Of a DNA stretch of 64,000 nt, positions 1 through 64,000 are shown in pieces; within the stretch, counting starts at the first letter, position 1, and the number at the start of each line of letters is the position of its first letter. The position numbers and the translations under genes were made by a program. The notes under the pieces were generated by a model. That model was given only the letters and a program-made list of their open reading frames with translations, had not been told where the DNA came from and did not search any database. This DNA comes from an uncultured Gemmataceae bacterium (GTDB lineage Bacteria > Planctomycetota > Planctomycetia > Gemmatales > Gemmataceae), in NCBI GenBank assembly GCA_963750165.1, contig CAVVPN010000003.1, positions 1,600,001-1,664,000 of the forward strand, read 5' to 3'.

Positions 1-20
1 CTGCTTGAGGTCCTGCATCG

Positions 21-2330
21 ATGAGACCACTGTTTGCCGCCAGCCTGCTATTCGTGTTGCTGGCCGCGCCCCCTGCCGAGGCGCAGAAGAAAAAGGGCAA
101 GTCCAACACGATGGACTATGGCCCCTTCCTGTCCGCCACCTACCGCCTGCAGTGGCCGCAGAAAAACCTCGCCCTGCGCGGCGTCGCGGTGCCGTTCGCG
201 GATGGTGGCGTCATCTTCGACACCGAGCTGCTGCGCTACGCCGGCGCCTGGACCGGCGGCTTCATCAAGATGGAAGGCGTCGTCTTCAACGGCGCTCACG
301 GCACCAACCCCAGCCCGGCCGGCACGCAAGTCCTCGGCACCAAGCCGACGCCCGGCTGGGCGAAGGGCGGCGATTGGAAGGACCCGCGGCCGATCCCGCA
401 CGGCCCGCTGCCGCGCAACTGGGCGCGCTTCAAGGGCATGTATCGCACGGACGACGGCGTCATCTTCAGCTATACCGTCGGCGACTGCCAGGTGCTCGAC
501 ATGCCCACCCACGAAACTCACGGCGCCGTGAAGTTGTTCTGCCGCACCTTGAACCTGAAGGCTTCGGCCCAAGCGCTCACGATGGTCGTCGCCGACGTGG
601 ACGGGGCCAAGGACAGTATCGGGGGTGGTGACCGCATCGTCCTCGTCGGCCCGAAAGGCTTGACCGGTGCCCGTGTCGTGGGCGGACCAAAGGGCACCAA
701 ACTGGAATCGGTAGACAAGGGCACTCGTATCGTCCTCCGGTTGCCTGCGCTTAAGGAAGATGCCCGCATCAAGGTGTACACGTACCCCATTACCGGGACT
801 GGCGACGATCTTGCTGCCGTCATCGAGAAACTTCCCGGCCCGGCCAACCTGGCGCCGCTGACCCGCGGCGGCAAGGCGCGCTGGACCGAATCCGTCGTCA
901 CCAAGGGCAAGCGCAGCGACGACAGCAAGGGCGCTTACGTCATCGACGACATCACGGTGCCGTTCAACAACCCGTACAAGTCGTGGATGCGCGTCGGCGG
1001 CTTCGACTTCTTCAGCGACGGCCGCGCCGCGGTCTGCACCTGGAGCGGCGACGTCTGGATCGTCTCCGGCATCGACGACAAGCTCGACAAGATCACCTGG
1101 AAGCGCTTCGCCACGGGCCTGTTTCAGCCGCTGGGCCTGAAGATCGTCAAGGACCAGGTGTACACGCTGGGCCGCGATGGCGTGACGCGGCTGCACGACC
1201 TGAACGGCGACGGCGAGGCCGATTTCTACGAGTGCTTCAACAACGACTTTTACGTGACGCAGAATTTTCACGAGTTCATTTTTGATCTGCACACGGACCC
1301 GGAGGGCAACTTCTACTTCGTCAAGGGCGGCCCGGTGCGGCCGGGCGGTCGCGGCTGGGACCCGATCACGCCGCACCACGGCAGCATGTTCAAGCTGTAC
1401 AAGGACGGCAGCAGGCTGGAGGTGATCGCTCGCGGCTTCCGGGCGCCGAACGGCATGTGCGTCGGCCCGAACGGCGAACTGACCTGCGGCGACAACGAGG
1501 GCACCTGGACGCCGATGTGCCCGATCAACTGGGTGCGGCCCGGCGGCTTCTACGGCGTGCCCGATTTCAGCGACCGCAAGCCGAAGCCGACCGTCCGCGA
1601 CAACCCGCTGTGCTGGCTGCCCAAGGAGGTCGATAACTCCAACGGCGGTCAGGTGTGGATCACCGGCAAACGCTTCGGCCCGCTGTCCGGCCAGTTGCTG
1701 CACACGTCCTACGGCACCTCGACGCTGTTCCTGGTGCTGAAGGAGGAGGTCCGCGGCCAGATGCAGGGCGGCGTGGTGCCGCTGCTGAAGTTCGACAGCG
1801 GCGTCTGCCGGGTGCGCTTCTACGAGGATAAAAACGCCTTGTTCCTGACGGGCATCCGCGGCTGGCAGACCAACGCCGCCCGGGACGCTGGCTTCTACCG
1901 CGTCCGCTACACCGGCAAGAAGGCGAACCTCCCGGTCGGCCTGAACGTGCGGCCGGACGGCATCAAGATCACCTTCAGCGACCCGCTCGACCGCAAGGCG
2001 GCGACCGACGTGGACAATTACAACGTGCAGCAGTGGAATTACCGCTGGCTGGAGAATTACGGTTCGCCGCACTTCAAGGTGTCCGATCCGAAGAAGCAGG
2101 GCCACGACGACGTGGAGGTCGAGTCGGCGGCGCTGTCGCCGGATGGCAAGACGGTGACGTTGAAGATCGACAAGCTGCGGCCGGTGATGCAGATGAAGAT
2201 CGCGTACACACTGAAGATGGCGGACGGCACGGCGGTGCGCAGTGCCATCCACCACACGATCAACGCGGTCGGCAACCTGCGCGGCGAACTGCACCCTGGT
2301 GAGTTGCGCATGATTCGCGTCAAGGAGTGA
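21..2330 (+). CDS. Secreted DUF6797-type protein with glucose/sorbosone dehydrogenase-like beta-propeller
   Basis: 769-aa ORF with a signal peptide and PVC-typical propeller motifs (FATGLFQPLGL, LHDLNGDGEADFYE, GFRAPNG, DNEGTW). Confidence 0.75.
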   Translation: MRPLFAASLLFVLLAAPPAEAQKKKGKSNTMDYGPFLSATYRLQWPQKNLALRGVAVPFADGGVIFDTELLRYAGAWTGGFIKMEGVVFNGAHGTNPSPAGTQVLGTKPTPGWAKGGDWKDPRPIPHGPLPRNWARFKGMYRTDDGVIFSYTVGDCQVLDMPTHETHGAVKLFCRTLNLKASAQALTMVVADVDGAKDSIGGGDRIVLVGPKGLTGARVVGGPKGTKLESVDKGTRIVLRLPALKEDARIKVYTYPITGTGDDLAAVIEKLPGPANLAPLTRGGKARWTESVVTKGKRSDDSKGAYVIDDITVPFNNPYKSWMRVGGFDFFSDGRAAVCTWSGDVWIVSGIDDKLDKITWKRFATGLFQPLGLKIVKDQVYTLGRDGVTRLHDLNGDGEADFYECFNNDFYVTQNFHEFIFDLHTDPEGNFYFVKGGPVRPGGRGWDPITPHHGSMFKLYKDGSRLEVIARGFRAPNGMCVGPNGELTCGDNEGTWTPMCPINWVRPGGFYGVPDFSDRKPKPTVRDNPLCWLPKEVDNSNGGQVWITGKRFGPLSGQLLHTSYGTSTLFLVLKEEVRGQMQGGVVPLLKFDSGVCRVRFYEDKNALFLTGIRGWQTNAARDAGFYRVRYTGKKANLPVGLNVRPDGIKITFSDPLDRKAATDVDNYNVQQWNYRWLENYGSPHFKVSDPKKQGHDDVEVESAALSPDGKTVTLKIDKLRPVMQMKIAYTLKMADGTAVRSAIHHTINAVGNLRGELHPGELRMIRVKE

Positions 2331-2341
2331 TCGAAATCCAT

Positions 2342-2409
2342 GGCGAGCGGCGCGGCGTCAGCCCGCCGGTGTTTCGCAGCACCGGCGGGCTGACGCCGCG
2401 CCGCTCGCC
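2342..2409. repeat. Palindromic REP-like element (30-bp arms)
   Basis: GGCGAGCGGCGCGGCGTCAGCCCGCCGGTG, 8-nt loop, then its exact reverse complement; lies between convergent genes. Confidence 0.9.
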
Positions 2410-2416
2410 GGCTGAA

Positions 2417-4164
2417 TTAGTCCTTGAACAACCCCGCCGGCGTCTTCACCCCACCAATCCCTTTGGGCATCTCCACGCCCAGCGCCCGCGCAGGATCGGC
2501 GCCACCTGCAGTGGCGTCACCCGTTCCTGCCGCACCCCCGGCGCCACTCCCGACCCGTACACCAGCAGCGGCACGTGTGTGTCGTACCAGTACGGCGTGC
2601 CGTGCGTCGTCGTGTACGCCTGGCTCCGTTTCGACGTGAGCGGGTCCATGAACAGCGTGTACGGTTCCTGCAGCACATACACGTCGCCGCTCCGCTCCCG
2701 GTGGAAGGACATCAGCACCTTCAATAAAACCGCGTCATCCTGCACGAACTTGCCCGACAGCTGCGAACGCGTGTACGCCGCCTGCACGCCCGGCTGCTTG
2801 ACCAGCCAGTCGGCCAGGGCCTTTTCGACCGCGGCGGATTTCAGGCCCTGTTCTTTCAACAGGGCCTGATTGAGATACAGCCACGGCGGCTGCGGCTCCT
2901 TGCTCTCGAACCACGGCTGCGGCTTGCCGTTGCCCAGGTAGTCGTCCAGGAACGCCGCCGCGGCCTTCACCAACGTCTTCGGCGCCACCCGCAGCGCCTT
3001 CTTGCCCGCGGCGCTTGTCAACTCTGGCGACGGGCAGACGCCGTGGTCGGCGCACAGCACCACCACGTACTTGCCGCGGCCCACCTTCGCGTCCAGCGTG
3101 TCCAGCAAATCCTTGACGATCAGGTCCGAGCGCAGCGTCGTGTCAAGCACTTCCTGCGAATCCGGGCCCCAGCAATGGCCGACCAGATCGTTGCTGGAAA
3201 AACTCAGGCACAGCAGGTCCGGCGCGTCACGCTGGCCGAGCTTTTCGGCGTCGATGGCTCGCTTCGCCAGGGCCAGCAACAGCTCGTTGCCCATCGGCGA
3301 GTTGGTCATTGCCTCGTAGTACAACCGGCCCGGCTGCTTCAGGCCGGCGTCCAGCGGGTGCGGGAACGTGCGGCCCTGCTTGAAGCCGATGCCCTCGCTA
3401 GGCACGTCGTCGGGGCCGCTGTGCTTGACGTAATCGAGGCTCGGCCGCAGCCGCTGCCACGGCTTGCCGAACCACTGGTCCTGATGCTTTTCCTTGTTGA
3501 ATTGATCCACCCACTTGTGCGGCGCGTCGGCGTAAAACGTCGAGGTGACAAACGCCCCGACGGTCGTGCTGAACCAGTAGCAGCAGGAACAGACGCCGCG
3601 CTGCAGCGCCGCCAGCAGCACGGCGGCACGGTCCTTGAGCGACAGCGACACCACCTTGCCCTTGCCGTTGGTGCCCTTGTGCAGCGCGTCGCCGACGGTC
3701 GGCCGCAGCAGACGGGTCGGGGCGGCGCCGAGGATTTTGTCGGCGTCCTTGCCGGTGGGCGCCGGCACGGGGCGGAACTGCTTGACTTGGACGGCGGCGA
3801 TCAACGCGCCGCTACCGCGGTCGTACCAGCCGTTTTCGATGATGCCGTGCGTCCGCGGCAGGCAGCCGGTGGACATGGACGCATGGCCGGCGGCGGTCAC
3901 GGTGCCGGCGTAGGGGTAATGGCAGTTCTGATACCACGCCCCCTCGTCCAGGAGCCGGCGGAAGCCGCCCTTGACGAACAGCGGCCGCCAGCGCTCCAGG
4001 TAGTCGGCCCGCAGCTGGTCGAAGACAACGAGCACGACCAGTTTCGGCGGCTCCTGCTGGGCGGGCGGCGGCGCGTCCGTCTCGTCGGCGAGCGCGGCCA
4101 GCACGGCCACGAGGACGCCGAGCAGGGCCGCGGGAGCCCACGTCCAGGTGCGATGCGATTTCAT
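2417..4164 (-). CDS. Alkaline phosphatase / nucleotide pyrophosphatase family protein (PafA-like); 1-bp frameshift near 2490
   Basis: VFDQLRADY, TVTAAGHAS (Thr nucleophile), SLKDRAA, DLVGH, ADHG and THGTPY motifs; adding one base near 2490 gives a natural C-terminus (ILARALGVEMPKG...LFKD*) ending at 2417. Confidence 0.88.
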
Positions 4165-4444
4165 GCGGCGGATACTCCGGGGGATGGCGGACTCGGGTGG
4201 GTGATACGGGATCGAGCGGGTTTTCCTTCAGCGTACTCACGCTAACTGGGGACGGCAATCCGTCGGGCAACGCGCCCCTACCATATCCCCGCTGGCCGAT
4301 GGGAGGAAAGTCAAATGACCGACGAGCAACCCCGCCGTTACGAGGCGGCGCTGCGCCGCCGCGGTGAGCAGCCCGCGGCGGCGCTGGAGTTGTTGCGCTT
4401 CCTCACCGGCGCCGCCGCGGCCCAACGCTTCCGGCGCTGCGGCT

Positions 4445-6097
4445 TCACTGCTTCTCGATGACGCGGATTTGCTTCGGGTCGCTGACGACCAGCCGCGGCC
4501 GGTTTTCCTCCACGGTGATGGTGCCCGTCACGCGGATGGTCTTGTTGAGGAAGTGGCCCGCCGGGTCGGCAATGCCGGCCTCCTTGAACTTCGCCGCGCC
4601 GGCCACGTTGATGACGACACCCAGGTTCTTTTCGTCGCGGAAGTCCTTTTCGGAGTCGAGGTAGATTTCCTTGCGTTTCTCCAGGCGATCCTTGCTCGCC
4701 TGGACAGTCATTGCGACGGTGACGTGCTCGTTAACCCGCTTGATCGCCTCCACCGGCGTTAGCGGTTTGCCGGCCGCCTGCGGCGCCGACAGCACGCGAA
4801 TTTGCGTTGAGAGCGGATGGCGCACGCCGTCGATGGCGAACTCCAGTTCCGCGTAGAAGGCGGTGTAGCCGGTCTGCGGCAGCGCCACCGTGCCGACAAC
4901 GCGGCCTTCCTTCACCGGCAGTTCCTGCTCCTTCCAGGTCGATTGGCGGAAGTCGCGCGTCGGCGCCTGCGCCACCCAGAGCCGAACCGCCAGCGGTTTC
5001 GTGTCGCTGGTCACGCTCAGCCGCGCCTGGCCGTTCTGGTCGTCGTGCTTCCATTGCAGCTTCGGCATCGGGTTGTCCTTCAGGACGTGCTTGTAGAACG
5101 CGACCAGCGTGTTGAGAGCGCGGTCGGCGTTGGCCTTGCCGTCTGCCGATTTCTGCTGCAAATTGTGGCCGGCGTTGGGCACGTACAGCACCCATTTGTC
5201 CTGCTTCAGGTCGCCCCAGTACAGGTTGAGCGAATCGACGGTCCAGTACGGGTCATTGGCGCCATTGATAATCATGGTTGGCACCTTGATCTTGTCGCGG
5301 TAGTTCCACGGGTCCACCCAGCCCCATAAGCGTTTCGCGTCCGCAGTGTCCGGCAGCGGCACCAGGCCGCGCCTGGTGTAGTCGCCGATCATGGCGCTGT
5401 ATTTGCCGTAGGACTTCAGCTGGTGCGCCAGCTGGGCGGGCATGTTCAGCGTGTCGATGACCAGCGGCGCGATGGCCACGACGCGCGCATCCGCGGCGGC
5501 GGTCAACCAGGTCGTCCAGCCGCGCTTCGACGCCCCGGACACGACGAACGCTTCGACGCGCACGCCCCACTCCTGCTGCGAAAACTCCTGCAGCGCGTCC
5601 ATCGCGCGCACCAGGCTCTTGACCATCGGGAACAGCAGCGGCCATGAGGAATCCTTGGTTTCGAGGTAGCGCACGAAGGTTTCCGCGATCAGGGCGTCCT
5701 CCTTTTTGCCGCCGAGCAGCGGTTGGTTGGGGATGCCGAACAGAAACGCGACCGGGGCGCCGCTCTTTTTTGCCAGGCCCATGCCGAAGGCCGTGGTGCC
5801 CGCGTTCGGGACGCCGCCCTGGTTCCACAACAGCATTTTCTTGCCCGGCTTGACCCCTTTGGGCAAATACACCTGCATCTTGTGCTCCCACTTGATGCCC
5901 TGCCAGGTCTGCGACACCATCTGCAGGTCGTAGATGGTGCCGTCGGGTGTCTCGGTTTTCTTCAGCAGTTTCCAGGAGAAACTGTCGTCCTTCTTGTTGA
6001 TGTAGGTGAACAGGTCGGCCCCCGCGGTCGAGGCGCCGATGGCGAGCAGGAGCAGCGCGGCGAGGAGCCAGCACACGGGGCGGCGCAAGAGCAGCAT
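4445..6097 (-). CDS. PqaA-family (PhoPQ-activated pathogenicity-related) alpha/beta hydrolase with an extra C-terminal OB-fold-like domain
   Basis: SQTWQG, WPLLFPMVKS, SGASKRGWTTW, NDPYW and PNAGH motifs; about 110-aa C-terminal extension (KTIRVTGTITVEENRPRLVV). Confidence 0.85.
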   Translation of the reverse strand: MLLLRRPVCWLLAALLLLAIGASTAGADLFTYINKKDDSFSWKLLKKTETPDGTIYDLQMVSQTWQGIKWEHKMQVYLPKGVKPGKKMLLWNQGGVPNAGTTAFGMGLAKKSGAPVAFLFGIPNQPLLGGKKEDALIAETFVRYLETKDSSWPLLFPMVKSLVRAMDALQEFSQQEWGVRVEAFVVSGASKRGWTTWLTAAADARVVAIAPLVIDTLNMPAQLAHQLKSYGKYSAMIGDYTRRGLVPLPDTADAKRLWGWVDPWNYRDKIKVPTMIINGANDPYWTVDSLNLYWGDLKQDKWVLYVPNAGHNLQQKSADGKANADRALNTLVAFYKHVLKDNPMPKLQWKHDDQNGQARLSVTSDTKPLAVRLWVAQAPTRDFRQSTWKEQELPVKEGRVVGTVALPQTGYTAFYAELEFAIDGVRHPLSTQIRVLSAPQAAGKPLTPVEAIKRVNEHVTVAMTVQASKDRLEKRKEIYLDSEKDFRDEKNLGVVINVAGAAKFKEAGIADPAGHFLNKTIRVTGTITVEENRPRLVVSDPKQIRVIEKQ

Positions 6098-6147
6098 GGC
6101 GGAAACCCTCCGGGAATGGTTGACGCAAGCGGGCGCAGGTGACGTGC

Positions 6148-6176
6148 AGGATAGGCGGCGGCCAGGGGGTTGTCAA
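6148..6176 (-). promoter_or_regulatory. Sigma70-type promoter of the PqaA-family gene
   Basis: TTGACA-N17-TATCCT on the minus strand about 50 bp upstream of the ATG. Confidence 0.65.
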
Positions 6177-6223
6177 ACGGGAAAGCGGGTGCCGTTGGCC
6201 CGCCGCCATGCCGGGGCCCTCCG

Positions 6224-7126
6224 TCACTTGCCGGCGTCCGCAGTGAGCCAGCGGACCAGCGTGCGCGTCACCAGTTCGGGCGCGTCGCGGTGGACGAAGT
6301 GTCCCGCCTGCGGCACCGTCACCAGGGTGAACTCCTTCTCGATCCATTTCCAGGTGTCGTTGAGCGCCCCCGGCAGCAGGTACGGATCCTTCAGCCCGTG
6401 AATCATCAGCACCGGGCACTTGACCGGCGGATAGGTCTTCTCATCCTTGTACGGCGGCCGCGGATAGTTGGCCTTGTAGTAGTTGAGCATGCCCTCCAGC
6501 GATGACCGCTTGAACGCCTCGATGTATTCCTTTTTCGCCTCGGGCTCCTTGACCCAGAAGGCCAGGGCGGTGGGCGTCAGGAGAACTTTCAGGTCTTTAA
6601 CATCCTTATTCTGGAAATTGCGGGCGTATTCGCTGGCCTTCTGCTGGGCGGGGTTGTTGGCCAGCTCGCGCTGCATGCCCCTGGGGTGCGGCAGGTTCAA
6701 CAGCACCAGGCGCTCGGTCTTGTCGGGGTGCGTCATGGCGAACGCCCACGCCACCAGGCCGCCCCAGTCGTGGCCGACGATCACCGCCCGGTCGCGCTTG
6801 AAGTGCCGCAGCACCGCGTCCACGTCCGCCACGAGTTTTTCGACGGTGTAGTTCTTGACGCCTTTGGGTTGGTCGCTCTTGTTGTAGCCGCGCTGGTCGA
6901 TGGCCACAACCTGGAAGTGCTTGGCCAGAGCCGGCATCTGGTCGCGCCAGGAGTACCAGAAATCGGGGAAGCCGTGGATCAGCACGACCAGCGACCCCTT
7001 GCCCTGTGTGACATAATGAATTTTGACGCCACCCGAGTCGGCGTAACCCTCGGTGCGTTTTTCCTGCGCCGACGCCGGCACCGCGGCGCCGAGCAGGAGC
7101 AGGGTGAGTGTGAGATGAGTGCGCAT
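6224..7126 (-). CDS. Epoxide hydrolase-like alpha/beta hydrolase (secreted)
   Basis: [19 protein letters not shown] and GHFVH motifs; signal peptide. Confidence 0.9.
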
Positions 7127-7203
7127 GGAAGCCTCCTGAAGTGCAACAGGCCTTTGGGGAGAACATACGGGCGACGCAAGGCAGATGGTAGAGGCCGACC
7201 TTA

Positions 7204-7261
7204 CCGTGGTGCAGGCGTCGCGCCTGCTTTCGGTTCCGCAGGCGCGACGCCTGCACCACGG
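7204..7261. repeat. GTGG-type REP doublet (palindrome)
   Basis: CCGTGGTGCAGGCGTCGCGCCTGC, 10 nt, then its reverse complement. Confidence 0.85.
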
Positions 7262-7517
7262 CTGGCCCAGACGCCGAGCTATTTTTCTGTTCCCCTCGGC
7301 CGGTGAACAGGCGAAAATGGACTCATGAAGTCAAACAGACCCCGGTGATTCGGGTTATGCCCGATGCATCGGGTCAGGCGCCGAAAAGCTTCGTTGGCAG
7401 CTACCTGCGGGGCGGGGGGATTTCCGGGGCAATGGTAAGATAAAATGATGGTGAAGCGCAAACAGCGCGGGACGATGTTGTTCCCGCGATCAACTGGTCG
7501 CCCGGGGAGACATTGAC

Positions 7518-8288
7518 ATGGCATCTCGACTTGCTTCCAGCTCTGGAGTGGCGTTGCTGGCGGGCGCCCTGGTGTTCCTTACCCCGCTGCCGAGTCCGGC
7601 GCAGCACGGCGGTGGTCATGGCGGCGGCCACGGCGGCGGCATGGCGCACGGCGGCATGGCGCACGGCGGCATGGCGCACGGCGGCATGATGCACGGCGGC
7701 ATGGTGCACCCCGGGATCTACCGGGGTGGCTACGGCTACGGCGGCTACGGCCTGGGCTACGGCGGCCTCTACGGGTTGGGTTATGGCTACGGCCTGGGGG
7801 GCTACGGTTACGGCCTGGGGGGCTACGGTTACGGCCTGGGAGGCTACGGTGGCTACGGCGGTTATGGTGGCTACGGTTACGGCGGCCTCGGTTATGGCGG
7901 CTACGGCGGCTATGGCTATCCTACGGGGGGCTACGGCTACGCTCCGAGCTACGGTCTCGGCTACACCACCCCGGGCTACGGTTACGCTCCGGCGACGGTG
8001 CCGGCCCAGCCCAACGTCCCGCCCAACGGCCAGGCAGCCCTGAATGGCGGCGCCGGCATCCAGGTGATCGTGCCGGGGAACGCGGAACTCTGGTTCGACG
8101 GCAACCCGACCACGCAGCGTGGCCCGGTGCGGGAGTTCCAGACACCGCCATTGGACCCCAACCAGACCTTCACCTACAAGGTGCGCGTCCGCTATAACCA
8201 AGACGGCAACGTGGTGGATCAGGAGCGCACGGTGCAGGTGCGCTCCGGTCGGCAAGCTTTCATGGACTTCACGGTGCCGCAGAAGTGA
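7518..8288 (+). CDS. TIGR03000 domain protein with Gly/His/Met and Gly/Tyr low-complexity repeats
   Basis: Signal peptide, HGGMA and GYGYGLG tandem repeats, C-terminal VIVPGNAELWFDG..TTQRGPVREFQTPPL..YKVR domain. Confidence 0.88.
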   Translation: MASRLASSSGVALLAGALVFLTPLPSPAQHGGGHGGGHGGGMAHGGMAHGGMAHGGMMHGGMVHPGIYRGGYGYGGYGLGYGGLYGLGYGYGLGGYGYGLGGYGYGLGGYGGYGGYGGYGYGGLGYGGYGGYGYPTGGYGYAPSYGLGYTTPGYGYAPATVPAQPNVPPNGQAALNGGAGIQVIVPGNAELWFDGNPTTQRGPVREFQTPPLDPNQTFTYKVRVRYNQDGNVVDQERTVQVRSGRQAFMDFTVPQK

Positions 8289-8437
8289 ATCGCAGTTGAG
8301 ATCGCGCAGCGCGGCTGACTCGACAAACTGCCCCGGAACGCCACAGCGGCCCGGGGCATTGGTTTTCCCAGCGCCCCGCTCGCCTACGACCAGGAAGCCC
8401 CCTACCTCATCACCGTCGCCCCGACGCGCTCCTGATC

Positions 8438-8740
8438 GTGCCGCCCGACAAGTTGCAGAGCCACAAGGCGCTGCTGAAGCTGTGGGTCGGCACGCTGCTC
8501 AAGGCGATCACGCTGGAAGACTTGCTCGGCTTGTTGCGGCCACACCACCCCAGCCTGTTCGCCCTGCGGCGGGGCCTGCTGTTTCTGTCGCGTTTTGCCG
8601 TGGACACCCGTTATCCCGGTTTCCACGCCCGCCGCAGCCAGGCCGACGCCTCGCGGCGCGGGGCAGGCCAAGTCCGAAGCGCTGCCCGCACCATCCTGGG
8701 TTTGCGTCCACCTCGTCCGAAGCGGAAAAAGCCGCCCTGA
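8438..8740 (+). pseudogene. HEPN-domain gene remnant (C-terminal half)
   Basis: KALL...LEDLLGLL...LLFLSRFAVDTRYPG...VRSAARTILGL resembles the HEPN C-terminus; N-terminal helices and a good start are missing. Confidence 0.55.
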
Positions 8741-8793
8741 TGCGGTGTCCAGGTGAGGGTGTCCGGTTCGTAGTACCGCGTGTCAACGCACTG

Positions 8794-9086
8794 TCAACCG
8801 TTGCGCGGTGGCACGATGTTATAGCCCAGCGCCAGGATCAGTTTGAGCGTCTCCAGCGCCGCGTCGCGGTCGTATTCCTTCTTGTCCTCCGGCAGCTGGT
8901 CGTACGCCACCAGGTCCGGATGCCGCTTGGCGGCGGCGTCCGTCGTCGGGCCATACGTCCAGCCGTCGGCGAGCTTCGCCGCGCCGAGACATCGTGCGTG
9001 TTCTCGGCCAGGCGCTCCGTCAGGTCGCGCAGGGCTTCCGGCAACTGCACCGCGGACGTGTCCACGGGTTTCGGTTCGTAACGCAT
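8794..9086 (-). CDS. Stand-alone RyR (ryanodine receptor repeat) domain protein; frameshift near 8985
   Basis: Joined frames give MRYEPKPVDTSAVQLPEALRDLTERLAENTHDV..AAKLADGWTYGP..DAAAKRHPDLVAYDQLPEDKKEYDRDAALETLKLILALGY, a clear RyR consensus; GAGGGAGG RBS. Confidence 0.88.
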
Positions 9087-9192
9087 CGTTCCCTCCCTCG
9101 TTGAAATGCCACGGGCGATATTCTTGCCTCACGCCGCCGGTCCGAACAGGGCGTCGGCGTCGAACTCCGGCCCGACTCACCTCCAGTCGCCA

Positions 9193-10090
9193 TCAGGCGT
9201 CCAGGATGCGGCGGGCCTGCTTGCCCATGCTGTCGCGATGGAACGGCTGCACGTTCGCCTCGGCCGCCGTCGCCGGGTGCCAGATGTTGTCGTCCGGCAA
9301 CGCCACCGGCCGCCGGGCTAACAGCTCGTCCGCGGCCGCCCCCCCTTCTGCAAATACACATCGCAACGGACGTCCTGCCGCCGCTGCCACCCCAGCGCCG
9401 CCAGCAGCAACAGCAGCGTCGCCTTGTTGATGCCCGGATAGTGGCCGTTGCGCAGGCCATAACCCAGGTCGTACTGCCGCAGCGCTTCCAGGTAGTGCTG
9501 CTCCGCACGGTCGAGATCCTCGTCCTGCCAGGAGATAGCCGATGCGTTCGTAGAGCTGGGCGAAGACATCGGTCACGGATGCTGGCGACGGGGTGCCGTG
9601 ACAGACGGCGCCGAGGAAGGCGTGTTCGAGGTGGACGGCAGGGATGCCGCCCAAAAACTGCTGGGCGTCGCCGTAGACCAGGCCGATCAGGCTGCCGTCG
9701 CCGGCGTGCCGCGGTTCGAGCGTCATGAACACGGGATCGTGGCGGAGGCCGTGTGGCTTGCAGGTGTGCCAGGCGGGTCACCTCGGCGGCGAGGCGGTCG
9801 GGGCCGGCGAGCTTGACGACGTGACGGCCAGGCTGGTCGGTGCCGTCCACCTCGACGAGGAGGATGAACTCGCGGTCGCGGCGGCGGTAGCCGAGGTACT
9901 GGTCCTGCACGGCGACAGCGCGGGCGCCGGGGAAGAGGCGTTCCAGGCGGCGGGTGAGGTCGGTCATGGTGTCGTCCTGGGCGTTGGGCTGGTGGCGGCC
10001 GATGGCCGCGGCGAGGGCCTGGCGCAGACGGCGCTGGGCGGTGACGGTCCAGAACACGAGCGGCGGTTGCTCGGGCGGGGGCGGTCGCAT
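9193..10090 (-). pseudogene. Internally deleted paralog of the TCAD9-kinase/TPR-S protein
   Basis: N-terminal kinase N-lobe-like part (VVKLAG...GLVYGDA...SVTDVFAQLY) joins almost directly to a TPR-S part (ALRQYDLGY...HYPGINKATLLLL...WHPATAAEA); catalytic HGD lobe absent; several frame changes. Confidence 0.65.
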
Positions 10091-10225
10091 GGGGGCGACT
10101 CCTGCGCTGGGGGCCGGGCGGCCCGGTCAGAGGATGGGGCAAAGCACGCCGATTACATGATATGGAATAAAAGGAATTTATTCAATGATAAATTCACAAA
10201 TACATTGATAAGACCCGCGCTGATT

Positions 10226-10468
10226 TAGAGCGGTTCGCATCAAACGGTAGCGGTTTCTTCGCCCCGAAGGGGCGGGACAACATAGCCCAGGGCATCGCCC
10301 TGGGGGCTCCGATTCGACCCTCTCCCTTTTTTCTTCCGTGCCCTGAAGGGGCACGGAAGAGAGGAGAGTGTCAGTCTTCTCCATGGTTCCCAGGGCGATG
10401 CCCTGGGCCAAGTTGTCTCGCCCCTTCGGGGCGAAGAAACCGCTACACCCAACCGCAACATGCGCCAG
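10226..10468. mobile_element. MITE-like element (TAGAGCGGTTCGC...GTAGCGG shell) carrying a composite palindrome
   Basis: Long inverted arms GTAGCGGTTTCTTCGCCCCGAAGGGGCG...CGCCCCTTCGGGGCGAAGAAACCGCTAC with internal hairpins; left end matches the elements at 14285 and 49341; right end degenerate. Confidence 0.7.
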
Positions 10469-10475
10469 GAGTCGC

Positions 10476-13400
10476 TCAACCCCGCTGCAACATCTGCCGC
10501 ACCCCCGCGAAGTCGCCATCGACGATCTGCTCGAATCCGATGGGGTGCAGCACGTCGGCGATATGCGCCAGCATGTCGCCCACATCCACGATCCACCGGC
10601 TCATCTTCACCAGCAGCATGCCGTCCTGCATGCCCAGCAGGTTGTCGTTGCGCAGCTGCAGCAGGGCGTCCAGTTCGCCCTTCCAGTGCCGCGTGTGGGC
10701 GGCCCGCTCGCGGATGCTGCCGATGCGGGCGTCCTCCAGCGTCAGCGGCAGGATGCGCCGCAAGAACTCCTCCGCCTGACTGCGGCTGTACTGGTAGATG
10801 CCGTGCAGTTCACTCATGCAGAACACCGACCGCAGATATTTTTCGCTCAGCACCACGACTACCCGGTCACCGCGCGTGAGCGCGTGCATGAATTTCGAGA
10901 TGCGCTCGCCGCGGCGCATGGCGTCCTTGTCGCGGATGACCTCGTAGTCCCACGACCGCAGCCGTGCGCACAGGCGCTCAACCACCTCCTCGCGCTGCCG
11001 GCCCGCCGCGGTCGTGTCCTCACCCCAGGCGTAGGAAATGAACACCTGCGGTTTGCCGGCCCGCACGACCACCGATGGTTCGACGATCTCCAGGTCCTCG
11101 ATGCCGCCCCGCGCCGCGTCCGGCGCGGGCTGCTGCCGCTCCGGCGTGCGCGTCACCTCCGGCGGTTGGCCGACGGCCACCTCGAGCAGCGTCTTGAGCA
11201 CGCTCTCCACCAGGTCCGCCGCCTGCTCGCCCCACGCGGACAGGGTGACCTCCCCGGCCCACGGCTGCTCCGGCCCCAGCCCCTGCCGGCTCTGGATCAG
11301 CAGTTTGCAGCGGGTCTTCTGCTCCCAGAAGCGGCAGCCGTACTTCCAGTACACCGCGGCGTCGCGCCCCTGTTCGCCGACCCTCGACAGGAACGTGCGC
11401 AGGATGCCCTCGTGCAGGAAGCCGAAGCGGGCCGTCGCCGCGGCCGTCGGCGGCGTCTCCGGCACCCAGCCGGCCAGCTGGTCCTGCACGCCGCGATCCG
11501 CGAAGTCCGGCAGCAGGTCCGGGGCGGCGTAGTCCCACACCGCATCACGCCCCGGCGCGGCCAGGTTGCGGACCCGGAAGCAGATGCCGCAGCTTAGCAT
11601 CATGCCGAGGAAGGTTTCCTGCTCGGCGTCGCTGTAGTCCTGCCAGACGAGCTGGGCCAGTGTCTGGCGGACGAAGCGGCCGTCGCGGAACAGGTACGGC
11701 AGGGTGCGCTGGCGGTCGAACAGCGTGTAGATCGCCTGCAGTGCCCAGCTCTGATCCAGGATGATGCGGTCCTCGAACAGGCCGCGGCGGTAGAACACCA
11801 CGCCGCTGCGGTGCAGGAACTCCAGCAGCGCCGCCGGGTCGCTGACCTTGCCCGTCTCCTGGCACAGGGCCTGGAACTCGTCCTGGGTGAGGGTGCGGTG
11901 TCGGCGCTGGGCGGGCGGCCGGACCTGGTCCTCCTCCAGCATGGCCCGCAGCCGCTCGCGCACCTCCGCCCGCCCCGCCCCGATCTGCCGCAGCGGCCGC
12001 CGGTGCAACAGGTGCTGCACCGCTTGCTTGAGGTGGCCCACCAGGGCGTCCAGCCCGTAGTCGGTTTTGGCGCTGAACTCCAGGAACTTGCGAGAGCGGA
12101 AATCCTTCACGGGTACATCGGGCTGCGGCCGGCATTGTTCGGGGCCGTCGCACTGGCTCTGGACGACCAGGACCGGGCTGACGGTGCCGGCCAGGCGGCG
12201 GACGTAATCGAGCCAGTAGGCCAGGGGGTGATGGCGCATCTCCACGCCCTTCTCGACCGTGCCGCCCGTCTCGTGGTCCGGCGTCCACAGGAGGACGAAG
12301 ACCGCGTGCCCCTGCAGGAAGAGGGCGTGCGTGCCGTGGTAGACGTCCTGGCCGCCGAAGTCCCAGAAGCGGACATGCACGGGGCGGTCGCGCCCGGTCA
12401 GGGTTAGCTCGAAGTCGTGGAGTTCCACGCCGTGCGTGGTGGGGACGTTGTTGGGGTCGGGGTCGTACGGCAGCCCGCGCAGGCGGCGGCACAGCTGCGT
12501 CTTGCCGACGCCGCCGTTACCCAGGACGAAGAGTTTGACTTCCGCGTCCTCGGCGGCACCGTGTTCCAGGTCGGCGTAATGGGCTTTCACCTGGTCGAGG
12601 ACATTCTCGTGTGATGCTTGGCCACAGACTTCTTCCGGCAAGTCGTTGAAATGACAATCGAAGAGACGCAGTTCCTGGAGTTTGGGGAACAATTGATGGA
12701 ACCTGTCAAAGACGCGAAGTTTGTCACACCGGCACAGGTCGAGGGACTGGAGGTTGACCAGGGCCGCCAGCGGGGCCACGTCGGCCACGCCGGTGCTCTC
12801 CAGGTCGAGGGATTGGAGGTTGGTCAGGGCCGCCAGCGGGGCCACGTCGGCCACGCCGGTGCTCTCCAGGTCGAGGGACTGGAGGTTGGTCAGGGCCGCC
12901 AGCGGGGCCACGTCGGTCACGCCGGTGCTGGCCAGGTCGAGGGACTGGAGGTTGGCCAGGGCCGCCAGCGGCGCCACGTCGGTCACGCCGCGGCAGTTGC
13001 TGAGGTCGAGGGACTGGAGGTTGGCCAGGGCCGCCAGCGGCGCCACGTCGGTCACGCCGCGGCAATAGCTGAGGTCGAGGGACTGGAGGTTGGCCAGGGC
13101 CGCCAGCGGCGCCACGTCGGTCACGCCGGTGCTGGCCAGGTAGAGGGACTGGAGGTTGGCCAGGGCCGCCAGCGGCGCCACGTCGGTCACGCCGGTGCTG
13201 GCCAGGTAGAGGGACTGGAGGTTGGCCAGGGCCGCCAGCGGCGCCACGTCGGCCACGCCGGTGCTCTCCAGGTCGAGGGACTGGAGGTTGGCCAGGGCCG
13301 CCAGCGGCGCCACGTCGGCCACGCCGCGGCAGAAGCTGAGGTCGAGGGACTGGAGGTTGGCCAGGGCCGCCAGCGGCGCCACGTCGGTCACGCCGGTGCT

Positions 13401-14228
13401 GGCCAGGTAGAGGGACTGGAGGTTGGCCAGGGCCGCCAGCGGCGCCACGTCGGTCACGCCGCGGCAATAGCTGAGGTTGAGGGACTGGAGGTTGGCCAGG
13501 GCCGCCAGCGGCGCCACATCGGCCACCCCGGTGCTGTCCAGGTCGAGGGACTGGAGGTTGGCCAGGGCCGCCAGCGGCGCCACGTCGCTCACGCCGCGGC
13601 AGTAGCCGAGGTTGAGGGACTGGAGGTTGGCCAGGGCCGCCAGCGGCGCCACGTCGCTCACGCCGCGGCAGTAGCCGAGGTTGAGGGACTGGAGGTTGGC
13701 CAGGGCCGCCAGCGGCGCCACGTCGGTCACGCCGGTGTCGGTCAGGTCGAGGGACTGGAGGTTGGCCAGGGCCGCCAGCGGCGCCACATCGGCCACCCCG
13801 GTGCTGTTCAAGAAGAGGGACTGGAGGTTAGTGAGGGCCGCCAGCGGCACCACGTCTTTAATTTCCGTGCAGCCAGTCAGACTGATTCGCTCAAGCTGCG
13901 TTAGGGTTCCAAGAATGCTCAGGTCGGAGATGCCTTGCGCTTCCAAGTACCAGCAATGGCCCTGGGCGTCACCCGGTTGGGTTCCAAGAATGCTCAGGTC
14001 GGAGATGCCTTGCGCTGGTCGATTCGGATCCCATTCCCAATCAACACCGTCCTTGCCAATGCGAGGCGACCATTGCCCCAGCGCCAACACTCTCAGTTCC
14101 GTGAGGCTCCCCAACTCCTCGGGCAACGCATCGAGCGGCAAATCGCCAAGGTCGAGAACCTGGGCATGTTCCGCACGCGCCGCGGCGATGCGGCGCACGG
14201 CTTCCCGGTGGGCTTCTTCAGGCGACAT
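10476..14228 (-). CDS. Roco protein: LRR - Roc GTPase - COR - TIR
   Basis: About 17 LRRs; G1 GNGGVGKT, G2 PTTHGV, G3 DFGGQ, G4 SQCD, G5 SAK; COR motif LEFLHRSGVVFY...IILDQSW; TIR motif VFISYAW...VVVLSEKYLRSVFCMSEL. Confidence 0.93.
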   Translation of the reverse strand: MSPEEAHREAVRRIAAARAEHAQVLDLGDLPLDALPEELGSLTELRVLALGQWSPRIGKDGVDWEWDPNRPAQGISDLSILGTQPGDAQGHCWYLEAQGISDLSILGTLTQLERISLTGCTEIKDVVPLAALTNLQSLFLNSTGVADVAPLAALANLQSLDLTDTGVTDVAPLAALANLQSLNLGYCRGVSDVAPLAALANLQSLNLGYCRGVSDVAPLAALANLQSLDLDSTGVADVAPLAALANLQSLNLSYCRGVTDVAPLAALANLQSLYLASTGVTDVAPLAALANLQSLDLSFCRGVADVAPLAALANLQSLDLESTGVADVAPLAALANLQSLYLASTGVTDVAPLAALANLQSLYLASTGVTDVAPLAALANLQSLDLSYCRGVTDVAPLAALANLQSLDLSNCRGVTDVAPLAALANLQSLDLASTGVTDVAPLAALTNLQSLDLESTGVADVAPLAALTNLQSLDLESTGVADVAPLAALVNLQSLDLCRCDKLRVFDRFHQLFPKLQELRLFDCHFNDLPEEVCGQASHENVLDQVKAHYADLEHGAAEDAEVKLFVLGNGGVGKTQLCRRLRGLPYDPDPNNVPTTHGVELHDFELTLTGRDRPVHVRFWDFGGQDVYHGTHALFLQGHAVFVLLWTPDHETGGTVEKGVEMRHHPLAYWLDYVRRLAGTVSPVLVVQSQCDGPEQCRPQPDVPVKDFRSRKFLEFSAKTDYGLDALVGHLKQAVQHLLHRRPLRQIGAGRAEVRERLRAMLEEDQVRPPAQRRHRTLTQDEFQALCQETGKVSDPAALLEFLHRSGVVFYRRGLFEDRIILDQSWALQAIYTLFDRQRTLPYLFRDGRFVRQTLAQLVWQDYSDAEQETFLGMMLSCGICFRVRNLAAPGRDAVWDYAAPDLLPDFADRGVQDQLAGWVPETPPTAAATARFGFLHEGILRTFLSRVGEQGRDAAVYWKYGCRFWEQKTRCKLLIQSRQGLGPEQPWAGEVTLSAWGEQAADLVESVLKTLLEVAVGQPPEVTRTPERQQPAPDAARGGIEDLEIVEPSVVVRAGKPQVFISYAWGEDTTAAGRQREEVVERLCARLRSWDYEVIRDKDAMRRGERISKFMHALTRGDRVVVVLSEKYLRSVFCMSELHGIYQYSRSQAEEFLRRILPLTLEDARIGSIRERAAHTRHWKGELDALLQLRNDNLLGMQDGMLLVKMSRWIVDVGDMLAHIADVLHPIGFEQIVDGDFAGVRQMLQRG
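12734..13844 (-). repeat. Tandem 66/69-bp LRR-coding repeats (16 full units plus 1 divergent)
   Basis: Units LAAL(A/T)NLQSLxLxx(T/CR)GV(A/T/S)DVAP, nearly identical at DNA level. Confidence 0.95.
13904..14016. repeat. 38-bp exact direct repeat flanking a unique 37-bp spacer, in frame within the Roco gene
   Basis: GGGTTCCAAGAATGCTCAGGTCGGAGATGCCTTGCGCT at 13904-13941 and 13979-14016. Confidence 0.9.
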
Positions 14229-14262
14229 GCGGTTTTCTCCGATTCATGGTTCGGTTGCTGCT

Positions 14263-14624
14263 GTCCGGTTCGTAGTACCGGCTTTAGAGCAGTTTGCGGC
14301 TGGGTGTAGCGGTGGAGTGTGGTGGCCCTGTTACTCGGGCTGGCAGCGTGGGGCACGGGACGGCACTGGTTTCCGACACAGTGGCCCGGTGGCCCGGTGG
14401 CCCGGTGACTCTTCCGACGACCCGCTACACCCGTCCGCTCACTGCTCTAGCCGGAACCGACGCTCAGATTCCGGCTAATACGGGAGCGCCTGGAGAGTTC
14501 ATGTTCCCTGTCCGAGCCCGAGCGCCAGCGAGGTGGCAGCTGGCCCCTCGCTGGCGCTCGGGCTCGGACCCCAGACAAGAACGATCCAGGCGCTCCCGTA
14601 TAAAGCCGGCACTACGAACCGGAC
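14263..14624. mobile_element. Nested element: GTAG-type REP doublet interrupted by two different MITEs
   Basis: Outer arms GTCCGGTTCGTAGTACCGGCTTTAGCCGGAA / TTCCGGCTAAAGCCGGCACTACGAACCGGAC; MITE 14287-14447 with TA duplication; MITE 14479-14600 (TIR TACGGGAGCGCCTGGA) with TAA duplication. Confidence 0.85.
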
Positions 14625-15738
14625 GCCAGCATCCGGACTCTGTACGAGATGACGCGATGCGGTCCAGCCGTGGACACCTCATGGTACTGGCTCGCCACCC
14701 CGCCCGACAACGCCCCGGGCGCTGCTTCTTCCGCCCCGCCGGCAGCGGCTCCTCGGGGCACCAGCGCCGCGCCTCGGTGCGCAGCAGCCCTAGAAACACC
14801 TGCGCCGGCTCGGACAGGTCCAGCTCGCCCTCCGCGGTGGGGTGCTGGCGACAGATGAGCCGGACCACGTTCGGCGGCGCGAGGTCCGGGTGCAGGTCGC
14901 GCACCAGCAGCCCGCCGCGGTGCCGCGCCACCAGCGACCGCGGCAACAGCGCCACCCCCAGCTCCTTGCGCACGTAGCGGTCCACCGTCGGCCAGCCGCC
15001 CAGCTCCAGCACCACCCGCACCTTCTCCAGCACGCCCGCCGCCCGCAGCCTGCCGTTGAACGCCTGGCGCAGACTCGACTGGGCGTCCGGCAGGATCAGC
15101 GGGAACCCGAGCAGGTGCTCGGCCGTCACGGCGGGGCCTTTCGGCAGTCGCTCGAACGCCGCCGCGCTCGGCCCCCGGTCGGCGCACACCAGCTGCAGCG
15201 GGTCCGAGAACAGTTGCTCCACGTGCAGCTCGCGGCGGGCCAGCCGGTGGATGCGCGCCTCGTCGTCGGTGACCGCGGCGAGGTCGAGCACGCCGAGGGC
15301 CACCCGGCGGATGCGCGACTTGCCGCGCAGCACCGACACGCGCAGCGGTGCCGTCGGGCGCTCGCGGACGAAGGCGGTGACGGCCTCCAGGACGAAGCCG
15401 CCGACCGCCTCGTGACCGCAGGCGAAGCGCACCGCCGCGGGCCGGCCGCTGTGGACGTAGCCGGTGAAGTCCTGCCACCAGCGGACGGCTTCCTCGATGG
15501 CGGGCAGCAGGTCGCGGCCCTCCTGCGTGAGGACGAAGCGTTTGCCTTTTTTTTCGAGCCAGGGCCGCGGCAATTCCGTGCTGGCGTGCTGCAGCGGCTT
15601 GAGCCGCTTCGACATGCTGGCCTGGTTGATGTTGAGGTCTCTGGCCGCGACCGTGGCGTTGCCGTGGGCCGCCAGCAGCGCCAGGAGCGTGCGGCAACTT
15701 TCGGGGCTGAGCGGGATGGACGTGCGTGGCATGGTCAC
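14464..15738 (-). CDS. LysR-family transcriptional regulator (LysR similarity ends near 14770; the C-terminal tail runs through repeat DNA and is doubtful)
   Basis: HTH GNATVAARDLNINQASMSKRLKPL...LTQEG; substrate-binding domain with LDLA, FPLILP and ELGVALLP motifs. Confidence 0.88.
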   Translation of the reverse strand: MTMPRTSIPLSPESCRTLLALLAAHGNATVAARDLNINQASMSKRLKPLQHASTELPRPWLEKKGKRFVLTQEGRDLLPAIEEAVRWWQDFTGYVHSGRPAAVRFACGHEAVGGFVLEAVTAFVRERPTAPLRVSVLRGKSRIRRVALGVLDLAAVTDDEARIHRLARRELHVEQLFSDPLQLVCADRGPSAAAFERLPKGPAVTAEHLLGFPLILPDAQSSLRQAFNGRLRAAGVLEKVRVVLELGGWPTVDRYVRKELGVALLPRSLVARHRGGLLVRDLHPDLAPPNVVRLICRQHPTAEGELDLSEPAQVFLGLLRTEARRWCPEEPLPAGRKKQRPGRCRAGWRASTMRCPRLDRIASSRTESGCWRPVRSAGFIRERLDRSCLGSEPERQRGASCHLAGARARTGNMNSPGAPVLAGI

Positions 15739-15830
15739 CCATCCGTATCATGAACAATGGCGAACGTTATGGATTTTCATTCTTCATGCCATATTACACC
15801 CCACCGCCGCCGCAGACAACGCCGCCCGCG

Positions 15831-18092
15831 TCATTTCCGCCCGCCGCACCCCCCGACCGGCCCCGGTTGGATGCTCTCCCAGGTCGCATGGCCGGCGAAC
15901 AACACGTCCACCAGCCGGCCCAGTTCCTTCTGATCGAGCACGTGCCACAGCCGGCAAAGTTGGTGGTACGCGGCCTGCACGGGTTGCACAGTCGCGCCGG
16001 AGTGGTCCAGGGCGTTCTGATAAAACTCAAACGCTTCCGCATACTTGCCCAGAACCAGGGCCGCCTCGCCTTCGGTCGCGAACACCCAGAACGTGTCCTC
16101 GCGTTTCAGAATGTCCGGTCGCCAGCACAACTCGGCCACGCGCCTGGCGAGTCGGGTCGCCCGCGGCGCCTCACCGAGCAGCAGCGCCAGTGACGCCGCG
16201 TTGACCCCGGGGTAGTAATCGTCGGTCAGCTCGAACGCCTCCTCATAGACCAGCAGGGCCATGTGATACTGCTGCCATGCCGGCGAGCCCTGCGGCACTC
16301 CGCCACTCTCCTTATCCACCCGATACCACTTCCCCCACGCCGCGTCCCCCGCGTTCTTGTAGGTGCGTCCCAGCCGGCTCAGCGTCTCATGGTCGCCGAA
16401 GACCTTGCACCCTTCCTGGAAGCCAAGGACCAGCTTCTGGGCTTCCGCGCCTTTGCCCACCTCGGAGAGTAACAGGGCGTATTCCTGCTCCAGCGGCACC
16501 GCATGGCTGAACAACGGCCGGTACACTTCGAGCAACTTCAGCCCCTGCGCGGCCTTGCCCTCCTGCCAGAGACGATGGGCCTGGAACAGCGGCACACGGT
16601 AGCAGGGGCAGAGAACCGCCTCGTCCTGCGGCGGCTGCGCCATCAGATCGCGGAGGCTCTGCTGCGTCGTGGTGAGTCGGGCCGCCGCCACCCCGGCCGC
16701 GACCAGCGCACACTCGGCCGCCTGCGGTTCGTAGTCCCACTTCACGCTCATCAACCCGTAGACGGTCAGGGCGAAGTAATACTCCTCGCGCCAGTCGTAC
16801 ATCCGGCTGCGGTCGTGTCCCAGGACCAGGGCTGCCTCCTGCCGGATGCGCAGCAGGATTTCCAGCAACCGATCCAGCGTCTGCTCGTTCAGCACGCCAC
16901 GGCCGCCCGGCGGTTCGCGGCGTGCGGCGTCATCGCGGCTCAGGATCTGCTCGGTGCGCTCCGCCAGCTGTCGCTCGAAGAAGTACGCGAACTCCAGCCG
17001 ATCCGCCCGCCGCCCCCGGTCGGTATTGCTGGCCGGCCCGGTTCGCTTCCGCGCCGAGTCGTGTAGCAGCCGGTCGCGGATTTTCGGCTCGCGGTACAGT
17101 TTCGTCAGCATCCGGACCTTCAGCTCGGTCTCCAGTTTGACGAAATCCCAGACGATGACGTTATCCGGCCGCATCGTGCCATAGTCGATGATGACCGGGT
17201 ACTGTGCCTCCTCGCGTTCGACGCCGAGCAGGATGTTGCGGCCGTGCAGGTCGCCGTGCGACCGGCCGACCAGCGTCTCGGGCAGGGTGTTGGTGTCCAG
17301 GGCCCAGCGCACGTAGCTCACCGGGTCCAGGTAGGTCGGCACCAGGTCGGCGAGGTTTTCGGGCCGCTCCTTGCCGCACAGCAGCCAGATGGCGTCGCGG
17401 CGCAGTGCCACCGGGTCCGGCCGCCGCGCCCCGCCGGTGCAGCACCATTTCGTCAGCACCCGGTCCACTTCCGCCTTCGCCCCGGTCAAGAGTTTGCCTT
17501 CGTAGAACGCCCGGCCGCGATCGTCGGTCAGTCTGCCGTCGGCGTAGAACCAGCGGCCGAGGTCGGTGAAAAGATGGCAGATCACCCGCTCCACCGACAC
17601 CGGATCGGGGTTGTCTTTCACGGCCCATTCGACCACGGTTTCCAGGGTTTCGACGCGAGTTTTTTCGCCGTAGCCGCCGAACAGCATGTAGGCGTCCCGG
17701 TAGATCACTGCGAACCGGTCGGTTTTGGGCAACCGGTCGTCTTTGGACAAATCGTAGGGCCGCGGCGCATGAAGGATGCGGCTGGCCACGTCGCGGCCGG
17801 CGGTGCAGGCGTTCCAGCCGGTCCAGTCCGATTCGACCTTCTCCTTGCGGCCGATCTTGACGATGTGCGACTCGAAGCCGTCGTCGAAGCGCACGCCGAC
17901 GCCGAGCACCACCGACTTGCTGATGTCGGGCGCATAGCCGGTGAAGGAGCGCGACACGGTGATGGCCCGGGCGGGGCGCTGCTCGTCCCGGGTGAAAATG
18001 GCGGCCAGTTCGGGCCGCAGCACGTCCTTGAAGGCGTCGGGGATCTCCCGCGCGGCCGGTTCCACGAATTCGACCAGGTGACGTTCGGCCAT
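15831..18092 (-). CDS. TCAD9/APH-like kinase fused to a TPR-S (MAP3K TRAF-binding-like) domain, 753 aa
   Basis: Start MAERHL with GGAGG RBS; IVKIG Lys, HGDLHGRNIL catalytic loop, IIDYG, WDFVKLETELK; C-terminal HETLSRLGRTYK, YEEAFELTDDYYPGVNAASLALLLG, FWVFATEGEAALVLG. Confidence 0.8.
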   Translation of the reverse strand: MAERHLVEFVEPAAREIPDAFKDVLRPELAAIFTRDEQRPARAITVSRSFTGYAPDISKSVVLGVGVRFDDGFESHIVKIGRKEKVESDWTGWNACTAGRDVASRILHAPRPYDLSKDDRLPKTDRFAVIYRDAYMLFGGYGEKTRVETLETVVEWAVKDNPDPVSVERVICHLFTDLGRWFYADGRLTDDRGRAFYEGKLLTGAKAEVDRVLTKWCCTGGARRPDPVALRRDAIWLLCGKERPENLADLVPTYLDPVSYVRWALDTNTLPETLVGRSHGDLHGRNILLGVEREEAQYPVIIDYGTMRPDNVIVWDFVKLETELKVRMLTKLYREPKIRDRLLHDSARKRTGPASNTDRGRRADRLEFAYFFERQLAERTEQILSRDDAARREPPGGRGVLNEQTLDRLLEILLRIRQEAALVLGHDRSRMYDWREEYYFALTVYGLMSVKWDYEPQAAECALVAAGVAAARLTTTQQSLRDLMAQPPQDEAVLCPCYRVPLFQAHRLWQEGKAAQGLKLLEVYRPLFSHAVPLEQEYALLLSEVGKGAEAQKLVLGFQEGCKVFGDHETLSRLGRTYKNAGDAAWGKWYRVDKESGGVPQGSPAWQQYHMALLVYEEAFELTDDYYPGVNAASLALLLGEAPRATRLARRVAELCWRPDILKREDTFWVFATEGEAALVLGKYAEAFEFYQNALDHSGATVQPVQAAYHQLCRLWHVLDQKELGRLVDVLFAGHATWESIQPGPVGGCGGRK

Positions 18093-18394
18093 TGGCGAAA
18101 CCTCCTTTGAGGTGAGAGGCGAGGCGCACATCACGATGATGGGGCGCGCCGGGCACTGGGGTTTCCCACCGCCGGGGTGGGCGATCTTGATTCCCCCATG
18201 TCGCAGCCCGATTGTACCCTGGCGAACCTCCGTGCAAACACAATTCGGCGTTCCTGTCAGGCACCACGGCCAGGAACCTGGAGAGATTGCCGATACGCGA
18301 CCGGCGCGAGTCATCGACCGCAGAACCTTCCCGTCGTGGGTTCATGCCCTCTACAATGGCGAGAGTCTCGTCGCCATGAATCCCTCGGTGCCCC

Positions 18395-19321
18395 ATGACG
18401 AACTCTGTTTCGCCGGAAGTGCTGCGCAAGGTCCGCAAGCTGGCCCAGCTGCCCGAGGAGGCGCGGCAGTGTCACTTCGCCGTGTCCATCACCCGTCTCA
18501 CCGTCCTCAAGAGCCTGTGCGCACAGCCCGACACGGCCAACCGCTTCGTGACGTACCTGGCGCGGGCCACCCGGCGGCGGGTGGAGGAAACGCCCAAACG
18601 TCCGCGGAGCCTCTCGGAGCAGGAGTGGGCGGCCCACCGCGACCTGCTCGGCCGGGCCGTCGTGGCGCTGGAGCGGTACCTGGAGCGGCCCACGGAGGAG
18701 GGTCGCGACCGGCTGCGGACGCTCTTGCGGGAGTTGATCGACGCGCAGAACGAGCACCGTCGGGTATACGGCGGGCCGGTGCGGATCATCAAGGACATGA
18801 ACCTGCTCGTGGTCGAGTACGCCGTGCGCACCGTCGTGGCCAACGCGGCCAGTGCCCCGTTCTGGGTCTACCATACGGCCCGCTGTTACGCAGAACGCTA
18901 CGACGCCCGCCACGGCACCGGCCTGACGCCGGAGTCGGCGCCGCTGGTACAGGACATCGCGGACTTCTGGCTGCAGGAGTACGGCCTCACCGCCGAGACG
19001 CTCACCGCGCCGGCGCGGTCGCGCAAGCCGCGGAAGGCAGCGGCGACGGGTGCGGCCGAGGAGCGGGTGCGGTTCACGCCGCGGCAGGGGCAGTTTTTGG
19101 CGTTCATTCACCTGTACCGCACGCTGCACCGCCGCGGACCGGCCGAGACGGACATGATGAAGTATTTTCGCGTGACGCCGCCCGCGGTCCACGACATGGT
19201 CGTCAAGCTGGAGCAACTGGGGCTGGTGACGCGCGAACCCGGGGTGGCGCGCTCCGTGCGCGTGGTGGTACCCGCCGCGGAACTGCCCGCGCTGGAGGCG
19301 GTCGAGGGGCCGGCGTGGTGA
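18395..19321 (+). CDS. Protein with unknown helical N-terminal domain and C-terminal LexA/MarR-like winged HTH
   Basis: FTPRQGQFLAFIHLY...PAETDMMKYFRVTPPAVHDMVVKLEQLGLVTREPGVARSVRV. Confidence 0.75.
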   Translation: MTNSVSPEVLRKVRKLAQLPEEARQCHFAVSITRLTVLKSLCAQPDTANRFVTYLARATRRRVEETPKRPRSLSEQEWAAHRDLLGRAVVALERYLERPTEEGRDRLRTLLRELIDAQNEHRRVYGGPVRIIKDMNLLVVEYAVRTVVANAASAPFWVYHTARCYAERYDARHGTGLTPESAPLVQDIADFWLQEYGLTAETLTAPARSRKPRKAAATGAAEERVRFTPRQGQFLAFIHLYRTLHRRGPAETDMMKYFRVTPPAVHDMVVKLEQLGLVTREPGVARSVRVVVPAAELPALEAVEGPAW

Positions 19322-19399
19322 TGGACCCGCCGCGGCGCTACGGTAGGTCCGGCGAGCCGAGCCGGACCCGCAGCGGTTGCCGCTCGGCTCGCGGCACCT

Positions 19400-20382
19400 A
19401 CGGCGGCGGCCGGCGGCAGGGCGTCGAGGTCCACGGCCGCCAACCCCGGCAGCGTGAAGCGCCGCCGCGATGTGACCAGCAACAGGCAGCCCTGCGACGG
19501 CGTCAGCCCCTCCAACTGCTCCGGGCCGGCGGCGATGTCCAGCAGCAGCAGCAGCACGCGCTTGCCCGCCAGTACACTATGGTACATGCCCTCCAGCGCC
19601 GCGTCGTCGTCCGGCAGGCGCTGCTCCAGCCCCAGGAACGAGCGGATCACGTGGCCGAGGATGTCGCGGCGCGGCAGCGGCGGCAAGCCGGCGTGGAAGC
19701 CGCTGAGGTCGAGCGCCACGTGGCCATCGCGGTAGCGCTCGCCGACCAGCGCCGCCAGCTTGCGGGCCAGCTCCGTCTTGCCGATGTCCCCCTGGCCGCG
19801 CACGCCGCTGATCGTCGCCCCGTGGTCGCAGTGCGCCAGCAGCGTTTGCAACTGCTCCGTGCGGCCGATGAAGTCCGGCACCGGCGCCGGCACCTGCCGC
19901 GGCCCCAGCAGCCCGCGCCGCCGCATCCAGCCCTGCAGCGCCAGGTACACGGCATGGCGCAGGTTGTCCGGCGTGGTGAATGTGGCGGCGACCAGGCCGG
20001 CGTTGCGAATCTTGTCGTGCAGGGCCTTGATGCGGTCGCGGTGCTCGGGCTGCTTGCGCTCCTCCGGCCAGGCGTACTGCGGATCGACGAGGAAGCACAG
20101 CCGTTCGAGGCCGCGCCGCGTGGCGTGGTCGAACTCGTGCTCGGTGACGGAGCGCTGGTCGCCGGGCAGGGGGTGGCCGAAGCGGTAGGCGAAGACGCCG
20201 ACGTAAACAGCCGCCCCCTCGAGCTTGAGCAGCGAGGCGCGGACGGCGTCGAGGTCGGCGGCCTCGAAGTCCTTCATATCGACGACGCCCAGGCCGAGCT
20301 CGTCGCAGGCGCGGCGGACGGCGGCGCGGTAGTCGGCCAGGTCGAGACTGGTGCTGCTGATGAAGACCGTGGCGAGGGGCAT
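19400..20382 (-). pseudogene. DUF4062 (TIR-like) + NB-ARC/STAND NTPase, truncated
   Basis: VFISSTSLDL..YR...SVTEHEFDHA; PRQVPAPVPDFIGR; Walker A GVRGQGDIGKT; Walker B LLLLLDIA; LLVTSR; homology stops after LDALPPAAA with no TPR/sensor region. Confidence 0.75.
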
Positions 20383-20729
20383 GGCGATTACCTCGGAGAA
20401 TCAATGGTGCCCGTATTATGGCGCGTCGCCGCTGCCATCGCCAGGGCGCCAGCGCGGCGTCACGGAATCCAGTTGCCTCACCCCCGCGGCGGCGAGACCA
20501 TTGGGCCGCGTCGTCCCACAATCCCTGCGCCCACCCGAGAGTCCCGGTGATGAGTGCCCCGTCTCCCAGCCTGTTGGACCGCCTGGCCCCGGAGCTCGTC
20601 GCCTTCGAGCGCCGCTCCTTCGCCCTGCGCGACGACCTCGAACGCCTCGACGTGGTTGCTCAAGCGCCTTGACCGCTCCTTCCAGGGTCGTTCGCTTCTG
20701 GCTCCGCGCCTGCTGGGAGTTGACTGGGG

Positions 20730-20865
20730 GAGTGGGGTAAGGGTAGGGAATGGGCGCCGCCCCTGGGGCAGTCAGGGGGGTGCGTGAAATGAAATGAAAC
20801 GCAAGCCCTCCCTGGCACGATTTCTATTATACCGCCCAGCCCGCTTCCGGGGAACGGCCCTGCGC
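20730..20865 (-). ncRNA. Candidate promoter-driven small RNA / leader element, copy 1
   Basis: About 135-bp match (inverted) to 39075-39205; TATAAT at 20831-20826 followed by GTGCCAGGGAGGG...CCCCCCTGAC hairpin. Confidence 0.45.
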
Positions 20866-21025
20866 CCGCGGCCAGGGCCGTTCGGGGGCTCCTCCCACCG
20901 GGGGAGGCGGAAGCGAACGGCCCTGCCGTTCCTTCCTACCGACCTCGACCAGAAAACCCATCCACGGTAACATCCTCCCATCCATACTGACCGTGTACCA
21001 TTCCACAATCTTTAAGGAGGGAGCG

Positions 21026-22138
21026 ATGAGCAGCGTCCGGGTTCTGGTGGGCACGCGCAAGGGCGCGTTCGTCCTGACATCCGACGGCAAGCGCCAGCGG
21101 TGGGAGGTCAGCGGCCCCCACTTCGGCGGCTGGGAAATCTACCACGTAAAGGGTTCGCCCGTCGATCCGAACCGGCTGTATGCGTCGCAGTCCAACGGCT
21201 GGTTCGGGCAAAAAATTCAGCGCTCCGACGACGGCGGCCAGACGTGGGAGCCGGTCGGCGACCAGTTCGCCTACGACGGCACACCCGGCACGCACCTGTG
21301 GTACGACGGCACGCCGCACCCCTGGGCGTTCAAGCGCGTCTGGCACCTGGAGCCGTCGCTGACCGACCCGGACACCGTCTACGCCGGCGTGGAGGACGCC
21401 GCCCTGTTCCGCTCGGCCGACGGCGGCAAGACATGGCAGGAACTGCCCAGCCTGCGCGATCAGCAAGGCGCGTACTGGGTGCCCGGCGCCGGCGGCATGG
21501 GCCTGCACACCATCCTGCTCGACCCGGGCAACCCCGGCCGCATTTACATCGCGATCTCCGCGGCGGGCGCTTTCCGCAGTGACGACGCGGGCCAGACGTG
21601 GAAGCCGATCAACCGCGGCCTGTATTCGAAGTACATGCCCAACCCGACGGCCGAGGTCGGCCACTGCGTCCACCGCATCGCCATGCACCGGTCGCGCCCG
21701 GGGACGCTGTTCATGCAGAAGCACTGGGATGTTCTGCGCACCGACGACGCCGGCGAGTCGTGGCACAAGGTCAGCGGCAACCTACCAACCGACTTCGGCT
21801 TCGTGATCGACGTGCATGCGCACGAGCCGGAGACGGTCTACGTCGTGCCGATCAAGAGCGACAGCGAGCACTACCCGCCGGAGGGCAAGTTGCGCGTCTA
21901 CCGCAGCCGCGCGGGCGGCCACGAGTGGGAGCCGCTCACCAACGGCCTGCCGCAGCGCGACTGCTACGTCAACGTGCTGCGCGACGCAATGGCCGTGGAC
22001 GCGCTCGACGAGTGCGGCGTGTACTTCGGCACCACCGGCGGCCAGGTGTATGCGTCGGCCGACGGCGGCGACCGTTGGGCGCCAGTCGTCCGCGACCTGC
22101 CCGCGGTGCTGTCCGTGGAGGTGCAGACCCTGCCATGA
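21026..22138 (+). CDS. BNR/Asp-box beta-propeller protein (exo-alpha-sialidase-like)
   Basis: Repeated SxDGGxTW Asp-boxes; [11 protein letters not shown]-terminus; AAGGAGG RBS. Confidence 0.88.
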
Positions 22139-22434
22139 TCCGTGTCATTCTACCGTATCATCTGCGGACGCTGGCGCGCGTTAGCGGCGGCGAGGTGCAA
22201 CTCGACGTGGCGGGCGCCGCCACGCAACGCGCGGTGCTGGACGCGCTGGAGGCGCGCTTCCCGGTGTTGCGCGGGACCATCCGCGACCACGGCTCGCTGC
22301 GGCGCCGGCCGCTGCTGCGCTTCTTCGCCTGCGAGCGCGACCTGTCGGATGAGGAACCGGATGCGCCGCTGCCCGAGGCGGTCGCGTCGGGGGCGGAGCC
22401 GTTCTGGGTCGTCGGAGCCATCGCCGGTGGCTGA
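22135..22434 (+). CDS. MoaD/ThiS-family ubiquitin-like protein
   Basis: [14 protein letters not shown]...[14 protein letters not shown]...VVGAIAGG* with C-terminal GG; ATGA overlap with the upstream gene. Confidence 0.9.
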
Positions 22435-22443
22435 GCGCCATTC

Positions 22444-22503
22444 TCGTGGGGCAGGCTTTCCAGGCTGCCGAGGGACCGGCAGCCTGGAAAGCCTGCCCCA
22501 CGA
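22444..22503. repeat. GTGG-type REP doublet
   Basis: TCGTGGGGCAGGCTTTCCAGGCTGCCG, 6 nt, then its reverse complement. Confidence 0.88.
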
Positions 22504-22695
22504 CAGGAGCAAGTCCGCCCGCCAGAATTGCCCGAACGATTCTTGCGACGAAAGGCGGCCAATCACGTGGGATACCGAACCGCAATCCTGGCGCGGCCGC
22601 CGGCGACCCAGGCCCACCGCCGCAGCCTTGATGCCCCGCCGCGCGCCAACCGCTATCATGGCAGCAACGTCAGCCCCGACCCGGAGCCCGCCGCC

Positions 22696-23832
22696 ATGAG
22701 CGACCCCGTTGCCGTCCGCCGCGCCGCCCTGCTGCCGACCTTCCGCCGCGCCCTCGACCTGGCCGCGGACCGGGCGCGGCGCGTCGTCGAGCAGTACCCC
22801 AATTACGCTCCGATGTACACCGTCGGCGGCCGCTGGCGACAGGAGCCGGAGCACTGGACGCACTGGTGCGAAGGGTTTTACCCCGGCATCTACTGGCTGC
22901 TGCACCGGCACACCGGCGACGCGCTGTGGCGGCACGTCGCCGAGCAAGCCAGCCGCGCCCTGAAGCCGCGCCGCTTCGACCGAGCCGTCCACGACCTGGG
23001 CTTTTTGTTCTTCTCGACGTACCTGCGCTGGTTCCGGCAAACGGGTGAACCGGCACTGCGGCAGGTGCTGATCGAGGCGGGCCGAACGCTGGCGCTGCGG
23101 CGGCAGGTCGGCGGTTACCTGGCGTCGTTCATCGGCCCGGAGTCGCTGTTCATCGACATCATGATGAACGTCGGCCTCATCCTCTGGGCCGCCAACGCCA
23201 CCGACGACGCGACGCTGCGGGCCATCGCCCTGGAGCATTGCCGCACCACGCAGCGTTACCTCGTGCGCGGCGACGGTGGCACCGCCCATGAGGGCATCTT
23301 CGACGTGCAGACCGGGCAGTTCCTGCGTGAGAGCACGCACCAGGGCTATCGGCCTGAGAGCACCTGGACGCGCGGCCTGGCCTGGGCGATCTACGGCTTC
23401 ACAGCGGTGCATCGGCTGAGCGGCGCGGCGGAGTTTCTGGACACGGGCCGCCGCTGCGCCGAGTGTTACCTGCGCCGCGCCCCGCAGGGGCTGGTGCCGC
23501 CGTGGGACTTCGACGCACCGGCGGCCGGCCGGCAGCCGTGGGACAGTTCCGCGGCGGCGATCACCGCGAGCGGCCTGTGGGACCTGGCCGAACAGACGGC
23601 CGACACCGCCGAGCAGCAACGCTACCGCCTGACGGCGCTGACGGCACTGGAGACGTTGTGTTCGGAGCAATTTCTGCCGTGGGACCGACCGGAATGGGAG
23701 GGGATTTTGCTGCACGGCGTTTATCATTACCACAAGGGGCTGGGCGTCGATGAGTCGGTGGCCTGGGGGGACCACTTCTTCGTCGAGGCTCTGGTGAAGG
23801 TGGTCCACAACTGCTCCGACGCGGGATGGTGA
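22696..23832 (+). CDS. GH88 unsaturated glucuronyl hydrolase
   Basis: WCEGFYPG, HDLGF, IDIMMN, HQGY...WTRGLAWAIYGF, DSSAAAI and WGDHFFVEAL motifs. Confidence 0.9.
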   Translation: MSDPVAVRRAALLPTFRRALDLAADRARRVVEQYPNYAPMYTVGGRWRQEPEHWTHWCEGFYPGIYWLLHRHTGDALWRHVAEQASRALKPRRFDRAVHDLGFLFFSTYLRWFRQTGEPALRQVLIEAGRTLALRRQVGGYLASFIGPESLFIDIMMNVGLILWAANATDDATLRAIALEHCRTTQRYLVRGDGGTAHEGIFDVQTGQFLRESTHQGYRPESTWTRGLAWAIYGFTAVHRLSGAAEFLDTGRRCAECYLRRAPQGLVPPWDFDAPAAGRQPWDSSAAAITASGLWDLAEQTADTAEQQRYRLTALTALETLCSEQFLPWDRPEWEGILLHGVYHYHKGLGVDESVAWGDHFFVEALVKVVHNCSDAGW

Positions 23833-23835
23833 ATC

Positions 23836-24315
23836 ATGAAGATCGCGATTGTCAGCGACACGCACAGCCGCTACCACACCGTCGAGGCGGCACTGCAGTT
23901 GATCGGCGAGCGCGGCGTGGAGTTGATCCTGCACTGCGGCGACATCGAGGACGCGGACACAGTCTGGTTGTTTCCGGGCACGACGCACTTCGTCTTCGGC
24001 AACTGTGACACGGAGCGCGCGAGCGTGCGCCAGGCGGTCTACGGCATCGGCGCGACGCTGCACGAGCCTTTCGGCCGGCTGGAACTGGAGGATGTCAAGC
24101 TGGCGTTCCTGCACGGCGACGACCACGCGCTGCTGCGGCAGCTGATCGACAGCGGCGAATATGCTTATCTGTTCCACGGCCACACGCACCAGCGCCGCGA
24201 CGAGCAAATCGGCCCGACGCGCGTCATCAATCCGGGGGCGCTGCACCGCGCCGCGGTCAAGACGTTCGCGGTGCTCGACCTGGCCAGCGGCGACCTCGAA
24301 ACGGTGGCCGTGTGA
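23836..24315 (+). CDS. YfcE-like metallophosphoesterase
   Basis: SDTH, HCGD, GNCD, HG, HGHTH and NPGA motifs. Confidence 0.92.
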   Translation: MKIAIVSDTHSRYHTVEAALQLIGERGVELILHCGDIEDADTVWLFPGTTHFVFGNCDTERASVRQAVYGIGATLHEPFGRLELEDVKLAFLHGDDHALLRQLIDSGEYAYLFHGHTHQRRDEQIGPTRVINPGALHRAAVKTFAVLDLASGDLETVAV

Positions 24316-24328
24316 CCGCGAGGGCAGC

Positions 24329-25243
24329 ATGCGTGACGTGGACGACGACCCCTTGCCGAGCCGCAACGCCGCCGCGATCGCCGGTGTGCGCCGCCGTTAC
24401 CGCAATTTTCGCCTGCTGTTCCTGGGCTTCCTGCTCACGATCCCCTTGAGCTGCGTCGGTTCGACCTTGGTCGTCAGCATCGGGCACCACTTGCCCACTT
24501 TCTTCGCAATCGTTTTCGTGTTCCTGCTGATTCTGCCGTTCGTCGGCGCCGTTGGTGCGGCGCTGACGGTGCGGCGGTGGCGCCGCGCCGCCCGCGCCGT
24601 GGCCGTGGCGGAGCAGGCGGAAAACATGGGTCTGTTCTACTCCCACCGGCCCGGCCCGTCGGAAATCGCGTGGCTGCAAGGGCTGCGCATGTACCGCGAC
24701 GCCGCACGCGCCCCAAGGGCGAACAACCTGGTCACGGGCGTCTTCGACGGCGTTTCCGTCCTGCTGATGGATTACATCCTGTCCACCGGCTCCAGGGAGA
24801 ACCGCATCGACTACCGTCAAACGCTGGTCGTGTGCCGTCGGATCGTCAAGGGCGTGCCCGATTTCCTGGTCCAGCCGAAGCGCCTGCGCGACCGGCTCGC
24901 GGAGTGGTGGCTCGGCGGCCGCATTTTCGACGTGCCGGACGCGCCGGAGTTCAACCAGCAGTACGTGCTGCACGGCCGGCCCGAGGACGGTGTGCAGGAG
25001 TGCTTCACGCCGGAGGTGGTGGCGCTGCTGCTGGCCGAGAAGGACTGGACCGTGGAGGTGTGGGGCGGCCTGCTGGCGGTGCAGCGCTTCCGCAAGCACC
25101 TGGTCCCCGACCGCTACCCCGCCTTCGTGCTGCGGACGCTCCGCCTCGCCAGTCTGCTGCGGCGGGCGCTCAGCGAACCTGAACCGCCGCGGCCGCCTCT
25201 TCCTCCTCAGGAGGGCATCGTGCCCGCCGACCCGAATTCTTGA
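24329..25243 (+). CDS. Hypothetical membrane protein (2 TM plus soluble domain)
   Basis: Two hydrophobic helices followed by a QT..PDF..QP...FNQQY domain; operonic position. Confidence 0.7.
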   Translation: MRDVDDDPLPSRNAAAIAGVRRRYRNFRLLFLGFLLTIPLSCVGSTLVVSIGHHLPTFFAIVFVFLLILPFVGAVGAALTVRRWRRAARAVAVAEQAENMGLFYSHRPGPSEIAWLQGLRMYRDAARAPRANNLVTGVFDGVSVLLMDYILSTGSRENRIDYRQTLVVCRRIVKGVPDFLVQPKRLRDRLAEWWLGGRIFDVPDAPEFNQQYVLHGRPEDGVQECFTPEVVALLLAEKDWTVEVWGGLLAVQRFRKHLVPDRYPAFVLRTLRLASLLRRALSEPEPPRPPLPPQEGIVPADPNS

Positions 25244-25255
25244 GGAGGATACTGT

Positions 25256-25897
25256 ATGGCCACCGTCTGGTTCACCGCCGACCTGCACCTGGGGCACGGC
25301 AACATCATCAAATACTGTCTGCGGCCGCACCTGTCCGCCGAGGAACGCCGGCTGGCGCAGCGCGACGCGCGCGGCCACTGGCGCGTCTCGGACGAGACGG
25401 TCGAGCGCCACGACACCGCACTGCTCGACGCCATCAACGGCATGGTGGACAAGGGCGATACGCTCTGGATTCTGGGTGACTTCTGCCGCGGCGGCTTCGA
25501 CGAGGCTCGCGGCTACCGCGACCGCATCCTGTGTCAGCACGTCCATCTGGTGTGGGGCAACCACGATCACCGGTCGATCCGGCCGCTGTTCGGCCAGGCC
25601 ATCGAGCAGGGCATGGTCCACGCGGAGGGCCAGGAAATCTGGCTCAACCATTACCCGATGCGCAGCTGGAACAAGAGCTTTCACGGCAGCTGGCACCTGT
25701 ACGGCCACGTCCACGGCCGGCTGGCCGCGGAGGACGCCGCCCGTCCCCACATGCTGACGCGCGACGTGGGTGTCGATGCCTGCGACTTTCAGCCCGTAAG
25801 CTTCGCGGCGCTGCGCACCTACATGGCCCCGCGCGTCGAAGCGTTCCGACAGCGCCAGGCTCAGTTCGCGCTGGGGGAAGGGCCCGCGATGGAGTGA
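25256..25897 (+). CDS. Calcineurin-like metallophosphoesterase
   Basis: ADLHLGH, LGDF, GNHD, HYPM, GHVH and DVGVD motifs; GAGGAG RBS. Confidence 0.9.
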   Translation: MATVWFTADLHLGHGNIIKYCLRPHLSAEERRLAQRDARGHWRVSDETVERHDTALLDAINGMVDKGDTLWILGDFCRGGFDEARGYRDRILCQHVHLVWGNHDHRSIRPLFGQAIEQGMVHAEGQEIWLNHYPMRSWNKSFHGSWHLYGHVHGRLAAEDAARPHMLTRDVGVDACDFQPVSFAALRTYMAPRVEAFRQRQAQFALGEGPAME

Positions 25898-26134
25898 CGT
25901 GGGCGGCGCCCTGTGCCGATGCGGTACACTCCTGGTCCGGAGCCGCCCGCCGCCCACCGATGGCCCGCACCTCTGCCTCAGCCCCGGCCAGCGTTGCAAG
26001 TGGTTCCCCGCCAGATTCTTGAGTACGCTCTCTCCCATCCGGCCCACTTCACCCCGGTTCGCGGAATGGCGTTTGCGATAGCGCCACCTGGTAAATCTCC
26101 GATCATCGCCCGGGTGAACATAAGGAGGGTCGCC

Positions 26135-26566
26135 ATGAACGTCCGATGCCATGCGAGACTCGCGCTGGTAGCCTTCGCCCTGCTCCTGACGCTGGCCGCA
26201 CCGGGTCGCCCCGAGGAGTTCAAGTTTACCAGCCACGTCACGGTGCCGAACCTTGCCCCGAACGTGGCCGTGAAGTACGAGTGCTGGATGGCCATGAACG
26301 GCGAGCTGACCATGACCTACCTGGGCGAGCAGTGGGCCACGCCGAATGGCGAAGTCACCTTCGTCATGCCGGGTTCGCCGACGTTCCTGGCGAGCAGGCA
26401 TTGCCTGGTCGAACTGCGTACCACCACCGAACTCGGCAAGGTCACGCACTACCGTCCCGGCGACCTGGACTGGAACGTGGAGGTCGTGACCACCGGCGGC
26501 CACCAGGACATTTTCCTGTCGCTGCGGTCGCTGCCCATTCCGGTGCTGTCGCCGACGCCGCGGTAA
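26135..26566 (+). CDS. Secreted hypothetical protein
   Basis: AAGGAGG RBS, signal peptide, beta-rich 143-aa ORF. Confidence 0.65.
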   Translation: MNVRCHARLALVAFALLLTLAAPGRPEEFKFTSHVTVPNLAPNVAVKYECWMAMNGELTMTYLGEQWATPNGEVTFVMPGSPTFLASRHCLVELRTTTELGKVTHYRPGDLDWNVEVVTTGGHQDIFLSLRSLPIPVLSPTPR

Positions 26567-26658
26567 GAAGCCCACGGAGATGGCCGCGGTCCCGCTCTCT
26601 GCGTGCGTAGAATGGTAACAGAGAGTTGGGATAACGGCCGCCCCCGGAGGGACAGATC

Positions 26659-26862
26659 ATGTTGGAGCGCGTCAAGGTGTTCTCATTCGCCAGCGGCCAC
26701 GGCGAGACGTTGGTGGAACCACCGCACGAGGAGCACATCAACCAGTGGCTCGCGGCCGTCAAGGGTCAGATCGTGGACATCACCCAGTCCGAGAGCGAAC
26801 GCGCCGGCGCCGGCCATCACGTCACGGTCTGCATCTGGTACGTGCCCAGCGAGTCCACGTAG
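26659..26862 (+). CDS. Small hypothetical protein (67 aa)
   Basis: GGAGG RBS; typical codon usage; INQWL...IVDITQS...VCIWY pattern. Confidence 0.7.
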   Translation: MLERVKVFSFASGHGETLVEPPHEEHINQWLAAVKGQIVDITQSESERAGAGHHVTVCIWYVPSEST

Positions 26863-26882
26863 CGGGGCGGCACGAGGCAACG

Positions 26883-28106
26883 TCATACGCTGCCGCCCGC
26901 CAGCCAACCCGTGCTCCACGCCGCCTGGAAGTTGTAGCCGCCAATCGGGCCGTCCAGGTCCAGCACCTCGCCCGCCAGGAACAGCCCCGGCGCCAGCTTG
27001 CTCTCCATCGTCCGCGAATCCACTTCGCCGAGCGCGACGCCGCCCGCCGTCACCTCCGCTTTCTTGAAGCCGAGGGTGCCGGTCAGCGGGATCGGTAGTC
27101 GCTTCATCAGCCCCGCCAATCGGGCGCGATCCGCCTTGCTCAGCGCCGCTGCGGTGCGGTCGGTCGGCAGCCCCGCCAGTGACAGCAGGCTGTCACACAA
27201 CCGCCGCGGAATCTGCTGCGCCAACACGCCCGCCAGCTGCCGCTTGCCCGCCGCCGCGGACTCGCGTTGCAGGAACTCCGCAACCTCCGCTTCCTTCATC
27301 CCCGGCACCAGGTCCACCTCCAACGTCAGCGTCCTGGGCTGGGCGTGACCGCTCACGACCCGGCTCACGTCGAGGGCTACCGGCCCGGACAGGCCGAAGT
27401 GCGCGAACAGCAGCGAACCGCGCCGCGCCGCCAGGCATCGGCCCGCTTCCATGACGCGCACCGCCACGTCCGGCAGGGTCAGGCCGGTCATGCCGGTGAC
27501 CCACGCCGCCTCGACGGTGAGCGGCACCAGGGCGGGCCGCGGCGGCACAATGGTGTGGCCGAACTGCGCCGCCAGGCGGTAGCCGTCGCCGGTGGTGCCG
27601 CTGCCGGGATACGACTGGCCGCCCGTGGTCAAAATCACCTTCGCGGAGGGGAGCACGCGCTGCGGGGTGGTGACGGCCCAGCCGTCGGCAGTGCGGGCCA
27701 GGGCAGTGACGGGCTCGGCCAGGGCCAGGGTGGCGCCGGCGCGCTCCAGGCGGCGCAGCAGGGCGGCGAGCACGTCGGCGGCCCGGTTGCTGACGGGGAA
27801 GACCTTGCCGGTCTCCTCGACCTTGGTGGCGACGCCCTCGGCCTCGAAGAAGGCGACAGTGGCCTCGACGCTCAGGGCCGCCAGCGCTGAAAACAAGAAG
27901 CGCCCTGGCGGCCCGTATTCGGCGACAATGCCGCGGTTGTCGGTGGCATGAGTAAGGTTGCAGCGTGTGCCGCCGGACATCAGAATCTTGACGCCCGGCT
28001 TGCGGTTCTTCTCCAGCACCAGCGTGCGCCGGCCGCGCTCCGCCGCGGCGCTGGCCGCCATCAGCCCGGCGGCGCCGGCGCCGATCACGATCACGTCCTG
28101 GGTCAT
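26883..28106 (-). CDS. HI0933/BaiN-family flavoprotein
   Basis: GAGAAG, KILMSGGTRCNLT, TGGQSYPGSGTTGDG, VTAGGV and GGYNFQAAWSTG motifs. Confidence 0.95.
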   Translation of the reverse strand: MTQDVIVIGAGAAGLMAASAAAERGRRTLVLEKNRKPGVKILMSGGTRCNLTHATDNRGIVAEYGPPGRFLFSALAALSVEATVAFFEAEGVATKVEETGKVFPVSNRAADVLAALLRRLERAGATLALAEPVTALARTADGWAVTTPQRVLPSAKVILTTGGQSYPGSGTTGDGYRLAAQFGHTIVPPRPALVPLTVEAAWVTGMTGLTLPDVAVRVMEAGRCLAARRGSLLFAHFGLSGPVALDVSRVVSGHAQPRTLTLEVDLVPGMKEAEVAEFLQRESAAAGKRQLAGVLAQQIPRRLCDSLLSLAGLPTDRTAAALSKADRARLAGLMKRLPIPLTGTLGFKKAEVTAGGVALGEVDSRTMESKLAPGLFLAGEVLDLDGPIGGYNFQAAWSTGWLAGGSV

Positions 28107-28118
28107 CGGCCGCGGCCC

Positions 28119-28478
28119 TTACTTTTCGACCCAGGTCACGGGCTGCGGCTGGATGTCCGGCGTGGGCCGGCCGCCGGCGTCCTGGCGACCGCTGCCGGCC
28201 AGGCGGCTGATGGCGCGCACGCTCATGTCGTGGTCGCAGAGAATCTGGCAACTGAGACGCACGCCGGTCAGGCCGCGCGCCGCCAGCACCTGTTTCTCGG
28301 CGGCGGTCATCTTCTGCGGCTCGCCCTCGACGAACTCGACGCGGCATGTGGTGCAGCGGGCGTTGCCACCGCAGGCGTGCAGTTGGTCGATCTTCGCCTC
28401 GTCCTCCAGGGCCAGGACGAGCCGCTTGTTGTCCGGCACGTCAAACGTCCCGGCGCCCTCGACGGTTAACTTCGGCAT
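28119..28478 (-). CDS. 2Fe-2S ferredoxin
   Basis: HACGGNARCTTC...RLSCQ; AAGGAGG RBS before MPKL. Confidence 0.92.
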   Translation of the reverse strand: MPKLTVEGAGTFDVPDNKRLVLALEDEAKIDQLHACGGNARCTTCRVEFVEGEPQKMTAAEKQVLAARGLTGVRLSCQILCDHDMSVRAISRLAGSGRQDAGGRPTPDIQPQPVTWVEK

Positions 28479-28535
28479 GACGCCCTCCTTTCGCGGAAGC
28501 GGGTTCCAGGCCGTCATTGTAGCGATTTGTCGTTT

Positions 28536-28585
28536 TTCTGCCGCTTGCGGCTTAGCGCTCTTGCGCTAAGCCGCAAGCGGCAGAA
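28536..28585. repeat. Palindromic REP-like element
   Basis: TTCTGCCGCTTGCGGCTTAGCG, 6 nt, then CGCTAAGCCGCAAGCGGCAGAA. Confidence 0.85.
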
Positions 28586-28624
28586 TAGCAGAAGGGAAGC
28601 GCCGGGATGGACGCGCGGCCGCGG

Positions 28625-29077
28625 TCAGGTTTTGCCGCGCTGCTGGCGGCAGGCCTGTTCGTAGAATTGCTCGAACTGATGGCCGCTCATCCGGGCGAGC
28701 TTGCGAGCCAGCTCCGGCCACGATTCCTCGAACAGGTCCACGAGGACCGCCTTGAAGGGGCGGACGAACCGGACGAGCGACGGCGGCGCGGCGCAGGCTT
28801 CGATCAGCGCCCGCAGTTCCTCGTCGGTGAAATCGTGGCGGGCGCGCGGCGGTGATGGGCGGTCGCGGAAGTGCTGATACAGCAGCAGGAAGGTGCCGCG
28901 GCGCAGGCGAACAAGCCGTCTGGCCAGGGTCGGGGCCGTTTCCGCCAGCGCCTTGTTGAGCAGCCGCTTGAAGGCGGGCAGATGGCACCCGCCCAGATCG
29001 AGCTGCCGGTACTGGCGACAGAGGATGCGGTACTCTTCGGGAGTGAAGCGCAGATAGCTCAAAAGGCTTCCTTTCAC
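28625..29077 (-). CDS. Hypothetical protein with an internal two-fold repeat
   Basis: FTPEEYRIL...FKRLL...PTLARRLVRL...LY repeated as FTDEELRAL...FKAVL...PELARKLARM...FY. Confidence 0.6.
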   Translation of the reverse strand: MKGSLLSYLRFTPEEYRILCRQYRQLDLGGCHLPAFKRLLNKALAETAPTLARRLVRLRRGTFLLLYQHFRDRPSPPRARHDFTDEELRALIEACAAPPSLVRFVRPFKAVLVDLFEESWPELARKLARMSGHQFEQFYEQACRQQRGKT

Positions 29078-29173
29078 GTTCCGGGAAGGGCGACGTTAAG
29101 GCAAGCGCGTGAGTTTGAGGAAGATACTTATAACAACCCTCCCGCCCGGCCGCAACCCTTCCCCGCCGGAAAA

Positions 29174-29285
29174 GTGAGGGGTGCCGGGGTGAGGGGGTGA
29201 CGGGGTGAGAGGGTGAGGGGGTGACGGGGTGAAAGACGGACTGCCTGGTCACCCCCTCACCCCCTCACCCTCTCACCCCGTCACC
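29174..29285. repeat. Inverted arrays of the 8-mer GGGGTGAG / CTCACCCC
   Basis: About 6 forward and 4 reverse degenerate octamers; same family at 54408 and 55994. Confidence 0.85.
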
Positions 29286-30540
29286 GTTTGAGGTGCCGAT
29301 CCGCAAACTCCACATAGCGCAGCCAGTCGTAGCGCGTGATGTCGTGCGTGCCGGCGCGACGGTGGTAGCCGATGGCGCCCATCACCGGGGTGTCGTCCGC
29401 GGGCGGTTCGTCCGCGGCCAACCCTTGCTTGCCGAACAGCGCGTACACCGGCCCCGCCAGCTTCGCCGACAGAAATTCGCCGCGCGGGTCCGCCCACAGG
29501 TCCTTCGAGGCGCTGGCCACGTACAGCGGCCTTGGCGCCACCAGTGCCATCAACATCTGTTGATCCACCGGCAGGTCGTCCTCCTTGTTGTTGTACTTGC
29601 GGAAGTTGGCGCAGAACCAGTGCGGGAACGACGTGTTGATGCGGGCCACGGTTTCGCCGAAGCGGCGCCGGAACAGCGACGCGCCACCGCAACCGGAGTC
29701 GTTGCTAATGACGATGGCGAACCGCCGATCCGTCGCCCCCGCCCACAGCGCCGTCTTGCCGAGCCGTGAGTGGCCCAGCACGATGACGCGCGTGGCGTCA
29801 ATGTCGGGGTCCGTTTCAAAGTAGTCCAGCGCCCGGCTCAGGCCCCACGCCCAGGCGGCGATGGTGCCCCAGTCGTCGCCTTTGCGCTGCGCGCCCGGTT
29901 TGCCGTAGAGCGCATGCACGCCCTTCTCGAACGCGATCCTGGCGTTATCGGGTTCGATGTCGCCGCAGTAGATGGTGGCAACACCGTAGCCCTTCGCCAG
30001 GATGTCCTCGATAGGCCAGCGGCTCGCGGCCTTGCCGCGGTCCGTTTCCGCCGGCGGTTTGGCCGTCCAGCCGGTCGGCAAGCTGATGCCGGGGTCGCTG
30101 TGGACGGTGTGGTTGCCGCCGAAGTTCAGACCGACGAACAGCGGCACCTTGCCCTTCGCCCCGGCCGGCAGGTAAATGAGGATGTCCATCTTCGGCCCCT
30201 GCTTGTCGGCGCTGAAGTAGACCCGCACCTCCTTGCGCACCGCCTTGCCGCCAAGCGCTTTCCGGTCGATGGAGCGCACCTCGAACGTCATGCCTTTCGG
30301 GCGCCCCGGGGCCTTGCCGTAGACGTGCGTCTCGTACAGCTTGAGGATTTCCGGCCGGCGCTTCGCCTCCCAGGTGTTGGCGTCGGACACCTTACGGCCG
30401 TCGAGGCAGGTGAGCAGGTCGGGCAGGGTGTATTTCGGCACCTTGCTCTCGTCGTAGTTCGGCTTGAAGGGCTGCTGGCCGTGGACGGTGCAGGCGGCCA
30501 GCAGGACGAGAGCGGCGAGTAGCAGCGCAAGGCGGTACAT
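29281..30540 (-). CDS. CE15 glucuronoyl esterase-like carbohydrate esterase
   Basis: NYDESKV..YTLPD, WGTIAAWAWGLSR, GHSRLGK, SGCGG, LPVDQ and WADPRGE motifs. Confidence 0.9.
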   Translation of the reverse strand: MYRLALLLAALVLLAACTVHGQQPFKPNYDESKVPKYTLPDLLTCLDGRKVSDANTWEAKRRPEILKLYETHVYGKAPGRPKGMTFEVRSIDRKALGGKAVRKEVRVYFSADKQGPKMDILIYLPAGAKGKVPLFVGLNFGGNHTVHSDPGISLPTGWTAKPPAETDRGKAASRWPIEDILAKGYGVATIYCGDIEPDNARIAFEKGVHALYGKPGAQRKGDDWGTIAAWAWGLSRALDYFETDPDIDATRVIVLGHSRLGKTALWAGATDRRFAIVISNDSGCGGASLFRRRFGETVARINTSFPHWFCANFRKYNNKEDDLPVDQQMLMALVAPRPLYVASASKDLWADPRGEFLSAKLAGPVYALFGKQGLAADEPPADDTPVMGAIGYHRRAGTHDITRYDWLRYVEFADRHLKR

Positions 30541-30654
30541 GGTGGCGGTCTCCGGGTTGGACGGGCGACGCGATTATCATGGGCGGCGGCAGGGCGGCGT
30601 GCAAGGGGGCACTGTGATTGTCGGGGTATGGACAGATTCCTGGCGGATGGCCCG

Positions 30655-30683
30655 TTGACACAACTGGCCCGGTCGCTTAGGCT
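30655..30683 (+). promoter_or_regulatory. Sigma70-type promoter of the MFS gene
   Basis: TTGACA-N17-TAGGCT. Confidence 0.65.
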
Positions 30684-30746
30684 TTCCGCTTTAGGCGATA
30701 ACCGGGGACGGCCTCTCCCCCAAACCCTTCACCCCAAAACGGCACC

Positions 30747-32504
30747 ATGAGTCAAACGCTTTCCGTCAGCACACCGGGCCCGTACCCCACGGCGCCGAAT
30801 GCTTACCGGCTGTTGTGGGCCGGTTTCTTTGCCATCTTCGCCTCGGGCGTCGGCTTCTCCGTCCGCGGCGGCATTCTGCTGGACTGGGCCAACCAGTACG
30901 GCTTCACCATGTCGGAGTTGGGCGGCATCACCGGCGGTGGCCTGACTGGCTTCGGCATCATCATCATCCTCGGCTCCTTCATCGCCGACCGCGTCGGTCA
31001 CGGCCGGCTCATGGTGCTCGCGTTCATCCTGCACCTGCTGTCGGCGGCCCTGCAGCTGGCCACCGCCCCGATTTACGAACAGTTCGGCCGCGACGCCACC
31101 TACTGGTCGCTGTATGTCGCCATGTTCATGTTCTCGATCGCCAACGGCACCTGCGAGGCGGTGGTCAACCCGATGGTGGCGACGCTGTTCCCCAAGAAAA
31201 AAACGCATTACCTCAACATCCTGCACGCCGGCTGGCCGGGCGGCCTGATCGCGGGCGGCCTGGTGGCCTACTTCATGAACGGCGGCAGCATCGGCGACTG
31301 GGTGCCGCTCGGCAAGGTGCCGTGGCTCATCCAGATGTCAATGTTCCTGGTGCCGACCGCGATTTACGGCCTGCTCATGCTCGGCCAGAAGTTTCCGAAG
31401 TCCGAGGCCGGCGAGGCGGGCGTCAGTTACGGCACCATGCTGGCGCAGTTTCTGGCGCCGGTGCTGCTGGTGTTGCTGCTGCTGCACGCCCTGGTCGGCT
31501 ACGTCGAGCTGGGCACCGACAGCTGGATCAGCAAGATCACCGGCAGCATCCTGGGCGACCCCAAGAACGGCCTGCTGCTGTTCGTCTACACTTCGGGGTT
31601 GATGTTCGCGCTGCGGTTCTTCGGCGGCCCGATCGAGCAGCGGCTGTCGCCGCTGGGACTGCTGTGCCTGAGTGGTGTGTTCGGCTGCATCGGCCTGACG
31701 CTGCTGGGCAACGCCACGGGCGTGGTGTTGTGCGTGCTGGCGGCCACGGTGTACGCGCTGGGCAAGACGTTCCTGTGGCCGACGATGCTGGCGGTGGCGT
31801 CGGAGCGCTTCCCGCGCGGCGGGGCGCTCGTCATCGGCATGATGGGGGGCGTCGGCATGTTGTCGGCCGGCGAGCTGGGGGCGCGGGGTATCGGCTTCAA
31901 GCAGGACTACTACTCCACGCAGCAGTTGCAGACCGAAGGGCAGAAGGCCAAGGCGGCCTACGAGCGCTACCAGGCGCCGGAGACGAACACGTTCCTGTTC
32001 GTGTTCCACGTCAAGGGGCTGGACGGCACCAAGGTGCGCGTGATGGAGTTGGAGACGGCGAAGCCGGACAACGACGCCGAGGCGAAGGCGAACGCTCGCG
32101 AGCTGGCACGGCTGCTGGAGAACAAGGACACGGCTGCGTGGTGGTACCTGGCAAAGCCGTTCGCAAAGCAGGACAAGGAGTACGTGGAGGAAGCGCGACT
32201 GCACGGCGGTCGCATGGCGCTGCAGGTGACGGCGATAGTGCCGGCGACGATGGCGGTGCTGTACCTGCTGCTGATCGGCTACTTCTTCACGCAGGGCGGC
32301 TACAAGGCGGTGGAACTGGTCGGCGAGAGTGAGAAGGAAAAGGAGAAAATTTTGGCCGGGGCGGCGGGCGGCGACCTGGAGCGGTTCGCACACCCGGGGG
32401 AGACGGGCATCCGCGCCAACCAGGAGGGCATCGCGGCGCCGCAGCATGGGGTGATGCCGCCGCCCAATGAGGTGCCGCCGGCGTCGCGGCAGGGCGAGGC
32501 GTAA
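30747..32504 (+). CDS. MFS transporter
   Basis: About 12 TM segments; ADRVGHGRL, EAVVNP, LHAGWPGG, VELGTDSWI and WPTML motifs. Confidence 0.92.
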   Translation: MSQTLSVSTPGPYPTAPNAYRLLWAGFFAIFASGVGFSVRGGILLDWANQYGFTMSELGGITGGGLTGFGIIIILGSFIADRVGHGRLMVLAFILHLLSAALQLATAPIYEQFGRDATYWSLYVAMFMFSIANGTCEAVVNPMVATLFPKKKTHYLNILHAGWPGGLIAGGLVAYFMNGGSIGDWVPLGKVPWLIQMSMFLVPTAIYGLLMLGQKFPKSEAGEAGVSYGTMLAQFLAPVLLVLLLLHALVGYVELGTDSWISKITGSILGDPKNGLLLFVYTSGLMFALRFFGGPIEQRLSPLGLLCLSGVFGCIGLTLLGNATGVVLCVLAATVYALGKTFLWPTMLAVASERFPRGGALVIGMMGGVGMLSAGELGARGIGFKQDYYSTQQLQTEGQKAKAAYERYQAPETNTFLFVFHVKGLDGTKVRVMELETAKPDNDAEAKANARELARLLENKDTAAWWYLAKPFAKQDKEYVEEARLHGGRMALQVTAIVPATMAVLYLLLIGYFFTQGGYKAVELVGESEKEKEKILAGAAGGDLERFAHPGETGIRANQEGIAAPQHGVMPPPNEVPPASRQGEA

Positions 32505-32589
32505 GCGCCGCGAAACAACACTACGGGTTTTCTGCCCTGGCGGACCAAGGAGTCCATGCAGGGCATGATGAGCATTTGGTAGAATGTTT

Positions 32590-33204
32590 ATGGAGAGCCG
32601 ACCTCCGATTCCCCGGGAACTGGAAAGACAGGTGCTGGTCGAGGCCGGTCATCGGTGTGCGATCCCGGCTTGCAGCCAGATCCCGGTTGAACTTGCGCAC
32701 ATCGTACCGTGGTCCAGGTGTCAGGAGCACAAGTTTGACAACCTCATCGCCCTGTGCCCAACCTGTCACACCCGATATGATCGGGGCGAAATCGACCGGA
32801 AGGCCATGCGCACTTAGGAGGCGCCGAACAACAACTTCCAAAAGTAGGACGGCTCTCCAGAGCCGTCGGGACGGCTCTGGAGAGCCGTCCTACGAAGTTG
32901 TTGTTCGGCGCCTCCTTACAAGCACAACCTGTTGCTGCTGAACCGTCGTTACGGCGATCTGGAGCAGCGCGTTTTCCTGGCCTTCGCGCGACAGCCAGCC
33001 AACGCTGATCTGTGGTTGCTCGGCGACCTGGAGATTTTGCTATTGCATCTGCTGGAAGACGGCCTGATCACGGACACCGGCCAGACGCGGCCGATCGGTT
33101 CGCCAGGTGGTTTGGTCCAAAAGCTTTATCGGTTCAGCGACAAGGGACGGGAGTACGCGGCGCTCTGGTTGTCACCGCAAGGGGCGGACGAGGCGCCAGC
33201 ATAG
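32590..33204 (+). pseudogene. HNH endonuclease (with C-terminal wHTH-like region) interrupted by a MITE
   Basis: RCAIPAC...AHIVPW...NLIALCPTCH; removing the 102-bp insert restores ...KAMRTYKHNLLLLNRRYGD... (170 aa). Confidence 0.85.
32817..32915. mobile_element. 99-bp MITE with 22-bp TIRs and TTA target duplication, carrying a GTAG REP doublet
   Basis: TTA|GGAGGCGCCGAACAACAACTTC...GAAGTTGTTGTTCGGCGCCTCC|TTA; inner GTAGGACGGCTCTCCAGAGCCGTC doublet. Confidence 0.92.
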
Positions 33205-33223
33205 TGGGACGGGGGTGGTAAAC

Positions 33224-33532
33224 GTGGAAAACAAATCGATCGTAAACAACGGCGTGGAGACAGCCCCCGAATGGGTGGAGCGCATCCGCGCGGCGCAGGC
33301 GGTTGCCGTCTACCCCATCGACGGTCAACACTTCGCGCGCATCCGTTACGGAGATGAGACCGAGGATTGGGGAGCCGGGCAGGGACCGTGTCACGATTGT
33401 GGGGTCGTGCGCGGGCAATACCACGTGCCGGGATGCGATGTGGAACGCTGTCCTCGGTGTGGCCGTCAAGCGATCTCGTGTGCTTGCCCATACGACGAAC
33501 CGGAAGTGGCAGCGGCAACGAACGGTCGGTGA
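33224..33532 (+). CDS. Small Cys-rich (zinc-binding) hypothetical protein
   Basis: RIRYG...CHDC...[20 protein letters not shown]; start codon uncertain. Confidence 0.7.
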
Positions 33533-33633
33533 GCACAGAGACGCAGGGCTTTCGCCCACGAACCGCTTTTCGCTTGACGGACCGCGCCGTCCGGGGGATC
33601 CTATCCAGTAAAGGAACATATGGAGGGCACCAC

Positions 33634-34077
33634 ATGAGCGCACGTCTGATCGCCTGGAAATGGTGCGCCGTCCTTCCGACAATACTCGGCCTGGCGGGTT
33701 GCTCCAACAACGCCGACCCACCGCGCTCGCCGACCGAGGAGCGCCTTTACAAGATCGGCAAGGCGTACGTTCAGGCTACCTACCGGCTCGAACGCCCGCC
33801 CAATAACTTTGACGAGATCAAAACCCACATCGAGGGGCCTGCCGACGACGCGTTGCTGCGCTCCGCGAACGACGGCGAGCCGTTCGTCATCCTGTGGGGG
33901 GTGGACTGCAACAAGCTGTCGTCCGAGCGCAAAGACCCCTTTACCGTCGCCGCCTACGAGAAGCGCGGCGCCAACGGCACCCGTTACGTCCTGCGTTTTC
34001 CGTTGTCAGTGGTAGCGATGACCGACGCCGAGTTCCAACGGGCCGTCTTTCCCCCGGGCCACGAGCCGCCGCGGTGA
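33634..34077 (+). CDS. Lipoprotein associated with DUF1559
   Basis: LGLAGC lipobox; GGAGG RBS; DGEPFVILWG motif. Confidence 0.75.
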   Translation: MSARLIAWKWCAVLPTILGLAGCSNNADPPRSPTEERLYKIGKAYVQATYRLERPPNNFDEIKTHIEGPADDALLRSANDGEPFVILWGVDCNKLSSERKDPFTVAAYEKRGANGTRYVLRFPLSVVAMTDAEFQRAVFPPGHEPPR

Positions 34078-34104
34078 GCGCCCCGACCCGAGGAGGTTTT
34101 TATT

Positions 34105-35025
34105 ATGTCATCCCGCTTCCCGCGCAGCCGTCCGGCGTTCACGCTGATCGAGCTACTGGTGGTCATCGCCATCATCGCCGTGCTGATCGGCCTGTTGCTG
34201 CCGGCCGTCCAGACGGTGCGCGAGGCCGCCAACCGCGCCCAGTGCGCCAACAACCTCAAGCAGCTGGCCGCCGCCTTCCACGACTACCACGGCACATACA
34301 AATACTTTCCGTCCGGCGGCAAAGGCCCCGGGGCGGCGCGGACGATGCTCGGTAACGTCCCCGCCGGGTACGCCACGCAGGGCTGGGGCTGGTGCTATCA
34401 AATCCTGCCCTTTGTCGAGCAGGAGAACCTGTACAACATGCCGGCCGGCGACAACGGCGCCGTGATCGCCACGCCGCTGGCGCTGCTGTACTGCCCGACG
34501 CGCGGCCGCGAGAAAGTGGTGCAGAACATCGCCGTCAGCGACTACGCCGGCAACGGCGGCAGCTACGGCAATTGGAGTTCGCTGACCGGCCCGGTCAACA
34601 GCCTGGACGGCCCGCTCACGCCCGCGGGGGCGCAGCCGGTCAACTTCGCCGCCATCCGCGACGGCACCTCCAACACACTGCTGATCGGCGAGAAGTGGCT
34701 GTACATCACCTGGTATCTCGACCGCACCTCCGGCGGCGGCGCCTGCATCGACAACGAGGGCTGGTGCAACGGCTGGGACAACGACACCATCTGTTTTAGC
34801 GGCACGCAGTCGTATTCAGCGCCGAACGGCATCGTCGTGCCGCAGCAGGACACGCAGACCGGCTGGTCGTGCGGTCTGATCTTCGGCTCGGCGCACCCGG
34901 GCAGTTTCGTCGCCGTCTTCTGCGACGGCTCCGTGCATTTCCTGTCCTATGGCATCAACCCCACGACCTGGCACAACCTGTGCTCGCGCAACGACGGCCA
35001 GACCGTGAACGAGAGTGACTTTTAA
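34105..35025 (+). CDS. DUF1559 prepilin-type protein
   Basis: [14 protein letters not shown]...REAANRAQCANNLKQL; DGTSNT; HPG..FCDGSV. Confidence 0.95.
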   Translation: MSSRFPRSRPAFTLIELLVVIAIIAVLIGLLLPAVQTVREAANRAQCANNLKQLAAAFHDYHGTYKYFPSGGKGPGAARTMLGNVPAGYATQGWGWCYQILPFVEQENLYNMPAGDNGAVIATPLALLYCPTRGREKVVQNIAVSDYAGNGGSYGNWSSLTGPVNSLDGPLTPAGAQPVNFAAIRDGTSNTLLIGEKWLYITWYLDRTSGGGACIDNEGWCNGWDNDTICFSGTQSYSAPNGIVVPQQDTQTGWSCGLIFGSAHPGSFVAVFCDGSVHFLSYGINPTTWHNLCSRNDGQTVNESDF

Positions 35026-35069
35026 CACCCCGTCGGTCCCACGGGCGCCACCCCATGCGAACGCACACC

Positions 35070-38000
35070 ATGAAGACCGACCTCCGCACGCTGCTCATCC
35101 CCGCCATCGCCGTCCTTGGTCTTTGCGGTGGTCGCTTCGCGGCGCAGCAGCCCGCGCCGGCCCAGCCGACCACGCCAACGATCGGCTTCAACCGCGACAT
35201 CCGTCCCATCCTGTCCAACCGCTGCTTCAAGTGCCACGGCCCCGATCTCAAGAAGAGCGGCCTCGACCTGCAAAGCCGTGACGGGGCGCTGAAAAAACTC
35301 CGCTCCGGCGAGCACGCCATCGTGCCCGGCAAGAGCGCCGACAGCGCCCTGATCCAGCGCGTCTGCTCCCCGGAAAAGAGCGAACGCATGCCGCCCACCG
35401 GCGCGCCGCTCAGCCCGACCCAGATCGCCAAACTGAAAGCGTGGATCGACCAGGGCGCGCCGTATGAGGAGCACTGGGCCTACGTCAAGCCGGTGCGGCC
35501 GCCGTACCCGGCGCTCAAGAATAAAAGCTGGCCGCGCAACGGCATCGACCATTTCGTGCTGGCCCGGCTGGAGCGCGAGGGGTTGCAGCCGGCGCCCGAA
35601 GCCGACCGCGCTCGCCTGATCCGCCGCGTCAGCCTGGACCTGACCGGCCTGCCGCCGACGGTGCGCGAGGTGGATGACTTCCTGAACGATCCGAGTCCGA
35701 ACGCTTACGAGAAGGTGGTGGATCGGCTGCTGGCGTCGCCGCATTACGGCGAGCATCAGGCGCGCTTCTGGCTCGACCAGGCCCGCTACGCCGACACCAA
35801 CGGCTACGAAGCCGACCAGCGCCGCACCCTCTGGCCCTACCGCGACTGGGTCATCAAGGCCTTCAACCGTGACCTGCCGTTCGACCAGTTCACGATTGAG
35901 CAGCTGGCCGGCGACCTGCTGCCCAACCCGACGCGCGACCAGTTGGTGGCGACCGGCTTCCATCGCAACACGATGGTCAACACCGAGGGCGGCACCGACG
36001 ATGAGGAGTTCCGCGTCGCCGCCGTCGTCGATCGCGTCAACACGACGATGGCAGTGTGGATGGGCACGACCATGAACTGCGCCCAGTGCCACAACCACAA
36101 GTATGATCCGTTCTCGCAGAAGGAGTTTTACCAGCTGTACGCCTTCCTCAACAGCACGGCGGATCGCGGCAAGAGCAACGAGCCGACGATCCGCATCCCG
36201 ACGGCCGAGGAAACCGCGAAACGCAAGAAAATCGCGGATCGGCGGGCGCCGCTGCTGCGGGAGCTGGAGCGGGACACACCCGAACTGCGCGCCGCCCAGC
36301 AGCAGTGGGAGAAGAGCCTGCGCGGCCAGGACGCCGCCTGGGTGCTGTTACGGCCGGTGCGGTTGGCCAGCGCCGGCGGCACCACGCTGACGGCACTGCC
36401 GGACGCCAGCGTTTTGGCTCACCAGCAGTCGCCGGCCACCGACACGTACACCGTCACGCTGGAGCCGAACCTGGCGGGCATCACCGCGTTCAAACTGGAA
36501 GCGCTGACCGACAAGGCGCTGCCGGCGAAGGGCCCCGGCCGGGCGGGCGGCAACTTCGTGCTGACCGGCGTCAAGGTGACGCTGGCCGACCGCAAGACGC
36601 CGACGCGCTCGCAGCCGGTGCCGCTGCAGAACGCCACGGCCGATTTTGCGCAGGCCAGGTTCAGCGTTGCCCTGGCGCTGGCCGGCAAGCCGAAGGCCGG
36701 CTGGGCCGTCGCGCCGCAGGTCGGCAAGCCGCACGTCGCCGTCTTCGAGACGAAGCAGGATGTCCACGCCGGCCTGGGTCGGACGCTCACGGTCACGCTG
36801 GAGCAGCAGTACGGCGACCAGCACACGCTTGGCCGCTTTCGGCTGTACGCCAGCACGACGCCGCGGCCGGTGCGCGTCCGCACGCTGCCGGACGCGGTGG
36901 CCCAGGCGCTGCGCGTGCCTTCCGACAAGCGCACGGTCGCCCAGCAGGACGCGGTGCTAAAATACTACCGTTCGGTGGCGCCGGAACTGGCGAAGCTGCG
37001 CGAGCAGATCGCCGCGCTGAAGAAGCAGGAGGCCGCCATCAAGCCGGCGACGACGATGGTCCTGAAGGAACTGCCGGCGCCGCGCGTGACGAAAATTCAC
37101 ATCCGCGGCAATCACCGTGACCTGGGCGCACAGGTTGGACCGGGTGTGCCAGCGAAATGGCACAAGCTGCCGGAGGGGCCGCTGAACCGCCTGACGCTGG
37201 CGCGATGGCTCGTCAGCCCGGATAACCCGCTGGTCGGTCGTGTGCTGATGAACCGCCTCTGGGCGCGCTACTTCGGCCACGGCCTGGTCGAAACGAGCGA
37301 GGACTTCGGCGCCCAGGGCGAGCCGCCGACACACCCCGAACTGCTGGACTGGCTGGCGACCGAATTGATGCTCCCCTCGCCCCCTCAAGGGGGAGAGGGG
37401 TCGGGGGTGAGGGGGTGGAGCCTCAAGGTGATGCACCGGACGATTGTGCTGTCGGCGACCTACCGCCAGTCGGCGCGGGTGACGCCGGCACTGGTGAAAC
37501 GCGACCCGTTCAACCGCCTGTACGCGCGCGGCCCGCGCTTCCGCATGGACGCGGAAATGGTGCGCGACAACGCCCTGGCGGTCAGCGGTCTGCTGACGCG
37601 CAAGCTGGGCGGGCCGAGTGTCTTCCCGTTCCAGCCCGACGGCATCTGGGCAAACCCGTACAGCGGCGATAAATGGGTGATGAGCACGAACGGCGACCAG
37701 TATCGCCGTGGTCTGTACACGTTCTGGCGGCGGACGGCGCCGTATGCGTCGTTCATGGCCTTCGACGCGCCGAGCCGCGAGGTGGCCTGTGAACGGCGGC
37801 CGCGCACCAACACGCCGCTGCAGGCGCTGGCGGTGCTCAACGACCGGGCCTTCGTGGAGCCGGCGGCGGCGCTGGCGCGGCGGATATTGAAGGAAGTCCA
37901 GGGGAGTGAGCGCGAACGAGCGCTCCACGGATTCCGGTTGTGCGTGGCCCGGGCGCCGTCCGCGGCGGAGCTGGATTTGTTGCTGACGTTGTACCGCGAG

Positions 38001-38153
38001 AGTCTGGCGAAGTACCAGAAAGACGAACCGGCGGCGCGAGCCCTGGCGACGTTGCTGCCGCTGCCGGACGGCCGGGTGGACACGGCGGAACTGGCGTCGT
38101 GGACCGTCGTGGCCAATGTGCTGCTGAACCTGGATGAGACGATCACGAAATAA
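35070..38153 (+). CDS. Planctomycete cytochrome c / DUF1549 (PSCyt2) / DUF1553 (PSD1) protein
   Basis: CFKCHG, RRVSLDLTGLPPT, CAQCHNHKYDP, PTHPELLDWLA and NTPLQAL motifs. Confidence 0.95.
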   Translation: MKTDLRTLLIPAIAVLGLCGGRFAAQQPAPAQPTTPTIGFNRDIRPILSNRCFKCHGPDLKKSGLDLQSRDGALKKLRSGEHAIVPGKSADSALIQRVCSPEKSERMPPTGAPLSPTQIAKLKAWIDQGAPYEEHWAYVKPVRPPYPALKNKSWPRNGIDHFVLARLEREGLQPAPEADRARLIRRVSLDLTGLPPTVREVDDFLNDPSPNAYEKVVDRLLASPHYGEHQARFWLDQARYADTNGYEADQRRTLWPYRDWVIKAFNRDLPFDQFTIEQLAGDLLPNPTRDQLVATGFHRNTMVNTEGGTDDEEFRVAAVVDRVNTTMAVWMGTTMNCAQCHNHKYDPFSQKEFYQLYAFLNSTADRGKSNEPTIRIPTAEETAKRKKIADRRAPLLRELERDTPELRAAQQQWEKSLRGQDAAWVLLRPVRLASAGGTTLTALPDASVLAHQQSPATDTYTVTLEPNLAGITAFKLEALTDKALPAKGPGRAGGNFVLTGVKVTLADRKTPTRSQPVPLQNATADFAQARFSVALALAGKPKAGWAVAPQVGKPHVAVFETKQDVHAGLGRTLTVTLEQQYGDQHTLGRFRLYASTTPRPVRVRTLPDAVAQALRVPSDKRTVAQQDAVLKYYRSVAPELAKLREQIAALKKQEAAIKPATTMVLKELPAPRVTKIHIRGNHRDLGAQVGPGVPAKWHKLPEGPLNRLTLARWLVSPDNPLVGRVLMNRLWARYFGHGLVETSEDFGAQGEPPTHPELLDWLATELMLPSPPQGGEGSGVRGWSLKVMHRTIVLSATYRQSARVTPALVKRDPFNRLYARGPRFRMDAEMVRDNALAVSGLLTRKLGGPSVFPFQPDGIWANPYSGDKWVMSTNGDQYRRGLYTFWRRTAPYASFMAFDAPSREVACERRPRTNTPLQALAVLNDRAFVEPAAALARRILKEVQGSERERALHGFRLCVARAPSAAELDLLLTLYRESLAKYQKDEPAARALATLLPLPDGRVDTAELASWTVVANVLLNLDETITK
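37371..37415. repeat. Palindromic element inserted in frame in the PSD1 gene
   Basis: CTCCCCTCGCCCCCTCAAGGGGGAGAGGGGTCGGGGGTGAGGGGG encodes LPSPPQGGEGSGVRG between ATELM and WSLK. Confidence 0.7.
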
Positions 38154-38222
38154 CGGCGTCAACAACTGGCCACGCTAAATTGTTACCTCAGCTCTTTCGC
38201 CAAAAGATGCGGTCTTCGTGTG

Positions 38223-39004
38223 CTAGGGAGTCGCAGGTGTCGCGAGCAGCCGGCCGAGCGCTGCCAGCATCCCGCCCATCCGCCGCCGCGGCGCCCACCC
38301 CGGCACCCCCGGCCGCCGGGCGAAGAACAATCCGACCGGCAACCGTGTCGGCTCCAGTTCCACGGCGAAACCCTGGGCCGTCAGCACGTCGCGCAGCAAC
38401 TCGGGGCGGTAGCGGCCAAAGCCCTCCACGCGCAACGGCCCGCGGAAGTCATCGACGTGATACTCGCCGCACAATGCGTCGATCAGGCCCAGCCGCCGGC
38501 TGGTCAGCAGGATCGGCCACTCGGAGCCTTCGCAGTCCAGCTTCACCAGCCGCACGCGCTGCCGGCCGGCGCGGGTCACCTCGTCCAGCACGGCATCGAA
38601 GGCGACGCCCGGCACCGGCCCGCAGTCGGGGCCGTTCCAGACCGCGAAGCCGCCGGTGTTGGCCCGGTCCAGTGTCGGCCCGAACGGCAGGCTCGCCACG
38701 TCCCGGTCGGAGCGGAACACCGCCGCTCGCCGCACCACCGCACGCGCCTCAAACGGCGCCAGATGGCGGCATAGCAGCGCGAAGTTGTCGGCCGCGGGCT
38801 CGAACGTGAACACCTGACCGGCGCCGCGCGCAGCGCCGCGAAGCTGAACGACCCAAGGTGGCCGCCCACGTCCACGAGCACGTCAGTCGCCTCGAAGCGC
38901 GGCGGCAGTCGGTACTCGTTGTGCGTGACCACCGCGTCGAAGATGGCCCGGTCCGTGGTGCCGGGGCGGAAGTGCCAGTGGGCGGCAATGCGGGGAGCGT
39001 CCAT
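38223..39004 (-). CDS. FkbM-family methyltransferase; frameshift near 38830
   Basis: FRPGTTD..IF..V...NEY, VDVGGHLGSF, FEP, KLDCEGSE motifs. Confidence 0.85.
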
Positions 39005-39074
39005 TTCTCCTCCTGAGAACGATCGGGCCTGGGTATTGTGCCGCGCGCGGGTGACGAACCGCAAGCCCGGAACC

Positions 39075-39205
39075 GCGCAGGGCCGTTCCCCGGAAGCGAC
39101 CCGAGCGGTATAATAAAAGAAGTGCCAGGGAGGGCTTTCGTCTCATTTCATTTCACACACCCCCCTGACAGCTCCGGGGGCAGCGCAGCTTCCCCACCCC
39201 CAACC
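39075..39205 (+). ncRNA. Candidate promoter-driven small RNA / leader element, copy 2
   Basis: TTCCCC-N17-TATAAT (39109-39114), then GTGCCAGGGAGGG...TCATTTCATTTCAC...CCCCCCTGAC; matches 20730-20865. Confidence 0.45.
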
Positions 39206-39324
39206 CGCTGGAATTGGGCGAGCGGCGCACCCGCGCGGACTTGCCCTTCCCCTGCCCGCGCCAATCCTGTACCCTCCCGCGAAGCGCACCAGGGACGGTG
39301 CGTCAACCGGGCGAGGGCCTGTCG

Positions 39325-41046
39325 ATGGAGCGTGCGGGGCGCTGGGAAAAGCTGGGCGATTGGGGTTGGCTGCTGTTCTGGGGGGCGCTGTCGTCGGTCT
39401 GGTGCGTGACCGCGGCGGCGCGACTCGGGGCCACCTTCGACGAGCCGCTGTACGTGCAGCGCGGCCTCGAAGGCTGGCGCGCCTTCAGCCATTACGGCCT
39501 GCTCAAGGTCGGCACCATGCCGCTGCCCATCGACGTGGAAACGCTGCCGCTCTACCTCCACGAGCGCTACACCGGCACGCGGCTTAACCCGGTCGATGAC
39601 CTGCCGCGGCTGCTGGTGTACGCCCGGCTGGGCATGCTGGCGTTCTGGTGGTTGCTGCTGGTCTACGGCCGGCTGTGGGGCAGGGCGCTGGCGGGGCCGT
39701 GGGGCGGCCGGCTCGCGGTCGCGTTCCTGGCCGTCGAGCCGGCGCTGCTGGCCAACGCCAGCCTCGCCACCACCGACGTGCCGCTCAGCGCCTGTCTGCT
39801 GGCGCTGGTGTACCACTTCCGCCAGAGCCGCACCGCCGCCTGGCGCTGGCGTGTCGGCGTGCCGGCGCTGTGGTTCGCTGCCGCCGTGCTCGCCAAGGCC
39901 AGCGGTCTCGTCTTCAGTCCCATCTGCCTGTTTGTCGTCGAGCTGGAACGCCTGGCCCGCAGCGGCGCGCTGACCGGCGGTTGGCCGGACGGCTGGCGGG
40001 CGCGCGTCGGCCATCTGTGGGCGCTGTGGGCGCCGTGGCGGCGCGACATGGTGCGCAGCGGCCTGCTCGGCCTGGCGCTGGTGTTCGTCTACTGCGGCAG
40101 CGACTTCCAGACGGAGCCATCGTTCGTGGCCTGGGCACACGGCCTGCCGGAGGGCGGCGGCCGTGAGGGGTGGGTGTGGCTGGCGGACCACCTGCGCATC
40201 TTCCCCAACGCCGGCGAGGGCCTGGTGCGGCAGATCAAGCACAACCTGCACGGTCACACGACGTATCTGCTCGGCCAGGGCGAAGCGCGAGCGTTCTGGT
40301 ACTACTTCCCGGTGCTGCTAACGATCAAGCTGACGCTGCCGATCCTGCTGGCGCCGTTGGTGGTGGCGCTGCTGCGGCCGCGGAGCCTGCTGAACACCGC
40401 CTGCTTTTGTGCCGCGGTGCTGGTCGTGGCCAGCGTGAATTTCCGCGTCCAGATCGGCATCCGTTTGATCCTGCCGCTGGTGGCGCTGCTGGTGATCGGC
40501 GTCGCGGCGGCGGCGGCGGATGCCGCGGCGCGGCTGGGGCCGAGCCGGCGGCGGTGGGCGTTGCGGGGGTTCGTCGCGGCGGGGCTGCTGTGGACGGCGG
40601 CGGCGGACGCCCGAGTGTGGCCGCACGGCCTGTGCTACCTCAACGAACTGTGGGGCCGGCCCATCGACGGCTACCGCCACGTCGCTGACGCCAACTACGA
40701 CTGGGGCCAGGGCTTGCCGGAGCTGGCGCGCTGGCAGCGGCGGCACCGCCTGGAGACGCTTGACGTGTGGTATTACGGCACCGACCCGCTCATGGACCGG
40801 CTGCCGATGCGACATCAGATGTTCCATGTCATGCCGATCCACAACGAGGCGGACATCGCGGGCCTGGTGCGCGGCCATCGCGTCGCGGTGAGCACGACGC
40901 TGCTGTGTACCTACCCGATGACGGACGCGCACCGGTACTCGGCGGCGTTTTTCCGCGGCCACCCCGAGCGCCGCGTCGGCCGGACCATGACGTTTTTCAT
41001 CTACGACTTCACGCAACCCGGCGACAACCGCACCGCGGCGCGGTAG
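39325..41046 (+). CDS. GT-C fold glycosyltransferase (GT39/ArnT-like)
   Basis: ATFDEP, LATTD, LAK, WYYFPV..IKL and DANYDWGQ motifs; multiple TM segments. Confidence 0.85.
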   Translation: MERAGRWEKLGDWGWLLFWGALSSVWCVTAAARLGATFDEPLYVQRGLEGWRAFSHYGLLKVGTMPLPIDVETLPLYLHERYTGTRLNPVDDLPRLLVYARLGMLAFWWLLLVYGRLWGRALAGPWGGRLAVAFLAVEPALLANASLATTDVPLSACLLALVYHFRQSRTAAWRWRVGVPALWFAAAVLAKASGLVFSPICLFVVELERLARSGALTGGWPDGWRARVGHLWALWAPWRRDMVRSGLLGLALVFVYCGSDFQTEPSFVAWAHGLPEGGGREGWVWLADHLRIFPNAGEGLVRQIKHNLHGHTTYLLGQGEARAFWYYFPVLLTIKLTLPILLAPLVVALLRPRSLLNTACFCAAVLVVASVNFRVQIGIRLILPLVALLVIGVAAAAADAAARLGPSRRRWALRGFVAAGLLWTAAADARVWPHGLCYLNELWGRPIDGYRHVADANYDWGQGLPELARWQRRHRLETLDVWYYGTDPLMDRLPMRHQMFHVMPIHNEADIAGLVRGHRVAVSTTLLCTYPMTDAHRYSAAFFRGHPERRVGRTMTFFIYDFTQPGDNRTAAR

Positions 41047-41091
41047 CCTGGAGAGTGACAGGCGGTATCCGACGCGACTGCGGAGAGTGCC

Positions 41092-41832
41092 ATGACCGAG
41101 GCGGAGTGGCTGTGTTGTACGGACGACCCGGTTGGCATGTTGCTGGAGGTCTGTTCGCCTCCGAACAAACGTAAACTGGCCCTCTTTACCTGCTCCAGTC
41201 TGCGGGGGGTGTGGGATCAAATTCCTGTCGCCCTTCAAAAAGCACTGACTGAAATCGAGCTGGCGGTTAATGAAATCTCCGCCGCCGACCTGTCATGGCT
41301 CGGGGAAAGCGCCCTCATCTCGATTGAGGTCGAACTACTGGAAAAGGTTTGGGACAGCGATGTCGGACAATTGACGCCAAATTGGAGTCCTGAAATTGCC
41401 CGTCTCGCATCGGTATTGTTGCCCGGCACCGCCTCTTTCAACTTCAGTGATTGGGGGCCGCTGGAGGAGGAGGAACGGCGCGTGTCTGTTCACGCCCAGA
41501 GTTTCGGCCTTCCCGTGGCAACCGCCTGGCAGCGCGGCCGATCCCAACAGTGCGACTTGCTCCGTGACATCTTCGGCCCCATGAATCAGGAGATCCACAT
41601 CGACCCCGATTGGCTCGCCTGGGACGGAGGCACAATCCCCAAACTTGCCGCCAGCATTTTCGAAAAGCGCAGTTTTGATCGCCTACCGATCCTGGCAGAC
41701 GCCCTGGAGGAGGCGGGCTGTCAGGACGCCGAATTGCTACGCCACTGCCGCACGCCCGGCCTCCATGTCCGTGGGTGCTGGGCCGTGGACGCGCTACTGG
41801 GGAAGCCAGCGGTTTGCTGGACGCCTTGCTAA
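41092..41832 (+). CDS. Gemmataceae-expanded 'MTEAEWL...HVRGCW' family protein
   Basis: Conserved N-terminus MTEAEWL..DP..ML..RKL and C-terminus LLRDIFG...LPILADALEEAGC...HCR..G.HVRGCWAVD. Confidence 0.8.
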   Translation: MTEAEWLCCTDDPVGMLLEVCSPPNKRKLALFTCSSLRGVWDQIPVALQKALTEIELAVNEISAADLSWLGESALISIEVELLEKVWDSDVGQLTPNWSPEIARLASVLLPGTASFNFSDWGPLEEEERRVSVHAQSFGLPVATAWQRGRSQQCDLLRDIFGPMNQEIHIDPDWLAWDGGTIPKLAASIFEKRSFDRLPILADALEEAGCQDAELLRHCRTPGLHVRGCWAVDALLGKPAVCWTPC

Positions 41833-41842
41833 GAGCACTCTC

Positions 41843-43114
41843 ATGCCCCCGATGCGACGCCTGGCCGAAACCACCGTACTGACGCTCTGCGGCCTGCTGC
41901 TGCTGCACGCCTTCGTCATCACGCTCTGCCAGGTTCCCGGCGGCAGCATGGCCCCAACGCTGCACGGCCGGCACCGCGTTTGCACCTGTCCACGCTGCGG
42001 TCTGCGCGTCACCGTCGGCCACGGCCGCGGCCGCAGTTACGACCACGCCGCCTGTCCGAACTGCGACTTCCGCCCACTGCCGCTCGACGGTGCCGATCAG
42101 CCGGGCGACCAGCTGTGGGTTTTGCAGCCGGCTTTTTTGTGGTGGCCGCCGGCGCGCTGGGAAATTATCGTGTTCCGCTGGCTCGGCGAGTTGTTCATCA
42201 AGCGCGTGGTCGGCCTGCCGGGCGAAACGGTGGCGGTCCACGGCGGCGACGTGTACGTCAATGGCGAACTGGTGCGCAAGTCGCTGGCGGAGGCGCGGGC
42301 GCTGCGCGTACTGGTGTTCGACGGCGATTGCATGCCGCGGCCGCAGACCTGGGCAGCGCGCTGGCGCACGGAGCCGGGCTACACTGGCAAACACCCGCTA
42401 ACCGGTACGGAACTGCACCTCGGCGGCGAACGGGATGGAAAGTGGCAGACGTTCACTTATGAGCAAGTTGCGCTCGACGATGGAAAAGCTCAACCCCTGG
42501 CCGACGAATACGCTTATAACGGCGGCGAACCCACACCCATCACCTTCGTCCACGACTTCCTGGTAGAATGCGAGGTGGAAGTGCTGGCCCCAACTGGAGC
42601 GCTGCTCGTGGGGCTGACGGATGGGCAGGATACGGTGATCGCGGAGGTCGCCATCAGCGGCGCGGACCAACCGAGCCGGTTGCGGGTGACCGGCGCGGCG
42701 ACATCGGCCCACGAACTCACCGGGGCGGGGCTGCTGCAACCCGGGCGGTCACACCGGCTGGAATTCGCGTTCGTGGACCGCCGGGCGATGCTGGCCATCG
42801 ACGGCCGTGAACCGTTCGCGGCGCTGGACCTGCCACCGGCCACGCATCGCGCCCCGGTGACGCGGCCGCTGCTCCTGGGCGTCAAGGACGGCCGCGTCGT
42901 GGTGCGGCATCTGCGGCTGTACCGCGACCTACACTACACCGACACGGGCCGCAACGCCGTGCGCGGGCAGGTTGTCCGGCTGGGGCCGGACCAATATTTT
43001 GTCCTGGGGGACAACAGCCCACTCTCCGAGGACAGCCGGTTCTGGCCCGGCAATGGGACGGTTTCGTCCGCCCAGCTGGTTGGCCGACCGTTGGGGCTGC
43101 CAGGCGGTCGCTGA
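41843..43114 (+). CDS. lepB: Signal peptidase I (S26) with CxxC...CxxC insertion
   Basis: GGSMAPTL (Ser), FIKRVVGLPGE (Lys), GDNSPLSEDSR. Confidence 0.88.
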   Translation: MPPMRRLAETTVLTLCGLLLLHAFVITLCQVPGGSMAPTLHGRHRVCTCPRCGLRVTVGHGRGRSYDHAACPNCDFRPLPLDGADQPGDQLWVLQPAFLWWPPARWEIIVFRWLGELFIKRVVGLPGETVAVHGGDVYVNGELVRKSLAEARALRVLVFDGDCMPRPQTWAARWRTEPGYTGKHPLTGTELHLGGERDGKWQTFTYEQVALDDGKAQPLADEYAYNGGEPTPITFVHDFLVECEVEVLAPTGALLVGLTDGQDTVIAEVAISGADQPSRLRVTGAATSAHELTGAGLLQPGRSHRLEFAFVDRRAMLAIDGREPFAALDLPPATHRAPVTRPLLLGVKDGRVVVRHLRLYRDLHYTDTGRNAVRGQVVRLGPDQYFVLGDNSPLSEDSRFWPGNGTVSSAQLVGRPLGLPGGR

Positions 43115-43144
43115 GCGCGGCTGCCACTTTTACAGGGGTAGGGC

Positions 43145-43620
43145 ATGACCGAGGACCTGGGCAAGAACGTGAACGACAATGGCGCGCCGCTGCGCGAACG
43201 GGTGGCCGCCGTGCCCGTCCCCAGCGACAAGCTGACCAGTCCCCCCCGCCGCTGTCCGGCCGCCGGGCGCTGGCCACCCCCGAGCCGGGCAAGTCGCCGC
43301 AGCCCCCCGAGCCCAAGGACGGCACCCGTGAGGTCATCGACACCATCGTCATTGTGGTGGTGCTGGTGCTGTTGCTGAAGGGGTTCCTGGCCGAGGCGTT
43401 CGTCATCCCGACCGGCTCCATGGCGACAACGTTGCTCGGCTACCACAAGGTGGTGACCTGCCCGGAGTGCGGCCACCAGTTTTCGGTGAATTTCAGCAAG
43501 GAGGCCGACGCCGCCGAGGAGAACCCGCAGCCCATCATTGGCTGTACGTGCGAGAACTGCCGGCTGCACATCGAATTCCCCCAACCCGGGCCGCAGCAAC
43601 GCCGACCCCCTGGGCCCTGA
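43145..43620 (+). CDS. Signal peptidase I N-terminal half (TM anchor, catalytic Ser, Zn-ribbon); frameshift in the poly-C run near 43245
   Basis: REVIDTIVIVVVLVLLLKGFLAEAFVIPTGSMATTL...CPECG...CENCR, ends at TGA. Confidence 0.75.
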
Positions 43621-43674
43621 CCCGCCTGCCCCGCGTCCGGCCCCGGCCACCCGCACAACTCAAGGACCCCTGTC

Positions 43675-45189
43675 ATGCGACGATACCTGCTCTGCCTGCT
43701 GCTCGTGACGTTGTGCGGCCTCGCCGGCTGCGGCGGCCCCTGGAGCAGCGGCGACCGCGTCCTGGTCGCCAAGTTCCTCTACGACAGCGCCGCCATGCCG
43801 CCACAGCGTTACGACGTGGTGGTCTTCAAGTATCCGCGCACGCCCGTCGAGAAGGGTACTCCCAAGAACTACATCAAGCGACTGCTCGGCCTGCCCGGCG
43901 AGATCATTGCCATCTTCTTCGGCCGGCTGTATCGCTACGCCCCGGAAAAGGTGCCCGTCGATTATTCCCGGGTCGATCCCAGGGATCTGTGGAAGAACGA
44001 GAACCTGATGGACACGGAGCCGCTGAAGTTCTCGAACCTGGACGACTACCCGCCCGAGCAACGGGCCGTCCTGGAGAAGCGCCGGCAGGAGGGCAAGACC
44101 TTCATCGAGGACTCCTGGAAGGAGGGCAAGTTCACCATCCTGCGCAAGCCACTCGACACCCTGATGGCGCTGCGCCGCGTCGTGTACGACAACGACAAGC
44201 CGGCGAAGGACCTGGAAGGCGTTCTGCCGCCGCGCTGGCAGCCCTGGGACAAGACGGTCGTCTGGAAGGCCAGCGCTGACCACGGCTTTCAGGCCGACGG
44301 CTCCGGCAACGTCGAGCAGTGGCTGCGCTATCAGCACATCCTGCGGCCCGGAGACTGGCCGAAGCGGTCGAGCCCCATGTACGCCGCGGAAGTCGAGGGG
44401 ATCAAGCAGCGTAAACAGGATCCGCAACTAATCACCGACTTCATGGGCTATAACACCTACGAGACGGCAGGCCCTCAGCATCTGCGCTCCCAGCACTGGG
44501 TCGGCGACCTGATGCTGGAGTGCCAGCTGACCGTCGAGGAGCCGCAGGGCGAGGTCTGGCTGGAGCTGTCGCGGGGTGTGGACCGCTTCCAGGCCGTGTT
44601 CGATCTGGCCAACGGCCGGTGTACGCTCTACCGTCTCGTGGCCAGGGACGCCGGCGGCTCCCTGCGGAAGGAGAAGATGGCCGCGGCGGACACGCGCGTC
44701 AATGCGCGCGGCAAGTACCAGCTGCGCTTCGCCAACTTCGATGACCGGCTGACGCTCTGGGTGGACGGCGACCTGCCGTTCGGCGATGGCCAGGAGTACG
44801 CGGCGCCGCCGGAGCACGGCCCCGACGCGCGCTCGGCCGAGGTCAACAACGACCTGCACCCGGCGAGCATCGCCAGCAAGGCCGCCAAGGTGCAGGTCCA
44901 CCACCTCAAGTTGTGGCGCGACACGTATTACACGAAGGTGCCCTCGGACGCGGACGCCGTTCCGACCGAAGCGGGCGCGGACGGTTGGTCCAACCCAAAC
45001 AGGTGGGGGCCGATCCGCAACATCACCTTCCGCGGCATGTACGTCCATCCGGGCCATTACCTGTGCCTGGGCGACAACAGCCCGGAGAGTTCCGACAGCC
45101 GCGACTGGGGCCTGGTGCCGGAACGGCTGCTGCTCGGGCGGGCGCTGATGGTGTACTTCCCGCTGGAGCGTATGGGGCGGATCAAGTAA
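43675..45189 (+). CDS. Signal peptidase I C-terminal half (catalytic Lys) with its own lipoprotein-type signal
   Basis: MRRYLLCLLLVTLCGLAGC; GDRVLVAKFLY, NYIKRLLGLPGE, GDNSPESSDSR; no Ser box. Confidence 0.8.
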   Translation: MRRYLLCLLLVTLCGLAGCGGPWSSGDRVLVAKFLYDSAAMPPQRYDVVVFKYPRTPVEKGTPKNYIKRLLGLPGEIIAIFFGRLYRYAPEKVPVDYSRVDPRDLWKNENLMDTEPLKFSNLDDYPPEQRAVLEKRRQEGKTFIEDSWKEGKFTILRKPLDTLMALRRVVYDNDKPAKDLEGVLPPRWQPWDKTVVWKASADHGFQADGSGNVEQWLRYQHILRPGDWPKRSSPMYAAEVEGIKQRKQDPQLITDFMGYNTYETAGPQHLRSQHWVGDLMLECQLTVEEPQGEVWLELSRGVDRFQAVFDLANGRCTLYRLVARDAGGSLRKEKMAAADTRVNARGKYQLRFANFDDRLTLWVDGDLPFGDGQEYAAPPEHGPDARSAEVNNDLHPASIASKAAKVQVHHLKLWRDTYYTKVPSDADAVPTEAGADGWSNPNRWGPIRNITFRGMYVHPGHYLCLGDNSPESSDSRDWGLVPERLLLGRALMVYFPLERMGRIK

Positions 45190-45249
45190 GGTTTTTTCTC
45201 CCTCCCCCTGGTGGGAGGGAGTCGAGCTGAGAGCCAGCGCAGGGACGCC

Positions 45250-45633
45250 ATGTTGAGCTGCGACACCACCATCCGCGTGCGCTACGCGGAAACCGACCGC
45301 ATGGGGCTGCTGCACCACGCGAACTACCTGGTCTACTTCGAGCAGGGCCGCACGGAATTATTGCGCACGCGCGGCTTGACGTACAAGGATCTGGAGGACC
45401 AGGGCTTTCTGCTGGTGCTGACACGCCTGCAGGTGCGCTACCGCAGTCCGGCGTTTTACGACGACTTGCTGACCCTGCGGACAACGGTCGTGCGGACAAC
45501 GCTGGTAAAGATCGAACACAAGTACGAGTTGTACCGCGGCGAGACGCTGGTGGCGGAGGCGGAGACGACGCTCGGCTGCGTTGATCGCCAGGGGCACGTG
45601 CAGGCGCTACCGGAATTCTTGCGTCAGGAATAG
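45250..45633 (+). CDS. YbgC/FadM-family acyl-CoA thioesterase
   Basis: IRVRYAETDRMGLLHHANYLVYFEQGRTE. Confidence 0.92.
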   Translation: MLSCDTTIRVRYAETDRMGLLHHANYLVYFEQGRTELLRTRGLTYKDLEDQGFLLVLTRLQVRYRSPAFYDDLLTLRTTVVRTTLVKIEHKYELYRGETLVAEAETTLGCVDRQGHVQALPEFLRQE

Positions 45634-45735
45634 TCAATAGTCATTAGTCATTAGTCATTAGTCATTAGTAACCCGGGTCTCCGCCAAGGGCAGGAATTTG
45701 GATTACTAATGACTAATGACTAATGACTAATGACT
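45632..45735. repeat. Inverted arrays of the 7-mer GTCATTA / TAATGAC
   Basis: About 5 forward and 4 reverse heptamers around a spacer. Confidence 0.9.
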
Positions 45736-45753
45736 CCTCCGAAGGAGGCTGCT

Positions 45754-46281
45754 GTGCGGCGAATGGTGATTCGGCTGGTGCTGCCGCTGATCCTGTGTGC
45801 CCTACCGCTGCTGGTCGCGGCCCTGGTGGCGACCGCCACGCCCGCCGCCGCACGCACCTTCTATCTGCACCGCGTCGCCGACTCGCCCATTGACTGGATC
45901 ATTCTGGGCCTGGGGCTGAGCCTGTTCACGATGCAGCTGATGCTCACCTGGCGGGCGCTGCAGTGGCGCGGCGGCGGCTTCGACGAGCGGCCCGACCACT
46001 GGCTGAACAACCTCGCCCAGGCCGCCGAGTGGTTTCCCATGCTTGGCCTGATCGGCACGGTGACCGGCATCCTGCAAACTTTCAGCACCATTGCCGAAGA
46101 CCCATCGGTAACGACCCGAACCATCATCGGCCTGTACGCCCCGGCCATCACCGCGACTGGCAGCGGCCTGTTCATGGCCCTGATTAATATCCTGCCGACG
46201 TGGGTGGTGCTGCTGGGACGTGACCTGATCCTGTCGCTGGGCGGCAGCGGCCCGTCGGCCTCGGGGGGCCCGCGGTCATGA
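45754..46281 (+). CDS. MotA/TolQ/ExbB proton-channel family protein
   Basis: FPMLGLIGTVTGILQTF...PAITATGSGL; AAGGAGG RBS before the GTG/ATG starts. Confidence 0.82.
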   Translation: MRRMVIRLVLPLILCALPLLVAALVATATPAAARTFYLHRVADSPIDWIILGLGLSLFTMQLMLTWRALQWRGGGFDERPDHWLNNLAQAAEWFPMLGLIGTVTGILQTFSTIAEDPSVTTRTIIGLYAPAITATGSGLFMALINILPTWVVLLGRDLILSLGGSGPSASGGPRS

Positions 46282-46781
46282 TCCACATGCCCCGGCGCAG
46301 CGTCACGCGCTTCTTCATCCCGCTCATCGACGTGATGATCCTGCTGTTCTGCATCTTCCTGCTGCTGCCGGTCTTCAAGGAAGCGCCCGACAACCCCGAT
46401 GCGGACGCCAAGAAAAAGTCCCTCAACCAGGAGGAGGAGTTGAAGAAACTCCGGGCCGAACTGGCTGAACTGCGCAAGGGGCAGCGCGGCGTGGCGGTGC
46501 GGGTGCTGGAGGTGGACCCGCGCACCGGCGCCCTGTTCTATTACCAAAAAGGGGAGCGGCAGGATCTGGACTCGGCGGCGAAGGTCGCGGCGCTGGTCGC
46601 CCGGCACGAGCGCGAGGCGAAGGACCAGGCCGCAACGGGTTCGCCCGCGCCGGAACTGCGCTACATCATCCTCTACCCGCCGCCGGCGCTGGAGTCCGTC
46701 CAGCCGACCGGCAACCGGTTGAAGGATTACGAGCACTGGTTCGGCAAAACGCACTACGTCCTGGATAAGCGCGGCGGCTGA
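46278..46781 (+). CDS. ExbD/TolR-like protein
   Basis: FFIPLIDVMILLFCIFLL TM segment with the conserved Asp; ATGA coupling to the upstream gene. Confidence 0.78.
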   Translation: MIHMPRRSVTRFFIPLIDVMILLFCIFLLLPVFKEAPDNPDADAKKKSLNQEEELKKLRAELAELRKGQRGVAVRVLEVDPRTGALFYYQKGERQDLDSAAKVAALVARHEREAKDQAATGSPAPELRYIILYPPPALESVQPTGNRLKDYEHWFGKTHYVLDKRGG

Positions 46782-46867
46782 TCGGCCCGGCGTTGGCAGC
46801 GCCGCCTGCAGTGGCACACCCAGCCATCCTCTGCCTACTTCGAGAGGCGTGCCAGAGGAGTGAGATC

Positions 46868-47575
46868 GTGACCGAGTCGTTTGCCCCGAGCGTGCCGTTG
46901 GCGGCCCTGGACTTCAGCCTGCTGCCCGAAGTGCTGCAGCTCGCCATCCGCTTTTTCCTGGCCGTGGTGGCCGCCGTCGTCGCCTGGTTCGTGATGGGCC
47001 CGGTGGCGCGGCTGCTGTATCGCCTGGCGTTCCAGCGGCCCATGCCCAACACGCTGGCGGGCTGGTCGCAGCTGGTCGGGGCCGTGATCGTGGGCGTGCT
47101 GGTGTTCCTGTTCCTGCCGCCGTTTGGCGGAGGCGGCGGGGGCGGCGGCGGCCTGTTCGGCGGCGGCGGTGGCAACGGCACCGCGAAAAAAAATGGCAAG
47201 GGTGAGGGCAGCGACCAGACCGGCAAGGACGCCAGGGATGGCGGCACGAAAAAGGAGCGGCCCGACGTGCTTGAAGTCGAGATGGCCCCCGATGGGCTGT
47301 ATGAGTATGGCAGCGGCCGCTACTACCTGCTGTACACGCCGGAGACGCCGCGCAGTTTCGCCTCGGCGCAGGAGTACCGCAAACACCTGAAAACGCTGGC
47401 GGAGGTGAAGGACTACCTGGAGGCGAACGCCAGGCGGTACAAGGAGATGGACATCCTGATTTATGGCAACAGTGCCGAGCCGGGCAGTCCTATCGTCCTT
47501 GCGTTGACAAATCTGGCCGATCAATTCCGCCTGCCGTATTTGAAGCGGCCCCAGGGCAAGCGCAAGACCTTGTAG
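46868..47575 (+). CDS. Hypothetical membrane protein (2 TM, Gly-rich linker, soluble domain)
   Basis: Two TM helices, GGGGGGGG linker; start uncertain. Confidence 0.7.
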   Translation: MTESFAPSVPLAALDFSLLPEVLQLAIRFFLAVVAAVVAWFVMGPVARLLYRLAFQRPMPNTLAGWSQLVGAVIVGVLVFLFLPPFGGGGGGGGGLFGGGGGNGTAKKNGKGEGSDQTGKDARDGGTKKERPDVLEVEMAPDGLYEYGSGRYYLLYTPETPRSFASAQEYRKHLKTLAEVKDYLEANARRYKEMDILIYGNSAEPGSPIVLALTNLADQFRLPYLKRPQGKRKTL

Positions 47576-47615
47576 CGGTCGGCCCGCGCCCGCGGTCAGC
47601 AAGGGAGCGACCATC

Positions 47616-49305
47616 ATGGACCAGGCGAGTCCGAGCACGCAGACGGCCCCGGCGGTGTCGAGCCGGTCGCTGCGCGTCGTCCTGTTCGGCATGCCCAAGG
47701 CCGGCAAGTCATCGTTGCTGGGCGCCCTTGCTCAGGCGGCACAGACGCAGGAGCACATCTTCAACGGCCGTATCCTGGACAAATCGCAGCGGCTCCTGGA
47801 ACTGCAGCGCCGCCTCTACGAGGGCCGACCGCGCGAGACCCTGGAGGAGGTCGCGGCCTATGACATCGCGCTGCAGCCCCTGGGCGGCAAGCCCGGCGAA
47901 CCCACGGCCGGGACGGTGAACGCCACGCTGATCGACTGCGACGGCCGCGTCGCCAACGAGTTGCTGGCCAGGGATGATCTGAACGGCACCGGCCGGGCGC
48001 TGGCGCGGTCCGTGCTGAATGCGGACACGCTGGTGCTGGTCGTGGACGCCTCCACCGATGCGGGGACGCTGAAACAGACCTTCGGCCAGTTCGCGCAGTT
48101 CCTGCGGGCGCTGGAGATGAGCCGTGGCGAGCGCACCGAGGTCGGCGGCCTGCCGGTGTACCTGGTGCTGACCAAGTGCGACCTGCTGGCGCAAAAGACG
48201 GACACGACCGCCGCCTGGATGGATCGCATCGAGGAGCGCAAGCGTGAGGTGAGCCAGCGCTTCAAGGACTTCCTGGCGGTAAACGAAGGCAGCGACGGGG
48301 TGCCGTTCGGCAAGGTGGAGTTGAACGTGTGGGCGACGGCGGTGAAGCGGCCGGCGCTGGCGGACGCGCCGGCGCGGCCGGTGGAGCCGTATGGCGTCGC
48401 GGAGTTGTTCCGCCAGTGCCTGGAGTCGGCGGCGGCCTACCGGGAGCGGCGGACGCTGGCGAGCCGGCGGTTGCTGTTCACGCTCGGGGTCGCGGGCGGC
48501 GTCGTGGTGGCGCTGGTGCTGCTGATGCTGGTGCTGGTCCTGAGCCAGCCGTCGAAGGAAGCCACCGCGCTGAACGACGAGGTGCGTCGCTACATCGCCG
48601 CCAACGACCGGCCGGCGGAGCGCTTCCAAAACATCGACGACAAGCTGGAGCAGCTGAAGCACTTCAAGGACAGCCCGGATTTCGCGCGGTTGCCGGAGGA
48701 CTATCGCGCGGGTCGCTGCCGACCTGAAGGCGTTGACCGAGTACAAGCGCTTTACCGAACAGGTGCGCGAGGTCGGCAAGACGTTCAGCTTCGACCTGAA
48801 CCGCGTGCCGGACGACGCCGAGGAGAATCTGAAGAAGATTCAAATGGACTTGAAGGCGCTCAAGGAGCAGCAGGTGAAGTTGTCGGTGTCGCCGGAGTAT
48901 CGGGCGGCCTGGTCCTCGTCGGAGACGGTGCGGCAGCTGGACCAGTGGCTCGCGGACCTGCACATCCTGGACGCGGAGAAGGAGCAGGTTGTCCAGGAAT
49001 ATAATCAGCTGCTGCAGGAGGGCGCGGAGGCGCTGCGGCAGGGCCGGGCACGGTTCCAGAACGAGAAGGTCATCAAGGTGGAGGATCTGGATCGGGTGGA
49101 GTCGCTGAAGAACCGGTCGAAAAGGCTGGCGGAGCGGCGCACCGCGCGGGCGGACGAGTTGCTGCCTGGCGCGGCCGAGGTCAAGAACGCCCTGCTGTTC
49201 CGGTTGCGCAGCGTCCAGGCGGCGCAGCGGCGGTGGGAAGTCAGCGACGTGAAGCGGGACCTGGAAGATTACCTGAACTACATTAAATCCAGGAGCAGCG
49301 GATGA
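47616..49305 (+). CDS. Membrane-anchored TRAFAC-type GTPase with C-terminal helical domain; frameshift near 48710
   Basis: G1 GMPKAGKS, G3 DCDG, G4 TKCD, one TM helix; continues in the 48733-49305 frame. Confidence 0.78.
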
Positions 49306-49340
49306 GGCCGCTTGCGCGAGCTGGGGCCGTGGACGCTCGA

Positions 49341-49566
49341 CTAGAGCGGTTCGCGTTTGGGTAGCGCACAAGTCGTGGGACGGCTCTCCAGAGCCGTCAG
49401 CGTTCTCCCGACGGCTCTGGAGAGCCGTCCCACGACTTGTAGTCCACGCGACTGGGAACCGCTCTAGAGCGGTTCGCAGTTGGGTGTAGCGGAAGTCGCC
49501 AGACTTCCGTCCGGTGCTGCTCGGAAGTCTGGCGACTTCCGCTACACCCAGTCGCAATCTGCAATA
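49341..49566. mobile_element. Two tandem CTAGAGCGGTTC-type MITEs with different REP cargo
   Basis: CTAGAGCGGTTC...GAACCGCTCTAG (49341-49467) containing a GTGGGACGGCTCTCCAGAGCCGTC doublet; second unit contains a CGGAAGTCGCCAGACTTCCG doublet. Confidence 0.8.
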
Positions 49567-49798
49567 ACAGCAACCCATCCACGGCAAAAGTTTCGAGGTC
49601 GAGTTGAGCAGCGGTCCCTGCGGCGGCAAGGACGTTCCCGGTGGTGCGGTGTCGCCCTTCACTGGCAAATCCGTGCAGACGATCCTGAACGGGCATTACC
49701 GGCTCGTGGTCCCAGAGTCCGAAGCCGTAGCGGGGGATATTCTGGTTTGGGGGACGACACGCCGCGCTCGGTCCCACGCAGAGCCTGGGACCGAGGGT

Positions 49799-52700
49799 TT
49801 ATCGCGACCCCGGCCCGGACATGCCCATCAGGCCGCCGCTGGTGCCGCTGCCCATGCCGCCCATCGTGCCCATGCGGCGGCTGGCCGGCAGCAGGTTCGG
49901 ATACACCTGGAACAGGAAGCTGAACGTGCTCAGCGCCGAACTGTAGCTGAAGCCGATGTCCACCTCCACGTCCGAGCCGACGTGCGCAAAGAACGCCGAC
50001 ACGGTCTGCACCTTGTTGCCCACGTCGTCAGCCATCGTGAACGTCAGGGCGTACTTGCTGCTGAACGGGTAGGTGATGCTGGCGACGAACGTCTTGCTGT
50101 TGAGCGGGTCAATTTGCCGGTACATCAGCAAGACGTTCGTCTTGTCCGGCCGGTTGATCGTGCCGCCGAAGCTGAAGATGTGCGCCCCGTTCTGGAACGG
50201 TTCAAAAAAGCCCGAGCTGAACAGCGCCGTGCGGTCGCCGACGTTCCAGTTCCAGTCGTACTCCAGGAAGCCGACGTCGCTGCCGAAGTTCTGCGACGTG
50301 TTGGGAAAGAACGACGCCGACAGGTCCAGCGTCATCCAATCGACGATGTGCTGCTGCCCCAGGTAGCCGCGCTTCGTCTGCCAGCGCTGGCGGACATCGA
50401 ACTGGAAGGTGTTGATGCTGCCCAGCGTGTCGATGCGGTCCATGACCAGGCGGCGGACGGCCATCGACTGCGGATCGAACTGCGCCTGGGCCGGCAGCAA
50501 GGTGCCGACGCCGGGGTAGTAAATTGGCTCGAACGGCCGGATGTCGCGCATCGCCTGGTCGGTGGCGTCGTCGTGGATGCGGTCGAGCTGCGGCAGCAGG
50601 GTGTACGGTGTGTCGCTGTGGGCGATGTAGTAGTTGCCGCCCACTACTATCTTGTGAAAGATACCGTTGAGGTTGAGCAGCTCGCTGCACACGTCCGGGT
50701 AGAGCTTCGAGAAGGGGATGCTGCCGCGCATGCCGCCGCCGCCGTAGAAGCGGCCACGGCCCTCGCCCGCCAAGTCCTGCGTGTAGTACGTCAGGTCGAG
50801 CGTGGCGTACGGCACCAGTTTGAACGCTCCCATCTGGAACGGCAGACTGATTTCCTGGCCCCAGTCGAAGCGGCCGGTGGCGTCGTTCTGGTCGGTCGGC
50901 AGCAGCACGCCGGTCTGGTCCGATGTGCCGATCAGGTGGTAGTAGCCGGCGCTGCCGCGCGAGTTATACGTGAACAGGTCGAGGAATTTCTGGCCGATCA
51001 GGTAGCCCTGCACCTCGGGCAGCCGCTGCGCCTCGGTCACCCATTCGCGGAGGCGCGGCTCCGCCTTGATGTCCCACGCCATGATGCCCTGCTGCTGCTT
51101 GGCATAGAAGTACGTCTCCTGGTTCAGACCGCGCTGGAACTCCATCTGAAAGAACTGCTCAAGGAAGTTGCGGTCGGACAGCAGCGACACCTGGGACTGC
51201 ACCGAGAGGCCCATCGGCAGCTCCTGCATGTTGAGCTGACCGAGCAGGCGGCCGCGCCACTCGGGGTGCGGCGTATTCCAGAAATCGAGCTGCGGCACGA
51301 AGCTGGTGTACTGGCCCTCACCGCGGCCGCCGCCGAGCTGGTCGTTGCCGGTGTCGTGGATGCCGTACAGTTTGAAGTCACCGTTGGTCTTGTTGGGGAT
51401 GCCGAACATGTCCGTGATGCTGTACGCGAAGTCGGTGCCCAGGGCCGGGCCGCGCGCCGTCATCACGTCGGCGTAGAGCCGCCAGCGTGTGCCCGGCACG
51501 CGCTGCATCCCGAGCAACTCGTACAGGTCCCAGGTGGTGAACAGCTGGAAGCCGAAAATCTTGTTGTAGTTGAACGAGAAGTTGTCGAGTGGGCCGAGCG
51601 GATCGTTGACGTTGGCGGCGAGGTACGGCAGATAGAAGATCGGTACGCCGCCGATGTACAGGAGCATGTTGCGGCCCTGGAAAATCCGCTGCACTTCCTG
51701 TTCTTGCTGGCCGGTCTTGGGGTCGGTGAACGGGATGCCGAAGATGCTGTGCGCGGCACCGTGACGGTCTCGACCTGCGATGTGGTGAAGGTGACCTTGA
51801 TGCCGGGGTCCGAGGGCAGCTTGCTGGCGTTGAGGTCAGTCTCCTTGAGCTTGTACAGTTCGGCGTTGAGCTGGTCGATCTCCGGCGAGTTGATGTGGAC
51901 CGGATCGGCGACGCCCACTTCGCGGATTTCCATTTTGGCATTGAGGGCGATGGAGACGTTGCGGGCGGTGTTGTAATACACCTCGTCAGCGCGGATGAGG
52001 CGCGCCTCCTTGGGGCTCTGGTTGCGCAACTCGACGTTGCCGGACAGGTAGAACTCCTCGGGCGGCTGGTTGTTCTGATTGCCGCCGGTCTGGCGGAGGC
52101 CGTTGAGCGTGTCCTGGAAGTTGCCGCGTGTCCAGAAGACGAGGCGGTCGGCCTCGATGTCCACGAAGGTGCGGCCGTCGCCGGCCTGCAGGATGACGCC
52201 GCCGGTGACGACGACGATGGTTTCGCCGTTGGGCTGCGGGAAGTCGCGGGCCTTGAGTTCGATCAGGGACGAGCGCGGCACGATGACGAGCGAGCGCCGC
52301 GGTGCCGGGCCCATGTCTTCCAGCGGCACGACCTTTGGCTGCGGCCCAACCTGGGGCTGCTGCGATGGCTGGGACGGATTCGCCGGCACGCTCGGCGGCG
52401 GCACCTTGGGGGAAGTGTCGGGCGGCGTCGGCGGTTGCTGCAAGGGCTGGAATTGCTGGACCGGCGTGCCCTGCACCTGACCGGCAGGTGGCGTCGGTGC
52501 CGGGACCTGGGCGGCGGTTTGCTGCACCTGGCCGGGGGCGACGGCGCCTCCGGCGGATACGACGCCGCCAGTCGCTGGCCGCGCGCGCTCGGCGACGGTG
52601 CGCTGGTATAGCGGGTTCTGTGTCTGCGACTGGCTCACAATTGTGCCGACGTAAACATGTCCTTTCACCTGGGCGCTGGTAATCAGGGTGAACAGGGCCC

Positions 52701-53094
52701 GGGGCGTGGCCTGGGTGCCGATGACACTGTTGGAGCCGTCGAGCAGCTGGGTGAGGTTTTCGCCGTAGACCTCCACTTGATACTTGCCGGTCTTGCGCTG
52801 GCTCTCGAGGTTCACCCAGACGACGGCGTTTTCCATGCGGCCCTGGAGCACGCCCTGCTCGATGTAGGCGTCGCCGCTGAGGAGGAAGACCTGATAGTTT
52901 TGTTCGGTCCAGCTGGCGATGGTGCGGGCGGACAGGGTGATAGTCTGGTTGGCGGCGGGGTCGGTGCGATTCCAGGTGAGGCGGGCCGACTGGGCGAACA
53001 GGGACAGCGGGGCGCAGAGCAGCAGGAGGGCGGCGCAGGCGGCGCGGGCACCGCTGCCGGACGGCAGTCGAGGTATGCTGGATCGCGTGGTCAC
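49799..53094 (-). CDS. LptD/OstA-like outer-membrane protein; frameshift near 51750
   Basis: YLSGNVELR, ADEVYY, GVPIFYLPYL, SDRNFLEQFF and QRWQTKRG motifs; beta-barrel pattern at the C-terminus. Confidence 0.75.
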
Positions 53095-53218
53095 GGCGTC
53101 CCCCTCTCTGGCTCGTCTCATCCCTGCCCACCCCCGCGGTGCCGTCGGCGCGCGTCGGCCGCCCCGCGGGGCAACGCTGTTTCGTCGTGTTGAAAAACTT
53201 GAACGAAAAGAGCGGCGA

Positions 53219-53246
53219 AGTATAGAAAGCCGCACCGACCTGTCAA
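53219..53246 (-). promoter_or_regulatory. Sigma70-type promoter of the LptD-like gene
   Basis: TTGACA-N16-TATACT on the minus strand. Confidence 0.6.
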
Positions 53247-53324
53247 GGGCAAGCAGTCGTCCGGGTATGCCACGGCATTTTGGCAGAGGCTGGCAAGTGG
53301 GGGGGCACCCCCGTCATGGATTTG

Positions 53325-54386
53325 CTAGAACGGCAGCCGCTCGTCCTGTGCCGCCAGGATCACGGCCACCGTCGCGGGGATGAGCGGCAGCACCAGCGCC
53401 GGCAGCCAGCGCTTCCACCCCCGCAGTCGGGCCAGCCCAGGCAGCACCAGCGGCGCCAGCGCCAGCGGCGCCAGGCCCATTAGCAGGAAGCCTTCCCAGG
53501 GCACCGGCGGCTCGTTGCGTATCGGATTCCACTGACAAACGGTCATGGCCCCCGGCAGCAGCACCGCCACGGGGGCCAGGGCCGGGCCGGTGTCGCCCCG
53601 CACCAGCCAGGCAACGATGGCCGGCCCGGCGAGCACCGCGCCAACGAGCGGGGCCAGTTCGGAAAGTCGGGGGGCGGGGGCACACGCCGCCACCAGGCCG
53701 GCTGCCGCGCAACACAGGGCCAGCGCCGCCGGCACAGTGCCGTCGCGCCAGCGCCGGGCCAGGTGGGTGAGCAACGCCCATTCCGCCAGGAGGGCCGCAC
53801 TCAGGCACCAGGGCACCCACGGCATTTCCACGCGCAGCGGCGGCGCCTCAAACGAGGTCGAGAGCCCCGCGGTGAGCAGACGGCCTGCCAGCACGGCGAC
53901 CAGCGTCCGCGCCGTCCAACCGAGGCTGGCGGGCACGCGCGGCAGTCGGGCGAGCAGTTCTACCAGCAGCGCCAGCCCGCCCAGCCAGGGCAACCAGTAG
54001 CCGGGCGGTGGCAGCGGCAGTTCATACTCGGGTTCGGGGGAGTCGGATGCTTCGGGGTCGCCGACTTTGGGGGGCGGTTTCGCCTCCAGCGACCAGCCGA
54101 GGACGGTCGCCAGGTCGTCCACGGTCAGGGGACGGTCCTGCAACTTGCCCTCCGGCGTGGGCTCCGTGTCAAGATGCACGCGGATCGGGTCACGGAGGCG
54201 CGTCTCGTTGCCCACGAATACGCCAGCCGCCAGCGCCAGCGCCGCGGCCAGGGGCGCCAGGCGCGTGGCCCTCAGGGCAAGCAACACCAGCATCAGCGCC
54301 GGCATCAGCACCAGCGACGTGAGCAGCGCCGGGCCCACCAGGGTCAGCGACTTGTCCGCCAGGACCTCCACCATCGGCTCGGGCAT
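53325..54386 (-). CDS. Hypothetical polytopic membrane protein
   Basis: 353 aa, many hydrophobic helices; AAGGAGG RBS. Confidence 0.75.
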   Translation of the reverse strand: MPEPMVEVLADKSLTLVGPALLTSLVLMPALMLVLLALRATRLAPLAAALALAAGVFVGNETRLRDPIRVHLDTEPTPEGKLQDRPLTVDDLATVLGWSLEAKPPPKVGDPEASDSPEPEYELPLPPPGYWLPWLGGLALLVELLARLPRVPASLGWTARTLVAVLAGRLLTAGLSTSFEAPPLRVEMPWVPWCLSAALLAEWALLTHLARRWRDGTVPAALALCCAAAGLVAACAPAPRLSELAPLVGAVLAGPAIVAWLVRGDTGPALAPVAVLLPGAMTVCQWNPIRNEPPVPWEGFLLMGLAPLALAPLVLPGLARLRGWKRWLPALVLPLIPATVAVILAAQDERLPF

Positions 54387-54407
54387 GACGGCGCCTCCTT
54401 TGTGGGC

Positions 54408-54486
54408 ATGAGGGGGTGAACGGGTGAGGGGGTGAAAGAGCAGTTGTCTATCACCCCCTCACCCGTTCACCCCTCACCCCCTCATC
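54408..54486. repeat. Inverted octamer array (GGGGTGAG family)
   Basis: Same unit as 29174-29285. Confidence 0.8.
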
Positions 54487-54491
54487 CGCCG

Positions 54492-55031
54492 CTACTTCGC
54501 CCTGACGGTCACCTTCAGGCTCACGTCGTCATCGACCATGCCCTTGCCGTAGCTGACGCCCCAGTCGTGGCGGTTGATCTTGAAGCTACTCGTCAGGCTC
54601 AGCGTGCCGCCGCTGACGTCAATCTTCGCGGGGAAGCTCACCTCCCTGGTCTTGCCGCGCATCGTCAGCTTGCCCGTCATCGTGTAGCCGTCACCGCTCT
54701 TCTCCACCTTCGAGGACACAAACTTCGCCTTGGGGTAGTTCTTCGCGTCGAAGAATTCTGGCTGCTTGAGGTGGTTGGTCAGCTTGGCGGTGTCGGTGTA
54801 CAGCGAATTCACGTCGAACTCGACGGCCACCTTGAGCGTGGTCGGGTCGGTGCCGTTGATCGTCGCGGTGCCGGTCACCTTCTTGAAACCGCCCTCGTGT
54901 TTGCCCTTGGGCTTGGTGCCCACGAAGGTCACCTTGGCGTTCTCGGCGTTCAGGACGATCTTCGTCAAGCCCGCCTCGTTCGTCGTCGCCAGCAGCGCCA
55001 GCACAATCACCGCCATCAGCACACGCACCAT
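54492..55031 (-). CDS. YceI-family protein
   Basis: HEGGFK, LTNHLK..EFFD..YPKAKF, GKLTMRGKT motifs. Confidence 0.92.
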   Translation of the reverse strand: MVRVLMAVIVLALLATTNEAGLTKIVLNAENAKVTFVGTKPKGKHEGGFKKVTGTATINGTDPTTLKVAVEFDVNSLYTDTAKLTNHLKQPEFFDAKNYPKAKFVSSKVEKSGDGYTMTGKLTMRGKTREVSFPAKIDVSGGTLSLTSSFKINRHDWGVSYGKGMVDDDVSLKVTVRAK

Positions 55032-55137
55032 GACAGTGTCCTCCCTGAATGAAAATGTAGGGCGAATCGGTGGAGTTACTGTAATGGCTCTGCTCGGCTC
55101 AAGCAATAGTTGATCGATCAATTTTTTCTGGGCGGCG

Positions 55138-55976
55138 TCACCCCGCCAGGCATTCGCGCAGGTAGCGCACGCCGTGAGCCACGTCCGCCAGGCGCTGTTC
55201 CTGGTCGCCGACCTCACGCTCGATGCACAGCGGGCCGCGGTAACCGACCTTCTTCAGCGTCTGAAGGAATTGCTTGATGTTGACCTGGCCCTGGCCGAGC
55301 GGCACCTCGTCGCCCCAGACGCCGGGTGTCTTCGTGCGGTTGGCGTCCTTGACGTGGACACTGCGAATGTCCGGTCCCAGGATTTCCACCGCCCGCAACG
55401 GGTCGCCCATCTCGTACAGCAGCACGTTGGCCGGGTCGAAGTTGACCTTCAGGTTCGGGCAGCGCAGCTCGTCCAGCGTCAGCCGCAGCAGGTCCGCCGT
55501 CTCCTGGCCCGTCTCGAACGCCACCGTCACGCCCTGCGCCTGCGCCAGATCGCTGACCTGCGCCAGTGTGTCCAGGAACGGCCTGCGCTCGGGCTTGCCC
55601 GGCTCCGGGATGAAGCCGGCGTGCAGCATCAGGTCCGTCAGGCCCAGCGCCCGCGTCCGCTCCAGCGCCACTGAAAGCGCGCCAGCCGCTCCGGCCGCAG
55701 CGCCGGGTCGCCGAAGCCGCCTGTCTTCTGAATGGTCGCCGGCGTTGTGTAGTCCTCGCCGGGGAAGCCGAGCATCGCTCCCGTCATGCGGAAGCCCGCC
55801 GCCTTCGCGGCTTCCGGCATGCGGTCGCCCTCCTCCCAGGAGGCGTGGTGCGGGTCGCCACACGCGATCTGCACCACGTCCAGGCCGAGGCGATCCAGAA
55901 GCCGCTTCAGCTCGGGCACACTCTTGACCTGCAGCGACCAGCTGCACACGCCGATGGCGAGCGGTTCGATGCTCAT
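55138..55976 (-). CDS. Sugar phosphate isomerase/epimerase (TIM barrel); frameshift near 55670
   Basis: ETGQE, NFDPAN, HVKD and IERE motifs. Confidence 0.85.
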
Positions 55977-55993
55977 GTGGTGATCTCCGAATG

Positions 55994-56048
55994 ATGAGGG
56001 GGTGACAGAGGACCGTCTTTCACCCCCTCACCCCTTCACCCCCTCATC
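55994..56048. repeat. Inverted octamer array (GGGGTGAG family)
   Basis: GAGGGGGTGA...TCACCCCCTCACCCCTTCACCCCCTCA. Confidence 0.75.
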
Positions 56049-56049
56049 C

Positions 56050-56397
56050 TCAACCGGGGGCGGGTTCGATGGTGCAGCCGAGCGGGCCAAACTTGGTGCC
56101 GTCGGCGCGGATCTCGTGGAAACTGAGGATCTGCTCCTGTTTCAACTCGGCCACTTCGCGAGTGCCCGTCCAGACGATGGCCCGGCCGGTGTCGTGCGCC
56201 AGCTTCGTCAGCGTGAACGCCCGCTGTTCGGTACAGCCGAGCGCCTTTTGCAGCACCTCCATGACGAACTCGAAGCTGTGATAATCATCGTTTTCGAGGA
56301 TGACGTTGTACGGCGGCTGCCGGCGCGTCTTCGTTTCCTCGCGTTCCCGGGGTTTGGTGGTGATGTTCGTGTCGGGCAGGGAAGGATCGGTGCTCAT
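56050..56397 (-). CDS. clpS: Clp protease adaptor ClpS
   Basis: PPYNVILENDDYHSFEFV...AHDTGRAIVW..TREVAE. Confidence 0.92.
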   Translation of the reverse strand: MSTDPSLPDTNITTKPREREETKTRRQPPYNVILENDDYHSFEFVMEVLQKALGCTEQRAFTLTKLAHDTGRAIVWTGTREVAELKQEQILSFHEIRADGTKFGPLGCTIEPAPG

Positions 56398-56486
56398 GGG
56401 GCCTCCGCGGGGATCGGACACCTTCTTTTCCCTGGAAGTATACACCAGGGACAGCGACCCGTCTTTCCGCCGCTTGCGGCGGAAAA

Positions 56487-57917
56487 TCACTTGCGCGGCC
56501 GCTTGTAAAGGTGCGTCGCCAGGCCGTGCAGCGTCTCGGCAGCCTCGCCGAGCGTCTCCGACAGCGTTGGGTGCGGGTGGATGCTCATCGCCAAATCGCG
56601 GGCCGTGGCACCCATCTCGACGGCGACGACCCCCTCCGCGATCAGTTCGCCCGCCCCCGGCCCCACCAGGGCCACGCCCAGCACGCGATCCGACTTCGGG
56701 TCCACCAGAATTTTCGTCAACCCGTCCGAGCGGCCCAGCGACCTGGCCCGGCCGGACGCCGCCCAGGGGAAGCGGCCGATGTTCACGTCACGGCCGGTCT
56801 TCTTCGCCTCGGTTTCGGTCAGACCGCACCAGGCGATTTCCGGATCGGTGAACACCACCGCCGGGATGGCCCGCGGCTCCCACACCGCCGGCTCGCCCAG
56901 AAGCGCCTCGACCGCGACCTTGCCCTCATGGGCCGCCTTGTGCGCCAGCATTGGCTCGCCGGCCACGTCGCCGATGGCGAAAATGTTCTCGTTCGCGGTG
57001 CGGCGCTGCTCGTCCACCTGCACGAAACCCTTGGCGTCCAGCAGCACCCCCGCCCGGTCGAGGCCGAGGTTCGCGGTGCTGGGCCGCCGGCCGACCGCCA
57101 CCAGCACGCGCTCGAACTTCTGTTCCTGCGTAACGCCCGCGCCCTCCAGCGTCGCCACGATGCCGTCGCCCTGGTCCGCCACCTTCGTCACCTTCGTTTT
57201 CAGCAGCACCTGCTGAAACAGGCCCGCGCCCGGCTTTTCGCTCACCAGTCGCTTCGCCAGGTGGCCGACGAGGTCCGCGTCCACGCCCGGCAGCAGCGCA
57301 TCCATCAGTTCGACAACGGTGACCTGGCTGCCAAGCGCCGCGTACACCGTGCCCATCTCCAGGCCGATGTAGCCGCCGCCGATCACCAGCAGCGACCTCG
57401 GCACTTCCGGGAGTTGCAGCGCACTGGTGGAGTCGAGCAGGCGCGGGCTGTCCAGGCTCAGGTGCGGCAGCTTCGTCGGGCTGGAGCCGGTGGCGATGAT
57501 GCAGTGCCGGAAGCGGATGTGCTGGCCGTTCTCCAGCCGCAGGCTCTGGCTGTCGGCGAAGGTGGCGCGGCTGGAGATGTACGTCACCTTGCGCTGCTTC
57601 GCCAGGAAGGCGAGGCTGCTGGCCATCTCATCGACGATCCTGTCCTTGCGGGCGCGCAACTGGTCGAGGTCGATCGTTGGCGGCAGGAAGTGCAGGCCCC
57701 AGGCGTCGGCCTCGCGGGTGGCCTCGGTGATGACGCGGGCGGCGTGCAGCAGGGCCTTGGAGGGGATGCAGCCGCAGTGCAGACAGACGCCACCGGGTTT
57801 GGGCCGGGAGTCGATGAGCGTGACCTGTTTGCCGCGGTCGGCCGCCAGGAACGCCGCCGAGTAGCCGCCGGGGCCGGCACCTAGCACGACCAGTTCGCTT
57901 TCGGTGATTTCGGCCAT
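56487..57917 (-). CDS. lpdA: Dihydrolipoyl dehydrogenase (E3)
   Basis: GAGPGGY, GGVCLHCGCIPSK, GGGYIG and HPHPTLSE motifs. Confidence 0.97.
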   Translation of the reverse strand: MAEITESELVVLGAGPGGYSAAFLAADRGKQVTLIDSRPKPGGVCLHCGCIPSKALLHAARVITEATREADAWGLHFLPPTIDLDQLRARKDRIVDEMASSLAFLAKQRKVTYISSRATFADSQSLRLENGQHIRFRHCIIATGSSPTKLPHLSLDSPRLLDSTSALQLPEVPRSLLVIGGGYIGLEMGTVYAALGSQVTVVELMDALLPGVDADLVGHLAKRLVSEKPGAGLFQQVLLKTKVTKVADQGDGIVATLEGAGVTQEQKFERVLVAVGRRPSTANLGLDRAGVLLDAKGFVQVDEQRRTANENIFAIGDVAGEPMLAHKAAHEGKVAVEALLGEPAVWEPRAIPAVVFTDPEIAWCGLTETEAKKTGRDVNIGRFPWAASGRARSLGRSDGLTKILVDPKSDRVLGVALVGPGAGELIAEGVVAVEMGATARDLAMSIHPHPTLSETLGEAAETLHGLATHLYKRPRK

Positions 57918-57930
57918 GAATGTCCCTCGA

Positions 57931-58046
57931 AAAGGGGTTCATCACAAAGACACAAAGAAACACAAAGGAAAGACAAGGATATAGTTCGTTTGGTCTTTTT
58001 TTTGTCTTCTTTGTGTTTCTTTGTGTCTTTGTGGTGAACCCTCTTT
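57931..58046. repeat. AT-rich inverted repeat with ACACAAAG tandem units
   Basis: GGGTTCATCACAAAGACACAAAGAAACACAAAG ... CTTTGTGTTTCTTTGTGTCTTTGTGGTGAACCC. Confidence 0.85.
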
Positions 58047-59336
58047 ACGCATGCAGCAACATCACCAGCGGGTTTTCCAGCATCTCCGCGAGGCGGCGCG
58101 TGAAGCGCGCCGCGTCGGCGCCGTCGATGACACGGTGGTCGTACGACAGCGACAGCGGCAACAGCAACCGCGGCACAATCGCGCCGTGGCGCTCCACCGG
58201 CTGCAGCCGGCTCCGCGACATGCCCAGGATCGCCACCTCCGGATAATTGACGATCGGCGTGAAGCTGGTGCCGCCAATGCCGCCCAGGTTCGTGATCGTG
58301 AACGTACCGCCGCTCATGTCGTCGCCGGTCAACTTCTTGTCGCGCGCCCTGGCCGCCACCTCGCCCAGTTCCTGCGCCAGCTCGTGGACGCTCTTTTTGT
58401 CCACATCGCGCAACACCGGCACCACCAGGCCGCGGTCGGTGTCCACCGCGACGCCCAGGTGATAGTAGCGCTTGTAGACCAGCTGGTTGCCCGCCAGGTC
58501 GAGGCTGGCGTTGAAGTGCGGGAACTGCTTCAGCGCAATCGCCGCCGCCTTCAGCGCGAACGCCGTCACCGTCAATTTGGGGCCCTTGCCGTCCTGCTGC
58601 TTACGGAACGCCTCCAGGTCCGTCACGTCCGCCAGATCATGCTGCGTCACGTGTGGGATCAGGTTCCACGACAGGCTTAACCGCTCGGCGATGGTGCGGC
58701 GCAGGCTCGTCAGCGGCTGGCGCTCGACGGCGCCCCACTTCTCGAACTGCGGCAGCGGCGGCGCCTGCAGGACACCCCCGCCGCCGGCCGGGGCGGTGGT
58801 GAGCTGGCGGACGAACGCCTGCACGTCCTCCTGGCTGACGCGGCCGCGCGGTGCGGTGCCGGTCACGCGCCGCAGATCGACGCCCAGCTCACGGGCCAGG
58901 CGGCGCGTCGCGGGGCCGGCCGGCGGCACCACCTCGTCGCCGTCCTCAGCGACCGCGGTGGGCGCCGACGCCACGGCGGGAGCGGCGACCAGGGCCGGCG
59001 GTTGCTTCGGCGCTGGCGGCGGGGGCGCGGGTTTGTCCGGCTTCTTCGGCTCCGGCGTGGGGGCCGTCGCCGCGGGCGCGGCAACCGCGGCGCCGTTGGG
59101 ACCGCCTTCCAGCTCGAACAACAGCTGACCGATCTTGACGTGATCGCCCTTCTTGACGAGCACCTTGGTGATGCGCCCGGCGCCGGCGCCTTGACCTCGA
59201 CCGTGCTCTTTTCGACCTCGACTTCCAGCAGTGGTTGATTCTGGGCGACCTCAGCGCCGACGTTGACCTTCACGTCCACCACGTCGCCGCTTTTGAAGCC
59301 CTCGACCAGTTTGGGCAGCTTGATTTCGCTGGCCAT
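58045..59336 (-). CDS. aceF: 2-oxo-acid dehydrogenase E2 (dihydrolipoamide acetyltransferase); frameshift near 59180
   Basis: Lipoyl domain (EVEKSTVEV), AGPATRRLARELGVDL, GGTFTITNLGG and DHRVIDG motifs. Confidence 0.9.
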
Positions 59337-59433
59337 GCTGACTCCCCTTCGCCAAGCGTTCCGCACCGTTCCCGGATGCCCCTCTACCAATAATGTAGGG
59401 GAAGCAATCAAGGGCGGTTAGGTGGTGGGGGGG

Positions 59434-59515
59434 GGTGGGGTGGTACGGTCTTCGCTTTTAGTTTCGCGCGGACTCTATCCCCGCGAAACTACAAACGAAG
59501 ACCGCACTACCCACC
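59434..59515. repeat. Imperfect inverted repeat
   Basis: CGGTCTTCGCTTTTAGTTTCGCG...CGCGAAACTACAAACGAAGACCG. Confidence 0.65.
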
Positions 59516-59566
59516 GATAGGAGCCAATCATGATCGAGTTCTCGACGGTCATGCTGACCCGGCTGC

Positions 59567-60508
59567 TCATTCCAACTGCCCCCCGAGGGGGAGCCCGTCG
59601 CTGGGCAGCAGCGCCCGCCACCAGATGGTGCCGCTGATGCCTGGGGACACGTTGCGCACGCTGCCGTCCACCAGGGCCACCTGGCAGCCGGCCGGCGAGT
59701 ACGCTTGCGGGGTGTAGCACGAGTCCGCCCCGACCACTGGGCTGACCTCGAACACCGAGGCGTGGATCAGGAACGGTGCCCACCGCGACGGCCCCGCGCC
59801 GTCGTCGCCCCAGGTGCGGGCGCCGTAGACGCCTCCGCCGTAATCGCACTTGCCGGCGTAACGCTCCACGAACAGGATCGTGTTCGAGGTCCCGTCCCGC
59901 ACGTCCTGCGGAATGCGCGGATACACGTTCGTCAAGCCGTCGGCCGTGTCGCCGTTCGTCGCCACGCAGTTGCCCAGGAAGTAACACATGGCGTTGCTGG
60001 CGCCGCTGAACAGGTAGCCGTTGGCCTCGTAACTGCACACGCCGGCCAGGACGCCCTGGCTGTTGGCCATGATCTGGCCGGCCTGCTGCCCCGGGTCGAG
60101 CGGCGCCAGGAACACGTTGAGCACTACCGTGCTCGTGTAGGAATGGCCCGTGGTCGTGTTGTAGACGTTATCCTGTTCCAGGTAGGGCAGCAGGAAGTAG
60201 TGCAAGGTGCCGTGCTTCGCTGGCGTGAACGTGGTGCCGGTGGCGCCGCGCGGGAAATACCCCCAGCCGGTGGGCAGGTACTTGTATGTGCTGTGCAGGT
60301 CGTGGCACGCCGTCCCGAGTTGCTTGAGGTTGTTGATGGACTGGGTACGGCCGGCGGCCTCGCGGACCTTTTGCACCGCCGGCAGCAGCAGGCCGATCAG
60401 GATGGCGATGATCGCGATCACCACCAGCAGTTCAATCAGCGTGAAGGCGTGGCGACTGCGGTGGGGTGGGCATGGTACTGGCAGCACGATTCGGTGGGTG
60501 TTGAACAT
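59567..60508 (-). CDS. DUF1559 prepilin-type protein
   Basis: [14 protein letters not shown]...[27 protein letters not shown]. Confidence 0.93.
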
Positions 60509-60731
60509 GGTCGAATGAAAACCTTGCAAGGGTTCGCCGCCGAGGCAGGTTATTTCTCCCATGATTTATAGTTTAGATGGGGTTGGCAGCGGCCGCAAGG
60601 AAAACCTCGCCCCGGCACCCCGGCGACCGACAGGACGAACGCGGCGCCGGTTGCGGTTTTCCGGCTTGGTCCCGTGGCGTAAAATAGCCAGTGGGCAATA
60701 CGCCGACCTTCCCGCAGGAGAGCCGTTCCTC

Positions 60732-62171
60732 ATGCCGTTTCTGCTGCTGTTAGTCCTGTCGTTGGCCTGCCTGCAACGCGAATGGCCGAGGCCGCCCATT
60801 GCGCTGACCCCCGTCCGCGCCGGCCTGGTGACCTGGCTGGGCACGGGCATTCTCATCGCCCTGACCGGCCTGCTCGCGGCCCTGCTCCGCCGCTGGGTGC
60901 TGACCGATCCGCACGCCCGCCCCCAGGTCGTGCGTCGCTTCAGCCGCCTGCGCCGCTACGCCCTGTTCGCGCACCTGGGCTGGTTCCTCACCGCCCTGTT
61001 CGCCTGCGGCTGGGGCTGGGCCGTCAAGTCCTGGCTCACCGCCCACGGCACCACCCTGCCAGGCGTTGAACTGGTGCTGCTGACCCCACTGCTCGCCGCC
61101 CTGGTGCTGTCGTGGGCGCTGTACTACGACGTGGACGCGGCCCTGAAGCGCACCGCCGCCTACGCCGACGACACGCCGCCGCCCGGCCGCTGGGCGCAGG
61201 TGCTCTTGCAGGCCCGCCACAACTTCCTGTTGCTGGCGCCGCCGCTGCTGCTCACCTTCGTCCAGCAGACGGTCGTCTGGTGCTTCCCCGCGCTGCTGAG
61301 CGATCAGCTGCTGCTCGGCCTGTTCGCCATCGGTCTGCTGGCGGCGGTGTTCGTCGGCATCCCGTGGCTGCTGCGGTTGCTGCTCGGCCTGCGGCCGCTG
61401 CCGCCGGGGCCGTTGCGCGATCGCCTGCTGGCGACCGCCAAACGGCTCCACTTCCGCTGCAACGACATCCTTCTGTGGGATACGCGCAATACTGTCGCCA
61501 ACGCCATGGTCACCGGGCCGCTACCGTTCCTGCGCTACGTCGTGCTCTCCGACCGCCTCATCAAGGAGATGACGCCCGAAGAGGTCGAGGCGGTCTTCGG
61601 CCACGAGGTTGGCCACATCAAGCACCATCACCTGTTGTTTTACTTCGGCTTCCTGATCGCCAGCATGTTCGTTGTGTTCGGTGCCTGGACCTGGTTGACG
61701 GGGCAGCTCGACCACGAATCGGTGCAGCAGGCGCTGGGCGAACCGCTGCCGGACGTGGCGGCGTGGCTGCGGGCCAACGAACTGCTGGCGCTGCTGCCGA
61801 TGCTGCTGTTGCTGGCGGGCTACGTTTTCGTGGTCTTCGGCTTTTTGTCGCGGCGCTGCGAACGGCAGGCGGACATCTTCGGCTGCCAAACGGTTTCGTG
61901 TGCGGTGTTCATCTCGGCGCTGGAGAAGGTGGCGTGGCTGAACGGCATCAGCCGCGACCGGCCGGGCTGGCTGTCGTCGTGGCAGCACTCGACCATCGCG
62001 CGCCGCGTGGAGTTTCTGGAGCGCATGAGCACCGACCCGGCGCTGGCGGCGCGCTTTCAGTGGCGCGTGGGTTTGGTCAAGTGGGGTGTGGTGATCGGTC
62101 TGGGAGCGGCGCTGACGGGGATGCTGGTGCTGGTGCCGGAGCAGGTGTGGGCAATCCTGCGGCAGATGTGA
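60732..62171 (+). CDS. M48 (Ste24/HtpX-like) membrane zinc metallopeptidase
   Basis: ANAMVTG, HEVGH, ERQAD and HSTIARRV motifs. Confidence 0.92.
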   Translation: MPFLLLLVLSLACLQREWPRPPIALTPVRAGLVTWLGTGILIALTGLLAALLRRWVLTDPHARPQVVRRFSRLRRYALFAHLGWFLTALFACGWGWAVKSWLTAHGTTLPGVELVLLTPLLAALVLSWALYYDVDAALKRTAAYADDTPPPGRWAQVLLQARHNFLLLAPPLLLTFVQQTVVWCFPALLSDQLLLGLFAIGLLAAVFVGIPWLLRLLLGLRPLPPGPLRDRLLATAKRLHFRCNDILLWDTRNTVANAMVTGPLPFLRYVVLSDRLIKEMTPEEVEAVFGHEVGHIKHHHLLFYFGFLIASMFVVFGAWTWLTGQLDHESVQQALGEPLPDVAAWLRANELLALLPMLLLLAGYVFVVFGFLSRRCERQADIFGCQTVSCAVFISALEKVAWLNGISRDRPGWLSSWQHSTIARRVEFLERMSTDPALAARFQWRVGLVKWGVVIGLGAALTGMLVLVPEQVWAILRQM

Positions 62172-62286
62172 GGTGTTGCGCCGCAGGATCGGAAAATCCC
62201 TCAAGGTCCATCCGCCCCCGGCCCGATGACAGGAAGCAGCGACGCTCATCACTTCTTTTCGCCCGTCTTCACCGGGGGAAATAACC

Positions 62287-62607
62287 ATGACCAACGACCG
62301 TCCCGTGTTCCGCCCGCACCTGGAGGCTCTGGAAGACCGCTGCCAGCCTTCCGCGTTGACGCCCGTCCACTCGACCACGCTGCACCCGACTCCCAACCTG
62401 TTGCCCTCCTATGTCTACAACCCGTTCAACGCCGCGACCGGGGGGCTCAACTCGCACACCACCCAGCAGGCGGCGACGCCCGCGCACCCGTACTCGCCGT
62501 TTATCTACAACCCGTTCGCGACCCAGCAGGGCTTCACCATCTCGACCCCGGGCGGCTACGGCACCGCGCACGTGTTCGCTCCGTACATCTACAACCCGTT
62601 CGCGTAA
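62287..62607 (+). CDS. Small protein with a planctomycete LEPR-type leader and three YNPF repeats
   Basis: FRPHLEALEDRCQPS leader; PSYVYNPFN, SPFIYNPFA, APYIYNPFA. Confidence 0.75.
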   Translation: MTNDRPVFRPHLEALEDRCQPSALTPVHSTTLHPTPNLLPSYVYNPFNAATGGLNSHTTQQAATPAHPYSPFIYNPFATQQGFTISTPGGYGTAHVFAPYIYNPFA

Positions 62608-62688
62608 GCGCGTCACCGCACAACCAGGCCCCGATTGATCGGTTCGCGCGGCCCACGCGAACCGATCAATCCAGACCTGGGACCGGTA

Positions 62689-63510
62689 TCAGGTCAGCTT
62701 CGCCTCGACCTCCTTCATGTAGCGGATGCTCTCGCGGGCAATCGTCTCGGGGTCCGGCGTGTAGTCGAAGACCTCCACCGACACCCAGCCGGCATAGCCG
62801 CTCACCTTCAGCGCTCGGAAGATCGGCACGAAGTCCGTGTCGCCGAAGCCGGGGCCGCGGCGGTTCACGTCGTTGGCGTGGAAGTGGCCCGCCGCCTTGC
62901 CGTGCCGCGTAATCAACTCCGGCGTAATGACCTCCTCGGTGCTCATCGCCTTCACGTCCAGGTGCAGTACGAAGTTCTTGTGCCCCAGTTTGCCCAGGAC
63001 TTCGAGGGCCTCGTCACAGGTGTTGATGAAGTCGGCCTCCGGCGGCGACAGCGGCTCCAGGCACAGCCGCACACCGGCGTCCGCGATGCTCGGGGCGGCG
63101 CGGCGGAAGGTGTCCACGATGTTGTCCACAGCCTGCTGCCGGGTGTGGCCGGCGGGGATGCGGCGCTGGCCCGGCGAGCCGAACACCATCAGGTCGCCAC
63201 CGAGGTCGCGGCAGCAGCGGGCCAGCTCCACCAGGTAGTCGGCGGTGCGCTGCCGCACCGCCTCGTCCGCCGCAGTCACCTGCAGCCCCTCCGTCTTCGC
63301 CAGCAGCCAGTGCAGGCCGATGATTTTCAGGCCACAGTCCTCCGCCTGGCGGCGCAACTGCTGCCGCTGTGCCGCCGACACGTCGGTGATGCGCGGCGCC
63401 AGCGTGAACGGCGCCAGCTCCAGACCCTGGTAGCCGAGCCGGGCCACCGTCGCACAAACGCGGCCGTGCTCCCAGCCCTCAAACGTCTCATTGCAGATCG
63501 CGTATTTCAT
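62689..63510 (-). CDS. Sugar phosphate isomerase/epimerase (D-tagatose 3-epimerase-like)
   Basis: MKYAICNE, LEPL, HLDVKAM, HFHAND and SVEVF motifs. Confidence 0.9.
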   Translation of the reverse strand: MKYAICNETFEGWEHGRVCATVARLGYQGLELAPFTLAPRITDVSAAQRQQLRRQAEDCGLKIIGLHWLLAKTEGLQVTAADEAVRQRTADYLVELARCCRDLGGDLMVFGSPGQRRIPAGHTRQQAVDNIVDTFRRAAPSIADAGVRLCLEPLSPPEADFINTCDEALEVLGKLGHKNFVLHLDVKAMSTEEVITPELITRHGKAAGHFHANDVNRRGPGFGDTDFVPIFRALKVSGYAGWVSVEVFDYTPDPETIARESIRYMKEVEAKLT

Positions 63511-63511
63511 G

Positions 63512-64000
63512 TTAGTCGATGGTCACCTTGGGTGGCGGTTGTCCGGAGGGGGCGGTGAGTGTCACCGGCAGCGGCCCCTTGGCGGCCAGGGCCGCGTCGT
63601 AAAACTGCTGGGGCGAATCGACCGCCTTGTCGCCGACGTGCGTGATGACGATGCCGGGCTTCAGGTCCTTCCGGGCCGCGGCGCTGTTCGGCTGCACGTC
63701 GCTGACCAGAACGCCGCGCGGCACGCTCTGGATCTTCAACTCCGGCTGCTGCACCAGCACGCTGGTGTAGTCCACGCGCAGGCCGCGGACGAACGGCCGC
63801 TGCCCCGGCTCCGTGGCGATCTTCTTGCCCGGCACATAAAACTTGGCCAGCTTGACCTCCACCGTCTCCAGCTTGTCGCCCTTGCGCACCAGCAGGGTGA
63901 TCGTTGAGCCGGCCAACTGCGTGCCCAGGGCCAGGAACAGTTCGTCGCCGTCGTGGACGGCAACGTCCCGGGTCCGATCCTTGATGCGGAGGATGACGTG
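63512..64000 (-). CDS. PDZ-domain protein (probable HtrA/DegP-like protease), C-terminal part; 5' end outside the window
   Basis: Frame open to the window edge; GVLVSDVQPNSAAA..LKPGIVITHV PDZ motif. Confidence 0.75.
   Translation of the reverse strand, partial: HVILRIKDRTRDVAVHDGDELFLALGTQLAGSTITLLVRKGDKLETVEVKLAKFYVPGKKIATEPGQRPFVRGLRVDYTSVLVQQPELKIQSVPRGVLVSDVQPNSAAARKDLKPGIVITHVGDKAVDSPQQFYDAALAAKGPLPVTLTAPSGQPPPKVTID

Follow-up and report, generated by a model that had tools for sequence, protein, structure and literature searches.

An intact APH-fold kinase joined to a TPR-S sensor, the putative core enzyme of a rare conflict cluster enriched in planctomycetes

P0001, an intact protein in which a kinase of the APH fold is fused to a TPR-S sensor, is encoded in a partly decayed gene cluster of the window (the whole stretch of 64,000 nucleotides analysed; Table 1). 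Homologous kinases recur together with a characteristic set of neighbors: a LysR-type regulator, a pair of Nudix proteins, a RyR-domain protein, and STAND or Roco receptors bearing a TIR or DUF4062 domain, with a TPR-S cyclase or a TrkA-RyR protein as occasional members. In the best reading, to which we give about an even chance, the kinase/TPR-S fusion is the putative core enzyme of a rare TIR-linked conflict cluster and would be switched through TPR-S by an NAD-derived signal that RyR and Nudix proteins buffer.

Gene organization and domains of P0001

P0001 is encoded by a single open frame of the minus strand that starts with the ATG at 18092; its stop codon ends at 15831. Every motif quoted in the original prediction was found in the translation, including IVK (residues 77-79), HGDLHGRN (279-286), and DYG (303-305) in the kinase domain, and YYPGVNAA (626-633) and FWVFATEGEA (668-677) in the C-terminal domain. 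Pfam assigned TCAD9 (PF19974; E 2.6e-24, 86.6 bits, above the gathering cut-off of 40) and TPR-S (PF20308; E 1.4e-11, 45.3 bits, above the cut-off of 27.6), both of which are already known families, and the top Atlas cluster for the latter domain (0.97) was TPR-S at 97%. No match of P0001 was obtained at E<=0.1 with Pfam APH (PF01636), Pkinase, or MAP3K_TRAF_bd, nor at E<=0.001 with any family of PADLOC 2.0 and NCBIfam 20; in PADLOC the kinase, LysR, and RyR were all without a match.

Table 1. Positions of P0001, its domains and signals, and the neighboring genes within the window
Feature	Position	Strand	Remarks
Stand-alone RyR-domain gene, frameshifted near 8985	8794..9086	(-)	Ser at conserved Trp position
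Second kinase/TPR-S copy, broken, clade B	9193..10090	(-)	62-75% identical to L040 pieces
LRR-Roc-COR-TIR protein, intact	10476..14228	(-)	LysR-then-Roco order shared with locus L090
LysR-type regulator, intact, cluster-specific subfamily	14464..15738	(-)	40-47% identical to LysR beside homologous kinases
P0001, kinase (TCAD9, APH fold) + TPR-S fusion, intact, 753 aa, clade A	15831..18092	(-)	
TPR-S sensor, residues 476-741	15870..16667	(-)	Invariant K579, Y616, N631, W669
Kinase domain, residues 20-478	16659..18035	(-)	K79, D89, H279-G-D281-L-H-G-R-N286, D303
Ribosome-binding site AAAGGAGG	18101..18108	(-)	8 bases 5' of P0001 ATG
Sigma-70-like promoter match, weak	18211..18238	(-)	9/12; consensus match only
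Unrelated 308-aa gene, weak LexA-like HTH	18395..19321	(+)	Between truncated STAND gene and kinase
DUF4062 (TIR-like) + NB-ARC gene, truncated	19411..20382	(-)	Homology stops at 19411

Fold and active site of the kinase domain

A structure model of P0001 was constructed from an alignment of 86 rows (pLDDT 93, pTM 0.93); a single-sequence fold with a pLDDT of 39 was discarded. Upon comparison of this model with 48,161 chains by VIA-align, the best match of the kinase domain was a choline/ethanolamine kinase (3dxq; Z 13.9, rmsd 3.8, 263 aligned), and other matches were TvaE (Z 13.7), LxmK (13.5), APH(2'')-IIIa (13.3), and maltokinase (12.7). Residues 20-478, the middle region for which a phosphotransferase fold had been predicted, match enzymes of the APH/choline-kinase type at Z 13-14, and P0001 carries, besides the fold, the catalytic Lys, the HxD...N loop, and the metal-binding Asp of this superfamily. 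Among the 86 full-length rows, K79 and D281 are each kept in 85, N286 and D303 in all 86, and the alpha-C acid (D89 in P0001) is D or E in 84. The near invariance of the catalytic residues indicates that selection has maintained enzymatic function in the kinase family. The intact APH-like kinase of the original prediction is thus borne out by the open frame, the fold, and the retained catalytic residues.

The majority of the top structural matches are kinases of small molecules (sugars, choline, and aminoglycosides), and according to one paper the few active APH-like effectors might phosphorylate small molecules (Kaur et al. 2020, PMC7159879). TvaE and LxmK, which are peptide kinases, match P0001 on par with the small-molecule kinases, and this weighs against the main reading. 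As the substrate of P0001, a small nucleotide or a sugar-type molecule has roughly an even prospect and is more likely than either a protein other than RyR, which is a possible substrate at less than an even chance, or RyR itself (see below).

TPR-S domain and its relationship with ASK1

Among the 48,161 chains, the best structural match of residues 476-741 was ASK1 (5ULM; Z 14.2, rmsd 3.6, 244 aligned), compared with Z 11.7 for the best generic TPR. Helical repeats may reach Z of about 13 through chance arrangement, and the Foldseek rows printed for the P0001 model are mostly generic TPRs with ASK1 not among them, so that support from sequence was needed for this match. A profile of 27 TPR-S domains matches ASK1 at E 1.7e-5, with the motifs G-R-x-Y-K-D and G-I-N aligned; in the same search a generic TPR protein, PA4667, outranks ASK1 (E 2e-9, summed over repeats), and a full-length profile gave E 0.083 against ASK1. 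Because the TPR-S profile matches ASK1 with both motifs aligned, in addition to the structural match, homology between the TPR-S of P0001 and the regulatory TPR of ASK1 is well supported. The resemblance to the regulatory region of ASK1-type MAP3Ks had been proposed originally; the C-terminal domain proved to be TPR-S by Pfam and in structure is closer to ASK1 than to any generic TPR of the chains compared.

The proposed eukaryote-like pairing of kinase and TPR, on the other hand, holds as an analogy and not beyond. ASK1 has a Hanks-type kinase at the C-terminal side, downstream of a PH domain. The central regulatory region of ASK1 (MAP3K5; PDB 5ULM/8QGY) shares with P0001 the TPR fold and the two motifs, but the kinase of P0001 is of the APH fold, not of the Hanks type, and lies on the other, N-terminal side of the TPR, with only about 12 residues left beyond the TPR match. 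The kinase/TPR pairings of ASK1 and P0001 arose separately.

Four residues, K579, Y616, N631, and W669, are invariant in all 27 TPR-S domains, which are fused to three types of partner, kinase, cyclase, and DUF4145. This invariance across different enzyme partners suggests a shared ligand pocket, predicted here from the alignment. P0001 is probably a sensor-gated enzyme, in agreement with the original prediction, in which TPR-S would gate the kinase.

Family, fusion architecture, and distribution

The fusion is not unique: P0001 has 148 relatives at E<=1e-30, counted as representatives of 50%-identity clusters. In a tree of 64 kinase domains, two clades were separated with full support, and P0001 belongs to clade A. 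The kinase and TPR-S are encoded by one frame in 45 loci and by separate adjacent frames in 18. Since the split frames adjoin and the break is located at the domain boundary in 17 of these 18, many with a Met just 5' of the TPR, the two modules stay coupled. Among 150 representatives, 10 have Nudix fused in front of the kinase, and two (L069 and L073) have RyR fused to it. Two further candidates for kinase-RyR fusion were rejected: the read-through of L123 is in a frame different from that of the TPR-S, and L117 and L136 are identical in sequence with RyR keeping its own Met. The 120 best TPR-S matches, obtained with a query alignment that took in cyclase-type TPR-S rows, include 54 RyR-TPR-S-cyclase, one RyR-TPR-S, 46 TPR-S-cyclase, and 19 kinase-TPR-S proteins.

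Of 251 further genomes from the family of the source organism, 22 contained the kinase at E<=1e-60, compared with none of 15 from the sister family; phylum-wide, five of 400 genomes gave a match at E<=1e-30, one of the five being merely a TPR-S cyclase. The kinase/TPR-S family is patchy, and the cluster is rare and planctomycete-enriched. A single-protein query of genome contigs with P0001 returned no locus, and a DNA search of 30 relatives yielded dispersed repeats and single genes with no matching cluster. No kinase/TPR-S fusion or cluster was found in the literature searched, although the architecture may already be contained in figures or supplements of Burroughs and Aravind 2020 (J Bacteriol) or Burroughs 2015 (NAR); neither "TPR-S" nor "RyR" was found in Kaur 2020, Kaur 2021, or a 2026 ParA preprint.

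This distribution bears on an unlikely reading, in which P0001 would be a TPR-S-gated protein kinase of a non-immune stress or developmental pathway, phosphorylating LysR, a STAND protein, or a host factor. Peptide kinases of the same fold, TvaE and LxmK, agree with it, as do the neighbors described below, namely a dedicated LysR subfamily linked in 13 of 25 loci, a TrkA-domain protein in five, and a class III cyclase in three. It is opposed by the patchy spread (22/251 family genomes), the varied TIR and STAND partners, and the frequent decay, all of which are typical of conflict systems.

Recurring gene cluster around homologous kinases

A total of 82 loci remained after the removal of duplicates, and 25 of these have at least 5 kb of flanking sequence on both sides. 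Excluded prior to counting were 16 near-duplicate metagenome loci, recognized by coordinates and identity, and 10 further duplicates, among which L066 was placed on a guess (its flank is shorter than 3 kb, and the 25-locus count is unaffected), together with L054 and L138 (without kinase), L139 (partial TCAD9 match), and the window itself. Related loci and genomes are non-independent samples, and the counts carry no p-value.

Within 5 kb of the kinase in the 25 loci, Nudix was found in 19, RyR in 14, LysR in 13, TIR or DUF4062 in 13, TrkA in five, and class III cyclase in three, and 22 loci have RyR or Nudix. The eight clade A loci have Nudix in all eight, LysR in five, and RyR and TIR/DUF4062 in four each. 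The neighbor profiles were built from the loci and verified by Pfam on 70 neighbor proteins. As these profiles derive from most of the counted loci, 10 loci fetched later were used as a check: RyR was present in six, Nudix in six, either of the two in all 10, TIR/DUF4062 in four, and LysR in two, where several of the 10 are on short contigs, L136 duplicates a training locus, and L135 may duplicate another. In the source genome, divided into 474 tiles of 20 kb, the background was one tile each for RyR, DUF4062, and TPR-S, three for LysR-type regulators, five for TIR, and none for Nudix; the RyR, DUF4062, and TPR-S matches all fall in the locus of the window. The wider cluster of Nudix, LysR, and TIR genes, and likewise the decay of its copy in the window, lie outside the scope of the original prediction.

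The abundance of Nudix raises a second reading, which we consider doubtful. Here the kinase would be an editor of the signal and not a killing effector, phosphorylating an ADP-ribose-type signal or a Nudix product and thereby inactivating or converting it, and the actual effectors would be the TIR-STAND, cyclase, or TrkA-RyR proteins. A parallel is found in APH enzymes, which inactivate antibiotics. The direct Nudix-kinase fusions (10/150 representatives), the presence of Nudix in every clade A locus counted (8/8), and the predominance of small-molecule kinases among the top structural matches all favor such editing. The hydrolase-fused TPR of type VIII Thoeris, presumably a TPR-S, is an effector, which favors an effector role for the kinase as well.

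RyR proteins of the cluster

Phage proteins with a RyR domain bind or hydrolyze 2'/3'-cADPR, according to two preprints of 2026 (PMC13232231; 10.64898/2026.06.04.730250). One of these reports gives H75, W78, H100, and D117 as the ligand residues of RyDEP and describes hydrolysis of the signal by RyDEP only, with none of its tested homologues active (PMC13232231). In 30 stand-alone RyR proteins of the cluster, residues at the spacing identical to that of the phage RyDEP and RyR Tad proteins are H in 30, W in 29, H in 26, and D in 30. The whole Pfam RyR family shares these H-W-H-D residues, which hence are not specific to the cluster; at most, they point to ligand binding. The cluster RyR differs from the phage proteins in that it is host-encoded inside a putative immune cluster. 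A host-side role is possible for RyR domains, which both preprints describe as phage anti-defense proteins.

The original prediction had linked the kinase to RyR proteins, and in 34 of the 82 loci a RyR gene indeed lies no more than 350 bases away from that of the kinase. It had further proposed RyR as the kinase substrate, which is very improbable. Apart from the close linkage, the RyR-kinase fusions in L069 and L073 and the two most conserved threonines of RyR, T11 (29/30) and T81 (27/30), are consistent with phosphorylation of RyR; animal RyR2 repeats, however, have both threonines as well. RyR is found joined to TPR-S more often than to the kinase, as 55 of the 120 best TPR-S matches have RyR fused without any kinase, and the cADPR residues of RyR are kept. 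Moreover, RyR is absent within 5 kb in 11 of the 25 loci, and in the source genome the kinase is intact but RyR is broken. The RyR-TPR-S-class III cyclase proteins, the largest group among these 120 matches, share with P0001 the TPR-S subfamily and the RyR partner; the cyclase replaces the kinase, and TPR-S cyclases are present in some of the same loci.

Comparison with type VIII Thoeris and TCAD9 systems

According to the report on type VIII Thoeris, its effector, ThsI, consists of a CMP-hydrolase joined to a TPR, supply of canonical cADPR prevents growth of cells with the system, and the TPR is presumed to be the cADPR sensor, for which the report cites the prediction by Burroughs and Aravind 2020 (10.64898/2025.12.03.692087). 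The P0001 cluster is alike in having an enzyme joined to a TPR and TIR-type genes nearby, but it differs in that a kinase replaces the hydrolase and that it further contains Nudix, RyR, and LysR genes. It also has no stand-alone TIR, the TIR of the window being carried on the Roco protein and DUF4062 on the NB-ARC protein. The TPR of ThsI is presumably the Pfam TPR-S domain, and the TIR of the LRR-Roc-COR-TIR protein has a Glu at what is presumably the catalytic position. Because of the kinase in place of the hydrolase and the lack of a stand-alone TIR, the P0001 cluster resembles type VIII Thoeris but is not a member of it.

As to the vWA-MoxR-VMAP ternary conflict systems, of which Pfam TCAD9 is an APH-like kinase domain, P0001 is alike in scoring above the family cut-off with intact catalytic residues, and differs in its fusion to TPR-S. 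Among the part of the neighbors that was scanned, neither MoxR nor vWA appeared in the top matches of the 70 neighbor proteins or of the genes of the window.

A more specific immune reading, tentative and well short of an even chance, is Thoeris-like: an NLR/Roco-type TIR receptor would make a cADPR-type signal, the APH-fold kinase would be the effector, gated by cADPR through the bacterial counterpart of the ASK1 regulatory TPR, and host-encoded RyR and Nudix would set the threshold. If true, it would offer a direct model for the question whether the TPR pocket of ASK1 binds a nucleotide.

Proposed mechanism

For the preferred reading, in which an NAD-derived signal switches the kinase, the domains, the intact catalytic residues, the gene linkage, and the fusions are observed; the ligand, gating, substrate, and immune role we infer as follows. 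A STAND or Roco receptor would detect an invader, and its TIR or TIR-like domain would convert NAD+ to an ADP-ribose-type signal, which would bind to the conserved TPR-S pocket and turn the kinase on. RyR would bind, and perhaps open, the cyclic signal and Nudix proteins would degrade linear ADP-ribose, the two together setting the threshold and resetting the system. The direct fusion of Nudix and RyR to some of the kinases argues for this scheme, and so does, by analogy, type VIII Thoeris, in which a TPR is joined to a hydrolase and the system responds to cADPR.

Several observations argue against it. The report on type VIII Thoeris itself presumes cADPR binding by the ThsI TPR, and it sets aside TIRs carried by AVAST proteins, considering them effectors that probably deplete NAD, which disfavors TIR-STAND proteins as makers of a signal (10.64898/2025.12.03.692087). 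TIR or DUF4062 is absent within 5 kb in 12 of the 25 loci. The RyR ligand residues are family-wide in Pfam, and in the window RyR is broken and Nudix is without a match.

If the TPR-S pocket gates the kinase by an NAD-derived signal, P0001 would provide a single-chain enzymatic read-out for two questions: whether cADPR is bound by TPR-S, and whether the homologous region of ASK1, with its G-R-x-Y-K-D and G-I-N motifs, contains a pocket for a nucleotide.

Decay of the cluster in the source genome

The cluster of the window is decaying, with the kinase, LysR, and LRR-Roc-COR-TIR genes intact. In the clade B copy the frame changes several times, and the catalytic loop is lost to a large internal deletion. 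The RyR gene, 6.7 kb downstream of P0001, is the sole RyR match in the assembly, and the DUF4062/NB-ARC gene is 50% identical to an 849-residue open frame of L047. By profile, no Nudix partner was found in the source genome (93%-complete assembly). Because two frame changes were observed in 22 control genes of the assembly, the frameshift in RyR, taken by itself, could stem from an error of assembly; for the grouped lesions together with the clade B deletion, such an origin is unlikely. As a result of the decay, the kinase may be without its buffering partners.

It is quite unlikely that the kinase gene of the window is itself a functionless remnant in a decaying island, its frame unhit by chance. 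Three neighboring cluster genes are broken and the Nudix partner was not found, as expected of a remnant, but the 2.26-kb frame, the catalytic residues, the ribosome-binding site, LysR, and the 3.75-kb Roco-TIR gene are all intact. This possibility concerns the copy of the window alone and is compatible with the other readings. Since the domains are catalogued and the cluster of the window is partly broken, tests are better directed at a homologous locus that is intact.

A dispersed palindromic repeat adjoins the unrelated 308-residue gene, and a TIGR03000 gene, indicative of a planctomycete, is located in the vicinity of P0001.

Possible remnants of a larger island, and repeats at the cluster joints

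Two of the loci with kinase homologues, L081 and L090, are located on the same contig and form one island of about 27 kb. Kinases of both clades are encoded there, together with two LysRs, RyR and a Roco-TIR; the island also contains a Nudix-TIR-TPR protein, DUF4145-TPR-S and a TPR-S cyclase. The order of a cluster-type LysR followed by an LRR-Roc-COR-TIR gene is common to the window and L090, and the two Roco-TIR proteins share 49% identity across 766 aa. Part of this protein is also present in locus L091. The cluster of the window may once have been like the L081/L090 island, which resembles that possible former state.

The REP-like palindromic repeats at the cluster joints are present in many copies across the genome, and the point at which the truncated DUF4062-STAND gene is cut off coincides with one of them (about 19327-19416). 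The 308-aa gene gave no Pfam match, and its DNA match in the comparison genome G012 is 70% identical.

Features of the window and of homologous loci
Feature	Location	Strand	Remark
TIGR03000 (plancto_dom_1) protein	7518-8288	+	Gly/Tyr-rich N-terminus; suggests a planctomycete host
Sigma-70-like matches	18238-18211; 10185-10157	-	18238-18211: consensus match only
Dispersed palindromic (REP-like) repeats	about 10227-10467; 14249-14609; 19327-19416		cluster joints
LRR-Roc-COR-TIR protein	10476-14228	-	intact; numerous near-identical LRRs
308-aa gene	18395-19321	+	weak LexA-type HTH at C-terminus (E 0.0006)
Second TCAD9-type protein	L139 2323-2508		elsewhere in genome (G000:C10)
Triple-Nudix proteins	L050 4821-6152; L091 18625-19992; L153 10977-12362		
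RelA/SpoT-type nucleotidyltransferase + SLOG (LSDAT) + RyR	L069 167-2977	-	single protein

Promoter-like matches and related proteins elsewhere

Only two sigma-70-like matches were detected in 12 kb, against a shuffle mean of 0.5 (sd 0.7), and each is located directly upstream of one of the two kinase genes. Around the second TCAD9-type protein of this genome, neither TPR-S nor cluster genes were found in the 9 kb examined.

In the triple-Nudix proteins, the first two domains are degenerate and only the third has a Nudix box that can be recognised; RExxEE is kept in only 40 of the 94 distinct Nudix-like domains of the loci. TrkA_N + RyR proteins, possibly channels, recur beside the cluster (L051, L075, L077, L114, L137, L149 and L150). 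The nucleotidyltransferase-SLOG-RyR protein lies near a RyR-kinase-TPR-S fusion.
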